DNA of 64,000 nucleotides, taken from assembly GCA_963783375.1 (NCBI GenBank), contig CAWANH010000029.1, positions 384,001 to 448,000 of the forward strand, written 5' to 3'. Both the position numbers and the translations under genes were made by a program. Origin of the DNA: Candidatus Eiseniibacteriota bacterium (GTDB lineage: Bacteria > Eisenbacteria > RBG-16-71-46 > JABDJR01). This document shows, piece by piece, positions 1 through 64,000 of the stretch (its first letter is position 1; the number at the start of each line of letters is the position of its first letter). Under the pieces are notes generated by a model. That model ran no database searches. It had not been told where the DNA came from and saw only the letters and a list, made by a program, of their open reading frames with translations.

Positions 1-300
1 TTCGTCGGCCCTCCCGGGGCCATCCGGCCGGCCCGGTTCGCGGCGGTGGTGAACGCCACTCCGCTGGGGGCGTCGGTCCCTCTGCCTCCGGAGCTTGCCG
101 GCGCGGACTGGTCCCGGACCGCGATCGTGGACCTGGCCTATGGCGGGACGACGACGGAACTGGAGACGGCGGCCCGCGCTCACCGCACCCGGTACCTCGG
201 CGGGCTCGATTTCCTGACCCGGCAGGCCGCGGGCCAGTTCCGGCGCTGGGTGCGACGGCGGGTGGAACCCGCGGTGTTCGCCGAGGGGATCGCCCGATGA
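1..300 (+). CDS. aroE: Shikimate dehydrogenase, C-terminal part (5' truncated by window edge)
   Basis: Motifs VNATPLG, DLAY and GLDFLTRQAAGQF match the AroE C-terminus; stop overlaps the trpE start (ATGA). Confidence 0.85.
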   Translation, partial: FVGPPGAIRPARFAAVVNATPLGASVPLPPELAGADWSRTAIVDLAYGGTTTELETAARAHRTRYLGGLDFLTRQAAGQFRRWVRRRVEPAVFAEGIAR

Positions 301-1790
301 GCCCCGGGCGCCCGCGCCCCGGCCGGGAGGAGTTCGCGGCGCGATCCGCGGTTTCCGCGGTGGTCCCGGTCACCCGGGAGATCACCGCCGACTGGTGGAC
401 CCCGGTGGCCGCCTTCCACCGGCTGGCCGCCGACGAACCGAACGTGTTCCTGCTGGAGAGCGTGGAAGGCGGGGAACGGGTGGGGCGCTATTCCTTCCTG
501 GGCCGGCGACCATTCCTGGTGGTGAAGGCGAGGGGAGACGCTCTCGTCATCGAGGGACGGGACGCCTCCCGCTTCCGGGGTCTCACCGGAGGGCCCCTCG
601 AGCGCCTGGGGGCGATATTCGACGCATACCGCGGGGTCCGGACGCCCGGGCTCCCGCCCTTCACCTCCGGCGCGGTGGGGTACTTCGGCTACGACACCGT
701 GCGATGGGTGGAGCGCCTCCCCGACCGGGCCAAGCCCCGGTCCCCCGAGGACGATCTCACCCTGATCTTCCTGGAGGACGTGGCGGTGTTCGACCACGTG
801 CGGCGGCGGCTCACCCTGGTGGCCAACGCCTGCCGCCGGGAAGGGGAGGACCCCGGTGTCGTCCATGACCGCGCCGCCGACCGGCTCGACGCCATGGAGC
901 GCGCGCTCTATGCGCCGGGGGCCCCGCCGGCCGACGGGCCGCCGGGCGAGGTTCTCCCCGAACCCGGGGCGAACCTGTCCCCGGAGGACTTCCGCGACCG
1001 GGTCCGGCGGGCCAAGGAGCACATCGTGGCCGGGGACGTGTTCCAGGTGGTCCTGAGCCAGCGCTTCACGGTGGAGAGCGCCGCCTCGGACCTGGAGCTG
1101 TATCGCGCGCTGCGCGCGGTGAACCCTTCCCCCTATATGTTTCTTCTCCGGCTGGAGGGCTGGAGCGCGGTGGGTTCGAGCCCGGAGCCGCTCCTCCAGG
1201 TGACCGGGGACCGGCTGCGCTACCGGCCCATCGCCGGCACCGCCCCGCGGAGCATGGATCCGGTGGAGGACGAGCGGCGCGCCGAGGCCCTGGCCGCGGA
1301 CCCCAAGGAGCGGGCGGAGCACGTCATGCTGGTGGATCTGGGGCGGAACGACCTGGGCCGGGTGGCGGAGACCGGCACGGTGCGGGTGGAGGAGCTGATG
1401 GTGGTGGAACGCTACTCCCACGTCATGCACCTGGTGAGCGGGCTCTCGGGACGCCTCCGTCCGGGGCTCGGGGCCCTCGACGCCCTGTACGCCTGCTTCC
1501 CGGCGGGGACGGTGAGCGGGGCGCCGAAGGTGCGGGCGATGGAGCTGATCGAGGAGCTGGAGCCCGATCGCCGGGGGATCTACGCGGGGGCGGTGGGCTA
1601 TCTCGATTTCTCCGGGAACCTCGACACCTGCATCGCGCTTCGGACCATGACGGTGCGCGACGGGCGGGTGAGCGTCCAGGCCGGGGCGGGGATCGTGGCC
1701 GACTCCGACCCCCAGCGGGAATTCGAGGAGACCGGGCACAAGGCCCGGGCGCTTCTGGAGGCGGTGCGCCTGGCCGGAGGGGCGCGATGA
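297..1790 (+). CDS. trpE: Anthranilate synthase component I
   Basis: LLESVEGGERVGRYSF, GDVFQVVLSQRF, NPSPYM, PIAGT, KERAEHVMLVDLGRND, FPAGTVSGAPKVRA, QAGAGIVADS; trp context. Confidence 0.95.
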   Translation: MSPGRPRPGREEFAARSAVSAVVPVTREITADWWTPVAAFHRLAADEPNVFLLESVEGGERVGRYSFLGRRPFLVVKARGDALVIEGRDASRFRGLTGGPLERLGAIFDAYRGVRTPGLPPFTSGAVGYFGYDTVRWVERLPDRAKPRSPEDDLTLIFLEDVAVFDHVRRRLTLVANACRREGEDPGVVHDRAADRLDAMERALYAPGAPPADGPPGEVLPEPGANLSPEDFRDRVRRAKEHIVAGDVFQVVLSQRFTVESAASDLELYRALRAVNPSPYMFLLRLEGWSAVGSSPEPLLQVTGDRLRYRPIAGTAPRSMDPVEDERRAEALAADPKERAEHVMLVDLGRNDLGRVAETGTVRVEELMVVERYSHVMHLVSGLSGRLRPGLGALDALYACFPAGTVSGAPKVRAMELIEELEPDRRGIYAGAVGYLDFSGNLDTCIALRTMTVRDGRVSVQAGAGIVADSDPQREFEETGHKARALLEAVRLAGGAR

Positions 1791-2424
1791 GACGCCCCTT
1801 CGTGAAGATCTGCGGCATCACCCGGGTGGATGACGCCCTGGCCGCGGTGGCCGCGGGCGCGGAGGCGGTGGGCTTCATCCTGGTTCCCGAAAGCCCCCGT
1901 CGGGTGACCCCGGAGCGCGCGGCGGAGATCGCCGCCGGCCTTCCCGACGGCGTGGCCCGGGTGGGGGTGACCGCGGATCTCGCCCCGGACGCGGTGCGGC
2001 GGCTGGCCGCGACAATCCGGCTCAGCGCGATCCAGGCCCACGGAAACGAATCCCCGGAGACCTGCCGGGAGTACGGCCTCCCGGTGGTGAAGGCGGTATC
2101 CGCCGGTGCGGGCTTCGATCCGGGGGTTCTCGAGCCCTATCGGGGCTTTTCGGTGCTCCTGGATGGGTATTCGCCCGCGGCCCGTGGGGGGACCGGCCGC
2201 CCCGCGGACTGGAGCGCGGCCCGGCGGGCGGTGGCGGGGGGGTTCCGGGTAATCCTCGCCGGGGGGCTCTCCCCGGAGAACATTCTTGCCGCGGTGGAGG
2301 CGGTGGGTCCGGCGGCGGTGGATCTGAACAGCGGGGTGGAGTCGGAGCCGGGAGTGAAGGATCCCGAACTCGTGCGGCGGGCGCTCGGGCGATTGGCCGG
2401 GCTGGCGCCGCCGGAGGAAGACAC

Positions 2425-2437
<13 letters not shown>
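1787..2437 (+). CDS. trpF: Phosphoribosylanthranilate isomerase
   Basis: [41 protein letters not shown]. Confidence 0.95.
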
Positions 2438-3622
<1,185 letters not shown>

Positions 3623-3630
<8 letters not shown>

Positions 3631-4405
3631 GCGGCTTCGCGCCCTTGCCGCGCGCGCGGGCGAACGCCCCCTGGTGATCCCGTACCTCACCGCGGGCTGG
3701 CCGCGGGCCGCGGAGACCGTCGACCTCCTCTCCGCCCTCGAGCGAGGGGGCGCCGACGCGGTGGAACTGGGTCTTCCCTTCAGCGATCCCCTGGCCGACG
3801 GTCCGGTGATCCAGGGCACCTCCCAGGCCGCGCTGGCCGCCGGCATCACTCACGCGGGGATCCTGGAATTGGCCGCCGCCTTTCGCGAACGCTCGGAGCT
3901 CCCTCTGGTGGTCATGGGCTACCTGAACCCGATCCTCTCCTTCGGACCCGACCGCTTCTTCCGCGAAGCGGCGCGGGCAGGGGTGGACGGTCTCATCGTT
4001 CCCGACCTCCCGCCCGAGGAGGCGGACGCGCTCCACGCCCCCGCCGCGGCGGCCGGGCTCTCCTGGATCTTTCTCGCCGCCCCCACCAGCTCCGACGACC
4101 GTCTCCGGCGGATCGACGCCCTCTCCACCGACTTCAACTACTGCGTCTCGGTGACCGGGGTCACCGGGGCCCGGGACGCGCTCCCCGCCGCGCTCTCCGC
4201 GTACCTGGCCCACGCCGCCCGGGTGATGACCAAGCCCTTCGTGGTGGGCTTCGGCATCTCCCGGCCCGAGCAGGTGCGCTCGGTGTGTCCTCCGGCCATG
4301 GGGGTGGTGGTGGGGAGCGCCCTCCTTCGCGCCCTGGGGGAGGAGCCCGATCCCGGCTCCCGCGTCCGCCGCGCCGAGGCGTTCGTGCGGGAGCTCCGGC
4401 GATGA
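3623..4405 (+). CDS. trpA: Tryptophan synthase alpha chain
   Basis: [43 protein letters not shown]. Confidence 0.97.
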
Positions 4406-5288
4406 GCCGGCCCGCCCCGCCGCGGGTCACGATCCTCGGCCTTGGGCTCATCGGAGGAAGCCTGGCCGGGGCGCTGGTGGGGCGGGGGTGGCCGGTGGCC
4501 GGTTGGGATCCCGACCCCGGGGCCCGCCGCCTCGCCGGGCGGCGGGGGGCGGCGTGCCGGTCGGCCAGCCTCGAGAGCGCGGCGGAGGGGGCGGACCTGG
4601 TGGTCCTTGCCGCCCCCCCGGGCGCCAACCTGGAACTTCTCGCCCGGCTCGCCGCGCGTCCCGGGAGCCAGGCGGTGACCGACACCGGAAGCGTGAAGAG
4701 GGAGATCGCCCGGCGGGGCCGCCGGCTCCTGGGGGATCGCTTCGTCCCCGGCCATCCCATGGCCGGGCGGACGCCGGGGGGGGCGGCCCAGGCCGATCCC
4801 GGGCTGTTCATGGAAGCGGGCTGGTTCGTGTGCGGAGGGGGGGCGGGCCCCCGTAAGCGGGTGGAGGCCATGGCGCGGGCGGTGGGGGCGTGTCCGCTCC
4901 GGGCGACCCCCGTCCGGCACGACCGGATGATGGCCCGGGTGAGCCACGTTCCCCAGATCCTGGCCTCGCTCCTGGTGGGGGACCTGGCCGCCCGCGACCC
5001 CGAGGCTCTGGCCTCGGCCGGGCCGGGGTTTCGGGGATGGGCCCGGCTGGCCGCGTCCCCCCCGAGCTCTGGATGGAGATCCTTGCCGCCAACGCGGGGC
5101 CGGTGCGCGCGGAGATCGCGCGCCTGGAACGCGCCCTGGCCGGCTTGCGCTCCGAGTGGGAGCGGACGGACAATGCTCCGCTCCGGGTTCTGGAGCGGGG
5201 CGGGCGCGGTCACGACATGCTGGAACGGAAACCCGGCCGGCGGACCCCTGGATCCGCCAGGAGGAGACAGCGATGCTCATCGTCATGA
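4402..5288 (+). pseudogene. tyrA: Prephenate/arogenate dehydrogenase with a 1-nt frameshift in a C7 run (5057-5063); may be a sequencing error
   Basis: ATGA-coupled to trpA; GLGLIGGSLA, TDTGSVK, GHPMAG, HDRMMARVSHVPQ, GPGFR. The expected continuation PELWMEILAAN lies in the -1 frame after 5063. Confidence 0.8.
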
Positions 5289-6310
5289 AAAAAGGGGCCA
5301 CCGACCGGGAGATCGAGCAGGTGGTGGAAACCATCCGGGGCCTCGGTCTCACTCCCCACCCCATCCCCGGGGAGCAGCGGACCGCCATCGGCATCACCGG
5401 CAACAAGGGGAGCCTGGACCCCAACCAGCTGGAGTCCCTGCCCGGGGTGATGGAGGCCATCCCGGTCTCCAAGCCCTTCAAGCAGGTGAGTCGGGAATGG
5501 CGGGAGGAGAACACGGTGGTGGACGTGGGAGGGGTGAAGTTCGGGGGGCGGGCCCTGGCGATCATCGCCGGCCCCTGTTCGGTGGAATCCTATGAGCAGA
5601 CCCTGACCGTGGCCCGGGCGGTCAAGGAGGCGGGGGCGCACATCCTGCGCGGGGGGGCGTTCAAGCCCCGCACGTCGCCCTACTCCTTTCAGGGCCTGGG
5701 TGAGGAGGGGCTCCGGATTCTCGACCGGGTGCGGAAAGAGGTGGGGATCCCGGTGGTGACCGAGGCCCTGGACACCGATGGGGTGGACCTGGTCGAGCGG
5801 TACGCCGACATGATCCAGATCGGAGCCCGGAACATGCAGAACTTCTCGCTCCTGAAGCGGGCGGGGAGGTCCCGGCTCCCCGTCCTCCTCAAGCGGGGGA
5901 TGAGCGCCACCATCGACGAGCTGCTCCTGGCCGCGGAGTACGTGGTGAGCGAGGGGAACCCCAACGTGGTCCTCTGCGAGCGCGGGGTCCGCACCTTCGC
6001 CGACCATACCCGGAACACCCTCGATCTCTCGGCCATCCCGGCCGTCCAGCGGCTCAGCCACCTCCCCATCATCGCCGACCCCAGCCACGGGACCGGCAAG
6101 CGGGAGAAGGTGGTGCCCATGGCCCGGGCGGCCATCGCGGCGGGGGCGGACGGCCTGATCATCGAGGTCCATCACCGGCCGGAGACCGCGCTCTCCGACG
6201 GGTACCAGGCCCTGGTCCCGGATATGTTCGCGGAGCTGATGGGGCAGGTCGCCCGGCTGGCCCCGGTGGTGGGGCGGGAGCTTCCCGAGGCCCCGGAGCC
6301 GGTGAAATGA
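5273..6310 (+). CDS. aroF: 3-deoxy-7-phosphoheptulonate (DAHP) synthase, type I-beta, with N-terminal regulatory domain
   Basis: GGAG RBS then MLIVMK; IAGPCSVES, RGGAFKPRTSPYSFQG, IGARNMQNF, DPSHGTG. Confidence 0.95.
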   Translation: MLIVMKKGATDREIEQVVETIRGLGLTPHPIPGEQRTAIGITGNKGSLDPNQLESLPGVMEAIPVSKPFKQVSREWREENTVVDVGGVKFGGRALAIIAGPCSVESYEQTLTVARAVKEAGAHILRGGAFKPRTSPYSFQGLGEEGLRILDRVRKEVGIPVVTEALDTDGVDLVERYADMIQIGARNMQNFSLLKRAGRSRLPVLLKRGMSATIDELLLAAEYVVSEGNPNVVLCERGVRTFADHTRNTLDLSAIPAVQRLSHLPIIADPSHGTGKREKVVPMARAAIAAGADGLIIEVHHRPETALSDGYQALVPDMFAELMGQVARLAPVVGRELPEAPEPVK

Positions 6311-6408
6311 GAGGCCGGGTGGGGTTCCCGGTGGACGCCGCCCCGCTTCTCCGCCTACACTGATCGCTGCTCGTTCCCCGACGCGAACACCCTGCAGACG
6401 GTCTATCC

Positions 6409-7131
6409 GTGAATATCAGCGCCCTCAAAACCGGAAGCAAGATCAACGGACGCTATGTGGTCAAGGGCCGCATCGGCGTGGGTTGGGAAGGCGTCACCTA
6501 CCAGGTCAAGGACCGCCTCGACGGCCGGCTCAAGGCCATCAAGTTCATCACCAACGTCAAGCGCCGGAAATCCATCCTCAACCAGGCCCGGGTGCTGGTC
6601 CGCCTGCATCATCCCAACATCATCAACTACTACAACGTGGACCGGGTGGAGATCGCGGGGGAGAGCCATTACTTCCTCCTGGTGGAATACCTGCAGGGCC
6701 CGCGGCTCTCCCAGGTGATCCGGCGGCACTTTCGCCGCTCCGATCAGGCTCCGCTCTTCTTCGGGCTCCGGATCTTCTACCAGATCTGCCGCGGTATGGC
6801 CTACGTCCACGACCAGCGGATTCTCCACGACGACCTCCACACCGACAACATCATCCTCACCGGGGACGCGGAATCACCCACCCCCAAGCTCTTCGATTTC
6901 TGGGGAAGCCGGGGGGGGAACAGCTCCGATCGCCGGGCCTTCGATCTTCGCAGCGCCGGACAGGTGCTGTTCGAGATCATGACCGGGCACGAGGACTACG
7001 ACCGCGCGGAGCTGGAGTGGCTTCCCCGGGGGGTGGCCCGGATCATCCGGCGCGCCCACGGCCGGATCCATACCTACCACACCTTCCACGAGATCCTCGA
7101 GGACCTGGAGCAGCTTCGGGCCTGGGACTGA
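6409..7131 (+). CDS. Atypical, short Ser/Thr protein kinase-like protein
   Basis: Gly-loop IGVGWEG, AIK, HPNII, GMAYVH, catalytic-loop-like HDDLHTDN, DFW; putative promoter TGGACG-18-TACACT at 6332-6361. Confidence 0.75.
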   Translation: MNISALKTGSKINGRYVVKGRIGVGWEGVTYQVKDRLDGRLKAIKFITNVKRRKSILNQARVLVRLHHPNIINYYNVDRVEIAGESHYFLLVEYLQGPRLSQVIRRHFRRSDQAPLFFGLRIFYQICRGMAYVHDQRILHDDLHTDNIILTGDAESPTPKLFDFWGSRGGNSSDRRAFDLRSAGQVLFEIMTGHEDYDRAELEWLPRGVARIIRRAHGRIHTYHTFHEILEDLEQLRAWD

Positions 7132-7144
7132 CCGCCCCCGGCGC

Positions 7145-7849
7145 TCAGTCGTGGTACTTCATCTCCCCCGCGGTCACCGCCAGGGGCACCCGGTTTTCCG
7201 GAGGCACCAGGGGACAGGCCCACCGGTCGTTGTAGGCGCAGTAGGGGTTGTAGGCGGTGTTGAAGTCCACCACCACCTTCCCGTCCGGCCCGGACTCCAC
7301 GTAGACGTAACGGCCCACCCCGTAGGTTTCCCGCCCGGTGGTGGCGTCCTGGAAGGGAAGGAAGAGCGAGGGGTCCTCGCCGGATCGGAACACGGTCAGG
7401 GTGAAGGGGATGTCCTGGCGGACCAGGCGCACCCGGAACGCCACCCGGTAGGGACGAACGTTTCCCATGGTGTCCATCAGGGTGTCGGGGGCACCGGCCG
7501 CGGACCGGTCGGGATCGACCACGAACCGGAAGGACGGATCGACGGGAAAGTAGTGGAGCCCCCGGAACGCCGCCCGCTGGTCCGGGGTGAGAGGGGAACC
7601 CGGCTCCCCGAAGTAGGCGTCCTTGGCTGCGCGATGGGCGAGAAGGGTGTCCGCCCACCCGGTAGGGGGAGGCGGAGCCTCGCTCCGGGGGGATCCGCCG
7701 CAGGCGCCGAGCCCCCCGGCGAGGAGGAGAAAGCCGAGGGCCCGGACGACCCGGGCCCCGGCGCGATGCCGCGCCGGGCGCGGCCGAATTCGGTTTCCGA
7801 GCGCGGAGATCAGGGAGTCTCCCCGGCCTGGCGCTCGCGGTCTTCCCAC
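7145..7849 (-). CDS. DUF1684-family protein, probable lipoprotein (start uncertain)
   Basis: F.GL.YFP.DP, LFLPF.D.T.G.ETYG.GRY, VDFN.AYNPYCAYN..W.CPL.P.EN; lipobox LGAC. Confidence 0.85.
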   Translation of the reverse strand: MGRPRAPGRGDSLISALGNRIRPRPARHRAGARVVRALGFLLLAGGLGACGGSPRSEAPPPPTGWADTLLAHRAAKDAYFGEPGSPLTPDQRAAFRGLHYFPVDPSFRFVVDPDRSAAGAPDTLMDTMGNVRPYRVAFRVRLVRQDIPFTLTVFRSGEDPSLFLPFQDATTGRETYGVGRYVYVESGPDGKVVVDFNTAYNPYCAYNDRWACPLVPPENRVPLAVTAGEMKYHD

Positions 7850-8376
7850 TTGCCGATGATGGACTGGTACCAGGGGCGGCTGTCGAAGCGGTTGGCGAAC
7901 ACGCGGTTGATGGAATCCTGCTCGGACGCCACGAACTTCACGAACGCGGTGTGCTTGTTGAGCGTCTTGTTCATGTCCGCGAGCTGGGCATCGAGCTTCT
8001 GGTCCAGCTTCTGGGTCTCCTGGGCGAACTGGTCCGTCACGTCCTGCTGGAACTGCTTCTGGCTCTCGGCGATGGATTGGAACCGGGTGTTCACCTCGCT
8101 GATGATCTCCAACTTCACCTCTTCGGGCCGATTGGCGTAGGTGGCGAGCCGGTCGGAGAGAGCCGTATTCTCATTGGTGAGATCGTCCACCTTGGTGGTC
8201 AAGGAGTTCAGCTTCCGGTTCAGGAACTCGTTCTGCTGCTTGAGCAGGTCGAGCTGCTTCTTGGTGCTGCTCTTCAGATTGACCAGCTCCGCCTGCATTT
8301 CCCGGTTGGCCTGGCAGCCGGAGAGGGCTGCCCCCACCCCCAGGATGGCGATGATGGTTAGCGAGCGCAGTCTCAT
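7810..8376 (-). CDS. Coiled-coil lipoprotein of unknown function
   Basis: Signal peptide with lipobox LSGC, heptad-rich Q/K/L helix, typical GC3 bias, AAGGGGG RBS. Confidence 0.75.
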   Translation of the reverse strand: MRLRSLTIIAILGVGAALSGCQANREMQAELVNLKSSTKKQLDLLKQQNEFLNRKLNSLTTKVDDLTNENTALSDRLATYANRPEEVKLEIISEVNTRFQSIAESQKQFQQDVTDQFAQETQKLDQKLDAQLADMNKTLNKHTAFVKFVASEQDSINRVFANRFDSRPWYQSIIGKWEDRERQAGETP

Positions 8377-8649
8377 GGAACCCAGTCCCCCTTATATGGC
8401 GGTTGACGCATCCGGAACTTCTGCCGAGAGGCACCCCCTGCCCGATCCCGGCGCGCGATACCCGTTCGAGGGCGGAGATCCGCGGCTCGGAACCGTATCG
8501 CTTCGACGAAACCTTGCTGGTGAATGCCGGGATGCTCGAAGTGCCCGAGGGCGCCTCGTTGACTTCCTGAGGAGGGTATGCCGCGGCACGGCAACAAGGT
8601 GTTCAAGCCCTTACCGCCGCACTGCTTGGCCACGGCGGATGATCGACGC

Positions 8650-8678
8650 AGTCTAGGCGAGGACTCAACGGCTGTCAA
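8650..8678 (-). promoter_or_regulatory. sigma70-type promoter TTGACA-17-TAGACT
   Basis: Minus-strand -35 at 8673-8678 (overlaps the upstream stop codon), -10 at 8650-8655, 17-nt spacer. Confidence 0.7.
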
Positions 8679-10729
8679 GGCAACCGACTGCGGGCCAGGG
8701 CCAGGGCCCGCCGGACCCCGGCGGCGGAAGCGGAGTCCGGGGCGGCGGCGAGCGCCCGGGATAGGTCGTCCAGCGCCGCCTCGCGCTTCCCTTCCTCGGC
8801 CGAGAGGAGGCCGCGATTGAAGCGCGCCTTGAAACTTCCGGGATCCAGATCGATTGCGCGATCCCACGCGGAGCGTCCCCCGGCCCGATCCCCGGCCAGC
8901 CGGCGGAACCGCCCCAGGCTGTTCCATACCTCCGGGTCCCGGCTCCCCGCCCGCGCCGCCCGCTCCAGGTCCTCCCGCGCGGCGCCGGTTCGGCCCAGGG
9001 TCTCGAGGAGGAGGCCCAGCCGACCCCAGAGCTCCGGATTCTCGGGGAAGTCGGCGGCGGCGGCCTGGAGCCGGCTCACCGCCTCCTCCTTCCGGCCCAT
9101 CCGCTCGAGAATCCGCCCCCACGCGGCCTGGACCTCCCAGGATTTCGGGAGGCGGCCGGCCGCGCGTTCCACTCCGGCCAAGGCGCGAGGGAGGTCTCCC
9201 TCCCGTTCCGCGGCCACCGCCAGGCCCAGCTCCGCCCGTCCCTCCCCGGGATCCAGGTCGAGGGCGCGCCGGTAGGCCGCCTCCGCCTCCGCCGGACGCC
9301 CGGCGTTGAGCGCGGCCTCGCCGCGGGCCAGGGCGTCCCGCGCCGGGTCCTCGCGGACCGCGCCCGGCCAGGGGGCGTTCAGGACGAGATAGAGAACCGC
9401 GAAGGCCGTCCATCGTCCCGGGTTCCGGCCGGCGAAGAGCGCGGCGGTTCCCGCACCGGCCAGGAGGGCCAGCGGGGCCAGGGTGGGGACCCGGAACCGG
9501 GCGCAGACGAAGAAGAACACCATGGGAAGCAGGACGGTCACGAAGGCCAGGAGGACCGGTCGCCATCGCCGGCGGCGCCGCACCGACCACGCCCCCACCA
9601 GGGCCAGCGGGAAGAGAAGCCCGCTCGGCCAGTAGGCCATCGGCAGCTTCCAGAGGATCGCGCCCAGCCACGGCACGTCCCGACGCCCCTCGTAGATGGA
9701 TCGGTTGTTCGGGGTCTCGAAACCGTGGAAGAGGTACAGGGCCTTGGCCGCGGTCGTCCGAAGCGCGGGGCCGGGATGTTCCCGCCAGAAAGCGAGCGCC
9801 TTCCGGCTCCACCACGCGGAGGCCTCGGACGGGGTGGCGGAATGGCCCACCGCGGCGGAGGCCGCGCGCACCGAGGCGTCGGCGAAATCCCGCCATCCCC
9901 CCACCGGTCCCAGGGCGGGGGCGCTCACCCCGCGCCCGTCCGCCCCCGGGTGGTTTCCCACGTAGAGGTTGACGCCCCCCTGGGTCGAGGGGAAACGGAG
10001 CCCGGCCCCGTGGGCGGCCATGATGAGCGCCGGCCCCGTCCAGATCAGCGCGGCCACCAGGATGGGGGCAGCCGCGCGCCACGCGCGACCGCGTCGGGCG
10101 CCGAGGCCGAGAAACGAGGCTCCGAGGGGAAGGAGGGCCAGGGGAGCCCGGGCCAGAGCCGCCGCCGCCCAGAGCGCGGACGCCCCGAGCCACGCCCCGC
10201 GGCCGGGGTCGGCGGAGGAACGGTACGAGGCCTCGGGGGGCGGGGCGGGAGCCAGGGCCAGGACCATACCCCACGCGGTGAGCGCGGCGGCCAGGGGCGC
10301 GCCCAGAAGCTCCCCTTCCAGGAACAGCTCGGGAGCGTAGAGCGCGGCGGCCAACCCCAGGATCCATCGTCCCCGGCGGGCGAAGCCCAGGCGGAAGGCG
10401 GCGACCCCGACCGCCACCGCGGTGAGGCTTCCCAGGCCCGCCCCCAGGATCCGACCCGGCCACGGGCCCGCTCCGAACGTCGCGTAGAGAACGCCGAGGA
10501 GCCAGGGGAAGAGGGGGGGGCGGAAGTAGGGCGCGCCGGCGGCCAGCTCCCCGGAGGCGAAGGCGCGAGCCAGGCGGTCGTGAAACGCGGAGTCCAGGAT
10601 GGGGGCGGCAAAGAAGGGGCTCGTCCGGTAGAAAGCCAGGTAGGCCACCCGCGCGGCGAGGGCGATCCCGAACAGCAGGGCCGCCTCCGAATAGGGGAAG
10701 GACGGTGGGGTGGCCTCGCGGCGATTCAT
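8675..10729 (-). CDS. ArnT/PMT-like (GT-C) multi-pass membrane glycosyltransferase with C-terminal TPR repeats
   Basis: About 11 hydrophobic segments, first-loop LDSAFHD, FRPPLFP, QGGVNLYVGN, then TPRs (A.AAYRRALDLDP). ATG at 10729; the longer ORF overlaps the dehydrogenase gene. Confidence 0.8.
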   Translation of the reverse strand: MNRREATPPSFPYSEAALLFGIALAARVAYLAFYRTSPFFAAPILDSAFHDRLARAFASGELAAGAPYFRPPLFPWLLGVLYATFGAGPWPGRILGAGLGSLTAVAVGVAAFRLGFARRGRWILGLAAALYAPELFLEGELLGAPLAAALTAWGMVLALAPAPPPEASYRSSADPGRGAWLGASALWAAAALARAPLALLPLGASFLGLGARRGRAWRAAAPILVAALIWTGPALIMAAHGAGLRFPSTQGGVNLYVGNHPGADGRGVSAPALGPVGGWRDFADASVRAASAAVGHSATPSEASAWWSRKALAFWREHPGPALRTTAAKALYLFHGFETPNNRSIYEGRRDVPWLGAILWKLPMAYWPSGLLFPLALVGAWSVRRRRRWRPVLLAFVTVLLPMVFFFVCARFRVPTLAPLALLAGAGTAALFAGRNPGRWTAFAVLYLVLNAPWPGAVREDPARDALARGEAALNAGRPAEAEAAYRRALDLDPGEGRAELGLAVAAEREGDLPRALAGVERAAGRLPKSWEVQAAWGRILERMGRKEEAVSRLQAAAADFPENPELWGRLGLLLETLGRTGAAREDLERAARAGSRDPEVWNSLGRFRRLAGDRAGGRSAWDRAIDLDPGSFKARFNRGLLSAEEGKREAALDDLSRALAAAPDSASAAGVRRALALARSRLP

Positions 10730-10737
10730 GGGGCGGC

Positions 10738-11910
10738 TCAGGCGAAGGCGGCGATACCCGTGACCTCCTGGCCGAGGATCAAGGTATGAATGTCGTGGGT
10801 GCCCTCGTAGGTCTTCACCGACTCCAGGTTCATCATGTGGCGCATGATCGGGTACTCGGTGGAGATGCCGTTGGCGCCGAGAATCTCCCGAGCCACCCGG
10901 GCGATGTCGAGCGCTATGGCCACGTTGTTGCGCTTGGCCATCGAGACCTGGACCGGAGTGGCCTTTCCGTCGTCCTTCAGCCGGCCCAGGCGGTGACAGA
11001 GGACCTGGGCCTTGGTGATCTCGGTGAACATGTCGGCGAACTTGGCCTGGGTGAGCTGGAAGGAAGCGATGGGGCGGTCGAATTGAATCCTCGTCTTGGA
11101 ATATTCGACAGCGGCATGAAAGCAGGCCATGGCCGCGCCGATCGCCCCCCAGGCGATACCGTAGCGGGCCTGGGTGAGGCAGGAGAGGGGGGCCTTGAGT
11201 CCCGAGGCCCCCGGGAGGCGGTTCGCGTCGGGGACGCGCACGTCCTGGAGCACCAGCTCGCTGGTCACCGAGGCGCGGAGGCTCATCTTGTGGGTCATCT
11301 CCGGGGCGGAGAAGCCGGGGCGGTCCTTCTCCACCAGGAAGCCCCGGATCACCTGGTCCTCGTCCTTGGCCCACACCACGGAGACGTCGGCGATGCCGCC
11401 GTTGGTGATCCACATCTTGGCGCCGTTCAGCACCCACTCGTTCCCGTCCCGGCGGGCCCGGGTCACCATGCCTCCGGGGTTGGATCCGTAGTCGGGCTCG
11501 GTGAGCCCGAAGCTTCCGATCGCCTCGCCGCTGGCCAGCCGGGGGAGCCAGGCGCGGCGCTGCTCCTCCGTCCCGTAGGTGAAGATCGGGTACATGACCA
11601 GGGCTCCCTGCACCGAGACGAAGGAGCGTAGGCCGCTGTCCCCCCGCTCCAGCTCCTGCATGACCAGGCCGTACCCGGTGTTGCTCATCTCAGCGCAACC
11701 GTACTCGGCGGGGAGGTTGGAGCCGAACACCCCCAGGTCGGCCAGACCCGCTTTGAGCTCCAGGGGAAAACGCCCTTGTTCGTAGGCGCCCTCGATGATC
11801 GGGAGCACCTCGGCGTCGACGAAGTCGCGGACGGCCTGGCGGGCCATCACCTCCTCGTCGGTCAGGAGATCGTCCAGCTGGAAGAAATCGTAACCCGGGA
11901 AGGAACTCAT
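10738..11910 (-). CDS. gcdH: Acyl-CoA dehydrogenase, glutaryl-CoA dehydrogenase-like
   Basis: GLVMQELERGDSGLRSFVSVQ, FGLTEPDYGSNP, KMWITNG, LGANGI, NLESVKTYEGTHDIHTLILG. Confidence 0.85.
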   Translation of the reverse strand: MSSFPGYDFFQLDDLLTDEEVMARQAVRDFVDAEVLPIIEGAYEQGRFPLELKAGLADLGVFGSNLPAEYGCAEMSNTGYGLVMQELERGDSGLRSFVSVQGALVMYPIFTYGTEEQRRAWLPRLASGEAIGSFGLTEPDYGSNPGGMVTRARRDGNEWVLNGAKMWITNGGIADVSVVWAKDEDQVIRGFLVEKDRPGFSAPEMTHKMSLRASVTSELVLQDVRVPDANRLPGASGLKAPLSCLTQARYGIAWGAIGAAMACFHAAVEYSKTRIQFDRPIASFQLTQAKFADMFTEITKAQVLCHRLGRLKDDGKATPVQVSMAKRNNVAIALDIARVAREILGANGISTEYPIMRHMMNLESVKTYEGTHDIHTLILGQEVTGIAAFA

Positions 11911-12032
11911 GCGCGGCGTTCTCCTGGATTCGGGGTCTGAGAACTGGGGTCGGTTCGAGGGGGGGAGTATAGGGGGGCGCGGGGACGCGGGCAACGGCGG
12001 CTGCGCCGGAGGGGGGTTCGAACCGGGGGGGC

Positions 12033-13070
12033 TCAGCGGTTCCAGCTGCGGTCGTCGGCCTCCTGCCCCTCACCCGGAGACCCGGCCTCCTCCGAGGGGT
12101 CGTCGGCGTCCCCGATCATCTCTCCCGGCACCTCCTCGTCGTCGTCATCCTCCTCATCATCCTCGAATTCGTCCCCGTCCTCGAAGTCGTCCTCGTCCTC
12201 GAAGTCGTCCTCCACCTCCTCGTCGTCCCCGTCCTCGAAGTCCTCGTCTTCGAAGTCCTCATCCTCCTCCAGGTAGCCCTCGTCCTCGAAGTCCCCCTCC
12301 TCGTGGTCGCTGGTCCCGTTCGATCCCCGGCCGCCCCCCAGGATCTCGCCCACCTCCGGCCGCTCCCGGTTCAGGTGCAGGACCCGGTATCCGTCGGGCC
12401 GTTGCTGCTTGAGGAGCAATCCCTCCTGGATCGCCTGGGCCACGAACTCGCGGGCCTCGTCCTCGGCCAGCCCCGGAAACTCGGTGGAGGTCGTCATGGC
12501 CGCGGAGACGTACTTGAAGGTGATAAAGGGCTTGGAACGCTCCAGGCGGTCCACGAAACGGACGAACGCGTCCCGTCGCTCGTCGTCGGCCACCGGCTCG
12601 AACTCCAGGGGCTCGAAGCTTCCGCCCGCCGCCTCGATGAGATCGTTGGACACCGAGCCCCGGACCCCCGCGATCACGACCTCCTTGCCGTAGCGGTTGC
12701 GGATCATGGTGACCATGCGGATGAAACGGCGGTCCCCGGTCATCAGGATGTAGGTGCCAAGGAACGGACGGTCGAGGAGGGTCTCGAAGATGTCCATCAA
12801 CATCTCCATGTCCGCCCCCCCCTTGGGGCGCTCGCCGACCTGGAGCGAAGCCACGTTCACCGCGCTGATTCCCGAGACCTGAAGGTCGCGTTGGACCCGC
12901 TCGGGGTGCTCCTCGAAGTCCGCATAGGATCGGGCCAGGGTCACCAGCCCGTAGCGGCGACCGATCTCCATGAGCATGGAGCCCGAGAGTTCCCGGTGAT
13001 AGGTGTTGAGCACGCTGTAGCGGATGTTCTCGAAATCGACGAAGAGGGCGACTTCACGAGGCCTATCCAT
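12033..13070 (-). CDS. NYN (LabA/DUF88, PIN-fold) domain protein with long acidic C-terminal tail
   Basis: ALFVDFENI, ARSYADF, ADMEMLMD, LMTGD, GKEVVIAG, SNDLIEAA; D/E-rich tail; GGAGG RBS. Confidence 0.8.
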   Translation of the reverse strand: MDRPREVALFVDFENIRYSVLNTYHRELSGSMLMEIGRRYGLVTLARSYADFEEHPERVQRDLQVSGISAVNVASLQVGERPKGGADMEMLMDIFETLLDRPFLGTYILMTGDRRFIRMVTMIRNRYGKEVVIAGVRGSVSNDLIEAAGGSFEPLEFEPVADDERRDAFVRFVDRLERSKPFITFKYVSAAMTTSTEFPGLAEDEAREFVAQAIQEGLLLKQQRPDGYRVLHLNRERPEVGEILGGGRGSNGTSDHEEGDFEDEGYLEEDEDFEDEDFEDGDDEEVEDDFEDEDDFEDGDEFEDDEEDDDDEEVPGEMIGDADDPSEEAGSPGEGQEADDRSWNR

Positions 13071-13372
13071 GCTTCCTCCGCGGGGAACGCTTCCGGCGCA
13101 CTCGGAGGGACCGGCCCGAATGGGAGGACGCCGGAAGGAATGGGGTCCTGATGGTGTTCTGCAGGATGATGTCGATGTAACTGTTCACGTACGCGACCCG
13201 TCAAGGAGTGATTCTGACGCCGGGGCGGCGATCCGGGGGAATGTCGAGAGGTTCCGCCAAACGAAACGGGGGTCGACGATCCGACGAACCAGAAATGCCC
13301 GAGGCGCGCACCGTCAATTGCAAAGGATCCGCCTCGTTGACCCAAAGCCAATTTCGGACCCACTAGCCGATT

Positions 13373-13401
13373 ATCATACCGGAGCCGGAGCCACAACTCA
13401 A
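13373..13401 (-). promoter_or_regulatory. sigma70-type promoter TTGAGT-17-TATGAT facing the NYN gene
   Basis: Hexamers with a 17-nt spacer in a lower-GC intergenic region. Confidence 0.5.
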
Positions 13402-13444
13402 GAGACTCCTTGGCGTTGTCCGGAAACGGGGAACCGGGGCGCGG

Positions 13445-14170
13445 TCAACCACCGGCCTCCCCGGCGGCGGCCAGGACCGTCCGGAGCGCCGCCTCGGCCC
13501 GGAGCGCGGTGGCGTCATCCTCGGCCCGGATCACCAGCTTGAGACTCCAACCCTCCTCACCGAGGATCGGGTACGAGCCCCACCGGACCGATGGCCAGGC
13601 CTCGGCCAATTCCCGGAGCGGAGCGGCCACCAGTCCCTCGCGAAGGCGGGTGGCGATCTCGCGCCGGACCCAGGGCCGGCCGCGGAGGGGGGCCAGGTTG
13701 GCGGTGAGGAGTTGATCCAGGAGCCGGGGGACTCCGGGGAAGACGAACACGCCGAGGACGCGGAAGCCGAACGCGGCGGTTCCGGGCGCGGTGAGGAGAT
13801 CCGACCCCTCGGGGAGGTCGGCCATGGCCCGCTCGTCCATCGTGGCGCCCGCGGCCAGGATCCCCGCGAGCCGACGCAGGGCCTCGGGATGGGGGACGAG
13901 GCGCCGATCCAGGGCGCGGGCCACCGCGGGCCGTGTGCAATCGTCGTGGGTGGGTCCGATGCCCCCGGTCACCAGGACGAGATCGGCGGCGGTCGCCCCC
14001 TCCCGCACCGCGTGCGCGACATCCTCCTCCCGGTCCGCCACCACCCGGAGGGCGGTGGTGCGGGTCCCGAGGCGGGCCAGGGTGCCGAGTAGAAGGGGGC
14101 CGTTCCGGTCCTCGACCTCGGCGGCCAGAACTTCGTCTCCCACGATCACGATCTGCGCGGTGCGATCCAC
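13445..14170 (-). CDS. CinA-like molybdopterin-binding-domain protein (COG1058-type pyrophosphatase)
   Basis: IVIVGDEVL..V.D.NG, VTGGIGPTHDDCT, MADLPEG, FPGVP, GSYP; GGAGG then GTG at 14170. Confidence 0.85.
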   Translation of the reverse strand: MDRTAQIVIVGDEVLAAEVEDRNGPLLLGTLARLGTRTTALRVVADREEDVAHAVREGATAADLVLVTGGIGPTHDDCTRPAVARALDRRLVPHPEALRRLAGILAAGATMDERAMADLPEGSDLLTAPGTAAFGFRVLGVFVFPGVPRLLDQLLTANLAPLRGRPWVRREIATRLREGLVAAPLRELAEAWPSVRWGSYPILGEEGWSLKLVIRAEDDATALRAEAALRTVLAAAGEAGG

Positions 14171-14320
14171 GAAGCCTCCAATGGCGGGGCCCCGGATGGG
14201 GACCCTCACCCCATGGTAGGAGAGGGCGGGTGGTTTGGAAACCGGGGATGAGGGCCGAGGGAAGCCGGGGAGCGATCGTGATAGGATTTGACGTCCCGAA
14301 CGTGACCCAAAGGAGTGAGC

Positions 14321-15397
14321 ATGAGCGAACAGCCCGTCATTCGTCCCGAATCCGTTCTGGATGCCCTCCGGGGCATCGAGGACCCCGATCTTCACCAGGA
14401 CATCGTGGCCCTGGGCTTCGTCCGGGATCTCCGGGTGGAGGAGGGGCGGGTCGCCTTCACCATCCAGCTCACCACCCCCGCCTGCCCGGTGAAGGGGGAG
14501 ATGGAACGCCAGGCGCGGGCCCGGGTGGCCGCGATCCCCGGCGTGACCGAGGTCGAGGTTCAGATGACCTCCAGCGTTCCCCAGGCCCCGGCCTCGATGG
14601 GCGCCGAACTTCTCCCCGGCGTCCGGCACACGGTGGCGGTGGCCAGCGGGAAGGGAGGGGTGGGAAAGTCCACGGTGGCGGTGAATCTGGCCGCGGCCCT
14701 GGCCGGGAGCGGGGCCCGGGTGGGTCTCATGGACGCGGACATCTACGGGCCCTCCATCCCGATCATGATGGGACTCAAGACCGCCCGCCCCACCGTCCGC
14801 GACGGGAAGCTCGTGCCCCTGGAGCGCTACGGTCTCCGCATGATGTCCCTCGGGTTCATCGCCGGGGAGGACACCCCGGTGATCTGGCGCGGCCCCCTGG
14901 TGGGAAAGCTGGTGCAGCAGTTCCTGGGCGACGTGGAGTGGGGGGAGCTCGACTACCTGGTGGTGGACCTCCCGCCGGGAACCGGCGACGCCCAGCTCAC
15001 CCTCACCCAGAGCGCTCCCCTGGCCGGGGCGGTGATCGTGACCACCCCTCAGGATGTGGCCCTGGAGGACGTCCGCCGGGGGGTCCGCATGTTCGAGAAG
15101 GTGAACGTGCCCGTCCTGGGAATCGTGGAGAACATGGCGTACTTCATCTGCCCCGATTGCGGGAGCCGCCACGAGATCTTCAACCACGGGGGCGGGGCCG
15201 AAGCGGCCCGCCAGTTCGAGGTGCCCTTCCTGGGGGAAATCCCCATCGATCCGGCCATCCGGCAGGGGGGGGACGAGGGCGTCCCTCTGGTGGTGGGGCA
15301 CCCCGACTCCCCGCAGACCGCGGCCTTCCAGCGGGTGGCCGGGGAACTGGCCCGCCAGCTCAGCATCCTCGCCTATCCCGCACCCCCCACCCCCTGA
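14321..15397 (+). CDS. apbC: Mrp/NBP35 family Fe-S cluster carrier ATPase with N-terminal DUF59-like domain
   Basis: LTTPACP, SGKGGVGKST, DADIYGPS, WRGP, DLPPGTGD, ENM..F.CPDC. Confidence 0.93.
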   Translation: MSEQPVIRPESVLDALRGIEDPDLHQDIVALGFVRDLRVEEGRVAFTIQLTTPACPVKGEMERQARARVAAIPGVTEVEVQMTSSVPQAPASMGAELLPGVRHTVAVASGKGGVGKSTVAVNLAAALAGSGARVGLMDADIYGPSIPIMMGLKTARPTVRDGKLVPLERYGLRMMSLGFIAGEDTPVIWRGPLVGKLVQQFLGDVEWGELDYLVVDLPPGTGDAQLTLTQSAPLAGAVIVTTPQDVALEDVRRGVRMFEKVNVPVLGIVENMAYFICPDCGSRHEIFNHGGGAEAARQFEVPFLGEIPIDPAIRQGGDEGVPLVVGHPDSPQTAAFQRVAGELARQLSILAYPAPPTP

Positions 15398-15630
15398 TTC
15401 GCGGATCCGGGCCCGCCGCAGGGTCCGCTCCCCCTGTCCAGGGGGGAGGAGGGCTTCTCGTCGTCGGCCGTCACGCCGGGGCTCGACAGCCGCTCTTCCT
15501 TTGTGTAGCCTTGGGTGGCGTTTTCGGTCGGTGGCTCGAATGCGATTCGAATCGCCTCCGGGCGCCGGGACAGGGTGCCTTGGGCGGAGAACCCCCGCCC
15601 GGGCTTCCCCATGGAGAAGGGGCATTCACG

Positions 15631-16686
15631 GTGGCCAAGGCGTCAACTTCAAAAAAGACAAAGACTTCCGCAAAGCGGAAACCCGGGGGAAGCGCGTCGG
15701 CCAAGACCCGCTCCGGGAAGTCCGGGAAATCCAAGAAGAAGGTGGCGGCAGCCTCCAAGAGGTCTGAAAAGCCCGCTTCCGCGGCGAGAAAGACCTCCAA
15801 GCAGAAGGCTTCCAGGAAGGCGACCTCCCGGCAGAAGGCGTCCAGGCCAACGGTGTCCAAGAAGACCACCTCCCGGCAGAAGACGTCCAAGCCGAAGATC
15901 TCCAAGAAAACCGCCGCGGGAGCGTCCCCGCGTCGCGCCGCCGGAACCTCCAAGAGCCGGGTTTCCGCCGCCAAGTCCGCCGCCCCGGCCCGGGGGACGA
16001 AGGCCGGCAAACCCGCGCCGAAGCCCCGGACCAAGCAACCTCAGAAGTCGGCCCCCGCCACGGCGGCCCCGGTCGCCTCGAAGAGCGCGGCCAGGAAGAA
16101 GGCGGCCGAAGCGGTGCAGAAGAGCGCATCCGGCAAGGGATCGTCCGCCCCTCCCGCCCCCGAAGCGGTCATGGTCTCCGTGGAGGACGCCATGGCCAAC
16201 CTTCCCTACGTCGAGGGGCAGTTCGTGGTGCATCCCAAGTACGGGCTGGGCCGGGTCAACCGCATCCTCGAACGGAAGCTGTCCACCCGCACCGTGCCCT
16301 GCCTGGAGATCGGTTTCTCCTACCAGGAGATGAAGCTGACCATCCCCGTGGATCAGGTCGATCGTTCCGGACTCCGGCGGCCCATCGGCAAGAAGTCCAT
16401 CGACGACGTGTTCAAGGTGCTTCGCGGCCGGGCAACCTTCGATGCCAAGCGGCGCTCGGCCAAGCGGGTGGTGGACTACCGGAAACGCCTGGGGCAGGGC
16501 GACCCCACGTCCCTGGCCGAGGCGGTCCGCGACCTGGCCCGACTCTCCCTCCGCAAATCCCTCTCCTACGAGGAACGGAAGATCCTGAGCACCGCGCTTC
16601 GCATCCTGAGCCGCGAAGTCGCCCTGGCCCGGGGGCGGGAACCGGACGACGTGCGCGAGGAGATCGAGAAAATCGTGTATCGTTGA
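15631..16686 (+). CDS. CarD/CdnL family RNA polymerase-binding regulator with long N-terminal K/S/A/P-rich (histone H1-like) region
   Basis: C-terminal GQFVVHPKYGLGRV..I, LTIPV...GLR, GD...LAE.VRDL, LS..ER..L..A..IL..E; GTG start after GGAGAAGG. Confidence 0.8.
   Translation: MAKASTSKKTKTSAKRKPGGSASAKTRSGKSGKSKKKVAAASKRSEKPASAARKTSKQKASRKATSRQKASRPTVSKKTTSRQKTSKPKISKKTAAGASPRRAAGTSKSRVSAAKSAAPARGTKAGKPAPKPRTKQPQKSAPATAAPVASKSAARKKAAEAVQKSASGKGSSAPPAPEAVMVSVEDAMANLPYVEGQFVVHPKYGLGRVNRILERKLSTRTVPCLEIGFSYQEMKLTIPVDQVDRSGLRRPIGKKSIDDVFKVLRGRATFDAKRRSAKRVVDYRKRLGQGDPTSLAEAVRDLARLSLRKSLSYEERKILSTALRILSREVALARGREPDDVREEIEKIVYR
15790..15910 (+). repeat. Imperfect coding tandem repeat, 5-aa periodicity (KTSKQKASRKATSRQKASR...KTTSRQKTSK)
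   Basis: ACCTCCCGGCAGAAG occurs twice, with related ACCTCCAAGCAGAAG and GTCCAAG units. Confidence 0.65.
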
Positions 16687-16747
16687 GGGGTCCCTGTCCG
16701 CGCCCCCGGGGCGGCGGCCGATGATCTTTCCACGAGGACCGCGCATC

Positions 16748-17758
16748 ATGACTCCTTCGCTCCCGTCCCCCTTGCCATTTCGCCTTTCCATACGTTGGAC
16801 CGTTGCTCTCGCCCTGGCCGTGACGGCGCTGCTCGGGGGGAGGGGAGGCGTCGAGGCCTCGGCGCCCGCGGACACCGCGTTCACCGCCGCTCCCCCCGAC
16901 TCCCAGTTCAGCTTTACGGTCACCCTGGCCAGCCAGACCGACAGCCGGGGTGAGCTCCGCCCCTGCACCTGACACGGGCAGCCGGTCGGGGGACTGGCTC
17001 TTCGCAGCGGGGTGTTCAAGAAGATCCGAGCCCTGCCGGGGCCCGCGGTGGTCGTGGACGGCGGAGACTTCACGCCCGGACCCGCCGATACCCTGGCGGT
17101 CGAGAAGTCGGAGCTGATGATCCGGACCATGGCCATGATGAAGTACGACGCGGTGGGGCTGGGGGAGACCGACCTCATTCGCGGGGTGGAGTATCTCGAC
17201 GAGGCCTCGAAGGTGCTCCCCCTGGTCTGCGCGAACGTGAAGCTTCCCGCCGATATCCAGGCCCGGATTCCCGCGGTGCGCTGGCTCGACGTGGAGGGGC
17301 ACCGGGTGGCGGTGACCGGCTACGTGGATCCCCTCCTCTACTACGTCTGGCCGGGGGCGTTCGGGCGGAGCCCGGACAGCCTCACCGTGATCGATCCGGT
17401 CCAGGCTCTGGCTCCCCTCATCGAGACCCTCCGCCCCCAGGCCGACCTGGTGATCGTGCTGGCCCACGGGGACAAGGACGAGATCGGGGAATGGATGAAC
17501 GGGGTGCCCCCGGTGGACGTGGTGATCCAGGGGCACGAGCCGGAGATTCCCCATGGACCGATGGAGTTCGGGAACACCTACCTGGTGCGGTCGGGCCCTC
17601 GGTCGCGGCGGGTGGCCCAGTTCGACGTGAACCTGATCGCGCCCCACCGGGTGAAGGGATTTCACTTCAAGCTCTGGGACCTGAGCAAGATCCACGACGG
17701 GGACGCCGAGGTGGACGACATCGTGAAGGCGTTCAACGCGCGACACGGTTTGCGCTGA
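16748..17758 (+). CDS. Exported UshA/5'-nucleotidase-like metallophosphoesterase, probable selenoprotein (UGA at 16970-16972 read as Sec, CxU motif)
   Basis: ORFs 16721-16972 and 17012-17758 share a frame. Joined sequence: GELRPCT[U]HGQPVGGLALR..VVDGGDF..YDAVGLGETD..VLAHG..VIQGH. Signal peptide and GAGG RBS precede; hairpin follows the UGA. Confidence 0.8.
16980..16999 (+). promoter_or_regulatory. Putative bacterial SECIS element
   Basis: 8-bp stem AGCCGGTC/GACTGGCT (one G-U) with a GGGG loop starting 15 nt after the in-frame UGA. Confidence 0.65.
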
Positions 17759-19224
17759 TGTGGGATCGTTCCGCGCTCGTGGATCTCGCCCGCCGGGGCC
17801 TCACCATCGGTCCCGGGGATCCGGGTTACGGCGCGTACCGCGGCGACGTGGTGCTGGAAGGCCGCCCCGACGCGGTGGCCCGGCCCAAGGACGAGACCGA
17901 GGTGAGGGCGATCCTGGCCGCCGCTTCGGGGGGCGGGGCGCCGGTCACCTTCGCGGGGGGACAGACCAGCCTTACCGGGGCCAGCGCGGCCGAGGAGGGG
18001 ATCCTCCTGGCCACCGAGAACCTGGACCGGCTCCTGGACATCGCGCCCGATCCCGAGACCGGGGGGATGACCGCCGTCGCGGAACCGGGGATCTTCCTGG
18101 GGGATTTCCAGCGGGCCCTGGAGCAGGAGGGCTGGCTCTACCCACCCGATCCCACCAGCCGGAACGAGGCGCGTCTCGGGGCCACCGTGGCCACGAACGC
18201 CACCGGGGAGGACACCCTCCTCTACGGGCCCACCCGCCGCTGGGTGCGCGCGCTTCGCGTGGTCACCGCGCCCGGTGAGATCCGGGAGCTTCGCCGCCCC
18301 CCCGGGAGTCGCCCCCCCGAGGAGAAGGCCACCGCGGGGTACTACGACGCCACGGACGAAATCGATCTCCTGATCGGAAGCGAGGGCACCCTGGCCGCGA
18401 TCACCCGGGTCACCGTGGACCTGATCCCGCTCCCCCCCGGCTACTTCGCCGGGCTGGCGTTCTTTCCCAGCCTGCTCGACGCGCTGACCTTCACCGTCGC
18501 CGCCCGCCGCGACCCCCGGCTCGTCCCCCGCTCCCTGGAACTCCTGGACCGCGGCTCCCTGGACCTGGTGGGGGAGAACCCGGAGGGAATCCGCTGGCCC
18601 GACGCCACCGGAGCGGCCATCGCCTTCAAGGCGGAGTACCGGGACGAGGCGGAGCGGGACCGGGCGCTGGTCGCCTGGCTCGACCTCCTGGAGACCCGTC
18701 TGGCCGCGGCGGGGGCGCCCGATCTCCTGGACCACGTGGTGGTGGCCGACGACCCGGCGGGACGGCACCGCCTCCGCGAGTTCCGCCATCGCGTTCCCGC
18801 CACCCTGAACGAGAAGGTGGCGGCCCTTCGGGAACAGGGAGGTGGGAAGGCGGGTAGCGACTGGTGGGTGCCCTACCCCCGGATCCCCGACTTCCTGGAA
18901 GGCTGGCGGCGCCGGCTGGTGGATAGCGGACTCGAGCTGATCATGTTCGGCCACATCGGAAACGGCCACCCGCACGTGAACTTCCTCCCCCGGACCGGCG
19001 AGGAGCGCGAGCGGGCGCGGAGCCTGATCCGGGAGATGTGCCGGGAAGCGGTGGCCCTGGGCGGTGGGGTGGCCGGGGAGCACGGTCTGGGAAAACTCAA
19101 GCGCGGGCTCCTGGCGGTCCAGTATCCCGAGGAACGGATCCGGGCCATGCGGGAGATCAAATCCCGGTGGGATCCGGACTGGATCCTCGGTCGCGGAAAC
19201 CTCTTCGAACCGGAGGCGGTGTGA
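17758..19224 (+). CDS. FAD-linked oxidoreductase (GlcD/D-2-hydroxyacid dehydrogenase-like)
   Basis: TGATG overlap with the upstream gene; GGQTSLTG, YPPDPTS, GSEGTLA, FGHIGNGHPHVN, GEHGLGKLK. Confidence 0.88.
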   Translation: MWDRSALVDLARRGLTIGPGDPGYGAYRGDVVLEGRPDAVARPKDETEVRAILAAASGGGAPVTFAGGQTSLTGASAAEEGILLATENLDRLLDIAPDPETGGMTAVAEPGIFLGDFQRALEQEGWLYPPDPTSRNEARLGATVATNATGEDTLLYGPTRRWVRALRVVTAPGEIRELRRPPGSRPPEEKATAGYYDATDEIDLLIGSEGTLAAITRVTVDLIPLPPGYFAGLAFFPSLLDALTFTVAARRDPRLVPRSLELLDRGSLDLVGENPEGIRWPDATGAAIAFKAEYRDEAERDRALVAWLDLLETRLAAAGAPDLLDHVVVADDPAGRHRLREFRHRVPATLNEKVAALREQGGGKAGSDWWVPYPRIPDFLEGWRRRLVDSGLELIMFGHIGNGHPHVNFLPRTGEERERARSLIREMCREAVALGGGVAGEHGLGKLKRGLLAVQYPEERIRAMREIKSRWDPDWILGRGNLFEPEAV

Positions 19225-22028
19225 CCTTCATCTCCAGGGCGACGGTATCCAGGCCCGCGCTGTTCGCGGCTCTCGGTCTCCTGATCGGGGGAGCGTGGCT
19301 CCCGTCTCCGGTCCGGGCCGACGACGCGGCGGACGCGCTGGTGGCGGAGTCGGGCGGGAAGTGGGCGGAGGCCGTCTCCCTCTGGCGCGGGGTGGTCCAG
19401 GGGGAAGCCGGGGCTCGCTCGCCCGAGACCCGTATGCACCTCCGCCGCTACCTGGGCGCCCTGGCCGCGGTGGGGGACTACGCGAAGCTCGACGTCGAGG
19501 CCCAGAACGCGCTCTCGCGCTTCCCCGGATGGGACGAGGCGGCCATCGCGCGGGCCCGGGCGCTCGAGGCGGTGGGACGGCCGGCCGACGGGGCCGAGCT
19601 CCTGAAGGATGCGGCCGCGGGTTCGTACCCCGCGGCGGTGGAGCGGGCGCGGCTTCTGGCGGTGACGGGAAAGCACGAGGCGGCGGAGTCGATCCTGAGC
19701 GACGTGGTCCATGCCTACTCGCCCTCGGAAGCCTACGATCCCCGCGAGCTCCTGGCCTTCGGCCGGGCGGCGGCGGCCCGGGGGGACTACCAGGGCGCGG
19801 CCCGGGTCATGCAGGTCGCCTACGAGGATTCCACCGACTACCTCGAGGCGCGGATCGCCCTCGCCACGCTGTTCCAGGAGAAGTACCAGGCCCGGCTCGC
19901 GGGGGACGAACTGGCGGCGGCGGGGAAGATCGCCCCGCGCCATCCCGACGTGCTCCTCTGCGCGGCCCGCTTGGCCGTCCTGAACCAGCAGCTTTCGCGG
20001 GCGGATGAAGGAGCGCGCCAGGTCCTGGCCATCCGGCCGGGTGACGCCGGGGCCTCGGCGGTTCTGGCCCGCATCCATCTCTGGGAGCTGAATCCCGAGG
20101 CGGCCATGGCCGCCCTCGAGGCTCCGCTCCAGGCGGATCCCACCGACCGGGAGCTCCGTTCCCTCGCCGCCGCGGCTTATTACCTCCAGGGGGACTCCAC
20201 CGCCTATCGCCGTGAAGTGAAGCGGGTCCTGGATCAGGACCCGGCCTACTACGACGTGTACATGGATCTGGGGGGCGCGCTGGAGGCCAACCGCCGGAAC
20301 TTCGAGGCGATCGGGATCTACCGGCGGGTGTTGGCTCTGGATCCCGGGAACCCCGCGGCCCTGATCGGCATCGGCCTTCTGTACATGCGGGAAGGGGACG
20401 AGACCTCCGCGCGGACCTACCTGGAGCAGGGGTTCGACGGGGATCCGTTCAACATCCGGGCCTACAACCAGCTCCAGCTCCTCGACAAGATGGACACCTT
20501 CGCGTCGGAACGGACCGCCCACTTCGACCTGCGGATCGACGACACGGACACCCTCCTGGCGCCGCTCCTCGAGAGTCGGCTGGATTCGATCTACGTCCAG
20601 CTCACCGGCCTCCACGGCTGGAAACCCCGGGTCCCCACGGTGGTGGAGGTCTTTCCCACCCACGAGTGGTTCAGTGCGCGGGTGACCGGTTTCCCCTGGG
20701 TGGAGGGGATCCCCGCGGTGTGCTTCGGGGACGTCATCGCCATGGACTCGCCGCGGACCCTGGCCGGCCACAGCAACTGGAACCAGATCCTCCGCCACGA
20801 GTTCGGCCACGTGCTCGCCCTGGGGATGACCGGCAAGAAGGTTCCCTTCTGGTTCACCGAAGGTCTCAGCGTCCATCTGGAGCAGTACCCGCGGGGCGAG
20901 GACTGGGACCAGAACCTGAGGGGGGCCTACGTGGACCGGGAGCTGGTGCCGGTCGACTCCCTCACCCTCGCCTTCACCCGCCCCAAGGCCTTCCGCCAGC
21001 GCCTTCTCGCCTATCACGAGGCCGGTCTCATCATCGACGACATCGTATCCACCAAGGGATGGGATTCGATACCGCGTCTCCTGAAGGCGTTCGGCGCGGG
21101 GAAGACGCTTGCCGAGGCGGTGAAGGACGTGCTCGGCGAGTCCTATGAGACGTTCTCCGCCCACGCCCTGGACGTGGTGCGGAAGGAGGCGGAATCCCTG
21201 GAGGTGTGGCCCGCCCCGAGCCGGGACCGCCTGGAGCGGCTGGAGGCGGAGGCCAAGGCGGGCCGGAGCGACCGGGAGCTCCTGGAGTCCCTGGCCCTGA
21301 CCCAACTCCAGCTCGGAAAGGACGACGACGCCGAAACGACGGCCAAGCAGCTGCTGGCCGCCGATCCCGGAAACGTGCGCGCCCTCGGAGTGCTCGGGTT
21401 GGCCGAGAAGGACCCCAAGCGGAAGAGCGATGCGCTCGCGCACCTGGAGGCGGCGGCGGCGGGGGACACCCGGGACGCACCGGTGTATCTCGCCCTGGCC
21501 TCCCTCCACCTGGCCGCCGGGGATACCGCCGCGGCGCTGGCCGACAACCAGAAGGCGCTGGACATCTATCCCCTGGCCCTGACCGCGCTCTCGGCCCGGG
21601 CCAAGCTCTTCGGGGCCCGGGGCGACACCGGGGCCGCGCGACAGGAATACGGGAAGCTCCTGTCCCGGACCGACCGGGCGGGGGACGGGGCGGTGGCCCT
21701 GGCCCGCCTGGAGCTGGCCGCGGACCGGCCCGAGGCGGCCTCGCGTGCCCTGGAGTACGCGGTGGACGTGGTTCCCCTGAACGCGGACGTGGAGGCGCTG
21801 CGCGGCCAGGCGTACCTTCTCCTGGGAGAGGACCGGAGGGCTTTCGATCTCTTCACCCGGGCCCGCAAGCTCGACATCCGCTCCGTGGAGTCCATGGTCG
21901 GCATGGCCCGCTACTACCTCAAACGGGGAGACTCCGAGGAGGCGGCCTATTTCGCCGAACTCGCGCTCAAGTACCAGCCCGATCACCCGGTGGCCAAACA
22001 GGTGCTGGCCAGCGCCCAGGCCTGGTAG
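19221..22028 (+). CDS. Exported TPR-repeat protein with central peptidase MA-like zincin domain
   Basis: GTGA-coupled; signal peptide; many TPRs; ILRHEFGHV followed by P.WF.EGL. Confidence 0.8.
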   Translation: MTFISRATVSRPALFAALGLLIGGAWLPSPVRADDAADALVAESGGKWAEAVSLWRGVVQGEAGARSPETRMHLRRYLGALAAVGDYAKLDVEAQNALSRFPGWDEAAIARARALEAVGRPADGAELLKDAAAGSYPAAVERARLLAVTGKHEAAESILSDVVHAYSPSEAYDPRELLAFGRAAAARGDYQGAARVMQVAYEDSTDYLEARIALATLFQEKYQARLAGDELAAAGKIAPRHPDVLLCAARLAVLNQQLSRADEGARQVLAIRPGDAGASAVLARIHLWELNPEAAMAALEAPLQADPTDRELRSLAAAAYYLQGDSTAYRREVKRVLDQDPAYYDVYMDLGGALEANRRNFEAIGIYRRVLALDPGNPAALIGIGLLYMREGDETSARTYLEQGFDGDPFNIRAYNQLQLLDKMDTFASERTAHFDLRIDDTDTLLAPLLESRLDSIYVQLTGLHGWKPRVPTVVEVFPTHEWFSARVTGFPWVEGIPAVCFGDVIAMDSPRTLAGHSNWNQILRHEFGHVLALGMTGKKVPFWFTEGLSVHLEQYPRGEDWDQNLRGAYVDRELVPVDSLTLAFTRPKAFRQRLLAYHEAGLIIDDIVSTKGWDSIPRLLKAFGAGKTLAEAVKDVLGESYETFSAHALDVVRKEAESLEVWPAPSRDRLERLEAEAKAGRSDRELLESLALTQLQLGKDDDAETTAKQLLAADPGNVRALGVLGLAEKDPKRKSDALAHLEAAAAGDTRDAPVYLALASLHLAAGDTAAALADNQKALDIYPLALTALSARAKLFGARGDTGAARQEYGKLLSRTDRAGDGAVALARLELAADRPEAASRALEYAVDVVPLNADVEALRGQAYLLLGEDRRAFDLFTRARKLDIRSVESMVGMARYYLKRGDSEEAAYFAELALKYQPDHPVAKQVLASAQAW

Positions 22029-22082
22029 GGCGGACGGAACGATCGAGGCGCGCCGGACGCCCGGGCCGGTGACCCGCCGGGG

Positions 22083-24551
22083 TCAGCCGGTGGGCGGGCC
22101 CGCCCAGGGAAAGTAACCGCGCGCGGCCTCGCTCAGCGCGGCCAGGCGATCCTGGACCTTGCGAAAGAGGGTCCCGTGGGGGAAGCGACCCTCGGCGTCC
22201 GACTCTCCGGCGGCCAGCCCGGTCAACAGCTCCACCCCGTCCTCCACCCGGGACACCGCGTACACGTGGAACTTCTGGTCCCGCACCGCCTGCACCACCT
22301 GGGGGCGGAGCATCAGGTGGGGGAGATTGTGGGTGGGGATGAGAACGCCCTGTTCCCCGGTGAGCCCGCGAGCCGCACACAGCTTGAAGAAACCCTCGAT
22401 CTTCTCGTTCACCCCGCCCACCGCCTGCACCTGGCCTTTCTGGTTCATGGATCCGGTGACCGCCAGGTCCTGCCGGAGACCGACCCCGGCGAGAGCGGAG
22501 AGCAGCGCGTAGATCTCGGCGGTGGTGGCGCTGTCGCCGTCCACCTCGTCGTAGGACTGCTCCAGGGTGATGCTGGCCGACAGGGCGAGGGGACGGTCGA
22601 CGGCGAAGGTCTCCTGGAGGAAACCGGACAGGATCAGGAGTCCCTTGTCGTGGTAGCGGCCGGAGAGGTTGGCCAGGCGCTCGATGTTCACGAGCCCGCT
22701 GGTCCCCGCAGCCACGCTGGCGGTGATGCGGGAGGGACGCCCAAAACGGTGGTCGCCGGTGTCGAGTACGGCCAGACCGTTGATCTGCCCCTGGGTCGTC
22801 CCCTCGGTCTCGATCAGGAGGACGTCCTCGCGGATCAGCCGCTGGGTCTTCTCCTCGGTGAGGTTCACCCGGGCGCGGCGCTCCTCGATGGCCCGATGGA
22901 CGTCTTCGGCGGTGATCCGCCCGCGGTGGCGCCGGCCGGCCCAGAAGGCGGCCTCGCGCACCAGGTCCGCCACCTGGGAGAAGCGGGTGGTGATCCGGCT
23001 CCGGTGTCCGGCCAGGCGCACCGCGTACTCCACCACCGCGGCCACGCCGTCGGAGGTGAAAGGGGGAAGCCCGTCCTCGTCGCAGATGCCGCGCACCATG
23101 CAGGCGTACTCGGTGATGGCCTGGGGTCCCAGCTCCATCTCGGTGTCGAACTCCGCCTTCACCTTGAACAGCTTGGGGAAGTCCGAGTCCACCGAGAGCA
23201 GGTCCTGGTATAGGTCGATGGTGCCGATCAGGATCACCTTCACGTCCACCGGCACCGGCTCGGGCCGAAGCGCCCGGAGCGCCGGGGCCGAAATCCCGTC
23301 CTCGGACTCGATCTGCACGCTCCCGGTGCGGAGCGCGCGCTTGATCACCCCCCAGCTCCGGCCCTCGCCGTCGAAGTCGTCGGCGTGGAGCACCAGGAAG
23401 CCGCCGTGGGCCTGGATCAACGAGCCGGCCTTGATGTGGGTGAAGTCCGAGATCAGCATGCCGTCCCGGCGCATCTCGCGATCCACCGTTCCGCGGAGGT
23501 TGGCCACGCTGGGGTTGTTCTCGTAGACCACCGGCCGGCCCTCGAGATCGGCGTTGTCGAGGATGAGGTTGACCCTGAGCTTCCGCAGGGTCTCCTCGGT
23601 CTGGCCGGCCTCGGACCGGCCTTCGACCGCGTCCTCACCGGCCTCCTCGTCCCCCTCCTCGGCGGTGTCCCGGAAGAGCGCCATCCGCGACTCCAGGTGG
23701 GTCTCCACCTCCCGCAGGTAGTCCACCACCCCGGAGATCTCCCCGAACTCGCGATAGACCCCGGAGAGCACCAGGTTCAGGTAGGGGCGGGCCATCTGAC
23801 GGTCGAGGTTCCTGAGGTCCACTTCCGCTTCCCGCGAGAGCCGGTTGGCTCCCTCGCTGAAGGTCTGGAGATCCACCGCCAGCCCGGCCCGGATCTGGAT
23901 CAGGCGCTCCATTTCCTCCCGGGGGAAACCCTCCTCCTCGACCTTGACCTCGAGATCCTCGAAGGCCACCGGCTCCCCATCCAACAGGGGCAGGAGGTCG
24001 GCTTCGGCATGGTCTCCCATCTCCAGCTCCACCAGCACCAGGCCCGCGGGTTCCGCCTTCTCCTTGAGCGGCGCGGCCAGATCCCGCATGCGCTGGGCGA
24101 AGCGCTTCATGCGGGCCTTGCGCCGCTTGGCGTAGACCTCGCTCTGGAAGATGCGGGGGATGCCGTCCCTGAGGCGCTGCACCGCGGTGATCATGGCGTC
24201 GCGGAAGGCGCGTCCCGTTGCGGCGGGCAACCGGATCAGCCGGGGCTTGTCGGGATCGCGGAAGTTGTTGACGTAGCAGAGATCATCGGCGGAGAAACGC
24301 GGATCGTCGAAGTGGTCGAGCAGGTGGCTCACGGTTTCCGAGCGATTGGTGCCGGGGTCGCCGGCCACGAATACGTTGTAGCCGTGGCCCCGGAGCGCGA
24401 GCCCCAGCTCCAGCGCGCGCACCGCCCGGTGCTGGCCGGGGGTGATGGTGGCGGCGGTCACTTCGTCGGTGGTTTCGAATCCGAGGTCGGCGGCGTCCAG
24501 GGACCAGCGCAACCGTTCGGGGGGGACGCGCAGGCGATCGACCGTGTTCAT
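22083..24551 (-). CDS. Lon-like protease (LonC/LonB-like: AAA-like domain plus S16 protease domain)
   Basis: GQ.RA..AL, HIKAGSL..AHGGFL, GQINGLAV, EQSY..VDGDSA (Ser), GGVNEKIEGF (Lys); AAGGAG RBS. Confidence 0.9.
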   Translation of the reverse strand: MNTVDRLRVPPERLRWSLDAADLGFETTDEVTAATITPGQHRAVRALELGLALRGHGYNVFVAGDPGTNRSETVSHLLDHFDDPRFSADDLCYVNNFRDPDKPRLIRLPAATGRAFRDAMITAVQRLRDGIPRIFQSEVYAKRRKARMKRFAQRMRDLAAPLKEKAEPAGLVLVELEMGDHAEADLLPLLDGEPVAFEDLEVKVEEEGFPREEMERLIQIRAGLAVDLQTFSEGANRLSREAEVDLRNLDRQMARPYLNLVLSGVYREFGEISGVVDYLREVETHLESRMALFRDTAEEGDEEAGEDAVEGRSEAGQTEETLRKLRVNLILDNADLEGRPVVYENNPSVANLRGTVDREMRRDGMLISDFTHIKAGSLIQAHGGFLVLHADDFDGEGRSWGVIKRALRTGSVQIESEDGISAPALRALRPEPVPVDVKVILIGTIDLYQDLLSVDSDFPKLFKVKAEFDTEMELGPQAITEYACMVRGICDEDGLPPFTSDGVAAVVEYAVRLAGHRSRITTRFSQVADLVREAAFWAGRRHRGRITAEDVHRAIEERRARVNLTEEKTQRLIREDVLLIETEGTTQGQINGLAVLDTGDHRFGRPSRITASVAAGTSGLVNIERLANLSGRYHDKGLLILSGFLQETFAVDRPLALSASITLEQSYDEVDGDSATTAEIYALLSALAGVGLRQDLAVTGSMNQKGQVQAVGGVNEKIEGFFKLCAARGLTGEQGVLIPTHNLPHLMLRPQVVQAVRDQKFHVYAVSRVEDGVELLTGLAAGESDAEGRFPHGTLFRKVQDRLAALSEAARGYFPWAGPPTG

Positions 24552-24742
24552 CCTTGCTCCTTCCGCACGCGCGCAACGCGGCGTCCGAGGCCGCGGCGCT
24601 TGGGTCCTGTGAACCGGCGCGTTCGCCGGGTTATAGTCCTGGGCGCCCGGCCGGAACCGCGAGAGCATAGCAGCCCGTCGGAAAACCGGCTCGGGCCCCG
24701 ACGGGCCGCGGGGGGCGGCCGGATCACCCGGGGAGGATCGAC

Positions 24743-24865
24743 ATGCCTTGGACGACGTTGGCGGTCGTTTTCGGTTCCTGGTTCCTTCTGCTCGGTCTCG
24801 TCCTCCTCTACTACTTCATTTGGAGTCGCGGGCGGGACTACGGCGATGGAGAGGACGGGAAGTGA
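24743..24865 (+). CDS. 40-aa single-pass membrane protein, putative small partner of the SSS transporter (absent from ORF track)
   Basis: GGGAGG RBS; MPWTTLAVVFGSWFLLLGLVLLYYFIWSRGRDYGDGEDGK; GTGA overlap with the symporter start. Confidence 0.7.
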   Translation: MPWTTLAVVFGSWFLLLGLVLLYYFIWSRGRDYGDGEDGK

Positions 24866-26322
24866 CCGCGGGGACCGAGTGGGCTCTCTTCCTCGGGTTC
24901 GGTCTCTACCTCGCGCTCATGCTGGTGGTGGGAGCGGTGACGGTGCGCTACATGCGCTCCCTCGACGACTTCGTGCTGGGAGGGCGGCGGCTGGGTCCGT
25001 GGGTGGCCGCGATCAGCGAGCGGGCGAGCGGGGAGAGCGCGTGGTTCCTGCTCGGGCTACCCGGGGCCACCTACGCCCTGGGGTTCTCGGAGTTCTGGTC
25101 GGTGATCGGCATCGGGTTCGGGATTCTCTGCTCCTGGTCCTTCATCGCCGTGGGTCTGCGGGGAGCCACCGGCCGGGCCGGCGCGCTCACCATCCCGGAC
25201 TTCCTGGCCGCCCGGTTTCCCGGGCGGGGCGCCGCGATCCGTGCCCTGGCCACGGTGATCATCCTCTTCTTCTACACCACCTACCTGGGAGCCCAGTTCG
25301 TGGGGGCGGGAAAGATCCTGAACGCCACCTTCGGCATGTCCTACGCCTGGGGGATGGTGCTGGGGGCGGTGGTGGTCCTGGCCTACACCATCATGGGCGG
25401 GTTCCTGGCCGTGGCCTGGACCGACCTCTTCCAGGGCCTGCTCATGGCCGCGGTGGCGGTGCTCCTCCCCGTCCTCGCCTTCGCCCGCCTGGGGGGATGG
25501 GACGGGTTCGTTTCCTCCCTGGCCGTGCGCGGTCCCGACTTCCTGGCCATCGACGCCGGGAAAACCGGTCACGCGTTCGTCTTCGGGGTCGTGGTGGGCG
25601 GGCTCTCCTGGGGCTTCGGCTATTTCGGGCAGCCCCATCTCCTCACCCGCTACATGGCCATCCGCAAGCCCCGCGATCTCCGGCACGGGACCCTGATCGC
25701 CATGTCCTGGGTGCTGGTCGCCTACTGGGGGGCGGCGTTCATCGGGCTCATGGGGGTGGGGATCCTGGGGCCGGACCTCGCCGACCCCGAGCAGGTCATG
25801 CCGCTTCTGGCCCGGGCCCTGGTCCCCCCCTGGATTGCCGGCATGCTCATCTCGGGGGCGGTCGCGGCCATGATGTCCACCGCGGACAGCCAGCTTCTGG
25901 TGGCGACCTCGAGCCTGACCGAGGACGTCTACGTCAAGATGATCCGGCGGGGGCGACCTCCCGACCGGCCGGAGTTCCTGGTGTTCCTGGGGCGGGCGGC
26001 CACCCTCATCATCACCGCCGTGGCCCTCGTTCTGGCCTTCACCAACCGGGAGCTCATCTTCGACATGGTGGCCTACGCCTGGTCGGGCCTGGGCTCCTCC
26101 TTCGGCCCGGTGATCCTGCTCGCCCTGTGGTGGAAACGCATGACCCGGGGGGGGGCGCTGGGGGGCATGATCGTGGGCATGGTGAGTACCGTACTGTGGC
26201 AACAAAGCGTTACCCTTCAGGGGATCCTCGACATCAAGGCCGCCTCGTTCCTGCTTTCGATGGCGGCGGTGGTGGTGTTGAGCCTTTCGGGCGTGGGGGC
26301 CCGGGTGAGGAAGTCGTCATGA
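24862..26322 (+). CDS. putP: Sodium:solute symporter, PutP-like
   Basis: DFVLGGRRLGPWV.A.S..AS.ES.W..LGLPG, GGFLAV.WTD..QG, WG.GYFGQPH...RYMA, AA.MSTADSQLL, AW.GLG..FGP. Confidence 0.88.
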   Translation: MTAGTEWALFLGFGLYLALMLVVGAVTVRYMRSLDDFVLGGRRLGPWVAAISERASGESAWFLLGLPGATYALGFSEFWSVIGIGFGILCSWSFIAVGLRGATGRAGALTIPDFLAARFPGRGAAIRALATVIILFFYTTYLGAQFVGAGKILNATFGMSYAWGMVLGAVVVLAYTIMGGFLAVAWTDLFQGLLMAAVAVLLPVLAFARLGGWDGFVSSLAVRGPDFLAIDAGKTGHAFVFGVVVGGLSWGFGYFGQPHLLTRYMAIRKPRDLRHGTLIAMSWVLVAYWGAAFIGLMGVGILGPDLADPEQVMPLLARALVPPWIAGMLISGAVAAMMSTADSQLLVATSSLTEDVYVKMIRRGRPPDRPEFLVFLGRAATLIITAVALVLAFTNRELIFDMVAYAWSGLGSSFGPVILLALWWKRMTRGGALGGMIVGMVSTVLWQQSVTLQGILDIKAASFLLSMAAVVVLSLSGVGARVRKSS

Positions 26323-27206
26323 ATCTCTTCTCGCGAATCGGCGCCTACCTGAGCGGAGGACCCGCCGACGAATCGGTGCTCCGCTACGCCGGCGAGCTGG
26401 CGCGGCTGGGCGGAAGCGAACACATCTTCGTCACCGGGATCTCCGAGGAAGCCCCCCGGCAGGGGAGCTGGCAGAGCTTCGACGCCCGGGTCCGGGAGGT
26501 GCTGGCCCGGGAGGCCGACGGCGCCGGCGCGGACATCGCCGCGGTGGACGAGCGGGAGGAGCCCGACCTCGACGACATCCTGCGCTCCACCCGGGAGCAC
26601 GAGCTGGATCTCCTCATCATGGGCCGGAGGATCCCTTCCCATCAGCTCGCGCGGGCCACCCTGTTTCCCAAGCTCCTCCGCAAGTGCCCGTGCAGCGTGC
26701 TCCTGGTGACCCGGCACGGCCGCCCCGACTTCCGGAAGACGCTGGTCCCCACCGATTTCTCCGAACACTCGCGGATGGCGGTGGCCGCCGCCCTGGCCCT
26801 GACCGAGGCGTCGGCGCCGGGGAAGGGGGAGGTGCTGTGCCACCACATCTTCGAGGTTCCCTACGGGTTCGCCTACGCAGGGGTGAGCCGGGAGGAGTAC
26901 GCGGAGGAACAGCGGAAACACGCCGAGGAGGAGTTCGCCCGGTTTCTGGCCGCGGAGAAGTTCGAGGCCGCACGGGTTCGCTGCGAGTACACCCCGGCCG
27001 AGCACGTCCCTCTGGCGGTGAGCGAGATGGCCCTGGCCGAACGGGTGGACCTGGTGGCGGTGGGGAGCCGGGGCCGGACCACGGCCGGCGCCCTGTTTCT
27101 GGGAAGCACGGCGGAGAAACTGGTCGGGGTGTGCGCGGCGGCGCTCCTGGTGGTGAAGGAGAAGGGGGAGACCGTGGGTCTCCTCAAGGCGATCTTCTCC
27201 CGCTGA
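26319..27206 (+). CDS. Tandem-domain universal stress protein
   Basis: DLLIMG, CPCSVLLV, LVPTDFSEHS, DLVAVGSRGR...FLGSTAEKLV; ATGA-coupled. Confidence 0.88.
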   Translation: MNLFSRIGAYLSGGPADESVLRYAGELARLGGSEHIFVTGISEEAPRQGSWQSFDARVREVLAREADGAGADIAAVDEREEPDLDDILRSTREHELDLLIMGRRIPSHQLARATLFPKLLRKCPCSVLLVTRHGRPDFRKTLVPTDFSEHSRMAVAAALALTEASAPGKGEVLCHHIFEVPYGFAYAGVSREEYAEEQRKHAEEEFARFLAAEKFEAARVRCEYTPAEHVPLAVSEMALAERVDLVAVGSRGRTTAGALFLGSTAEKLVGVCAAALLVVKEKGETVGLLKAIFSR

Positions 27207-27232
27207 GGGGAGGCGGACGATGGGAAGGTAGG

Positions 27233-27319
27233 TGGTGCCGGAGGCCGGACTCGAACCGGCATGTCCTTGCGAACGGGGGATTTTGAGTCCCCTGCGTCTG
27301 CCAATTTCGCCACTCCGGC
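27233..27319 (-). tRNA. tRNA-Leu(CAA)
   Basis: GCCGGAG acceptor stem, GGGGA-CTCAAAA-TCCCC anticodon arm, long variable arm, GGTTCGAGTCC T-loop, encoded CCA. Confidence 0.97.
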
Positions 27320-27370
27320 GCCGGGTCGGCTCGCACCCGGGAGGAAATCACGTGGGCCCGGGGGGACCGA

Positions 27371-27399
27371 ATTGTCGAGGTCGGCGCCCGGGTTGTCAA
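27371..27399 (-). promoter_or_regulatory. sigma70-type promoter TTGACA-17-GACAAT for tRNA-Leu
   Basis: Hexamers with a 17-nt spacer about 50 nt upstream of the tRNA. Confidence 0.65.
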
Positions 27400-27436
27400 C
27401 ACGTCCGGACCGGGCGTGGCGATCCGGCGGGCACTC

Positions 27437-27452
27437 CGGCACGCCCCTTGCT
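27437..27452 (+). promoter_or_regulatory. Putative sigma54 (-24/-12) promoter CGGCACG-N4-TTGCT
   Basis: One mismatch to TGGCACG-N4-TTGCW, exact GG/GC spacing, intergenic position. Confidence 0.6.
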
Positions 27453-27520
27453 GTTGAATGGCCCGAGGCCCCGCGGGTCCCGACATGGGGTCGGGCCCAG
27501 GGTGCGGGTCGACATTGCCT

Positions 27521-27679
27521 ATGCCAGTGATTCCCGCCGACTACACTGAACTGGACGCTTCCGACGACCCGGGGTCAATCGTCGACCCCGCATGGACATC
27601 CGAAGCCGGGGCGGAGCCCCCGCGAGAGGATCCCGTCCTGCTCGCCCTCGACGGGATCTCGGTCTGGCTGGTGGACTGA
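27521..27679 (+). CDS. Possible 52-aa acidic small protein
   Basis: MPVIPADYTELDASDD...LALDGISVWLVD downstream of the sigma54-type motif; weak RBS, moderate codon bias. Confidence 0.35.
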   Translation: MPVIPADYTELDASDDPGSIVDPAWTSEAGAEPPREDPVLLALDGISVWLVD

Positions 27680-27942
27680 GCCTGCCGATTGGAGAAATCG
27701 GATACCGAGGTACCGGGGAGCGTGGTGCCGGTCCCGGTAACCTTGGTTCCGTCTTGCCGGCCTGGAAGGCCCTTTCCCGGTTCCGGTGGAGTACTCCCAG
27801 GATTCGAGCATTCGCGCCACGTTCGACCGATCAACCACGGCGACTACGAAGAATCTTTCAAGTCCCGGCTGACCCGTCCGGCGGCCGTTCGGCTCGCTCG
27901 ATCGCCCGTTCGTTCCCCCTCCGATGTCGAACCCCAAGATGA

Positions 27943-27964
27943 AGGGTGGCCCGAAGGCCACCCT
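27943..27964. terminator. Stable hairpin (9-bp stem, UUCG loop on the minus strand), probable terminator for the aldolase gene
   Basis: AGGGTGGCC-CGAA-GGCCACCCT about 30 nt past the aldolase stop; weak U-tract. Confidence 0.55.
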
Positions 27965-27992
27965 CACTAGATGATCCACGGGAAACGGCGGG

Positions 27993-28955
27993 CTAGCCCT
28001 CATCCAGAAGCTTCTGGATCTTCCGGGTGATGGCCATGGCCGAGGTGTTTTCGCGCTTCCACATGTTGCGGCCGAAAATGAATCCGATCGCGCCCGCCTG
28101 GACTCCGAGTTTCGCCCGCCATAGAAGATCGTCGTCTCCGACCTGGGAGCCGCCGCTGAACAGGACCGGAATCCCCTGGGAAGCCTTCACCACCCGGGTG
28201 GCCCGCTCCTGGAGCGTATCCTCGAACTTCTGCTTGGACCACTCGCGCTCGAGTTCCCGGTAGTACTTGGGAATCCTTGCGTTGTCCACGAACCCCTCGG
28301 GCGGCGCCTTGGGGAGGTTGGCCTTGATGATGGTCGCTCCCATCTCGGTGGCCATGCGGACCGCGCTCTCGATGGCGTAGTTGGAATCCCGTCCGCCCTT
28401 CAGGTCGATGGCCTCGCCCCGGGGATAGGCCCACACGATGAGCGGCATCCCGGTCTGTTCGCACACCGCGCGCACCTCGGCGAGCTGGGGAATGTCCTCG
28501 TCCTGCCGCGGGGAGCCGTAGTAGAGGGTGTAGCCCACCGCCACCGCCCCCATGCGGACCGCGTCCTCCACGAAGGAGGTGGGCACGGAAAGCGCCTGGG
28601 CGTCGGAGGGGATGGAAGTCTTTCCGTTGATCTTGACGATGACCGGAACCTGTCCCTCCCACTTGGACCAGAACCGCTTGGTGAGCCCGTAGTGGATGGC
28701 CACCGCGTTGTAGCCGCCCTCGACCGCGAGGCGGACGATGTAATCCGGGTTCCCGGCGTCGGAGGCCGCCTCGAGATGGCGGGAGTCGTGCTCGATGAAC
28801 TGGTCGTAGGGGAGGATCAGGGTGCGGCCGTTGTCGCGCAGGAACTGACGGACCCGCGCGAGCTCCCCGGGGCTGAAGTGACAGTGCCGGAAGTAGCGGA
28901 GCTTGTCCGCCGCGCCGGTGGGTTTCGTCGCGGGAGCGGATTCAGTGGTGGTCAT
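27993..28955 (-). CDS. Class I (DhnA/FbaB-type) fructose-bisphosphate aldolase family protein
   Basis: LILPYDQ..EH, VKINGKT, AVGYTLYYGS, W.YPRG, GATIIK (Schiff-base Lys), SGG, FGRN.W. Confidence 0.88.
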   Translation of the reverse strand: MTTTESAPATKPTGAADKLRYFRHCHFSPGELARVRQFLRDNGRTLILPYDQFIEHDSRHLEAASDAGNPDYIVRLAVEGGYNAVAIHYGLTKRFWSKWEGQVPVIVKINGKTSIPSDAQALSVPTSFVEDAVRMGAVAVGYTLYYGSPRQDEDIPQLAEVRAVCEQTGMPLIVWAYPRGEAIDLKGGRDSNYAIESAVRMATEMGATIIKANLPKAPPEGFVDNARIPKYYRELEREWSKQKFEDTLQERATRVVKASQGIPVLFSGGSQVGDDDLLWRAKLGVQAGAIGFIFGRNMWKRENTSAMAITRKIQKLLDEG

Positions 28956-29078
28956 GAGGTAGCCTCCGTGCGTCTGCTTCGATCGGAGCGACGGATGCGC
29001 TCCGGATAAATCCTTCGCCGACGGTTTCGAGTATAGCGGCCCCGGGGCCGGCGGGCCACCGGGGGCGTGGACGCCGCT

Positions 29079-31718
29079 TCAGGGCAACCGCTCGGTCACC
29101 TCGAGGATCCGATACCGGTGCGATCCGCCTTCCCGGGGGACGTCCACCACGTCGCCCACCCGCTTTCCGTGGAGCGATTTCCCGACCGGGGCCTTGTAGG
29201 AAACCACCCCCGTGCCCAGGTCCTGGTCCCCCTCTCCGAGCAACCACAGGGTGAGCGGCTTTTCCCCGCCCCCGGGATCCTCCGACTCGAGCCGGACCTG
29301 GGTGCCGGGGAGCGCCACCCCCTCCACCCGCTCCAGGTTCTCGATGAGACGGACCCGGCCGAGGAGCGTTTCCAGCTCCTCGAAGCGCTTGGCGTAGGAG
29401 GCTTGCTTCTCCTTGGCCGCCTTGTATTCCGCGTTCTCCCGGAGGTCCCCGTGTTCCCGCGCCTTCTGGATGGCCCGGGGGATCACCGTCTTGAGTTCCA
29501 TCCCCACCCGACTCCGCTCGGCCTCCAGGCGGTTCAGGGTGGGCCGGGTGACCACGAGGTCTCCCCCGTAGGGATCGTCGGTGTCCGCCGCCGCGGCCAT
29601 GCGGCCGGCGATCCGGGCCGCCGAGCGCGCGCGATGTCCCTCCACCTCCTCGGCAATCCCGGTGTGACCCACCTCCCGCAGGAAGTCGAGCAGGGGGAAC
29701 CGCACCTTGTCCGTGCCCTGCCACCGCTTGAGCCGGAGGGTGAAGTCGCCCTCCTTGTTCTCGGGGAGGGGCGCCGAGGTGAGCCAGCGGCCCAGAGGGG
29801 ACCCGGGGGACATGAACCCCTGGGCGCGCTTCTGATGGGTCTGGCGAGGGGGGCGTTCCAGGAGGTCCAGCCACGCACTCAGGATCAGGTGGGTGCGCAG
29901 GGGATCCGGCTCCCCCAGTTCTCCGGCGGGGAGCGCCTCTTCGAAGAGGAAGAGCGCGGCCTCGGGGCGCGAGGCCGCGGCGGCCAGGGCGGCGGCGGCC
30001 GCCGCATCCCGGGCCCCCATGTCGCCCAGCCGCGCCCACACCGCGCGGCGCACGGTGGTGGCGCGGGAATCGAGGGCCGCGGTCAGGGCGGGAAGCGTGT
30101 TCACCCGGGTGAGCAGGGTTTCCTGCTCGGTCTTGGCCAGGGCGTTGAAATCGAAATCGGCGGTCACGTAGTCCTCGGGGGCCGCGTCGCTCCGCGGATC
30201 GGCGCGCAGGAGCCAGAGCGCGGCCGCCGCCCGCACCTCGGCGGGGAGCGAGGCGCGGGCGGTGAGGGCCTCCACCCGATCGCGGTAGGCCGCGAGCACC
30301 CGTTCGGTCTCGTCCGGGTAGTGGGCGAGGAAGGTGTCGAGAAGGCCGAGGTTCTTCATCGGGTCGCGCTTCACGTTCCAGATCGGAAGCTCCACCTCGT
30401 CGTCATCGCTCTCGGAAGCCACCCGGTACGCGTTCTCGTAGGCCCGCCGGGAATCGATGCGGGGGTCCGAGACCGCCGCGTTCTTGGCCGTACGCCACCA
30501 ACCGGCCCAGGCGGTGGCCGGAAGGACGGCGGGCACCAGCGCCTTCTTCAGGTCGTCGAGCGTCCCCTGGCCGCCCTTCAGCGTGCGAAGCGCCAGGAGG
30601 ACCACCGCGGCCGGGTCCTCGGCCAGGAGCTTCCGCACCGTCTCCGGCTGGACCTGCATCTGGACCCGGAGGTCGTCGGGGGGGAGGACGTCCAGGGCGT
30701 TGGCCGCGGTGCCCACGGTCATGCGGTGGAGCGGCTTGGCCGGAAAATCGATCACCAGGCTCTCGGTGTCGTTGTCCCGGATCTTCCCGATCCCCCAGCC
30801 GAAGTGGCGCGCGTAGTAGCCGGGAGGGTAGGCCTGCACCGTGTCCAGCCGGGCCAGAACGACCTCGGCGGGCTGGGAGGGGCGCTCGATCTCCGATATG
30901 CGGAGAATGGCCCCGGGATCGGGATAGGCGACCACCGCGGCCCGGGTCACCTCGGCCACCGCCTCGCGCAGGCGATCGTGGTCCGGGTGCTTCCGCCAGA
31001 GTTCCTTCATCACCGGCCAGGCCACCGCCGCCCCGCGCGGGGTGGTGAACGCGTGGCTGGTGAGATCCAGGAGCGCGTCGGCCCGGTCCCAGACCTCGTG
31101 GCGGACCAGGATCTCCAGGCTCTTGAGGAGGGACCGCACGATGACCGGCCCCGCCGGCCCCTCGGCCAGAAGAAGGATGGCTTCGTCGGCGATCGCGTAG
31201 TTCTTGTCCTCCAGGAGCGAGGGGAGGGACTCCGCCGCGAGGCGCCGGGCCGCAGGCTCTTCCCCGCGCGCGAGACGGGCCTCCGCGGTCTCCCACGCCA
31301 GGAGCCCGTGGCGGGGGGCGGCGCGATGCGCCTCCTCGAGGAGGTCGTCGTCCACCGCCTCCGCCCCTCCCTGGGCCCGGGCCCGGGCCAGGAGCGGCGC
31401 GGCGGTCTGCGGGTTCCGGTCCAGGATGGGGGCGGTGACCCGCGCCAGCGCCTTCCAATACCCGGCCTGATTCAGGCGCTCGGCGACCGATAGGAGAACC
31501 CGCTCCGCCTCGTCGATCTCCCCCGCTTCCTCCAGGGCCCGGGCCAGAAGGCGGTGAAGGCCCACGGCGGGCTTCTTCTCGGGGAGGGCGGAGCGAACGG
31601 CGGCGGGGGGCGGAACCGGCGCGGCGTCCTCGGCGGCGATCAGCGCGGCCAGCGCCGACGCCTCGGTGTCTAGATCGGTGTCGGCCCCGTCGGCCAGCGA
31701 GCGAATGGAATCTGACAT
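29079..31718 (-). CDS. greA: GreA/GreB transcription elongation factor with a ~700-aa N-terminal extension
   Basis: C-terminal AI..AREHGDLRENAEY.AAKE.Q and VSYKAPVG..L.GK.VGD; long helical N-region containing HFGWGIGKI...IDF. Confidence 0.85.
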   Translation of the reverse strand: MSDSIRSLADGADTDLDTEASALAALIAAEDAAPVPPPAAVRSALPEKKPAVGLHRLLARALEEAGEIDEAERVLLSVAERLNQAGYWKALARVTAPILDRNPQTAAPLLARARAQGGAEAVDDDLLEEAHRAAPRHGLLAWETAEARLARGEEPAARRLAAESLPSLLEDKNYAIADEAILLLAEGPAGPVIVRSLLKSLEILVRHEVWDRADALLDLTSHAFTTPRGAAVAWPVMKELWRKHPDHDRLREAVAEVTRAAVVAYPDPGAILRISEIERPSQPAEVVLARLDTVQAYPPGYYARHFGWGIGKIRDNDTESLVIDFPAKPLHRMTVGTAANALDVLPPDDLRVQMQVQPETVRKLLAEDPAAVVLLALRTLKGGQGTLDDLKKALVPAVLPATAWAGWWRTAKNAAVSDPRIDSRRAYENAYRVASESDDDEVELPIWNVKRDPMKNLGLLDTFLAHYPDETERVLAAYRDRVEALTARASLPAEVRAAAALWLLRADPRSDAAPEDYVTADFDFNALAKTEQETLLTRVNTLPALTAALDSRATTVRRAVWARLGDMGARDAAAAAALAAAASRPEAALFLFEEALPAGELGEPDPLRTHLILSAWLDLLERPPRQTHQKRAQGFMSPGSPLGRWLTSAPLPENKEGDFTLRLKRWQGTDKVRFPLLDFLREVGHTGIAEEVEGHRARSAARIAGRMAAAADTDDPYGGDLVVTRPTLNRLEAERSRVGMELKTVIPRAIQKAREHGDLRENAEYKAAKEKQASYAKRFEELETLLGRVRLIENLERVEGVALPGTQVRLESEDPGGGEKPLTLWLLGEGDQDLGTGVVSYKAPVGKSLHGKRVGDVVDVPREGGSHRYRILEVTERLP

Positions 31719-31837
31719 AGGGGTGGCTCCCTCGAGTGATCGTAAAAGGAAACGATGGTAGCACAGGGGGGCGGGAACTCCGGAAGCGGGTGACCGTCCG
31801 CCCGGGCCCCGGCGATTCGTCCATCCCGCAAGCCTCG

Positions 31838-31866
31838 TTGACATGACCGGCGGGGCCGGGTAGTCT
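31838..31866 (+). promoter_or_regulatory. sigma70-type promoter TTGACA-17-TAGTCT for tRNA-Ala
   Basis: Near-consensus hexamers, 17-nt spacer. Confidence 0.7.
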
Positions 31867-31911
31867 TTCCGCCCTTGCCGCCGGACCCGGGGTCCGGCGG
31901 GACCTCTTCGT

Positions 31912-31987
31912 GGGGCTGTAGCTCAGATGGGAGAGCGCTTGTCTGGCAGACAAGAGGTCACGGGTTCGATCCCCGTCAGCTCCACCA
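31912..31987 (+). tRNA. tRNA-Ala(GGC)
   Basis: GGGGCTG/CAGCTCC acceptor with G3:U70, CTTGT-CTGGCAG-ACAAG anticodon arm, GGTTCGATCCC, CCA. Confidence 0.97.
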
Positions 31988-32057
31988 ACCTCTCCGGAGC
32001 GCCGGCCGCGCTTCGCGGCTTCGACGCGGCGATGCGTGACGCCGACGCGCGCCGCCG

Positions 32058-32086
32058 TTGACCCTGACCGGGTACGGCGATAGACT
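32058..32086 (+). promoter_or_regulatory. sigma70-type promoter TTGACC-17-TAGACT for scpAB-pheA
   Basis: Hexamers with a 17-nt spacer upstream of scpA. Confidence 0.65.
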
Positions 32087-32137
32087 GCGCCCTTCCGCCG
32101 AACCACCCAATGCCGAGCGCCGGGGAGGGCGCGCACC

Positions 32138-33196
32138 TTGATTCTGGACGCCGACGATCGCTCACCGGACGAAGGGGAGGCCGAGGCCCCGCGGCCGGTG
32201 GAGCCGATCTACCCCATGGGACCGGCCATGCACGTCCCCGCCGAGGCGGTCCAGCTCACCTTCCTCGATCCCCGGTCCGCCCTCCGCGAGGTCACCGAGA
32301 CCGGTGAGGACGGCGAGGAGGAAGCGTTCGAGTTCAAGAGCCCCCTGGGGATCCGCCTTCCGGTCTTCGAGGGACCGCTCGATCTGCTTCTCTACCTGAT
32401 CCGCCGGGACAAGCTCGATATCTACGACATCCCCATCGGCCACATCACCGAACAATACCTGGGCATGCTCGGGGTGATGAAGGTGCTGGACCTCGAGGTG
32501 GCCGGCGATTTCCTGGTCATGGCCGCCACCCTCATGCGGCTGAAGGCCCGCATGCTGCTTCCCACCTGGCCCGAGGGCGAGGACGAGGACGACGATCCGC
32601 GGGCCGAGCTGATCGGCCAGCTCCTGGAGTACCGCCGGTTCAAGGAGGCCGCCCGCCGGCTCAAGGACCAGGAAGAGGCGCGTCGGCTCTGGTACGGGCG
32701 CGGCTTCGTTCCCAGCTACGAGAACGATCTTCCTCCCGAGCTGGAGCCGGTCTCCCATTTCGCCCTCATCGAGGTCATGAAAGAGGTGCTGGCCCGGGTG
32801 GGGGAGGAGTTCTTCTATGAGGTGGAGCTCGAGGACGTCACCCTGGAAGAGAAGGTCGCCCTGGTGCTCGGGGAGCTCGAGGGCCACGGGCGCGCCCTCT
32901 TCCTGGACCTGGTCACCCGGTTTCCCCGGCGCATGCACGTGGTGGTGACCTTCATGGCCATTCTCGAGCTCTCCAAGCAGGGACGGGTGGCGGTGGCCCA
33001 GGAGAAGGCGTTCGGACAGATCTGGATCTACCCGGTGCGGGAGGGCAAGGTGGTTCTGACCGCGGCGGAGGAGGGGGACGCCGTCCCGCACCCCGACGCC
33101 GGCCAGGGCGCGGCGGGCCCGCCCGCCCCCGAACCGGAAACGAGGCCCGAGGGCGAGGACGCCGGGCGGGCGGAGGACGTGGATGGAACCCCATGA
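32138..33196 (+). CDS. scpA: Segregation and condensation protein A (kleisin)
   Basis: FEGPLDLLL.LIRR.KLDIYDIPI..IT.QY, FLVMAATL..LK.R.LLP, VVTF.AILEL; TTG start. Confidence 0.93.
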   Translation: MILDADDRSPDEGEAEAPRPVEPIYPMGPAMHVPAEAVQLTFLDPRSALREVTETGEDGEEEAFEFKSPLGIRLPVFEGPLDLLLYLIRRDKLDIYDIPIGHITEQYLGMLGVMKVLDLEVAGDFLVMAATLMRLKARMLLPTWPEGEDEDDDPRAELIGQLLEYRRFKEAARRLKDQEEARRLWYGRGFVPSYENDLPPELEPVSHFALIEVMKEVLARVGEEFFYEVELEDVTLEEKVALVLGELEGHGRALFLDLVTRFPRRMHVVVTFMAILELSKQGRVAVAQEKAFGQIWIYPVREGKVVLTAAEEGDAVPHPDAGQGAAGPPAPEPETRPEGEDAGRAEDVDGTP

Positions 33197-34109
33197 GCTG
33201 AGCCCGCTGGTGGAGGCGCTGCTCTTCGCCGCCGCGGAGCCCATGACCGTGAACGCCGTGGTCAAGGCGGTGGACGACGAGGGGACGGGCGTCCCCGAAG
33301 TGCGGGCGGTGCTGGACGCCCTGACCGATCACTACGAGGTGCAGCCCCGGGGCTTCAAGCTGGTGAAGCTCGGAACCGGCTACCAGATCGTGACCCGGGA
33401 GCGCTACGCCCCGTGGGTGGAGGCGATGGTGGCCGGGAAGCGAAAGACCCGCCTCTCCCGCCCCGCCCTGGAGACCGCGGCGGTGATCGCCTACAAGCAG
33501 CCCATCACGCGGCTCGACGTGGAGCGGATCCGGGGGGTGGACGCCGGGGCGGTGCTCAACACCCTCCTGGAGCGGAGCCTGATCATGATCAAGGGGCGCG
33601 ATCCCGGACCGGGGCGTCCCCTCCTCTACGGCACCACCCAGCAGTTCCTGGACTACTTCGGGTTGGCCAAGCTCAGCGATCTCCCGCGGCTGGACGAGAT
33701 CGCCGCCCTGGCCCGGACCGAGGCGCCGGGGATCTGGGACGACAGCGAGCGGGCCCGCTTCGAGAAGCACGGGGTGGAGCCGGACTCCGTACCTCTTCCC
33801 GGAGGGGAGGAGGGACCCGACCCCGAGGCGCCGGGGGCGGAGTTCGCCGAGGCCGCCGGCGGGGCGGGGAACGAGGGCGCCGGCGCCTCGACGGTTCTGA
33901 TCCCCGAGGAGGACCGGGAAGGCGACCGGGCGGAGTTCCTCGAGGTGGTTTCGGAGCTGGCCGGTGAGGCCGACGACGATCCGGACCGCGGGGATCCGCC
34001 GTCCGGTCTCGACGACGAGGATGCCCCGGACCTCGGGAGCGCGGCGCCCGATCTCGACTCGGACGACGGCGACGCGAGATCGGAGGAGTCCGTCCGGCCC
34101 CCCTCATGA
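33183..34109 (+). CDS. scpB: Segregation and condensation protein B with acidic C-terminal tail
   Basis: VEALLFAA.EP, LSRPALET.A.IAYKQPITR..E.IRGV, GRP.LYGTT..FL.YFGL..LSDLP. Confidence 0.95.
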   Translation: MEPHELSPLVEALLFAAAEPMTVNAVVKAVDDEGTGVPEVRAVLDALTDHYEVQPRGFKLVKLGTGYQIVTRERYAPWVEAMVAGKRKTRLSRPALETAAVIAYKQPITRLDVERIRGVDAGAVLNTLLERSLIMIKGRDPGPGRPLLYGTTQQFLDYFGLAKLSDLPRLDEIAALARTEAPGIWDDSERARFEKHGVEPDSVPLPGGEEGPDPEAPGAEFAEAAGGAGNEGAGASTVLIPEEDREGDRAEFLEVVSELAGEADDDPDRGDPPSGLDDEDAPDLGSAAPDLDSDDGDARSEESVRPPS

Positions 34110-35179
34110 GCGAGCAACTCGCCCGGCTCCGGACCCGGATCGACGATCTCGATCGCCGCCTCCTGGAGCTCCTCATCCGGCGGGCGGAGGCGGCGCGGGC
34201 CATCGGCGGACTCAAGGCGCGCACCGGTTCCACGGTGCTGGACCCCGGCCGGGAACGGGAGATCCTGGGCCGGCTCGAGACCCTGAACGCCGGGCGCTAC
34301 CCCCCCGAGGCGCTGACCGCGATCTTCCGCGAGATCATCTCCGCCTCCCGCGCCCTGGAAGCTCCCATCACCGTGGGCTACCTCGGCCGCCCCGGGGGAT
34401 TCGCCGAGCTGGCCACCCGCCGCCGGTTCGGCTCCGGGGCCACGGTGAGCGCCTACGTCGACGCCGCCCACCTCGTCCGCGATCTCGACACCGGGCGGGT
34501 GGAGTACGCGCTCATCGCTCGGGAAGTGGGGGACGAGGATCCCGCTCTCGACACCTTCGACCTCTTCCTGGACGCGCGGGTGACCCTGTTCGGCGAGTTC
34601 GTGCTGGCCCGGGGATACGCGGTCCTCATGAAGGGCCCGCGGACGGCGGAACGGCCCTCGGTGGTCTACGGGCACCCCGGTGCCCTCGCCCGCTGCCGGG
34701 AATGGCTGGCCGCCCATCCGGAGGCCACGGTGATCGCCGCCGCCGGCTCCCGCGAGGCGGCGGCGGCGGTGACCCGGCGGGGCGAGGCGGCCCTGGCCCC
34801 GGCGAGCCTGGCCGACGGCCGGAAGCTGGTGGTCGCCGCGTCCTCGGTCGAGGACGATCCCGACCCCCGGCGGCGTTTCTTCCTCCTGGCCCGGACCGCC
34901 CCCCGGCGAAGCGGGCGCGATCGGACCGCCCTGGTCTGCGTGCTCCCCAACCGTCCCGGCGTGCTGGCCGGGTTCCTCACCGTGTTCGCCGACCATCGGG
35001 CCAACGTGGCCTGGATCGAGATACGCGAGAGCCGCCACCGCCCGTGGGAGCACGCGTTCCTCATCGAGGTGGACGGTCACACCGCCGACCCCGGGGTGAA
35101 GCGCGCCCTGGCCGCGGCGGGGGAGATCGCCTCCCACCTCCAGGTGCTCGGGTCCTACCCGGTCGAGACGTCGGCCTGA
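34106..35179 (+). CDS. pheA: Chorismate mutase (AroQ) / prephenate dehydratase / ACT fusion; dehydratase motifs degenerate
   Basis: LR.RID.LD..LL.L..RR, DPGRE.EIL, IFREIISASRALE; GRDRTAL..NRPG.L, LGSYP. Confidence 0.8.
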   Translation: MSEQLARLRTRIDDLDRRLLELLIRRAEAARAIGGLKARTGSTVLDPGREREILGRLETLNAGRYPPEALTAIFREIISASRALEAPITVGYLGRPGGFAELATRRRFGSGATVSAYVDAAHLVRDLDTGRVEYALIAREVGDEDPALDTFDLFLDARVTLFGEFVLARGYAVLMKGPRTAERPSVVYGHPGALARCREWLAAHPEATVIAAAGSREAAAAVTRRGEAALAPASLADGRKLVVAASSVEDDPDPRRRFFLLARTAPRRSGRDRTALVCVLPNRPGVLAGFLTVFADHRANVAWIEIRESRHRPWEHAFLIEVDGHTADPGVKRALAAAGEIASHLQVLGSYPVETSA

Positions 35180-35184
35180 AGCGG

Positions 35185-35203
35185 CGGCGTCCTAGCGACG
35201 CCG
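35185..35203. terminator. Hairpin between convergent pheA and Rossmann-fold genes
   Basis: CGGCGTC-N5-GACGCCG in a 25-nt convergent gap. Confidence 0.4.
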
Positions 35204-35204
35204 T

Positions 35205-36983
35205 TCAGAGGACCCGGAACCCCTCGTCCTGGTTGCTGAGGATCCACGCCACCGCGGTACCGATCTCGATCTGTTCCGAGAAGTAGGTCGAGCGGTTGAC
35301 CCGGGCCGTGGCCCAGCTCTCCCCGTCCCGGGTGGAGCGGCTCTCTTCCATGTGGGCCAGGGTCTCGAGCCACCACGCCACCCGCGAGGGGCGGAGATCC
35401 ACCCAGGTGCCGACGTACTCGTCCAGCTTCTCCGGGGTGATGGCGATCTCGCTCCGGAACTTCCGGTAGGGGGGGGCCGAGATCATGGGGCCGCGGAGGA
35501 GCGTCTTTCCGTCCGGGCAGAGGATGGGGATACCCACCGAGGTGGCGAGGCTGGTGAGCAGGGGGTCGTCGTCGAGGAGCTTCATCAGGCGGTCGGCGAT
35601 GTCCGTCGCCGCCTTGGGTCCGGCCTTGGCTTCGGCCAGGACCGCGGGAAGGGTTCCGTAGGCCCGGCGGAAGAGGTAGATCTCGAAGAGATGCTTGGCC
35701 AGGCCGGGCGGGCCGAGCCGTCCCAGGGCGATGGAGGGCACGCCGTGCTTGGCCTCCAGCCGCTCCAGCATCTCACCCGCCGCCGAGCGCAGGAGTCCGG
35801 CCTTGTAGGTGGAGCCGAGCACGGAGGAGTCGATCGCGCTCACCACGTCGCGGCCGGTTCCGACCCCCTTCACTTCCAGGAGCACCACGTCGGCGATCTC
35901 CTCGGGGGTGATGTACTCCATCTGGTCCAGGGAGGTGATGGCCTCGAACTCCCCGCGGGTGAAGAGCCCGTTCTCGCCGGTGTCCACCAGGGGGACCCGG
36001 AGCCGGTCGGTGCCGTCGGGGCCGCGGAGCTTCTCGTAGCCGGTGGGATCGGGAGTGAGGTCCAGGGTCGGCCCCAGCTCCACCCGGCGGGGCCGGTAGA
36101 GGACGTAGGGCTCGCTCGCCTCACCCAGTTCGAAGACCGTCCGGTCGCCCTCCTCCCGGCGGTGGTACTGCTTGCCCACCGCGGCGCGGAACTCGACGCC
36201 CCGGTAGCCGATCAGGGCCGCCGGCTTCACTTCCTTGATGATGGGGCTCCCCGGGGTCCGGGCCATCAGGAAGAGCATGCCGCTGTGGGCGAAGGCGATG
36301 GCGTTCTTGTTGAGGAGCTGGGGACTCGGTCGTTCCTCGCCGTGGGTGTAGGGGATGTTGAGTCCCATGCCGCCGGTCCCGGTGGTCCCCACCTTGAGAT
36401 ACAGGCGGGCGCCGCACTCCACCAGGGCGCGGTTCAGGATCCGCACGTGGAGGATCAGCTGGGGAATGGAGATCGAGACCATGAGCTTCTCGACGTCCTC
36501 GCGAAGCTCCTCCGCTCCCTTCTCCCGGGCGTCGAGATCGGATTGGACCGCCTGGCAGGAGGTGTAGACGTCCTGGTAGGAGATGCCGGTGGCGGTGTTG
36601 ACGCAGTCCACGATCACGTCGGGCCGTTCCTGGAGAAGGAGCCGGGCCAGGAAGGAATCGCGGTAGGCGCCGTCGAAGTCGCGATAGGTGTCGGTGAAGA
36701 GGCGGCGGCGAAGCCCGGGGTCGCGCCGATGGGGCTGGCCTTCGCCGTCGTCCCCGGCGGGAATCGGTTCGCCGGGAAGGAAGAGGTCCCCGTGAAACCC
36801 CCGGACCCGGAGCGCCGGGAATTCCCCGGCGAGCTTCTCCACCGCGTCCCGGGTCTCGCCGGGGAAGCGCGCCGCGATCACCAGTTCCTCGATCCCGATG
36901 TGCGCGGCCAGGTTCCGCGCGACCTGGTAGCCCACCAGCCCACTTCCACCCAACACCATGGCCCGCCTGTCGCCCTGTCCCAT
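35205..36983 (-). CDS. Large NAD(P)-binding Rossmann-fold protein of unknown function
   Basis: VLGGSGLVG, DVIVDCVNTAT, KVGTTGTGGMGLNIPYTH, DTGENG; GGAGAGG RBS. Confidence 0.7.
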   Translation of the reverse strand: MGQGDRRAMVLGGSGLVGYQVARNLAAHIGIEELVIAARFPGETRDAVEKLAGEFPALRVRGFHGDLFLPGEPIPAGDDGEGQPHRRDPGLRRRLFTDTYRDFDGAYRDSFLARLLLQERPDVIVDCVNTATGISYQDVYTSCQAVQSDLDAREKGAEELREDVEKLMVSISIPQLILHVRILNRALVECGARLYLKVGTTGTGGMGLNIPYTHGEERPSPQLLNKNAIAFAHSGMLFLMARTPGSPIIKEVKPAALIGYRGVEFRAAVGKQYHRREEGDRTVFELGEASEPYVLYRPRRVELGPTLDLTPDPTGYEKLRGPDGTDRLRVPLVDTGENGLFTRGEFEAITSLDQMEYITPEEIADVVLLEVKGVGTGRDVVSAIDSSVLGSTYKAGLLRSAAGEMLERLEAKHGVPSIALGRLGPPGLAKHLFEIYLFRRAYGTLPAVLAEAKAGPKAATDIADRLMKLLDDDPLLTSLATSVGIPILCPDGKTLLRGPMISAPPYRKFRSEIAITPEKLDEYVGTWVDLRPSRVAWWLETLAHMEESRSTRDGESWATARVNRSTYFSEQIEIGTAVAWILSNQDEGFRVL

Positions 36984-37216
36984 GACCCTCTCCTCCGCTG
37001 AGCGCCGCACGCCCGGAAACCGTGGTTCACGTTCCCCGCCCCGGATTCCGGTTGTCGCCGCCGGGGCATTCGCCGGTAGTCATTGTAGCCGCCCCGCGGA
37101 TGGGAGGCGAGCCCCGCCCAGGGGAGAATCGACCCGACGCGGTCGCCGCCTCTTGAGCCGGCCGGCACGGGCCGATACACTCGGCGGGCCACCCCCGGCA
37201 CCGAGGAATCCATTCC

Positions 37217-38323
37217 ATGCACGTTCGCGACGCGGTGAAGACCCTGACCCCCTACCGGCCGGGGCAAACCCTCCATGATTTGAAACGGTTCGGGCTCACG
37301 TCCTGCGTGAAGCTGGGGTCGAACGAGAACCCGCTCGGGCCCGCCCCCGAGGTGCGCCAAGCCATGCTCGACGCCCTCGCCGACACCCGGCTCTACCCCG
37401 ATCCTGGCTCCCCCCGCCTCCGCCGCGCCCTGGCCGAACACTACGGCCGCCGGGTGGAGGAGACCATCGCCGGCGCCGGAATCGACGATCTGCTCGACCT
37501 CACCGTGCGGTGCATGCTCGATCCGGGGGACGATCTCGTCCTGGCCCACCCCGGTTTCATCCGTTACGCGGTGGCCGCCCAGGCCGCGGGGGGCGCGGTG
37601 AAGGCGATCACCGGTCCCCCCGGATCCCCCTACGTCCACGATCTCGACGCGATGCTGGCCGCCGTCGGCCCCCGCACCCGGATCGTGGTGCTGGTGAATC
37701 CGAACAACCCCACCGGCTCCATGTTCGACCGCGATGCCCTGGATCGCTATCTGAAGCGCGTGCCCCCCGGTGTGCTCACCATCCTGGACGAGGCGTACTT
37801 CGAGTTCGTGGAGGACCCGTCCTATCCCGACGGCCTCGAGTTCCTGGATCGCGGAAAGCCGGTCATCGTCTTCCGGACCTTCTCCAAGATCCACTCCCTG
37901 GCCGGTCTCCGCGTGGGGTTCGGCTTCGGTCCGCCGGAGCTGATCGGGTTCCTGGACCGGGCGCGGCTTCCCTTCAACGTGAACGTGGTGGCTCAGAGCG
38001 CGGCCCTGGCCGCCCTCGGAGCCGTCGATCACGTGGCGCGGAGCCGACGCCTGGCCCGGAGCGAAACCGCCTTCCTCGCCCGCGGCCTTGCCGATCGCGG
38101 ATGGAGAACCCAGCCCACCCACACGAACTTCGTGTTCGCCGAGGCGCCGCTGGCGGGAACTCCTCTGGCCGAAGGTCTCCTCGCCCGGGGGTTCATTCTC
38201 CGACCGCTCACCGGGTTCGGGCTCCCCGACACTTTCTTCCGGGTGAGTCACGGCACCCGGGATCAGAACGAGGCCTTCCTCCGCGCCCTCGACGAGGTGA
38301 GCGCGGAGATCGCCCCCGCGTGA
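37217..38323 (+). CDS. hisC: Histidinol-phosphate / aromatic aminotransferase
   Basis: KL.SNENP.GP, YPD, NPNNPTG, DEAY.EF, RTFSK..SLAGLRVG, PFNVN. Confidence 0.92.
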   Translation: MHVRDAVKTLTPYRPGQTLHDLKRFGLTSCVKLGSNENPLGPAPEVRQAMLDALADTRLYPDPGSPRLRRALAEHYGRRVEETIAGAGIDDLLDLTVRCMLDPGDDLVLAHPGFIRYAVAAQAAGGAVKAITGPPGSPYVHDLDAMLAAVGPRTRIVVLVNPNNPTGSMFDRDALDRYLKRVPPGVLTILDEAYFEFVEDPSYPDGLEFLDRGKPVIVFRTFSKIHSLAGLRVGFGFGPPELIGFLDRARLPFNVNVVAQSAALAALGAVDHVARSRRLARSETAFLARGLADRGWRTQPTHTNFVFAEAPLAGTPLAEGLLARGFILRPLTGFGLPDTFFRVSHGTRDQNEAFLRALDEVSAEIAPA

Positions 38324-39609
38324 GCATCGCCTCGCACCCGGTGGCCCCCTTCCGGTCGACGCCGCGGCTTCCGGGGGACAAGTCGATCACCCACCGTGCC
38401 TACCTCTTCGCGGGGATGGCGGCGGGGGATTCGGTGGTCGAGAATCCCAATCCCGGCGAGGATTGCCGAAATACCCTGGCCGCGCTCCGGATCCTGGGAG
38501 TGGGGGCGGACGGGGAGACGCCGGGCGCGGTCACCCTCCGGGGACGCGGCGGGTCGTTCGAGGCCCCGCGGTCGCCGATCGATCTCGGCAACTCGGGCAC
38601 CGGGCTCCGGCTCCTGCTTGGAGTCCTGGCCGGGCGGGCCATGACCGCGACCCTGACCGGGGATGCCTCGCTCCGCACCCGGCCGGTGGAGCGGGTGCTC
38701 GAACCGTTGCGGCTCATGGGGGCCCAAGCCGAAGCTCCCGGCGACCACCCGCCGGTAACCCTCACCGGAGGCCGGCTCCGCGGGATTCGCTGGAAGCTGC
38801 CGGTGCCAAGCGCCCAGGTGAAGTCGGCGTTGCTCCTGGCCGGGACCCAGGCCGAGGGGACCACGGTCATCGAGGGGGGCGGGGCGAGCCGCGACCACAC
38901 CGAGCGCTTCCTGCTCGCGGGGGGCTACCCGATCACCGTGGACGGAGACCGGATCGCGATCGAGGGTCCCTTCGGGATCAAGCCGTTTGCGATACACGTC
39001 CCCGCCGATCCCTCGGCGGCCGCGTTCTGGGGCGCGGCGGCGGCGTTGGTCCCGGGAAGTCAAGTCTTGCTTCAAGAGGTGAGCGTAAACCCAACCCGGA
39101 CAGCCGGATTCCTGGCATTGGAGGAGATGGGGGCGGGTTTCGACCGGGAGGCTCCGGCCGGGGACATCGAACCCCGGGCCAACGCGCGGGTGCGATCCGG
39201 GACCCTCCGGGGGATCACCTTGGGCCCCGACCGCGTCCCGGGGCTGATCGACGAGCTCCCGATTCTGGCGGTGGCCGCGGCCTTCGCCGAAGGGACCACC
39301 GTGGTGCGCGGGGCGGGGGAACTCAAGCTGAAGGAGAGCGACCGCCTGGAGGCGGTGGCCGAAGGGCTTCGAGCCATCGGGGCCACGGTGAACCTGCTCG
39401 AGGATGGCTGGCAGATCACCGGGAGCGGGGGAACGCCCCTTCCCGGAGGCGTGGTGCGGAGTTTCGGGGACCACCGGGTGGCCATGGCCTTTCTGGTGGC
39501 CGGCCTCCGGTGCCGGAGCGGGGTGAAGATCGCCGACCCCCCCGGTATCGGAACCTCGGACCCGTACTTCCTGGAGAACCTGAACCAACTCCTGGAAGAA
39601 AGACTATGA
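38320..39609 (+). CDS. aroA: 3-phosphoshikimate 1-carboxyvinyltransferase (EPSP synthase)
   Basis: PGDKSI.HRA, GNSGT..RL, SAQVKS, RDHTE, KESDR, DHR.AM; GTGA-coupled. Confidence 0.95.
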   Translation: MSIASHPVAPFRSTPRLPGDKSITHRAYLFAGMAAGDSVVENPNPGEDCRNTLAALRILGVGADGETPGAVTLRGRGGSFEAPRSPIDLGNSGTGLRLLLGVLAGRAMTATLTGDASLRTRPVERVLEPLRLMGAQAEAPGDHPPVTLTGGRLRGIRWKLPVPSAQVKSALLLAGTQAEGTTVIEGGGASRDHTERFLLAGGYPITVDGDRIAIEGPFGIKPFAIHVPADPSAAAFWGAAAALVPGSQVLLQEVSVNPTRTAGFLALEEMGAGFDREAPAGDIEPRANARVRSGTLRGITLGPDRVPGLIDELPILAVAAAFAEGTTVVRGAGELKLKESDRLEAVAEGLRAIGATVNLLEDGWQITGSGGTPLPGGVVRSFGDHRVAMAFLVAGLRCRSGVKIADPPGIGTSDPYFLENLNQLLEERL

Positions 39610-40328
39610 CAGCACGTTCCGCCTCTCTCGATTCCATCCGGGTGGCCATCGACGGTCCGGCCGGAGTGGGGAAGACCACCACCGCCCGGGCCCTGGCCGA
39701 CCAGCTCAGGCTCCTCTACGTGGACACCGGGGCCATGTACCGCGCCCTGGCGGTGCAGGCGGAGGAGGTCGGGGTCTCTCCCGACGACGCCGGGGCCTCG
39801 GAGGGGTTGGCGCGGCGCGCCCGGCTCCGGCTGGAGCGGGCCCCCGACGGAACCCTGCGGGTGGAGATCGAAGGGCGGGATGTGACCGAGGCCATCCGCA
39901 CCGACCGGGCCTCGGACGGAGCGAGCCGCATATCCGTCCATCCCGGGGTGCGCCGGGAGCTGGTGCGCTGGCAGCGGGAGCTGGCCGCCGCGGGAGGGGT
40001 GGTGATGGAGGGCCGGGACATCGGGACGGTGGTGCTCCCGGACGCCGAGGCCAAGGTGTTCCTCACCGCCTCCCCCGAGGAGCGGGCGCGCCGGCGGCAC
40101 CGCGAGCTCCAGGCCCAGGGGCGGAACCCGACCTTCGAATCGGTGCTTCGGGACCTCCGGGAACGGGACGCCCGGGACCAGGGCCGGGAGAGCTCTCCCT
40201 TGCGCCCTGCAAAGGACGCGGTTGTGCTAGACTGTACCGCCCTTGGAGCCCCCGATCAGGTGGCCGCGGTCCGCCGGGTGGTGGAAGCGCTGGTGGCCAT
40301 GGGCCGGGGGGCGTTCGAGAAGAATTGA
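39606..40328 (+). CDS. cmk: Cytidylate kinase
   Basis: AIDGPAGVGK.T, DTGAMYRA, MEGRDIGTVV.PDA..K.FL.AS.EERA.RR. Confidence 0.95.
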   Translation: MTARSASLDSIRVAIDGPAGVGKTTTARALADQLRLLYVDTGAMYRALAVQAEEVGVSPDDAGASEGLARRARLRLERAPDGTLRVEIEGRDVTEAIRTDRASDGASRISVHPGVRRELVRWQRELAAAGGVVMEGRDIGTVVLPDAEAKVFLTASPEERARRRHRELQAQGRNPTFESVLRDLRERDARDQGRESSPLRPAKDAVVLDCTALGAPDQVAAVRRVVEALVAMGRGAFEKN

Positions 40329-40647
40329 CCCTCCCGCCCGATGTGGGCTCGCGGCCGCGGGGCCGTGGGGCGGCGCGCCGTACCGCGCCGTCGGACCCGC
40401 GCGGGAGGATGTTCCGGACCGGGAGACCCGCGGATCCGGACGCATGAGTTCCCAAACCGCATTCGCCGGGGGAACCGTGCGCCCGTCCCGGGTTGCGACC
40501 GGTCCGGCGATGGGCGCTGGATAACCGAACCAGGCGGGTTCGGGCGACGTTCGGCACGGGGTCGAACGCCGATGTCCCGGAACCGCCGCACGAACCGAGC
40601 GGGAGACGCAGGGCGCGTCCTCCCTCATTCGGAGGACCCCAACCGAC

Positions 40648-42546
40648 ATGAGTGAAGATATGAACCTCGCCACCGGTGAGACCGAAGAAACCGAAACCAC
40701 CCCGGTGGCCGCCGCCGAAGAGAAGCCCAAGCCCGTCAACATCCTGAACCGGGATGAGGACGAGGACGGAGCCCCCGACGCCGAGACCCTCCAGATGCTG
40801 GAGATGGTCGAGGAGTCGATGCGGAGCCTGGAAGAGGGCGAGATCGTCCTCGGCACCGTGCTGCGCGTCGACGAGAAGGAGGTCCTGGTCGACATCGGAG
40901 GAAAGTCCGAGGGAGTGATCTCCATCGACGAGTTCTCCGACTCCGACTCCATCAAGGTCGGGGATCGCATCGACGTCTTCCTGGAGAAGATGGAGAACCA
41001 GGACGGTCTGGTCGAGCTCTCCAAGACCCGCGCCGACTTCGTCAAGGTGTGGGACAAGGTGAAGGAGGCCTACGACAACGACCAGGTGGTCGAGGGGCGC
41101 CTCCTCCGCAAGATCAAGGGGGGCGTGGTCGTCGATCTCTTCGGGGTCGAGGCGTTCCTGCCCGGGAGCCAGATCGCGCTTCGCCAGGTGCAGAACGTGG
41201 AAGAGCTCCTGAGCCAGGTGCTGCGGTTCAAGATCATCAAGCTCAACAAGCGGCGCCGGAACATCGTGGTGTCGCGGCGGGTGGTCCTGGAGCAGGAGCG
41301 GCAGGCCCTGAAGGAGAAGATCCTGGGCGAGCTGGCCAAGGACCAGGTGCGCGAGGGGGTGGTCAAGAACATCACCGACTTCGGCGCGTTCGTGGACCTG
41401 GGCGGAATCGACGGCCTCCTTCACATCACCGACATGTCGTGGGGGCGGGTGAACCACCCGTCCGAGGTCGTGTCCATCGGCGACAAGGTCATGGTCAAGG
41501 TCCTGAACTTCGATCTCGAGCGTGAGCGCATCAGCCTCGGCCTGAAGCAGCTCACCCCCTATCCGTGGGAGAACGTGGACGAGAAGTACCCCGCCAGCAC
41601 CAAGGTGCGGGGGAAGGTGGTCTCCATCACCGACTACGGCGCTTTCGTGGAGCTGGAGAAGGGGGTGGAGGGTCTGATCCACATCGGCGAGATGTCCTGG
41701 ACCCGCCACGTGCGTCATCCCTCCAAGGTGGTCGCCATCGGAGAGATGGTGGAGTGCATGGTGCTCAAGGTGGACAAGGACAACGAGAAGATCTCCCTCT
41801 CCCTGAAGCAGACCGAGACCGATCCCTGGGAGACCCTGGACCTCAAGTACCCGGTCGGCTCGCGCTTCACCGGAAAGGTCCGGAACCTCACCAACTTCGG
41901 TGCCTTCGTGGAGCTGGAAGAGGGGATCGACGGCCTGGTGCACATCTCGGACATGTCGTGGACCCGCCGGATCAACCATCCCTCCGAGGTGGTGAAGAAG
42001 GGGGACGACGTCGAGGTCGAGGTGCTGAATATCGACAAGGGGGGCCGCCGGATCTCCCTGGGCCTCAAGCAGACCCAGCAGAATCCCTGGCCCACGCTGG
42101 AGCGCAAGTACGCTTCCGGAACCCTGGTGGACGGACGGGTGGTGCGGTTGATCGACCGCGGGGTGGTGGTGGACCTGGGCGACGACGTCGAGGGCTTCGT
42201 GCCGCTCTCCCAGCTGGGAATCGGCGACAAGAAGCCGGCCGAGGCGTTCAACGAGGAAGAAGTGCTCCAGCTCCGGGTGACCAAGGCGGACGGCCAGAAC
42301 CAGCGCATCGTGCTGGCGGTGCGGGACGTGGCCGACGCCGTGGACGTGGACGACGGTCTCCCCGAGTCCTCCTATCAGGGCAAGTACGCGGGCTCCGGGA
42401 CCGCCTCGCTGGGCGAGCGCCTGGCCGAGGAGCTCGAGGCCAGCCGGAAGGCCGCCCTGGAGAACGAGGAGGCCGCGGCGGAGACGCCCGCGGCCGATGA
42501 AGAGGAGGAGGCCGCTCCCGAAGACGACGGAGACGCCACGGAGTGA
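40648..42546 (+). CDS. rpsA: 30S ribosomal protein S1
   Basis: Six S1 repeats (NITDFGAFVDLGGIDGLLHITDMSW, etc.); GGAGG RBS. Confidence 0.97.
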   Translation: MSEDMNLATGETEETETTPVAAAEEKPKPVNILNRDEDEDGAPDAETLQMLEMVEESMRSLEEGEIVLGTVLRVDEKEVLVDIGGKSEGVISIDEFSDSDSIKVGDRIDVFLEKMENQDGLVELSKTRADFVKVWDKVKEAYDNDQVVEGRLLRKIKGGVVVDLFGVEAFLPGSQIALRQVQNVEELLSQVLRFKIIKLNKRRRNIVVSRRVVLEQERQALKEKILGELAKDQVREGVVKNITDFGAFVDLGGIDGLLHITDMSWGRVNHPSEVVSIGDKVMVKVLNFDLERERISLGLKQLTPYPWENVDEKYPASTKVRGKVVSITDYGAFVELEKGVEGLIHIGEMSWTRHVRHPSKVVAIGEMVECMVLKVDKDNEKISLSLKQTETDPWETLDLKYPVGSRFTGKVRNLTNFGAFVELEEGIDGLVHISDMSWTRRINHPSEVVKKGDDVEVEVLNIDKGGRRISLGLKQTQQNPWPTLERKYASGTLVDGRVVRLIDRGVVVDLGDDVEGFVPLSQLGIGDKKPAEAFNEEEVLQLRVTKADGQNQRIVLAVRDVADAVDVDDGLPESSYQGKYAGSGTASLGERLAEELEASRKAALENEEAAAETPAADEEEEAAPEDDGDATE

Positions 42547-43901
42547 TTCGATCCGATCGCGAAACGATCACGGAGGCGGCCCGCCCGACGCGGGTCGCCT
42601 TCCGTACTTTCGGGTGCAAGCTCAACCTCTACGAGTCCACCGGGATGAGCCAGGCCGCCGGGCGGGAAGGCTTCACGGTGGTGGACGCGGACAGCGGGGC
42701 CGACGTGGTGGTGGTGAACACCTGCTCGGTGACCATGCGCGCCGACCAGGAGGCCCGCCAGTACATCCGGGCCCTTCACCGCCGTAGCCCCGAGGCCAGG
42801 GTGGTGGTGACCGGGTGCTACGCCCAGCGGGCGCCGGAGGAGCTGGCCGCGCTTCCGGGGGTGGCGCTGGTGGCCGGCCACGCCGAGAAGGACGTCCTGG
42901 GCTCGCTCCTGACCGAGCTTCCCGAGGTCGGTTCCGCGCCCCGGGTGGCGGTGGGGACCCTGGACGGAAAGGGCATGACCCGGCTCCGCGCGGTGGGGGT
43001 GGAAGGCCGCACCCGGGCGCTGCTCCGGGTCCAGGACGGCTGCAACTCGGCCTGCACGTATTGCATCATTCCCAAGACCCGAGGCGCCTCGGCGAGCCTC
43101 GCCCTGGAAGAGGCGCTCGACGAGGGCCGGCGGCTCCTGGACGCCGGCTACCGGGAGCTGGTGATGACCGGCACCCATCTCGGCCACTACGGCGTCGACC
43201 TCTCCCCGCGTCGGAATCTTTCCGATCTGGTGGAGGGCCTTCTCGGCCTCGATGCTCCCCACGCCTGGCGGCTCCGGCTCTCCTCCGTCGAGCCCCAGGA
43301 GATCGACGACCGACTGGTGGAGATGCTGGCGGGATCCACGACCCTGGCCCCGCACCTTCATCTTCCGCTCCAGTCGGGGAGCGACGACCTGCTTCGGGCC
43401 ATGCGCCGCTCGTACCGAACGCCGGCCTACCGCCGCCAGGTGCGGAAGGTGGCGGCGCGGGTCAGGCCCCTCGCCCTCGGCGCCGACCTCATCGTGGGGT
43501 TCGCCGGGGAGACCGAAGGGGACTGGCGGCGGACGCTGGGCATCCTGGCCGAGCTTCCCTTCACCTACCTGCATCCGTTCACCTACTCGCCGCGCCCGGG
43601 AACCCCGGCGGCAAGATGGAACACCCGGCCTCCCGGGGACGTGGCCGGACGCCGGCTTCACGCGGCCAAGGCGTTGATGGCCGAGAAGAACCTCGCCTTC
43701 CGTAAGAGCCTGGTGGGGACGAACTCCGTGGCGCTGGTGGAGGAGACCGACGCCGACGGCATGTGCCGGGGGTTCACCGAACACTACGTGCGCGTCCGCT
43801 TCCCGGCGATGAAGCGCCTGATCGGCCGCTTTGCCCTTGTCAGCCTGACCGGATTGGTCGAGGATGGTTTATCCGCGAGGATGCTGGAGGCGATTCCCTG
43901 A
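42543..43901 (+). CDS. mtaB: tRNA t6A37 methylthiotransferase
   Basis: T.GCKLN.YES, NTCSVT..AD, TGCYAQ, QDGCN..C.YC.IP, RLRLSS.EP, HLPLQSG. Confidence 0.88.
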   Translation: MIRSDRETITEAARPTRVAFRTFGCKLNLYESTGMSQAAGREGFTVVDADSGADVVVVNTCSVTMRADQEARQYIRALHRRSPEARVVVTGCYAQRAPEELAALPGVALVAGHAEKDVLGSLLTELPEVGSAPRVAVGTLDGKGMTRLRAVGVEGRTRALLRVQDGCNSACTYCIIPKTRGASASLALEEALDEGRRLLDAGYRELVMTGTHLGHYGVDLSPRRNLSDLVEGLLGLDAPHAWRLRLSSVEPQEIDDRLVEMLAGSTTLAPHLHLPLQSGSDDLLRAMRRSYRTPAYRRQVRKVAARVRPLALGADLIVGFAGETEGDWRRTLGILAELPFTYLHPFTYSPRPGTPAARWNTRPPGDVAGRRLHAAKALMAEKNLAFRKSLVGTNSVALVEETDADGMCRGFTEHYVRVRFPAMKRLIGRFALVSLTGLVEDGLSARMLEAIP

Positions 43902-43933
43902 CCGATGAACCCGGGCGGGGCTAGAGGAACCGA

Positions 43934-45262
43934 ATGAAGGCATACCTGGAAACCTACGGTTGCCAGATGAACCTGAACGAGTCCGACGTGCTGGGGAAGC
44001 GCTTCGTGGAGGAGGGCTACACCCTGGTGGAGAAGCCCGAGGACGCGGAGGTGGTCCTGGTCAACACCTGCAGCATCCGCGAGCACGCCGAGGCCAAGGT
44101 CATGAGCCGCCTGGGAGTCCTGAAACGCCTCAAGGAATCGGGTAGTTGCGAGGTCCTGGCGGTGACCGGGTGCATGGCCCAGAGGCTGGGGGGAGAGTTC
44201 CTGGCCCGGGTTCCCTTCGTGGATCTCGTGGTGGGATCGGGAGCCTACCCCCGGTTCTTCGAGACCCTCGACGCCCGCCGCCGCACCGGCCGCCCCCAGG
44301 TGGACGTGGGTTTCGCCCGCGACTTTCAGGTGGAGGACCGGCCCCTGATCGAGCCCGGCTCCATCAAGACCTTCCTGACCATCATCCGGGGTTGCGACAA
44401 CGCCTGCCACTACTGCATCGTTCCCTTCACCCGGGGGCGTGAGCGCTCCAAGCCGATCGGGCAGATCATCCGGGAGGCGGAGTGGTGCGTGAGCCGGGGG
44501 GTGAAGGAGATCACCCTGCTCGGGCAGAACGTGAACCACTACCGGGACGGGGAGTTCGGGCTTGCCGACGCGCTCCGGGTGGCGGCGGGGGTGGACGGGA
44601 TGGAGCGGGTGCGCTTCACCACCTCGCACCCCGGGTACATGACCGACGACGTCCTGGTGGCCATGGCCGAGGAGGAGAAGGTGATGCCTCACCTTCATCT
44701 CCCCATGCAGTCCGGGAGCGATTCCGTGCTCCGGGCCATGAACCGGGAGTATACCCTGGCCCGCTATCGCGAGCTGATCGGGCGGGCCCGGGAACTCATG
44801 CCCGACATCGCCCTGTCCACCGATGTGATCGTGGGCTTCCCGGGAGAGACCGACGAGGATTTCGAGGCCACCCGGTGCGCCATGGAGGAGATCGGCTTCG
44901 ACTCCGCTTACATGTTCAAGTACTCTCCCCGCCGGGGGACGGTGGCTGCGGGGCTCGTGGACGATGTGCCGGCGGAAGTGAAGCAGCGGCGGCTGGCCGC
45001 GGTGATCGAACTTCAACGCCGCGTCACCGCCGAGCGGTCGGCCCGGTTCCTGGGCCGCGAGGTCGAGGTTCTGGTGGACGGCCGAAGCCACCGCGACCCG
45101 GAGGCGGTGGTGGGGAAGACCCGGGAGTTCAAGAATGCGGTGCTCCGGGGATCGCCGTCGTGGGTCGGCACGCTCCGGAGGATGCGGGTCGTGGAGACGC
45201 GGGGAGTGACCCTGACCGGGGTGCCGATCGCGGAGGCGGACGCCGCCACCCACGCCGCCTAG
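43934..45262 (+). CDS. miaB: tRNA i6A37 methylthiotransferase
   Basis: ETYGCQMN..ES, NTCSIRE.AE, GC..C.YCIVP.TRG.ERS, LLGQNVN, RFTTSHP, C-terminal TRAM. Confidence 0.93.
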   Translation: MKAYLETYGCQMNLNESDVLGKRFVEEGYTLVEKPEDAEVVLVNTCSIREHAEAKVMSRLGVLKRLKESGSCEVLAVTGCMAQRLGGEFLARVPFVDLVVGSGAYPRFFETLDARRRTGRPQVDVGFARDFQVEDRPLIEPGSIKTFLTIIRGCDNACHYCIVPFTRGRERSKPIGQIIREAEWCVSRGVKEITLLGQNVNHYRDGEFGLADALRVAAGVDGMERVRFTTSHPGYMTDDVLVAMAEEEKVMPHLHLPMQSGSDSVLRAMNREYTLARYRELIGRARELMPDIALSTDVIVGFPGETDEDFEATRCAMEEIGFDSAYMFKYSPRRGTVAAGLVDDVPAEVKQRRLAAVIELQRRVTAERSARFLGREVEVLVDGRSHRDPEAVVGKTREFKNAVLRGSPSWVGTLRRMRVVETRGVTLTGVPIAEADAATHAA

Positions 45263-45272
45263 GAGGGACTGT

Positions 45273-45626
45273 ATGTGGTTCGTGAAGGCCTTCCTGGCCA
45301 TCCTGGTTCTGGCCGGCCTGCTGTACGTCTCGCTCCTCAACGCCGGCCAGCACGTCAACATCTACCTCACCGATCCCAACATCCCCACCATACCCAACGT
45401 GGAGCTCCCGGTGGTGCTCCTGGGGAGCTTCATTCTCGGGGTGCTGGTCTGGTTCATCGTCTCCTTCTTCCAGGTGGTCTCCGCCAAGTCCGAGGTCTCG
45501 GCGTTGAAGCGGAAGAGCCGCCAGCTGGCGCGGGAGCTGACCGACCTGCGGAACATGCCGGTGAAGGACCTCGATCCGGAGAGCCTTCCCGCCGGGATGG
45601 GTGACGGGGATATTCGGGAAACCTAG
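45273..45626 (+). CDS. lapA: LapA family (DUF1049) membrane protein
   Basis: Two TM helices, N..V.I motif, C-terminal coiled coil (EL..LRN); directly upstream of a lapB-like gene. Confidence 0.72.
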   Translation: MWFVKAFLAILVLAGLLYVSLLNAGQHVNIYLTDPNIPTIPNVELPVVLLGSFILGVLVWFIVSFFQVVSAKSEVSALKRKSRQLARELTDLRNMPVKDLDPESLPAGMGDGDIRET

Positions 45627-45662
45627 CCGCCGGCCCGGCCGCCGGCGACGAAGCGGGAAGCC

Positions 45663-46817
45663 ATGACGCCATCGCAATTCCTGATCCTGGCCGCAGCGGT
45701 CGTGGGACTCATAGTCATCCTGTGGTTGATCTTCGCCTGGGTTCGGGTGCAGCGCCGCCGGGTGGCGCCGCCCCAGGCTCCCTACACCATGGCGCTCTCC
45801 GCGTTGATCGGAGGCGATCCGCGGGAGGCTCTGCGCCGGCTCAAGGAAGCGGTCCAGCTCGACTCGGAAAACCTCGACGCCTACATCCGCCTGGGCGATC
45901 TTCTCCGGGACAGCGGCGAGGTGCAGAAAGCCCTGTCCGTCCACCGCGATCTCACCGTGCGGCCCCGCATCGAGGACGCGGATCGGGCGCGGATCCTGGA
46001 GAGCCTCACCCGGGACTACCTCGCCGCCGGACGGTACGAGGAGGCGGGGCAAAGCGCGGAGCGGCTCCGTCACCTCGACCGGGGGAACCGGTTCGCGCAC
46101 CGAGCGCTCCAGCAGGTGGCCGAGGCCCTCAAGGACTGGCCGCGGGCCGTCCAGGTGGCCGACGAACGGGCCAAGGTGGAGGGTCGCGACAAGGCGAGCC
46201 TGGCCCGCTACCGCGGGTTCGTGGGGTCCCAGGAACTGGCGGCAGGCAACCGCAAGGAAGCGCTCCAGCACTTCGAGGAAGCCCTGAAACTCGACCCCGA
46301 ATGTCTCCTGGCCTACCTCTACCTCGGAGACATGGAGCACGCGGAGGGGCGCACCGAGAAAGCCGTGGAGCACTGGCGCACCCTGGCCCTCAAGAACCCG
46401 GAACGCGCCGGGTTGGTGTTCGACCGCCTGGAGCGGGCGTTCTTCGAGATGGGGCATTTCGGGGACGTGGTGTCCTTCTACCAGGAACTCCTCCATCGCG
46501 CCCCACGCGAGGCCTCGGTCCCGCCGCTCCTGGCTCTGGCGGAGATCCATCGCCGGAAGGGCGACATGGCCGAGGCCGAGACCTTTATTCACGAGGCCCT
46601 GGAAGTGGACCCCGATCATCCCCGCGCCCATCGCCATCTGGTGAAGCTGGCCCTGGATCGCCGGGACCCCCAGACCGCTCTCGCCCGCCTGGATCGCCTT
46701 CTGGCCTCGCTCCAGGACGCGGAAGGGCCTGGGGATTGCCGTCACTGTGGACGCCCCCTGGCCGCGCCGGCCTGGCGGTGCCCCCATTGCCAGGCCTCCG
46801 ATCCCCTGGGGCTCTGA
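45663..46817 (+). CDS. lapB: LPS assembly protein B-like (N-terminal TM, TPRs, C-terminal rubredoxin-like CxxC/CxxC)
   Basis: AY..LG.L.R..GE..KA..VH, L..DYL.AG, CRHCG....AWRCPHC. Confidence 0.8.
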   Translation: MTPSQFLILAAAVVGLIVILWLIFAWVRVQRRRVAPPQAPYTMALSALIGGDPREALRRLKEAVQLDSENLDAYIRLGDLLRDSGEVQKALSVHRDLTVRPRIEDADRARILESLTRDYLAAGRYEEAGQSAERLRHLDRGNRFAHRALQQVAEALKDWPRAVQVADERAKVEGRDKASLARYRGFVGSQELAAGNRKEALQHFEEALKLDPECLLAYLYLGDMEHAEGRTEKAVEHWRTLALKNPERAGLVFDRLERAFFEMGHFGDVVSFYQELLHRAPREASVPPLLALAEIHRRKGDMAEAETFIHEALEVDPDHPRAHRHLVKLALDRRDPQTALARLDRLLASLQDAEGPGDCRHCGRPLAAPAWRCPHCQASDPLGL

Positions 46818-46818
46818 G

Positions 46819-47886
46819 GTGAGCGCGCGCATCCCGCCTTTGTTCCTGGCCCTGGCCCTGCTCCTGAGCGCGGCGCCGGCCCGCGCCACCGGTGCGGCGG
46901 TGGAGCGGGCGCGGGCCCTGGCCGCCGGGGGCGACCGCGCCGGGGCCCGGGCGGTGCTCGACTCCGTCCTCGCCCTCCCTCGTCTCGATCCCGCCGAGCG
47001 CGCCGGCGCCTCGCTGGAGCGGACACGCCTGGAAATGGAGGGCGGTGAATACGAGAGCGATCTCCGGGGACTCATCGAGGGTGAGAAGGATCCGGCCCGC
47101 GAGGGGGCCCTCCGCCTCGCCCTGGGGAAGGTGCTCTTCGCCAAGGGAGACCTCCAGGGCGCGCTCCGGGAGTTCGGGGACAGCCGCAAGAAGGGCCGCG
47201 AGGAGGAAGGGAGTCTCTGGGAGGGACTCACCGCCCTGGCCCTGGGGGACGGACCCACCGCGCTGGAGTCTCTCGAGCGGGCGGCGGAATCGGGCAACCG
47301 CGCAATCCGGGACCGGGCCCGGATCGCTCTCGGCGACGCCTACCGTCTGGCCGGGGACTGGGCCGACGCCGCCACCCAGTACGAAGGGGTCTCCGAGGGA
47401 ATCTCGGGGAGCCCGGGCTGGTGGTCCACCGCGCAGTACGAGCGCGCCCGTTGCCTGGAAGAGCTGGAAGACCCCGTTCGGGCGCGGGCGCTCTATGTCG
47501 CGATCCTCACCCGGGCCCCGGGCGCCTACGAGGCCCCTCTGGCCCGGGCCCGGCTCCGGGCCCTCGGTGCGACCGCCGAGGCGACGCCCGAAGCCGTTCC
47601 CCGGGGCGCCGGAACCACCCCCGTCCCCGAAGGTGGAAGCGCGGCCCCCGCGGAATCCCTCACCGTCCAGGTGGGGGCGTTCAGCCAGAGCAAGAACGCG
47701 GCTCGGTTGGCCGGCACGGTGAGGGACGGGGGGTTCGGCCCGGTGCGGGTGGTGAAGGGAGGCGACGGCCTCTTCCGGGTCATGGTGGGCGGCTTCGCCA
47801 GCCGCGACCGCGCCGAGGCGGCGGGGGATTCCCTGGGAGCCGCTCTGGGGCTCGGGTTCAGCGTGGTGCCCGCCGGAGGGAACTGA
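46819..47886 (+). CDS. Exported TPR protein with C-terminal SPOR domain
   Basis: Signal peptide, TPR-like helices, VQVGAFS...NA and FRV.VG.F..R..AE. Confidence 0.8.
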   Translation: MSARIPPLFLALALLLSAAPARATGAAVERARALAAGGDRAGARAVLDSVLALPRLDPAERAGASLERTRLEMEGGEYESDLRGLIEGEKDPAREGALRLALGKVLFAKGDLQGALREFGDSRKKGREEEGSLWEGLTALALGDGPTALESLERAAESGNRAIRDRARIALGDAYRLAGDWADAATQYEGVSEGISGSPGWWSTAQYERARCLEELEDPVRARALYVAILTRAPGAYEAPLARARLRALGATAEATPEAVPRGAGTTPVPEGGSAAPAESLTVQVGAFSQSKNAARLAGTVRDGGFGPVRVVKGGDGLFRVMVGGFASRDRAEAAGDSLGAALGLGFSVVPAGGN

Positions 47887-47888
47887 GG

Positions 47889-50483
47889 GTGCCGCGCGCC
47901 AAGTCTCCCTCCGAGACCCCGGTGATGCGGCAATACCTCTCCTTCAAGGAGAAGCACCCCGATGCCGTTCTCTTCTTCCGCATGGGCGACTTCTACGAGA
48001 TGTTCTTCGCCGACGCCGAGCTGGCCGCGAAGGAGCTGGGCCTCACCCTTACCAGCCGCGACAAGCAGAAGGAGAACGGCGTTCCCATGGCCGGGGTGCC
48101 CTACCACGCCGCGGAGGGCTACATCGCCAAGCTGGTGCGGAAGGGGTACCGGGTGGCGGTGTGCGAGCAGGTCGGTGATCCCTCCCGGACCAAGGGGCTG
48201 GTTGAGCGAAGCATCACCGAGATCGTGACCCCGGGAACCGCGCTCAGCGATTCCCTGGTGTCGGAAAGCGCGAACAACTACGTGGCCACCCTTCTTCCCA
48301 GCCGGGACCTGGTGGGCCTTGCCGCCGCCGACATCACCACCGGGGAGTTTCTCCTGGAGGACATCCCTCTCGAGCGCTTCGAGCAGGACGTGGCGCGGCT
48401 CGGGATCTCGGAGTGGGTGGTGGCCGAGGGGGATCGGAAGGATCCCCTCCCTCCGGGAGACCTCCGCCCGGTGCGCCGGCCGGGGTGGTGGTTCGATGAA
48501 GCGCGGGGACGGCGGGAGCTCACCGCGCACTTCGGCGTCCAGAGCCTGGCCGGCTTCGACTGCGACGACCTGGGGCCCGCCCTGGGAGCGGGGGGGGCCC
48601 TCCTCGATTACCTGCGCGAGGTTCGCGGAGGAGAGCTCAGGCACCTGGTGCGTCTCCGCCGCCTCGGCATCCGGGACTACATGGTGCTGGACGCGGTGAC
48701 CCGCCGGAACCTGGAGCTGACCGCCCCCCTGATGGGAGAGTCCCGCACCCTGACCCTCCTCCACACCCTGGACCGGACGGTGACCGGGTTGGGGGCGCGG
48801 CGCCTTCGCGCATGGCTCGAACGGCCACTCGTAACCCTTGAACAGATAGAGCGTAGGCTTGATGCGGTCCAGGAACTCGTCGAGCGGCCGGAGGAGGCCG
48901 AAGCCCTCGAGGCGACCCTCCGCCGTTTCCGGGACCTGGAGCGGCTCCTGGGAAAAGCGGCTTGCGGGAAGGCCGGCCCCCGGGACGTTCGGGCGTTGGG
49001 GGAGGGGGCGATGGCGACCCCGGAACTCTCCGGGCGACTGGCGCGCTTCCAGGCCCCGATGCTCGCCGGGTGGATGGGCCGGCTTCCCGATCTCACCGGG
49101 CTGGGAACGCGGGTGACCGGGGCCCTGGTCGACGAGCCGCCCTTGAGCGCGGGGGATGGCGGGGTCTTTCGCCCGGGTTTCCACGTCGGCCTGGATGAAC
49201 TCCGCGAGCGGGCCCGGGGGGGGAAGGCATGGATCGCGCGCCTCCAGGAGCAGGAGCGGAAGACCACCGGGATCGCCAGCCTCAAGGTCGGATTCAACAA
49301 GGTTTTCGGCTACTACCTGGAGGTGACCGCCTCCCATCAGGCCAAGGTGCCCGACCGGTACATCCGGAAGCAAACCCTGGTGAACGCGGAGCGCTACGTC
49401 ACCCCGGAACTCAAGGAGGAGGAGGAGAAGATCCTGGGTGCCGAGGAGCGCCTGCGGTCCCTGGAGCTGGAGCTTTTCGCCGCCCTCCGGGACGAGGTGG
49501 TGGCGGATGCGGCCCGGATCCAGACCGTGGCGGAGGCGGTGGGGGAGGCCGACGCCCTCCTCGCCCTGGCCCGGGTGGCCCGGGAGGGGCGCTACGTTCG
49601 CCCCGAGATCGTCGAGGAGCCGGTTCTCAAGTTCAAGGAGGGCCGGCACCCGGTGGTGGAGCGGATCCTGCCCGCGGGGGAGTTCGTGCCCAACGATCTC
49701 GGCCTCGACGCGGCGAGCCGCCAGATCGCGGTCATCACCGGGCCCAACATGGCGGGCAAGTCCACCTACCTCCGCCAGGCCGGGCTCCTGGCCATCCTGG
49801 CCCAGATGGGTTCCTTCGTGCCCGCCGCCTCGGCGCGGGTGGGAATCGTGGACCGGGTGTTCACCCGGGTGGGGGCGTCGGACAACATCGCCCGGGGCCA
49901 GTCCACTTTCATGGTGGAGATGGAGGAGACCGCCACCATCCTGAACGCGGCTACCGGAGGGAGCCTGGTTCTCCTGGACGAGGTGGGGAGAGGGACCAGC
50001 ACCTACGACGGGCTGAGCCTGGCCTGGGCGGTGACCGAACATCTTCACGAGCGGCCCCTCGGACGGCCTCGTACCCTGTTCGCGACCCACTACCACGAGC
50101 TCACCGCCCTGGCCGGAACGCTCCCCCGCGTGGTCAACTTGAACGTGCAGGTCAAGGAGTGGAACGGGAAGGTGATCTTCATGCGGAAGATCGTGGACGG
50201 GGCGGCGGACAAGAGCTACGGCATCCACGTGGCCGAGTTGGCCGGCCTCCCCCCCGAGGTGGTGGCGCGGGCCCGCGCGGTCCTGGCCCGGCTCGAGGAA
50301 GGCCGGTTTGCCCGCCGCGGCCTGGAGGAGGCTCCCCCTCCGCCCCAACTCACCCTGTTCGAGCCGGTGGGGAACGAGCTGGTGGAGGAGCTTCGCGATC
50401 TGGAACCCGAACACATGACCCCCATCCAGGCGTTGGAGCTTCTGGCCGCCTGGAAGAAGCGATACCAAGGAAGGTCCTCATGA
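47889..50483 (+). CDS. mutS: DNA mismatch repair protein MutS
   Basis: TP.MRQY, FRMGDFYEMF, ITGPNMAGKSTY, STFMVEM, DEVGRGTST, FATHYHEL, SYGI.VA. Confidence 0.97.
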   Translation: MPRAKSPSETPVMRQYLSFKEKHPDAVLFFRMGDFYEMFFADAELAAKELGLTLTSRDKQKENGVPMAGVPYHAAEGYIAKLVRKGYRVAVCEQVGDPSRTKGLVERSITEIVTPGTALSDSLVSESANNYVATLLPSRDLVGLAAADITTGEFLLEDIPLERFEQDVARLGISEWVVAEGDRKDPLPPGDLRPVRRPGWWFDEARGRRELTAHFGVQSLAGFDCDDLGPALGAGGALLDYLREVRGGELRHLVRLRRLGIRDYMVLDAVTRRNLELTAPLMGESRTLTLLHTLDRTVTGLGARRLRAWLERPLVTLEQIERRLDAVQELVERPEEAEALEATLRRFRDLERLLGKAACGKAGPRDVRALGEGAMATPELSGRLARFQAPMLAGWMGRLPDLTGLGTRVTGALVDEPPLSAGDGGVFRPGFHVGLDELRERARGGKAWIARLQEQERKTTGIASLKVGFNKVFGYYLEVTASHQAKVPDRYIRKQTLVNAERYVTPELKEEEEKILGAEERLRSLELELFAALRDEVVADAARIQTVAEAVGEADALLALARVAREGRYVRPEIVEEPVLKFKEGRHPVVERILPAGEFVPNDLGLDAASRQIAVITGPNMAGKSTYLRQAGLLAILAQMGSFVPAASARVGIVDRVFTRVGASDNIARGQSTFMVEMEETATILNAATGGSLVLLDEVGRGTSTYDGLSLAWAVTEHLHERPLGRPRTLFATHYHELTALAGTLPRVVNLNVQVKEWNGKVIFMRKIVDGAADKSYGIHVAELAGLPPEVVARARAVLARLEEGRFARRGLEEAPPPPQLTLFEPVGNELVEELRDLEPEHMTPIQALELLAAWKKRYQGRSS

Positions 50484-53023
50484 AGCAGACGATTCTGCGC
50501 CGGCCGGCGGGGTGGGCCCCGGCGGCGCTCGTGGCGATGCTCATCCTCGGTACCGGGGCCCGGGCGGTCGCGGCCCCGATCCCCGCTCCCCCGGGGGCCG
50601 GATCCGGACTGCTCCAGACCCTGGCCCGCAGCGGAGTGGGCTGGACCGCCGGTCCGGACCGGCCCGCGGCCGGAGCGCGGACCGTCGCCGCCGTGACCCC
50701 GGTTCGCGTGCTGATTCGGGGTACGGTGGATCCCGCGGCCATCGTGGCCCGGGGGGGGCGGGTCTTCACCCGCGCCGGGGAGGTGTTGACCGCGGAGATT
50801 CCCCTGGGAGAGGCCATCGCGCTCACCCGGCTCCCCGGGGTGCGGTTCGTCTCGCTCTCGGCTCCGCTCCACTACGACCTCGACGTGTCGGTGCCCGCCG
50901 TCGACGCCGACACCCTTCGTCAGAGGCTCGGGAAGGACTGGACCGGACTCACCGGAGCCGGGGTGGTGGTGGGCCTGGTGGACAGCGGCCTCGATGTGCA
51001 TCAGCGCGATTTCCAGAATCCCAACGGAACCACCCGGGTCAAGTACTACTGGGACCAGACCGACCTCGAGGGACCGCGACCGGTGGTGGATGGGACGACC
51101 CTCTACGGTACCGAGTGGACCGCGTCCCAGATCGACGCCGGGACCGACCGGACCGCGGACCGGGACGGGCACGGAACCCACGTGGCGGGCATCGCCGCCG
51201 GGAACGGGCAGGCCTCCCAGGTGGACAGCCTCCGCTACCGCTACGCGGGAATGGCTCCGAATGCGGACCTCATCGTGGTCTCCGCGGTCAACGAGTCGGG
51301 GAACGTGATCGACGCGGTGAACTACGTGTTCAGCCGCGCCCAGGCCCTCCTCCGTCCCGCGGTGGTGAACCTTTCCCTGGGCTACCATCTCGGGCCTCAT
51401 GACGGAACCGGTCCGCTGGCCGCCGCCCTGGACGCTCTCGCCGGCCCGGGGAGATTGATCGTGGCCGCGGCGGGAAACGACGGGGACAGCCGGGTCCACG
51501 CCGAGCTTCACGTTCCGGCGGGGGGCAGCGACAGCGCGACGGTCACCATCCCCGCCTACACGCCGCTGATCGGGGAGAACGACTACTTCGCGGTCAACGG
51601 CTTCTACCGGGTCCCCGACTCCCTGTCGGTGACCCTGGTGAGTCCGGCGGGGGCGCGCTACGGCCCGATCCGGCTCGGCGAGGTCCAGACCGATCTCCTG
51701 ACCGACGAGGGGACGGTGTACCTGGCCAACATCGATACCGATCCGGTGGGAACGAACCTGGAGATCCAGATGGATGTGAGCGACTTCGATCCCGGGGGGG
51801 GCGGGGCCGGCCTTCCCCCCGCACCGGGGGAGTGGAGGCTCGTCTTCCGGGACCTGAAGGGGTCTCCCGGCGGGGGAGAGGTCGATCTCTGGATCACCGC
51901 GTCGAACCCCTTTTCCGTCGGCTGGGATCGGGGCTTCGATCCCACCGAGGAGGTGGAGTCTCCCGCGGTGGCCGAGCGGGTGGTGGCGGTGGGGTCGTTC
52001 ACCACCAAGACATGCTGGGTCAAGGCGTCCGGAGAAACCCGGTGCTTCACGAACGTGGCCCCCGAGGACACGGTGTTCGGAGCCATCAGCTTCTTTTCGA
52101 GTCACGGTCCCACCCGGGACGGGCGCCGGAAACCCGAGGTGGTGGCGCCGGGATTCGGGGTGGTCTCGAGCCTCTCCAACCAGATCAGCGACGAGTTGCT
52201 CACCCGGTACCAGATGCCCGAGCGGATGACCCCGGACCTGGAGCACTTCATGTTCGCGGGGACCAGCGCGTCCGCCCCGCATGTGGCCGGGGCCCTGGCG
52301 CTCCTCCTCCAGCGGGATCCCACCACCGATCCCGAAACCGCCCTGGGCAAGCTTGTCGCCTCGGCCCGGACCGACGCCTTCACCGGCCCGACCTGGGACA
52401 CCGCCTCGGGATGGGGAAAGCTCGACACGGCTCGCCTCGTGGCCCCCGACCTGGTGCCGGTCACCGCGCGCGTGCTCCGGATCCTCACCGCGGCCGACGG
52501 GCGGCCCGAACTCCGCTGGCAGGCGGCGGAGGCGGATCCAGTGGTCCGTTTCCGCCTGGAGAGCCGCGGCGCCGGCGATCGGTGGCGGGAGCGGGGAGAG
52601 TTCGACGGTCCGGGGCCGCACCGCTGGATGGATCCCGAGGGAACCCCGGGCGCCGCCTATCGGCTGAGCGCATGGCTGCGGACCGGGGCCTTCACGACCT
52701 GGGCCGAAGGGGTCTGGGCGGGGGAATCGCTTCCCCCGAGACTCGTCCTGGGGCCGGCGCATCCGAACCCGGCCCGGGGCGTGGTGGCGGTCTCCTTTCG
52801 CCTGGCCGGGGCGGCGGCCCGCCGCCTCCAGGCGGAGGTCGTGGATGCGGCCGGGCGCAGGGTATGCTCCCTGGGCGGCATCAAAACGGACGGGGGAGGC
52901 GGGGGCGAGGTGCGGTGGGACGGTCGCGACGCCGCGGGGAGGCCGGCCGCCGCCGGCCTGTACTGGATCCGGGTGCGGACGGGATCCCTGGAGGGGACGG
53001 CGCGGGTGATCCGGTTGCCCTGA
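50480..53023 (+). CDS. Secreted S8 subtilase with insert domain and C-terminal FlgD-Ig/T9SS-type sorting domain
   Basis: VDSG (Asp), GHGTHVAGIAAG (His), AAGN, GTSASAPHV (Ser); C-terminal HPNP...D..GR.V..L...WDGRD..G.P...GLY..R. Confidence 0.9.
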   Translation: MKQTILRRPAGWAPAALVAMLILGTGARAVAAPIPAPPGAGSGLLQTLARSGVGWTAGPDRPAAGARTVAAVTPVRVLIRGTVDPAAIVARGGRVFTRAGEVLTAEIPLGEAIALTRLPGVRFVSLSAPLHYDLDVSVPAVDADTLRQRLGKDWTGLTGAGVVVGLVDSGLDVHQRDFQNPNGTTRVKYYWDQTDLEGPRPVVDGTTLYGTEWTASQIDAGTDRTADRDGHGTHVAGIAAGNGQASQVDSLRYRYAGMAPNADLIVVSAVNESGNVIDAVNYVFSRAQALLRPAVVNLSLGYHLGPHDGTGPLAAALDALAGPGRLIVAAAGNDGDSRVHAELHVPAGGSDSATVTIPAYTPLIGENDYFAVNGFYRVPDSLSVTLVSPAGARYGPIRLGEVQTDLLTDEGTVYLANIDTDPVGTNLEIQMDVSDFDPGGGGAGLPPAPGEWRLVFRDLKGSPGGGEVDLWITASNPFSVGWDRGFDPTEEVESPAVAERVVAVGSFTTKTCWVKASGETRCFTNVAPEDTVFGAISFFSSHGPTRDGRRKPEVVAPGFGVVSSLSNQISDELLTRYQMPERMTPDLEHFMFAGTSASAPHVAGALALLLQRDPTTDPETALGKLVASARTDAFTGPTWDTASGWGKLDTARLVAPDLVPVTARVLRILTAADGRPELRWQAAEADPVVRFRLESRGAGDRWRERGEFDGPGPHRWMDPEGTPGAAYRLSAWLRTGAFTTWAEGVWAGESLPPRLVLGPAHPNPARGVVAVSFRLAGAAARRLQAEVVDAAGRRVCSLGGIKTDGGGGGEVRWDGRDAAGRPAAAGLYWIRVRTGSLEGTARVIRLP

Positions 53024-53077
53024 GCGTGGGCGGTGAGGGCGTCCCGGCGGGGACGGAATCCTTGAAGGGAGAGCGGC

Positions 53078-53719
53078 ATGAAGGCGCGGTGGTCGACGAC
53101 GGTTGTGCTCTTTACGTTCATGGCGGCGGGGACCGCGGCGGCCGAGGTTCCGCCTCCCCCCAGTCCTCACGTCTACGTGACCCCCACCGTGGGCATCTGG
53201 CGATGGGACGAGAAGGCGGTGGACGGTTCCCGGCTCAACGACCGCTCCGGCCTGGTCTGGGGGGGGCGGGCCGGCTACAGCCCCATCGAGGCGTTCTCGG
53301 GCGAGCTGGTCGTACTCACCGGCACCAACGACTTCCGGCGGGGAGGCGTCGCATTCAGCGCCCGCCTCACCCAGGTGGAGCTTTCCTTCGTGGTGAACTT
53401 CCGCTCCCTGGTCGACGCCCCGGTCTACCCCTTTCTCGACCTGGGCTCGGGGATTTCCGCTCGCCGCGCCGGCACGGGAGGAGAATCGGTGGAGGGGGTG
53501 AACGCCTCGCACCTCGACTTCCATCTCGGAGGGGGCGTCAAGGTGGATCTGGGCCGCCTGATCGGCATCCGCCTGAACGTCCGGGACACCTTCTTCACCG
53601 AAACCCAGGGAAGCGGGGACGCCAGGGACCAGACCACGGTGGACTCGGTCGAACTCTCGGGGGGTCTCGAATACCGGTTCGCGCTGGGGAAGCGTCACGG
53701 TCCCCGCCGGCTCCGCTGA
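53078..53719 (+). CDS. Outer membrane beta-barrel protein (8-stranded OmpA/OmpW-like)
   Basis: Signal peptide, alternating strands GGRAGY, PFLDLG.G, HLGGGVK, ELSGGLEYRF. Confidence 0.75.
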   Translation: MKARWSTTVVLFTFMAAGTAAAEVPPPPSPHVYVTPTVGIWRWDEKAVDGSRLNDRSGLVWGGRAGYSPIEAFSGELVVLTGTNDFRRGGVAFSARLTQVELSFVVNFRSLVDAPVYPFLDLGSGISARRAGTGGESVEGVNASHLDFHLGGGVKVDLGRLIGIRLNVRDTFFTETQGSGDARDQTTVDSVELSGGLEYRFALGKRHGPRRLR

Positions 53720-53752
53720 CCGCCCCTCCCCGTGGGCAAATTACGCCGAGCA

Positions 53753-53781
53753 TTGACAAATTCCGAAACAGTTCATAGCTT
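53753..53781 (+). promoter_or_regulatory. sigma70-type promoter TTGACA-17-TAGCTT
   Basis: Consensus -35, AT-rich 17-nt spacer. Confidence 0.7.
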
Positions 53782-53785
53782 AGAA

Positions 53786-53935
53786 GGTAGTGAGCTGCCC
53801 ACACCGGCCGGTTTGGGGGAGTGTCGGGGTGGCAAGGAAGGGCAAGGCAGCAGCGGTCGGATCCTGTGTTTCTCGACCTCCTTAGCGACAGGAGCCGGCT
53901 GTGTCCCGACCCCGCCCCGACCCCCCCGTTCTTCG
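53786..53935 (+). ncRNA. Candidate structured sRNA or 5' leader
   Basis: Follows the promoter; nested helices 53823-53832/53912-53921 and 53862-53867/53888-53893; loop contains ACCTCCTTA. Confidence 0.4.
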
Positions 53936-54090
53936 TCTGCGCGGGGGCCCCTCCAGGGGGCCTTCGTACGCCCCCGAACCTCCGCGAACATCCTCGGGAA
54001 GCCTCGCCCCCCCGTGGGGGTATGTCCCCTGACCCCGGTGAGATCATCTGCTACCATGATGGGTCGGGAGGCTTGGATCGGCTGTTACCC

Positions 54091-54561
54091 ATGACCTGGA
54101 AAATAACCCAACGACTTCTGGCACTGGTCCTGGTCGTGGCTCTCGGAGCCCCTTCCGGCTGTGCGAGCGGACCCAAGACATTGGGCCGAAAGGATCTCGT
54201 CCATCCGGAGCCCGCCCGGGCCTATCACGTTTCTCTCACCGACGGGCGGACGATGACCCTCATCTCCCTGCACCTGGAGGGGGAGTGGTTGATGGGAACC
54301 CAGAGGATCACCGAATCGACGACGGAGGGAACGGGGGAAGAGGCAAGGACCAACGTCACCAACCGGTATGAGGAGGTCAAGATCCCCTGGTCCGAGGTGG
54401 CCGGAGTGGCGGCGGACCGCGGTTCGAACCGGGACTCCTCGGTATTTCTCGCCGGGGCGGCCCTGTTGGCCGGGGTGGCCGCCTTCCTCCTCCTGAGCGG
54501 GAATTCGAACACCGCCCCCACCACCGGGGGTGGCGGAGGCGGAGGCGGAAAAGACTTTTGA
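54091..54561 (+). CDS. Hypothetical lipoprotein with C-terminal hydrophobic helix and Gly tail
   Basis: Signal peptide with PSGC lipobox; VFLAGAALLAGVAAFLLL; poly-Gly end. Confidence 0.6.
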   Translation: MTWKITQRLLALVLVVALGAPSGCASGPKTLGRKDLVHPEPARAYHVSLTDGRTMTLISLHLEGEWLMGTQRITESTTEGTGEEARTNVTNRYEEVKIPWSEVAGVAADRGSNRDSSVFLAGAALLAGVAAFLLLSGNSNTAPTTGGGGGGGGKDF

Positions 54562-54646
54562 TCGACGGGCCGGACGGCCGGAGGGCTTCCGGTACGGGTA
54601 CCCAGGCCGCCCGGGGCGGCCCGTAGTGAACCCAAAAGGAGAGAAC

Positions 54647-54979
54647 ATGGCGAAGCATCTGCTCGATCTTTCGGACTCCAACTTCTCGGCGACGCTCGAG
54701 CAGGCGGAGGTTCCGGTGATGGTCGATTTCTGGGCCCCGTGGTGCGGGCCCTGCCGGCTGGTGGCTCCGATCGTGGAGGAACTGGCCGAGAGCTACTCCG
54801 GCCGACTCCAGGTTGGGAAGCTCAACACCGACGAGAGTCCCTCGGTGGCCGCCCAGTACAACATCCGGTCCATCCCCACCCTGCTCTTCTTCAAGAAGGG
54901 CCAGGTGGTGGGCACGGTGATCGGTGCCGTCCCCAAGGACAAGCTCAAGCAGAAGGTCGAAGAGGTCCTGGGCAACTGA
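54647..54979 (+). CDS. trxA: Thioredoxin
   Basis: VDFWAPWCGPC, IRSIPTL; AAAGGAG RBS. Confidence 0.97.
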   Translation: MAKHLLDLSDSNFSATLEQAEVPVMVDFWAPWCGPCRLVAPIVEELAESYSGRLQVGKLNTDESPSVAAQYNIRSIPTLLFFKKGQVVGTVIGAVPKDKLKQKVEEVLGN

Positions 54980-54993
54980 CCGCCCGGCCTTTC

Positions 54994-55039
54994 CGGCGCG
55001 CCCCGAGCGTCTTTCGACGCCGGGGCGCGCCGTGTTTTT
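54994..55039 (+). terminator. Intrinsic terminator after trxA
   Basis: Long GC stem CGGCGCGCCCCG...CGGGGCGCGCCG followed by TGTTTTT. Confidence 0.7.
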
Positions 55040-55049
55040 GCCCCGCGCA

Positions 55050-55078
55050 TTGAGGGAGGGTCGGAGCCGTGTTAGCGT
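55050..55078 (+). promoter_or_regulatory. sigma70-type promoter TTGAGG-17-(TG)TAGCGT, predicted leaderless start at ATG 55086
   Basis: The -10 ends 7 nt before the ATG; no Shine-Dalgarno in between. Confidence 0.5.
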
Positions 55079-55085
55079 CTCTGCC

Positions 55086-55835
55086 ATGATTGCCTGGTAC
55101 GATCGGGCCTTCGGTCCCTGGTACTTGAAGCTCTACCCGCACCGGAACCTCGAGGAGGCGGAGCGGGCGGTGGGCACGATCGATGGGTTCCTGCCCTCCG
55201 GGGGCCGCTGTCTCGACGTCGGCTCCGGGGCCGGCCGGCACCTGGAAGCGCTCCGCCGGCGGGGGTTCGACGCGGTGGGCATCGACCGCTCCTCGGCCCT
55301 CCTCGCCGAGGCCTCGGAGCGGCGGCCGGCGCGCGACCGGTTGGTTCGGGGCGACATGCGCCGCCTTCCGTTCCCCGACCGCGCCTTCGACGCGGTCCTG
55401 AGCATGTTCACGAGCTTCGGCTATTTCGAGTCCCGGGCGGCCCACGCCCGGCTGCTGATCGAGTTCGCCCGGGTCGCCCGGCCGGACGCAGTCCTGGTCC
55501 TGGACTACCTGAACGCGCCCGAGGTGAGGCGGGGGCTCGTCCCCCGATCGAGCCGGCGGGTGGAGGGATACCTGGTGGAGGAACGGCGCCGGATCCTCAC
55601 CCGCTCCGACGACGAGGCGGTGGTGAAGGAACTCACCATCGTCGGTTCCGACGGAGATCCGGAGGAGCGCTACCACGAGGAGGTGGCCCTCTACGACCGG
55701 GACACCCTGATAGCCCTCTGCGCGGGCGCGGGCTGGCGGGAACGGGTGAGTCTCGGAAACTACGGCGGCGCTTCCTGGACGCCCGAATCCCCGCGGCTGC
55801 TCCTGGTGGCCGACCGCGAAGGGCGCGGGCGGTGA
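55086..55835 (+). CDS. Class I SAM-dependent methyltransferase, first gene of the bsh operon
   Basis: LDVGSGAGRH, GID.S, GDMR.LPF, MFTSFGYF, LDYLN; GTGA overlap with bshC. Confidence 0.88.
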   Translation: MIAWYDRAFGPWYLKLYPHRNLEEAERAVGTIDGFLPSGGRCLDVGSGAGRHLEALRRRGFDAVGIDRSSALLAEASERRPARDRLVRGDMRRLPFPDRAFDAVLSMFTSFGYFESRAAHARLLIEFARVARPDAVLVLDYLNAPEVRRGLVPRSSRRVEGYLVEERRRILTRSDDEAVVKELTIVGSDGDPEERYHEEVALYDRDTLIALCAGAGWRERVSLGNYGGASWTPESPRLLLVADREGRGR

Positions 55836-57343
55836 AGTCGCCGCTCGCATCGCGGCCGCTTCCGGACCCGGTCCCCGAGCGCCTGTACGCCGATAGCCCC
55901 GGCCCCAAACACCTTGCCGCAGAACTCCTGGACCGCTGGCGGGAGAGCCTGGGACGTTGGGACGCTCCCGGTCCGGTCCGCGCCGCTCTCGACCGGCTGG
56001 CCGATCCGGAGACCGCGGTGGTGGTGACCGGACAGCAGCCCGGGGTCTGGGGAGGGCCGCTCTACTGCGTGTACAAGGCGGCCACCGCGGTCGAGACCGC
56101 CCGGCGGATCCAGGCCGAGACCGGCCGCACCGCGGTGGCGGTGTTCTGGATCAACGCCGACGACACCGACTGGGACGAGGTGGGGTGGGGAACCCTGCCG
56201 CGGCCCGACCTCGATCTCTACCGCACCCGCTGGAAGACCTCGCCGGTGGGTTCCCGGCGCTGGGTGGGCGGGGCCCGGCTCGCCCGTCCCGAGGGGGCGG
56301 GCGAACTGTTCGCGGCCTGGGGCGGCGGGGGACCGCTTCTCGGCGCCCCGATCACCGAGGAGCCGGCGGAACTGGGCGATTCCTTCGCCCGCGGTCTCCT
56401 GACCTGGTTCGGTGATCGCGGCCTCATCCCCCTGGATGCCCGCTGGCCCGAGGTGCGGGCGGGTGGGGAGCGACTCTGGTCGCGTTACCTCCCGCGTCAC
56501 TCGGCCATCGCGGGCGAGGTGCTGGCCGAGGGGGAAGCCCTGGCGGCGGGGAGCGGCGCGCCCTCCCTGGACGCTGAGGCGGCCGACCACGGGCTGTTCC
56601 TGCTCGAGGGGGACCGCCGCATGGAAATCGACCCGGACACCTGGGACGCCGAAGTGGGAGCGCGGCTGGAGGCGGGACGGGCCGCGGAACTCGCGCCCTC
56701 GGTGCTCCTTCGGGCGCCGCTCCAGGATCATCTGTTCGGCACCGTCGCCCACGTGGTGGGGAAGGGCGAGGCCGCCTACCTCCGCCAGCTGGCCCCGGTC
56801 TACCAGGCGCTCTTGATCCCTCCTCCGATCCGCCTTCCGCGGCTCCACGCCACCCTGGTTCCCGAGGGGCTCCTTCCCCTCGAGCGGGCGGCGGGGATCC
56901 TCGTCGATCCCGAGAGCTGGCTGGCCGAGCGGGCCCGGGAGCGGGTTCCCGATCGCGCGCTCCGCATCCTGGGGGAGGCGCGCGGCGGCGTGGCCGACCG
57001 GCTGCGCGATTTCGCCGAGGCTTCGGCGGAGTTCCAGAAGGACGTGGGGGACCTCGCCGAGTCCGCCCGCCGCAAGATCGACGGCCAGCTCTCCCGGCTG
57101 GAGGAGAGCCTGGACCGGCGGGCCCGCCAGGATCTCTACCGGGACGAGCCGGCGCTCCGCGGGCTCCCCGAGTTCCTCCGCCCGCGGCGGGAAGACCAGG
57201 ATCGGGGTCTCTCCGGCGCCACCCTGGCCCTGGCCTGGGGCGATGAGGCCCCCCGGCGGGTGCTCGCCTCGGCCCGGGCCCACCTCGACCGGCTGGCCGA
57301 GGGAACGCTCCACCACTTTGTCCTGGAGGGTCCCCGTGTCTGA
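55832..57343 (+). CDS. bshC: Bacillithiol cysteine-adding enzyme BshC
   Basis: VVTGQQPG..GGPLY..YKA, VFW...DD.D.DEV, L.PSVLLR..LQD, G.GE.AY..QL; bsh context. Confidence 0.85.
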   Translation: MKSPLASRPLPDPVPERLYADSPGPKHLAAELLDRWRESLGRWDAPGPVRAALDRLADPETAVVVTGQQPGVWGGPLYCVYKAATAVETARRIQAETGRTAVAVFWINADDTDWDEVGWGTLPRPDLDLYRTRWKTSPVGSRRWVGGARLARPEGAGELFAAWGGGGPLLGAPITEEPAELGDSFARGLLTWFGDRGLIPLDARWPEVRAGGERLWSRYLPRHSAIAGEVLAEGEALAAGSGAPSLDAEAADHGLFLLEGDRRMEIDPDTWDAEVGARLEAGRAAELAPSVLLRAPLQDHLFGTVAHVVGKGEAAYLRQLAPVYQALLIPPPIRLPRLHATLVPEGLLPLERAAGILVDPESWLAERARERVPDRALRILGEARGGVADRLRDFAEASAEFQKDVGDLAESARRKIDGQLSRLEESLDRRARQDLYRDEPALRGLPEFLRPRREDQDRGLSGATLALAWGDEAPRRVLASARAHLDRLAEGTLHHFVLEGPRV

Positions 57344-58055
57344 CGTCCTCGCCATCGCCCCCCATCCCGACGACATCGAGCTTTCCGCCGGAGGCACGGT
57401 GGCGCGGTTGGCCGCCGCCGGGCGCTCGGTGGTGATGGTGGATCTCACCGCGGGGGAGCGCGCGACCCGCGGCACCCCGGCGATCCGGGCCGGGGAAGCG
57501 GCGGCCGCCGCCGACGCCCTGGGGGCGGCGGGGCGCGAGGGGCTGGGGTTTCCCGACGGCGGTCTCTCCCGGCGGGACCCCGATCAGATGAAGGCGGTGG
57601 TGGAGGCGATCCGTCGCCACCGTCCGCGGCTCCTGATCGGGATGCACTGGAACGACGACCATCCGGACCACGTGGAGGCGGGGAGGATGGTGCGCCGGGC
57701 CGCTTACCTGGCCGGTCTCCGGAACTTCCCCGAGCCGGGCCGGGAGCCCCACCGGCCGGCGCGCGTGCTCTTCGCCATGGGACGGCGCCCGTTCGTTCCC
57801 TCCCTGGTGGTGGACGTTACCGCCGCCTACGACACCAAGCGCCGGGCGGTTGAGGCCTATCGAAGCCAGTTCCATCGCGAACCCGGCGATGCGCTGGTGA
57901 CCCCGATCTCCGAACCGGAGTTCCTCCTCCGGATCGAGGCTCGCGACCGGTACTTCGGAGGGATGATCGGGGCCCGGTTCGGCGAGCCCTTCTTCGAGGT
58001 GGGACCGGTGGCGGTCCGGACGGCGGCGGCGCTCATGGAGGAGGACCCGCATTGA
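57336..58055 (+). CDS. bshB1: N-acetylglucosaminyl-malate deacetylase
   Basis: LAI.PHPDD.EL..GGT, DLT.GE..TRGT, HPDH, AY.SQF, R...FG...G....E.F. Confidence 0.9.
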   Translation: MSDVLAIAPHPDDIELSAGGTVARLAAAGRSVVMVDLTAGERATRGTPAIRAGEAAAAADALGAAGREGLGFPDGGLSRRDPDQMKAVVEAIRRHRPRLLIGMHWNDDHPDHVEAGRMVRRAAYLAGLRNFPEPGREPHRPARVLFAMGRRPFVPSLVVDVTAAYDTKRRAVEAYRSQFHREPGDALVTPISEPEFLLRIEARDRYFGGMIGARFGEPFFEVGPVAVRTAAALMEEDPH

Positions 58056-59164
58056 GAGTCGGAATTTCCTGCTATCCCACCGAGGGGGGGAGCGGGGTGG
58101 TGGCCACCGAACTGGGCAAGGCCCTGGCCCGCCGAGGGCACCAGGTGCACTTCATGACCTCGAGCGTGCCGGTCCGGCTCCGGAGCTTCGAGGAGAACAT
58201 CTTCTTCCACGAAGTGCGCCCCGAGAACTACCCCGTGTTCCTGTACCCACCCTATTCCTTGTCCCTGGCCGCAAAAATGGCCGAGGTGGCCACGGCCTAC
58301 GATCTGGACGTCATTCACGCCCACTACGCCATGCCCCACGCCGCCTGCGCCTACCTGGCCCAGCGCATGCTACGGAAGCAGAAGGTGAAGACGGTGACCA
58401 CCCTCCACGGCACCGACATCACCCTGGTGGGGCAGGCCCCGTCCTTCTACCCGGTCACCAAGTTCTCGATCGAGGAGTCGGACGCGGTGACCGCGGTGAG
58501 CGCGTGGTTGCGCGACGAGACCCATCGGATCTTCCACACCGACCGTCCCATCCACGTGATCCCCAATTTCGTGGACAGCGACACCTTCCATCCCGGACGG
58601 AGCCGGGCCAAGCGATGCCAGCTGGCCGCCGATGACGAGAAGATCATCCTCCACATCTCCAATTTCCGGCCGGTCAAGAACCTGCCCGCGGTGGTGCAGG
58701 TGCTGGAAGGCGTGCGCCGCCGGGTCCCCGCCCGGTTGGTGATGGTGGGGGACGGCCCCGAGCGGATCCCCACCGAACGCCTGGCGCGGGACCTCGGACT
58801 GGCCGAGCACGTGGCGTTCCTGGGAAACCAGGAGTTCGTCGAGGACATCCTGCCCCTGGCCGACGTCTACCTGCTTCCCTCCCTCCACGAGAGTTTCGGG
58901 CTCACCGTGCTGGAGGCGATGGCGGTGGGGGTGCCGGTCATGGCCACCAACGTGGGGGGGACGCGCGAAGTGGTGGTGGACGAGACGACCGGATTTCTTC
59001 GCGATCCCCACGACGTGGAGGGGATGGTGGCCGCGCTGGTGCGGCTCTTCACCGACCCGTCCCTGGCGAAGCGCATTTCCGAGGCCGCGACGGCCCGGAC
59101 CCGGGAGCACTTCCAGGTGGAGCACATCCTGCCCCGCTACCTGGAGGTCTACGGGGATTGCTGA
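58052..59164 (+). CDS. bshA: N-acetyl-alpha-D-glucosaminyl L-malate synthase
   Basis: GI.CYPT.GGSGVVATELG, YPPY.L.LA, HAHYA.PHA, TTLHGTDITLVG, HISNFRPVK, ESFGL. Confidence 0.95.
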   Translation: MRVGISCYPTEGGSGVVATELGKALARRGHQVHFMTSSVPVRLRSFEENIFFHEVRPENYPVFLYPPYSLSLAAKMAEVATAYDLDVIHAHYAMPHAACAYLAQRMLRKQKVKTVTTLHGTDITLVGQAPSFYPVTKFSIEESDAVTAVSAWLRDETHRIFHTDRPIHVIPNFVDSDTFHPGRSRAKRCQLAADDEKIILHISNFRPVKNLPAVVQVLEGVRRRVPARLVMVGDGPERIPTERLARDLGLAEHVAFLGNQEFVEDILPLADVYLLPSLHESFGLTVLEAMAVGVPVMATNVGGTREVVVDETTGFLRDPHDVEGMVAALVRLFTDPSLAKRISEAATARTREHFQVEHILPRYLEVYGDC

Positions 59165-59847
59165 GACGGCCCCTTGATTCCCGCGGCGGCGAGGACGGCG
59201 AAGGCGGTGTTCCGGCCCGGAGCGCCGGCCGATCCCCGATGGGAGTGCAGGAGGTGCTGATGGCACCGGGTACAGGGACCGGGTGCGGAAATCGATCGCT
59301 CCGCCACCCCGGCGCGAGCGAGGCGTGCCCGGGCCTCGGCCCGAAGATCCACGTGAGGGCGGCGGCCGGGGCGGAGAAGCACCGCCGCGTCGTCGAAGCG
59401 CGTCGCCACCTCCGGACCCACCTCGAAACAGCACGGTCCGATGGCCGGGCCGAGGATGGCGTGGAGGGTATCCGGACGATGAAAGCGGGCGACCGCGTTT
59501 TCCAGCACCCCTCCCACCAGGCCCCGCCAGCCCGCGTGGATCATCGCCGCCGCGCCGTCGGGGGAGGCGAGAAGCACCGGGAGGCAGTCGGCCACGCGCA
59601 CCGCGATCAGCAGACCCGGGGTCCGGGTGAGGACCCCGTCACAGGCGGGAACGATCCCGGCCGCCTCCGCGTCCCGGACCACGGTCCCGTGCACCTGCTC
59701 CAGGCGGACCCGGGGCCGACCGGCAAGTGGTCCGGGCGCTCCGGGGCGGAGGGCCCGGCCGACCACCCCGAAATCCGCGATACCCGGGGGGAGCGGCCGG
59801 TGGCGCAGCACGAGAACGTCTTCCTCACAGCTCCAGGTCCAGCTCAT
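59149..59847 (-). CDS. pgeF: PgeF/YfiH (purine nucleoside phosphorylase / polyphenol oxidase) family protein
   Basis: QVHG, DGV.T, VADCLPV, HAGWRG, GPAIGPCCFEV, CT.C....SHR. Confidence 0.88.
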   Translation of the reverse strand: MSWTWSCEEDVLVLRHRPLPPGIADFGVVGRALRPGAPGPLAGRPRVRLEQVHGTVVRDAEAAGIVPACDGVLTRTPGLLIAVRVADCLPVLLASPDGAAAMIHAGWRGLVGGVLENAVARFHRPDTLHAILGPAIGPCCFEVGPEVATRFDDAAVLLRPGRRPHVDLRAEARARLARAGVAERSISAPGPCTRCHQHLLHSHRGSAGAPGRNTAFAVLAAAGIKGPSQQSP

Positions 59848-61765
59848 GACCGCCGAGCATAGCAACCGCGGCCCCAAGCGGTCCTGGTGGATGGACCCCT
59901 GGGTGTGGGCGGTGTTCGTGCTTGCCCTGGCGCTTCGGCTCCTCTACCTGACCGATCTCCGGCACACCCCCTTCTTCGACCATCCCCAGATGGATGCGCT
60001 CTATCACGACCAATGGGCCCGCCGGCTGGCCGCGGGGGATTGGGTGGGGGACGGGGTCTTCTTCCGCGCTCCGCTCTACCCGTACTTCCTGGGAGCGGTC
60101 TACGCGATCTTCGGGCCGAATGCCGTGGTGGTGCGCCTCATCCAGTTCGGGATCGGGGCCGGTACCGCGCTGTTGACCGCGGCCTTCGCCTATCCCCGCT
60201 TCGGACGCTTTGCTGCGGTGGCCGCAGGACTCCTGGTGGCTCTTCACGGCCCGTCGATCTACTTCGAGGGGGAACTCCTCCTGGTCGTCCTGGAGGCGCC
60301 GCTGTTTCTCATCGCCGCCTGGTCCCTGGACCGGGCGGTGACCCGGGGGACGGTCCGGTCCTGGCTCGGGGCCGGCGCCGCGGCGGGGGTGGCCGCCCTG
60401 GTGCGACCGACCATCCTCGCGCTGGCCCCGGTGGTCGCGGTCTACCTCCTGGCCCGGCGGGGGCGGCGGGGGCTTCGGCCCGCCGTGCTCTATGCCTCCG
60501 CGGTGCTGCTCGCCGTCTCCCCGGTCCTGGTCCGGAACTACGCGGTGGGACGGGACCTGGTGCCGGTGGCTTCCCAGGGAGGATTGAACTTCTACCTGGG
60601 GAACAACCCCGCCTCCGACGGGATGGCCGCTATCGCCCCGCAGTTCCGCCGGACCTGGGAAGGCCAGATCCACGACTCCGCCCGGGCGGCCGAGCTGGCG
60701 ATGGGACGGCCCCTGAAGCCGTCGGAGATTTCCCGGTACTGGTACCGGGAGGCGGCGGCCTGGATGATCCACGACCCCGGGGCCTTCCTCCGGCTCGAGC
60801 TCCGGAAGCTCGGCTACTTCTGGGACGCCTTCGAGATCCCCAACAACCAGGATTACTATTTTTTCTCCCGACTGACTAGAATATTTCGAGTCCCTATTCT
60901 CTCCGGGTTCGGGATTCTGGGTCCCCTGGCCCTGGCCGGCCTCGTGCTGGGACTCATCCGCCGGCGCCTGCCCTTCGCCTGGGTGGCGGTGCCGGCGGTC
61001 CTGGGCCTGGTGATCGTGGCCTTCTTCGTGTGCGGCCGGTACCGCGCGCCGTTGACCCCTCTCCTCGCGATCTGGGGCGGCTACGGGCTGGCCGACGCGG
61101 TAACCCTGATCCGCGGCGGCCGGCGGCCCCGATTCCTGGTCTACGCCGCGGTGCTCATTCTCTCCTCCTGGGCCCTCAACGCCGATCTTCTCCACAACCG
61201 CCTCCATCACTCCTACGCAGAGTCCTACCTCCGTCTCTCCATCTTCCACGCCAAGATGGGGGAATCCGCCGAGGCCTTCGCCGCCTGCAAGACCTCGATC
61301 ATGGTCGACCCCGGCTTCGCCGACGGCTGGAACAATCTGGGGGTCCTGGAGGCCCGGCGGGGGACCCTGGACGCGGCCCGCGAGGACTTCACCACCGCGG
61401 TGCTCCTGAACCCCGTCCATCCCAAGGCCCTGGGGAACCTGGCCGCGCTGGCTCTTCGCGAGGGGAAACCGGCCGAGGCGGATTCCCTGGCCCGGCGCAC
61501 CCTCGCCGCCGCGATGCACGCCCCCGAAGCGCTCATGAACGCCGGGGTCGTCCTGGGTAACCTGGGCCGTTTCCCCGAGGCCCTCGCCGCGTTCCATCGG
61601 GTGGTGGAACTGGAGCCGGAAAACGCGGCCGGCCGGGTGGGGGAAGCCCGGGCCCTGACCGCGCTCGGGCGGCGGCAGGAGGCCCGGCGCGTCCTGGAGG
61701 AGCTTCCTCCGGAGAAACGGACCCCGGACGCCACCCGTCTCCTGAAGGAGTTGAACGCGTCGTGA
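59846..61765 (+). CDS. Second ArnT/PMT-like (GT-C) membrane glycosyltransferase with C-terminal TPRs (start 59846 or 59891)
   Basis: MDALYHD, FRAPLYPYFL, QGGLNFYLGNN, FEIPNN, FFVC.RYR, TPRs (WNNLG). Confidence 0.8.
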   Translation: MTAEHSNRGPKRSWWMDPWVWAVFVLALALRLLYLTDLRHTPFFDHPQMDALYHDQWARRLAAGDWVGDGVFFRAPLYPYFLGAVYAIFGPNAVVVRLIQFGIGAGTALLTAAFAYPRFGRFAAVAAGLLVALHGPSIYFEGELLLVVLEAPLFLIAAWSLDRAVTRGTVRSWLGAGAAAGVAALVRPTILALAPVVAVYLLARRGRRGLRPAVLYASAVLLAVSPVLVRNYAVGRDLVPVASQGGLNFYLGNNPASDGMAAIAPQFRRTWEGQIHDSARAAELAMGRPLKPSEISRYWYREAAAWMIHDPGAFLRLELRKLGYFWDAFEIPNNQDYYFFSRLTRIFRVPILSGFGILGPLALAGLVLGLIRRRLPFAWVAVPAVLGLVIVAFFVCGRYRAPLTPLLAIWGGYGLADAVTLIRGGRRPRFLVYAAVLILSSWALNADLLHNRLHHSYAESYLRLSIFHAKMGESAEAFAACKTSIMVDPGFADGWNNLGVLEARRGTLDAAREDFTTAVLLNPVHPKALGNLAALALREGKPAEADSLARRTLAAAMHAPEALMNAGVVLGNLGRFPEALAAFHRVVELEPENAAGRVGEARALTALGRRQEARRVLEELPPEKRTPDATRLLKELNAS

Positions 61766-62334
61766 GCCTCGACCACGCCCTCTTTCGTCTCATCAATCTC
61801 TCGTGGGGGCTCGACGCCCTGGCTCCGGTCATGAAGGTGCTGTCGAACCCCCTCTACTGGCTCCCGGTCATGGTGGGGCTCATCGCCTGGATGCTCCTTC
61901 GGGACGGACGCCACGGCCGGATCACCCTCCTCGTTCTCCTGCTCCTGGTCCCGGCCACCGACCAGATCTCGAGCCATCTCCTGAAGCCGCTGGTGCACCG
62001 CCCGCGGCCTTGTCGGGCGGAGGCGGCCATCGCAGGGGTGAAGAACCACGGCGCGCACTGCTCCAGTTCCGGCTCCTTTCCCTCATCCCATGCCTTCAAC
62101 ATTGCCGGGCTGGCGGTGTTCCTGGCCCTTCGGCACCGGAAGTGGGCGGTTCCCGCCGCGCTGATTGCGATCGGGGTGGGCTACAGCCGGGTCTACCTGG
62201 GCGTCCACTACCCGTCGGACGTGCTGGGAGGCTGGGCCATGGGGTCGGCGATGGGGTGGGGGGCGGCCCGGCTGGCGGCCCGGCTGGATCGCGGCCGGGC
62301 CGCCCCGAGTCAACCGACCGATTCGGTGGCTTGA
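61762..62334 (+). CDS. PAP2 family phosphatase (undecaprenyl-PP/lipid phosphatase-like)
   Basis: K....RPRP, SFPSSHA, SRVYLGVHYPSDV..G. Confidence 0.92.
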   Translation: MSLDHALFRLINLSWGLDALAPVMKVLSNPLYWLPVMVGLIAWMLLRDGRHGRITLLVLLLLVPATDQISSHLLKPLVHRPRPCRAEAAIAGVKNHGAHCSSSGSFPSSHAFNIAGLAVFLALRHRKWAVPAALIAIGVGYSRVYLGVHYPSDVLGGWAMGSAMGWGAARLAARLDRGRAAPSQPTDSVA

Positions 62335-62359
62335 CGCCGGACCCGAATCCCAATAGACT
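62331..62359 (+). promoter_or_regulatory. sigma70-type promoter TTGACG-17-TAGACT
   Basis: -35 overlaps the PAP2 stop codon; 17-nt spacer. Confidence 0.6.
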
Positions 62360-62425
62360 GGAGTTTGACGGGGTTGGAATTCGAATTGGATAGACGACCC
62401 GCTGCCTGAGGGTCACCGTCACCAG

Positions 62426-64000
62426 ATGAACCTGTCAACCGCCCGGCCGGGCGAAACCTGGGTGCGGCGCTTCAAGCGACAGCTTGCCCCCTCGGTCCCG
62501 CCTCTTCCCGTGAACCCCCGGCTCATGATGCTCCTCATCCTGGCTCTTTCCGCGTTTTCCCCCTCCCGGGCATGGACGGCGGAGGCGACGCCGACCTTGG
62601 CGGGACCGCTAACGCCGGCCCCGGCGTGGCTCGACCTGCCCCCCACCCAGCAACGGCTCTGGGAAGATCAGGGGTTGGGCCGCCCCGCCGCTCATCTCCT
62701 GGGGCAGAGCGACCTCCGGGCCGCGGGCATGGTCACCACCCTCCGGGTGGTGGCGATCCTGATCGACTTTCCCGATGTGGCCGCCGACACCGAGGCGCAC
62801 CCGCCCGAGTACTACCGGAAGCTCCTCTTCAGCCGCAACGAGCTTCCCGGAGGTTCGGTGGCCGACTTCCTGTACGAGTCCTCTCATGGCCGGCTCGAGT
62901 TCACCGGGGAAGTGCGTGGCTGGTTCACCGCCTCCTCGAAGCACACCGATTACACCCAGGGGCAGGGAGGGCTGGGCCGGCTCTACCCCAACAACTCGCA
63001 GTTCCTGGCCGAGGAGGCCATTCACCTCGCCGACCCCACCATCAACTTCGCGTACTTCGACGACGAGGGGCCGGACGGCGTCCCCGACTCCGGGGACGAC
63101 GACGAGACCATCGACGGCATCGTGATCATTCATGCCGGCGGCGGGGACGAGCTCCGCTATCGGCCCGATGAGTTCACCGCGGTCCACTGGTGGACGGTGG
63201 CCCCGATCCCGGTGGACGGCGTGTTCGGGCGGTACTTCACCATGAATCCCGAAGACGGGGGGATCGGGATCTTCTGCCACGAGCTCGGCCACCTGATGGG
63301 GCTCCCCGATCTGTACGACAAGGTTTCCCCGCCCAGCGCAGGTATCGGACAGTGGTCGCTCATGTGCGGGGGAATCTCGGTCGGGGCGGCGGGGATTCCG
63401 GTGGATTTCGATGCGTGGTCGAAGATCCGGCTGGGGTTCGTGAACGTGGTGCCTGTCTTCTACGATCGGGACCGGGCGGTCATTCCTCCCAGTTCGGCCA
63501 CGGACAAGGTGTATCGCCTGTGGGGGAACGGAACCAACGGATCGGAGTACTTCCTTCTCGAGAACCGCCGGAAGTCCGGACTGGATCGGGCCCTCCCCGG
63601 GGAGGGGATCATGATCTACCACATCGACGACCGGGTACCGGGCAACGACAGCGCCGAACACTACAAGGTGGCTCTCGAGCAGGCGGACGGTCTCTACCAG
63701 CTCGAGGGGAGAACCGGCTTCATCAACTATGGGGACGCGGGCGATCCGTTTCACGCGGGTGACGTGTTCGCGGCCTACACCCAACCTCCCAGCACCGCCT
63801 ACAACGGCACCGACACCTATGTTTCGGTTTTCGGCATCGAGGGGCCGGATCCCGACGGGACGATGACCGCGAACCTCCACGTGGAGCCCGGACCGGTGGT
63901 CGAGGTGAGCGCGGTGAACATGATCGAGCTGGAGGGAAACGGGGATGGGCTGGTCACCGCCGGCGAGACCGCGGGGATCCTGCCGCGCATCACGGTGTCG
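62426..64000 (+). CDS. Secreted M6 family (immune inhibitor A-like) metalloprotease, 3' truncated by window edge; start uncertain; absent from ORF track
   Basis: Open frame to the window end: LRVVAILIDFPD, IIHAG.G, GIFCHELGHLMGLPDLYD (about 63265-63320), WSLM.GG, EYFLLENR. Confidence 0.9.
   Translation, partial: MNLSTARPGETWVRRFKRQLAPSVPPLPVNPRLMMLLILALSAFSPSRAWTAEATPTLAGPLTPAPAWLDLPPTQQRLWEDQGLGRPAAHLLGQSDLRAAGMVTTLRVVAILIDFPDVAADTEAHPPEYYRKLLFSRNELPGGSVADFLYESSHGRLEFTGEVRGWFTASSKHTDYTQGQGGLGRLYPNNSQFLAEEAIHLADPTINFAYFDDEGPDGVPDSGDDDETIDGIVIIHAGGGDELRYRPDEFTAVHWWTVAPIPVDGVFGRYFTMNPEDGGIGIFCHELGHLMGLPDLYDKVSPPSAGIGQWSLMCGGISVGAAGIPVDFDAWSKIRLGFVNVVPVFYDRDRAVIPPSSATDKVYRLWGNGTNGSEYFLLENRRKSGLDRALPGEGIMIYHIDDRVPGNDSAEHYKVALEQADGLYQLEGRTGFINYGDAGDPFHAGDVFAAYTQPPSTAYNGTDTYVSVFGIEGPDPDGTMTANLHVEPGPVVEVSAVNMIELEGNGDGLVTAGETAGILPRITVS

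Follow-up and report, generated by a model that had tools for sequence, protein, structure and literature searches.

The locus and its reading frame

The window, by which we mean the whole stretch of 64,000 nucleotides that was analyzed, harbors on its forward strand an UshA-like gene that lies between carD and a gene for an FAD-linked oxidase (Table 1). Read with translation table 11, the region 16748-17758 yields two ORFs of the same frame, 16721-16972 and 17012-17758. As the first-pass annotation had stated, it is a single TGA (16970-16972) that parts them, and translating this codon as U reproduces the read-through product proposed there: U75 falls within GELRPCT-U-HGQPVGGLALR, and the metallophosphoesterase motifs DGGDF, GETD, LAHG and QGH follow further on. 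The start at 16748 was preferred over that at 16721 because a Shine-Dalgarno-like GAGGA precedes the former at a distance of 9 nt. The signal peptide that had likewise been suggested agrees with hydropathy, on which this assignment is based: the most hydrophobic 19-mer of the 336-aa protein comprises residues 13-31. Furthermore, a hydrophobic N-terminus is found in 59 of the 63 full-length CxC relatives. The protein collection holds the gene as entry P0017, which consists only of the 248-aa piece behind the TGA. No sigma-70 promoter was found for the gene, and the Rfam search gave two tRNAs as its sole matches. At the RNA level, one contig of run X15 covers 16955-17161 with 13 differences; its start lies so near the TGA that it was not taken to span this codon, nor is it evidence of expression. 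The TGA is not covered in runs X5 and X7.

The N-terminal extension of the upstream CarD protein is rich in Lys, Ser and Ala, resembles histone H1 and comprises about 165 aa. Its length varied in all six family loci checked, and it is short in L084. In myxobacterial CarD, the basic DNA-binding tails are located C-terminally. Elsewhere in the window, on the minus strand at 12036-13070, a NYN-domain protein is encoded whose long C-terminal tail is rich in Asp and Glu.

Table 1. Positions of the gene, its elements and its syntenic neighbors in the window.
Feature	Position	Strand	Basis or remark
CarD with long basic N-terminal extension, upstream syntenic neighbor	15631..16686	+	synteny
GAGGA, Shine-Dalgarno-like site	16734..16738	+	sequence; 9 nt 5' of ATG 16748
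Read-through CDS, predicted UshA-like CxU selenoprotein without heme domain	16748..17758	+	336 aa, TGA=U translation
Predicted signal peptide, approximately residues 1-37	16748..16858	+	hydropathy; hydrophobic core 13-31
Cys73-Thr-Sec75 (TGC ACC TGA)	16964..16972	+	translation, homologue alignment
SECIS candidate, 8-bp stem, GGGG loop 16988-16991	16980..16999	+	-13.8 kcal/mol; 15 nt from UGA to loop
Leu85-Arg86	17000..17005	+	Leu85 in place of the Arg whose codon is the family's usual SECIS loop; Arg86 in 31/31 aligned rows
DGGD motif	17057..17068	+	Asp107 at bridging-ligand position, kept
GETD in place of GNHE	17162..17173	+	Asn to Glu, catalytic His lost
His240	17465..17467	+	metal-2 ligand position, kept
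His263	17534..17536	+	metal-2 ligand position, kept; Pro265 in place of the second His of GHxH
FAD-linked oxidase (GlcD-like, below cut-off), downstream syntenic neighbor	17758..19224	+	ATG overlaps terminal TGA

The TGA as probable selenocysteine codon

A search of the genome for the selenocysteine (Sec) machinery, as had been advised, found selA, selB, selD and tRNA-Sec, all above their cut-offs, and selD itself contains an in-frame TGA. Relatives of the protein are encoded in 40 of 41 related genomes. The eight best matches among these genomes are syntenic orthologs, placed between carD and the FAD-linked oxidase gene, and they divide along taxonomic lines: all four genomes of the genus have TGA at the position in question, and all four of the sister genera have TGT or TGC and thus Cys. 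Since selA occurs in all eight of these genomes (39 of the 41 overall), the sister genera use Cys despite possessing selA, and Sec is dispensable at this position. Among the best 80 of 280 metagenome loci, seven contigs encode CTU, five of them at about 38-40% identity, and four are Cys orthologs. The homologue comparison called for by the first-pass annotation consequently gave Cys or TGA in this column. Of the phylum's 206 genomes, eight contain the subfamily formed by these proteins (E <= 1e-55), and all eight belong to one family; a contig search with the single protein as query returned the G002 locus only.

Other readings of the TGA were considered. It might be a true stop of a pseudogene or a split gene, and indeed TGA is the most frequent stop of this genome, closing 959 of 1489 long ORFs. 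However, TGA recurs in the same column of four genomes and seven metagenome contigs, at identities as low as about 38% and with the frame running on before and after it. Moreover, the column is otherwise Cys, and the hairpins discussed below accompany TGA but not Cys codons. A sequencing error, which would have undone the proposal, was ruled out because three other, independent genomes and the seven metagenome contigs share the TGA; in addition, run X1, which is possibly the source sample itself, spans the codon without differences. A code in which TGA means Trp, or any other altered code, was rejected because of the use of TGA as a stop and because the homologue column is Cys. Error, pseudogene and changed code are therefore unlikely explanations, a true stop or error being highly improbable, and from the sequence comparison U75 is very likely selenocysteine.

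Further likely selenoproteins of the genome (G000) were noticed among 73 coding-score candidates (C1:188832, C28:62285, C28:74499, C28:1271171 and C28:396756). They comprise SelD, two thioredoxin-like proteins (W-U-x-x-C), a peroxiredoxin-like protein (PG-U-T) and a T-U-GYC protein, the labels of all but SelD being motif-based.

A predicted hairpin unusually close to the UGA

The 8-bp stem with a GGGG loop that had been described behind the UGA folds as stated (Table 1). Judged against shuffled sequences, its energy gave z = -2.75 in a 25-nt window (3/200 shuffles), but -0.75 in a 48-nt and -0.81 in a 61-nt window, and a stretch of 91 nt adopts a different fold (z = +0.6). By energy alone the hairpin is hence not beyond chance, and its support comes from comparison across homologues. 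The bacterial SECIS model, as given in PMC13188914, demands a loop of 3-9 nt, a stem of 4-16 bp, a G in the first two loop positions and a minimum free energy of at most -7.5; with four loop nucleotides, all G, eight base pairs and -13.8 the hairpin lies inside these limits. Its distance from the UGA is less ordinary. The spacing between UGA and apical loop is put at 16-37 nt in PMC13188914 and PMC10778597. Here the loop starts, with its first G, at base 16 after 15 intervening bases, so that the relation to this range hinges on the counting convention: the spacing either coincides with its lower limit or falls one short of it.

In the family at large the hairpin sits elsewhere. Usually it is formed by the codons of G-L-A-R-R-A and exposes a GG(A/C) loop 28 nt past the UGA, or 25 nt where one codon is missing. 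The subfamily has A-L-R at this position and the usual stem is present in none of its 16 rows. We tallied both sites over rows de-duplicated over 48 nt, scoring for the 15-nt site stems of 5 bp or more that enclose a loop beginning with G. Among subfamily Sec rows, the hairpin occurs at the 15-nt site in 7/8 and at the family site in 0/8, whereas subfamily Cys rows have it at neither (0/8 each). The remaining Sec rows of the family show the reverse (15-nt site 0/46, family site 40/46), and the remaining Cys rows reach 1/42 at either site; these counts are to be read with the provisos that the 15-nt site was defined from the gene itself and that the rows are kin. Compared with the rest of the family, the predicted hairpin of the gene is thus 13 bases nearer to the UGA, and one segment, GA-CUG-GC, is the 5' arm of the family hairpin and the 3' arm of the subfamily hairpin.

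Within the subfamily, the distant Sec orthologs differ in the stem by one compensatory pair (G-C to A-U), probably a single event, and by one change from G-U to A-U. The covariation score of 0.196 was reached in 6 of 500 shuffles and is the best of all slid registers; the register of the hairpin is paired to 90.6%, compared with at most 48% for slid ones. One locus (L077) carries a mismatch in the hairpin. Synonymous conservation by itself was not significant (22/26 vs. 280/421), a value equalled by 17 of 141 other windows. Taken together, the comparison suggests that the hairpin is likely to be the element bound by SelB-tRNA-Sec. In the mostly open-access literature searched, no relocation of a SECIS within a family was found. 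The relocated, short-spaced SECIS candidate is therefore the new element of this gene, the rest of which belongs to a catalogued family.

Strong folding (-18.5 kcal/mol) was also seen in a Cys-coded ortholog (L031, from genome G007), whose hairpin exposes a GGGGA loop at 14 nt. This hairpin may be a SECIS remnant of the kind that is known to persist after a change from Sec to Cys (PMC1794560), or it may have arisen by chance in GC-rich DNA.

How the subfamily came to its hairpin can be framed in two ways: either the hairpin moved in a lineage that retained Sec, or Sec was regained from Cys together with a new hairpin. In a quick tree the metagenome Sec lineage branches first (support 88). A more careful tree, built from 26 of 60 rows after masking of the motif columns, supports the subfamily with 100/99 and leaves its base open, and a single Sec clade is compatible with the data (p-AU 0.425). 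We lean slightly toward Sec having been kept, since the outgroups share both Sec and the U-H sequence, and since the possible remnant occurs in G007.

Fold and metal site

The structure model, computed from a 31-row alignment, is of high confidence (pLDDT 92.7) and comprises the N-terminal 5'-nucleotidase domain only; the CxU loop has the lowest internal confidence of the model (71-78). A single-sequence model of a heme-bearing paralog reached pLDDT 34 and was left out. The fold search returned TMq 0.85 and TMt 0.50. In a further structural comparison, 2z1a aligned over 274 residues (Z 33.0, rmsd 2.2) and SoxB (2wdc) over 272 (Z 29.6, rmsd 2.8). The C-terminal substrate-binding (nucleotidase) domain had been reported missing, and accordingly Pfam gave no match to it and TMt is about 0.5.

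The notion of an altered metal site was borne out by alignment as well. The roles of the residues (dimetal ligands, catalytic His) are those which we take to apply in UshA and CD73, and they were checked by conservation in the non-CxC rows. The His67, Asn140, His141 and His265 positions are all replaced in the protein, and the catalytic His and the metal-1 ligands are gone. The catalytic His is missing in 22/22 subfamily rows and Arg86 is present in as many. In contrast, Asp107, Glu/Asp140, His240 and His263 are all retained in 9/9 Sec rows and 11/13 Cys rows of the subfamily; two of the 13 Cys rows have lost metal-2 ligands. This pattern extends to the wider family. Of the canonical hydrolase residues we scored five (Asp and His of DxH, Asn and His of GNH, and the final H/Q of GHxH) in 217 domains of the 150 best representatives, leaving out 93 without motif coverage: all 83 CxC domains keep at most two of the five, compared with four or five in 35 of the 41 covered non-CxC domains. 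Invariance of CxC/U within alignment A1 is partly by construction, as part of it was chosen by a CxC/U regular expression. Half of the metal site thus probably survives, and because the catalytic His and the metal-1 ligands are lost and the four metal-2 ligands kept, the protein is, on sequence grounds, probably not a nucleotidase.

It might still have retained hydrolase activity at a rebuilt site with one metal, be it as a thiosulfohydrolase akin to SoxB or as a phosphodiesterase that employs Sec as nucleophile. SoxB (TIGR04486) is the third-best NCBIfam match and gives the structural Z quoted above, the four ligand positions and Arg86 are conserved, and heme-bearing paralogs are located 5' of cystathionine beta-synthase/gamma-lyase-type genes in three genomes. 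However, the SoxB score of 49.5 bits is far below the cut-off of 550, and the structural scores of nucleotidases equal or exceed that of SoxB. Considering further the loss of the catalytic His throughout the subfamily and of the substrate-binding domain, we regard such a hydrolase as rather unlikely.

The loop also allows a different interpretation, in which the Cys-Sec bond is structural or regulatory and the domain, without catalysis of its own, is a scaffold for binding a further envelope protein. Cys73 is aligned with a Cys of the equivalent loop of CD73, which we take to form a structural disulfide there, and Sec and Cys swap freely within the subfamily. Nevertheless, keeping Sec and apparently rebuilding a hairpin would be a high price for a structural bond. 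Moreover, most of the known Sec residues take part in catalysis (PMC1794560). This makes the structural role improbable, and a redox function of the Cys-Thr-Sec loop is preferred.

Placement among known families

A group labelled 'COG0737, UshA-like, CxU' has been tabulated since 2008, with 76 Sec sequences in GOS alone (PMC2398784), and again in two reviews (PMC9312934, PMC13188914). In the mostly open-access literature searched, we found table entries only and no functional study of this family. The protein has the feature by which the group is recognized, CxU in an UshA-like domain. Its best NCBIfam match is NF041198 (UshA_like_PCGU; E 1.5e-27), with which it shares the N-terminal 5'-nucleotidase-like domain, P-C-x-U followed by GG-L-x-x-R, and the hydrophobic N-terminus. 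However, it reaches 96.4 bits, below the cut-off of 275, and differs in having PCTU instead of PCGU, ALR instead of ARR and a SECIS candidate at 15 instead of 25-28 nt. In addition, it lacks the tetraheme c554 domain: the C-terminal multiheme region of the model, at positions of about 349-518, corresponds to the c554 part of P0023, whereas here the ORF ends 262 codons past Sec and contains no CxxCH. The mature part of the heme paralog, for comparison, scores 270.9 bits against NF041198. The second family, NF049981 (UshA-like (seleno)protein family 2), which comes next among the Sec models, is likewise a short UshA-like selenoprotein model of 262 positions, but the match is below its cut-off (E 6e-11, 42.3 vs. 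140 bits), and its motif is listed as CxxU, not CxU, in PMC13188914. Thus the gene belongs to the UshA-like CxU group in the sense of the literature, presumably functions in the same way, and is not an equivalog of NF041198 or NF049981.

With UshA, CD73, NadN and SoxB the protein has the N-terminal metallophosphoesterase fold and the positions of Asp107, His240 and His263 in common. It deviates from them by DSR for DxH, GETD for GNHE and GHEP for GHxH, as well as by the absence of a C-terminal domain and an identity of only about 20%. A more distant parallel is MccSep/ExtKL of Geobacter sulfurreducens (NF040886), which is periplasmic and has an in-frame UGA as well. MccSep is described as a periplasmic multiheme polysulfide reductase with Sec in sulfur redox (PMC13510729), so such chemistry exists, and the analogy concerns mainly the heme-fused relatives. 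The fold is a different one, though, and MccSep has five hemes and a Cys-ligated heme site, in contrast to the protein described here. No NF040886 member above cut-off was found in the genome.

Fusion partners, paralogs and neighbors

Among 80 CxC representatives, 48 are of the stand-alone form, so that the absence of heme alone is not new, and 18 carry at least three CxxCH motifs. Another 14 are longer with fewer than three CxxCH; of these, three have an AhpC/TlpA domain, three a DsbA/Trx domain above cut-off and one a c554 domain, and none contains 5_nucleotid_C. In three proteins (P0002-P0004) two CxC domains and c554 are joined in one chain. The fusions of relatives to c554, TlpA and DsbA domains suggest, with about even odds, periplasmic thiol/selenol redox chemistry. 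The genome encodes a DsbD/CcdA membrane domain as well as c554 domains. The neighbors CarD, FAD oxidase, TPR and Lon suggest no redox partner. A stand-alone c554 ORF (C29:1473411-1474001) was considered as partner and rejected, as it sits among cytochrome-like ORFs and has no link to the gene.

According to a competing explanation, Cys73 and Sec75 would coordinate a metal or metalloid, either in place of the metal-1 ligands or as a site for a soft ion (Cu, Hg, As), in a protein of periplasmic binding, delivery or sensing. Indeed, where CxC/U has been gained, the catalytic His and the metal-1 ligands have disappeared, and the motif lies 6-8 residues past the DxH position. CU-motif selenoproteins of metal biochemistry, namely SaoL, HgcA and MbdU, are also listed in PMC13188914. 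On the other hand, the fusion partners are electron-transfer and thioredoxin domains, no metal-resistance genes were seen among the neighbors examined, and the loop is modelled with lower confidence than the core. Metal binding by the loop is therefore a less probable role than redox chemistry, yet the strongest of the competing functions.

Four paralogous loci were found in the genome; Sec with four CxxCH occurs twice, once with a frameshifted duplicate, and one locus is a heme-less Cys form. At G000:C29:1230191-1232741 (minus strand; L022), a heme-less Cys paralog (SCGC) and a Sec + c554 paralog follow each other in tandem, directly 5' of a cystathionine gamma-synthase/lyase gene; in G004 and G006, cystathionine beta-synthase and lyase come after the heme form. 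The second Sec + c554 paralog (G000:C25:2687-4060, minus strand) is convergent with msrP, and its near-identical frameshifted copy at C28:827632 (minus strand) is possibly an assembly duplicate. At two loci that are not syntenic with the window (L078, L081), three small ORFs lie about 1.2 kb 5' of a Sec ortholog; they appear DsrE/F-like by eye and gave no NCBIfam match at 1e-10.

Proposed working

We propose that the gene encodes an exported selenoprotein in which a nucleotidase-shaped domain without the hydrolase residues would serve periplasmic thiol/selenol redox chemistry via its Cys-Thr-Sec loop, a reading to which we assign a probability of roughly 0.5. SelB-tRNA-Sec would bind the GGGG-loop hairpin 15 nt 3' of the UGA, upon which Sec would be inserted. 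The protein is then very likely exported and its signal peptide cleaved. The remaining ligands might hold one metal ion and, together with Arg86, bind an anionic substrate of the sulfur or oxyanion type, a step which we consider possible but somewhat less than evenly balanced. Slightly better placed is the assumption that Cys73 and Sec75 would cycle between selenenylsulfide and thiol/selenol, with electrons supplied in trans by a c554 tetraheme or by a DsbD-fed thioredoxin of the TlpA/DsbA type, partners which are fused in relatives.

A more far-reaching picture, which we consider less likely than not, combines both halves of this study. The SECIS would have migrated within the gene, such that the Gly-Leu-Ala codons of the family's 5' arm now form the 3' arm, 13 nt nearer to the UGA; it would operate at the short end of the known spacings, and an Arg codon would be freed. 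The protein itself, a pseudo-nucleotidase equipped with a single metal ion and a Cys-x-Sec pair, would represent the catalytic module of a periplasmic redox class yet to be characterized, reduced to its minimum and free of heme.

As a first consequence, the annotation needs to be corrected, since databases carry only the fragment after the TGA, which lacks both signal peptide and motif. The family is large and catalogued, and a heme-free member of about 300 aa with natural Cys orthologs, for which no Sec machinery is needed, offers the easiest assay route to the function of the domain. The subfamily moreover represents a natural experiment on SECIS geometry, in which one SelB would read hairpins at 15 nt in the gene and at 28 nt in its paralogs. 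Thus the lower limit of bacterial SECIS spacing can be put to the test, and genes of this kind might escape SECIS filters that require >=16 nt.
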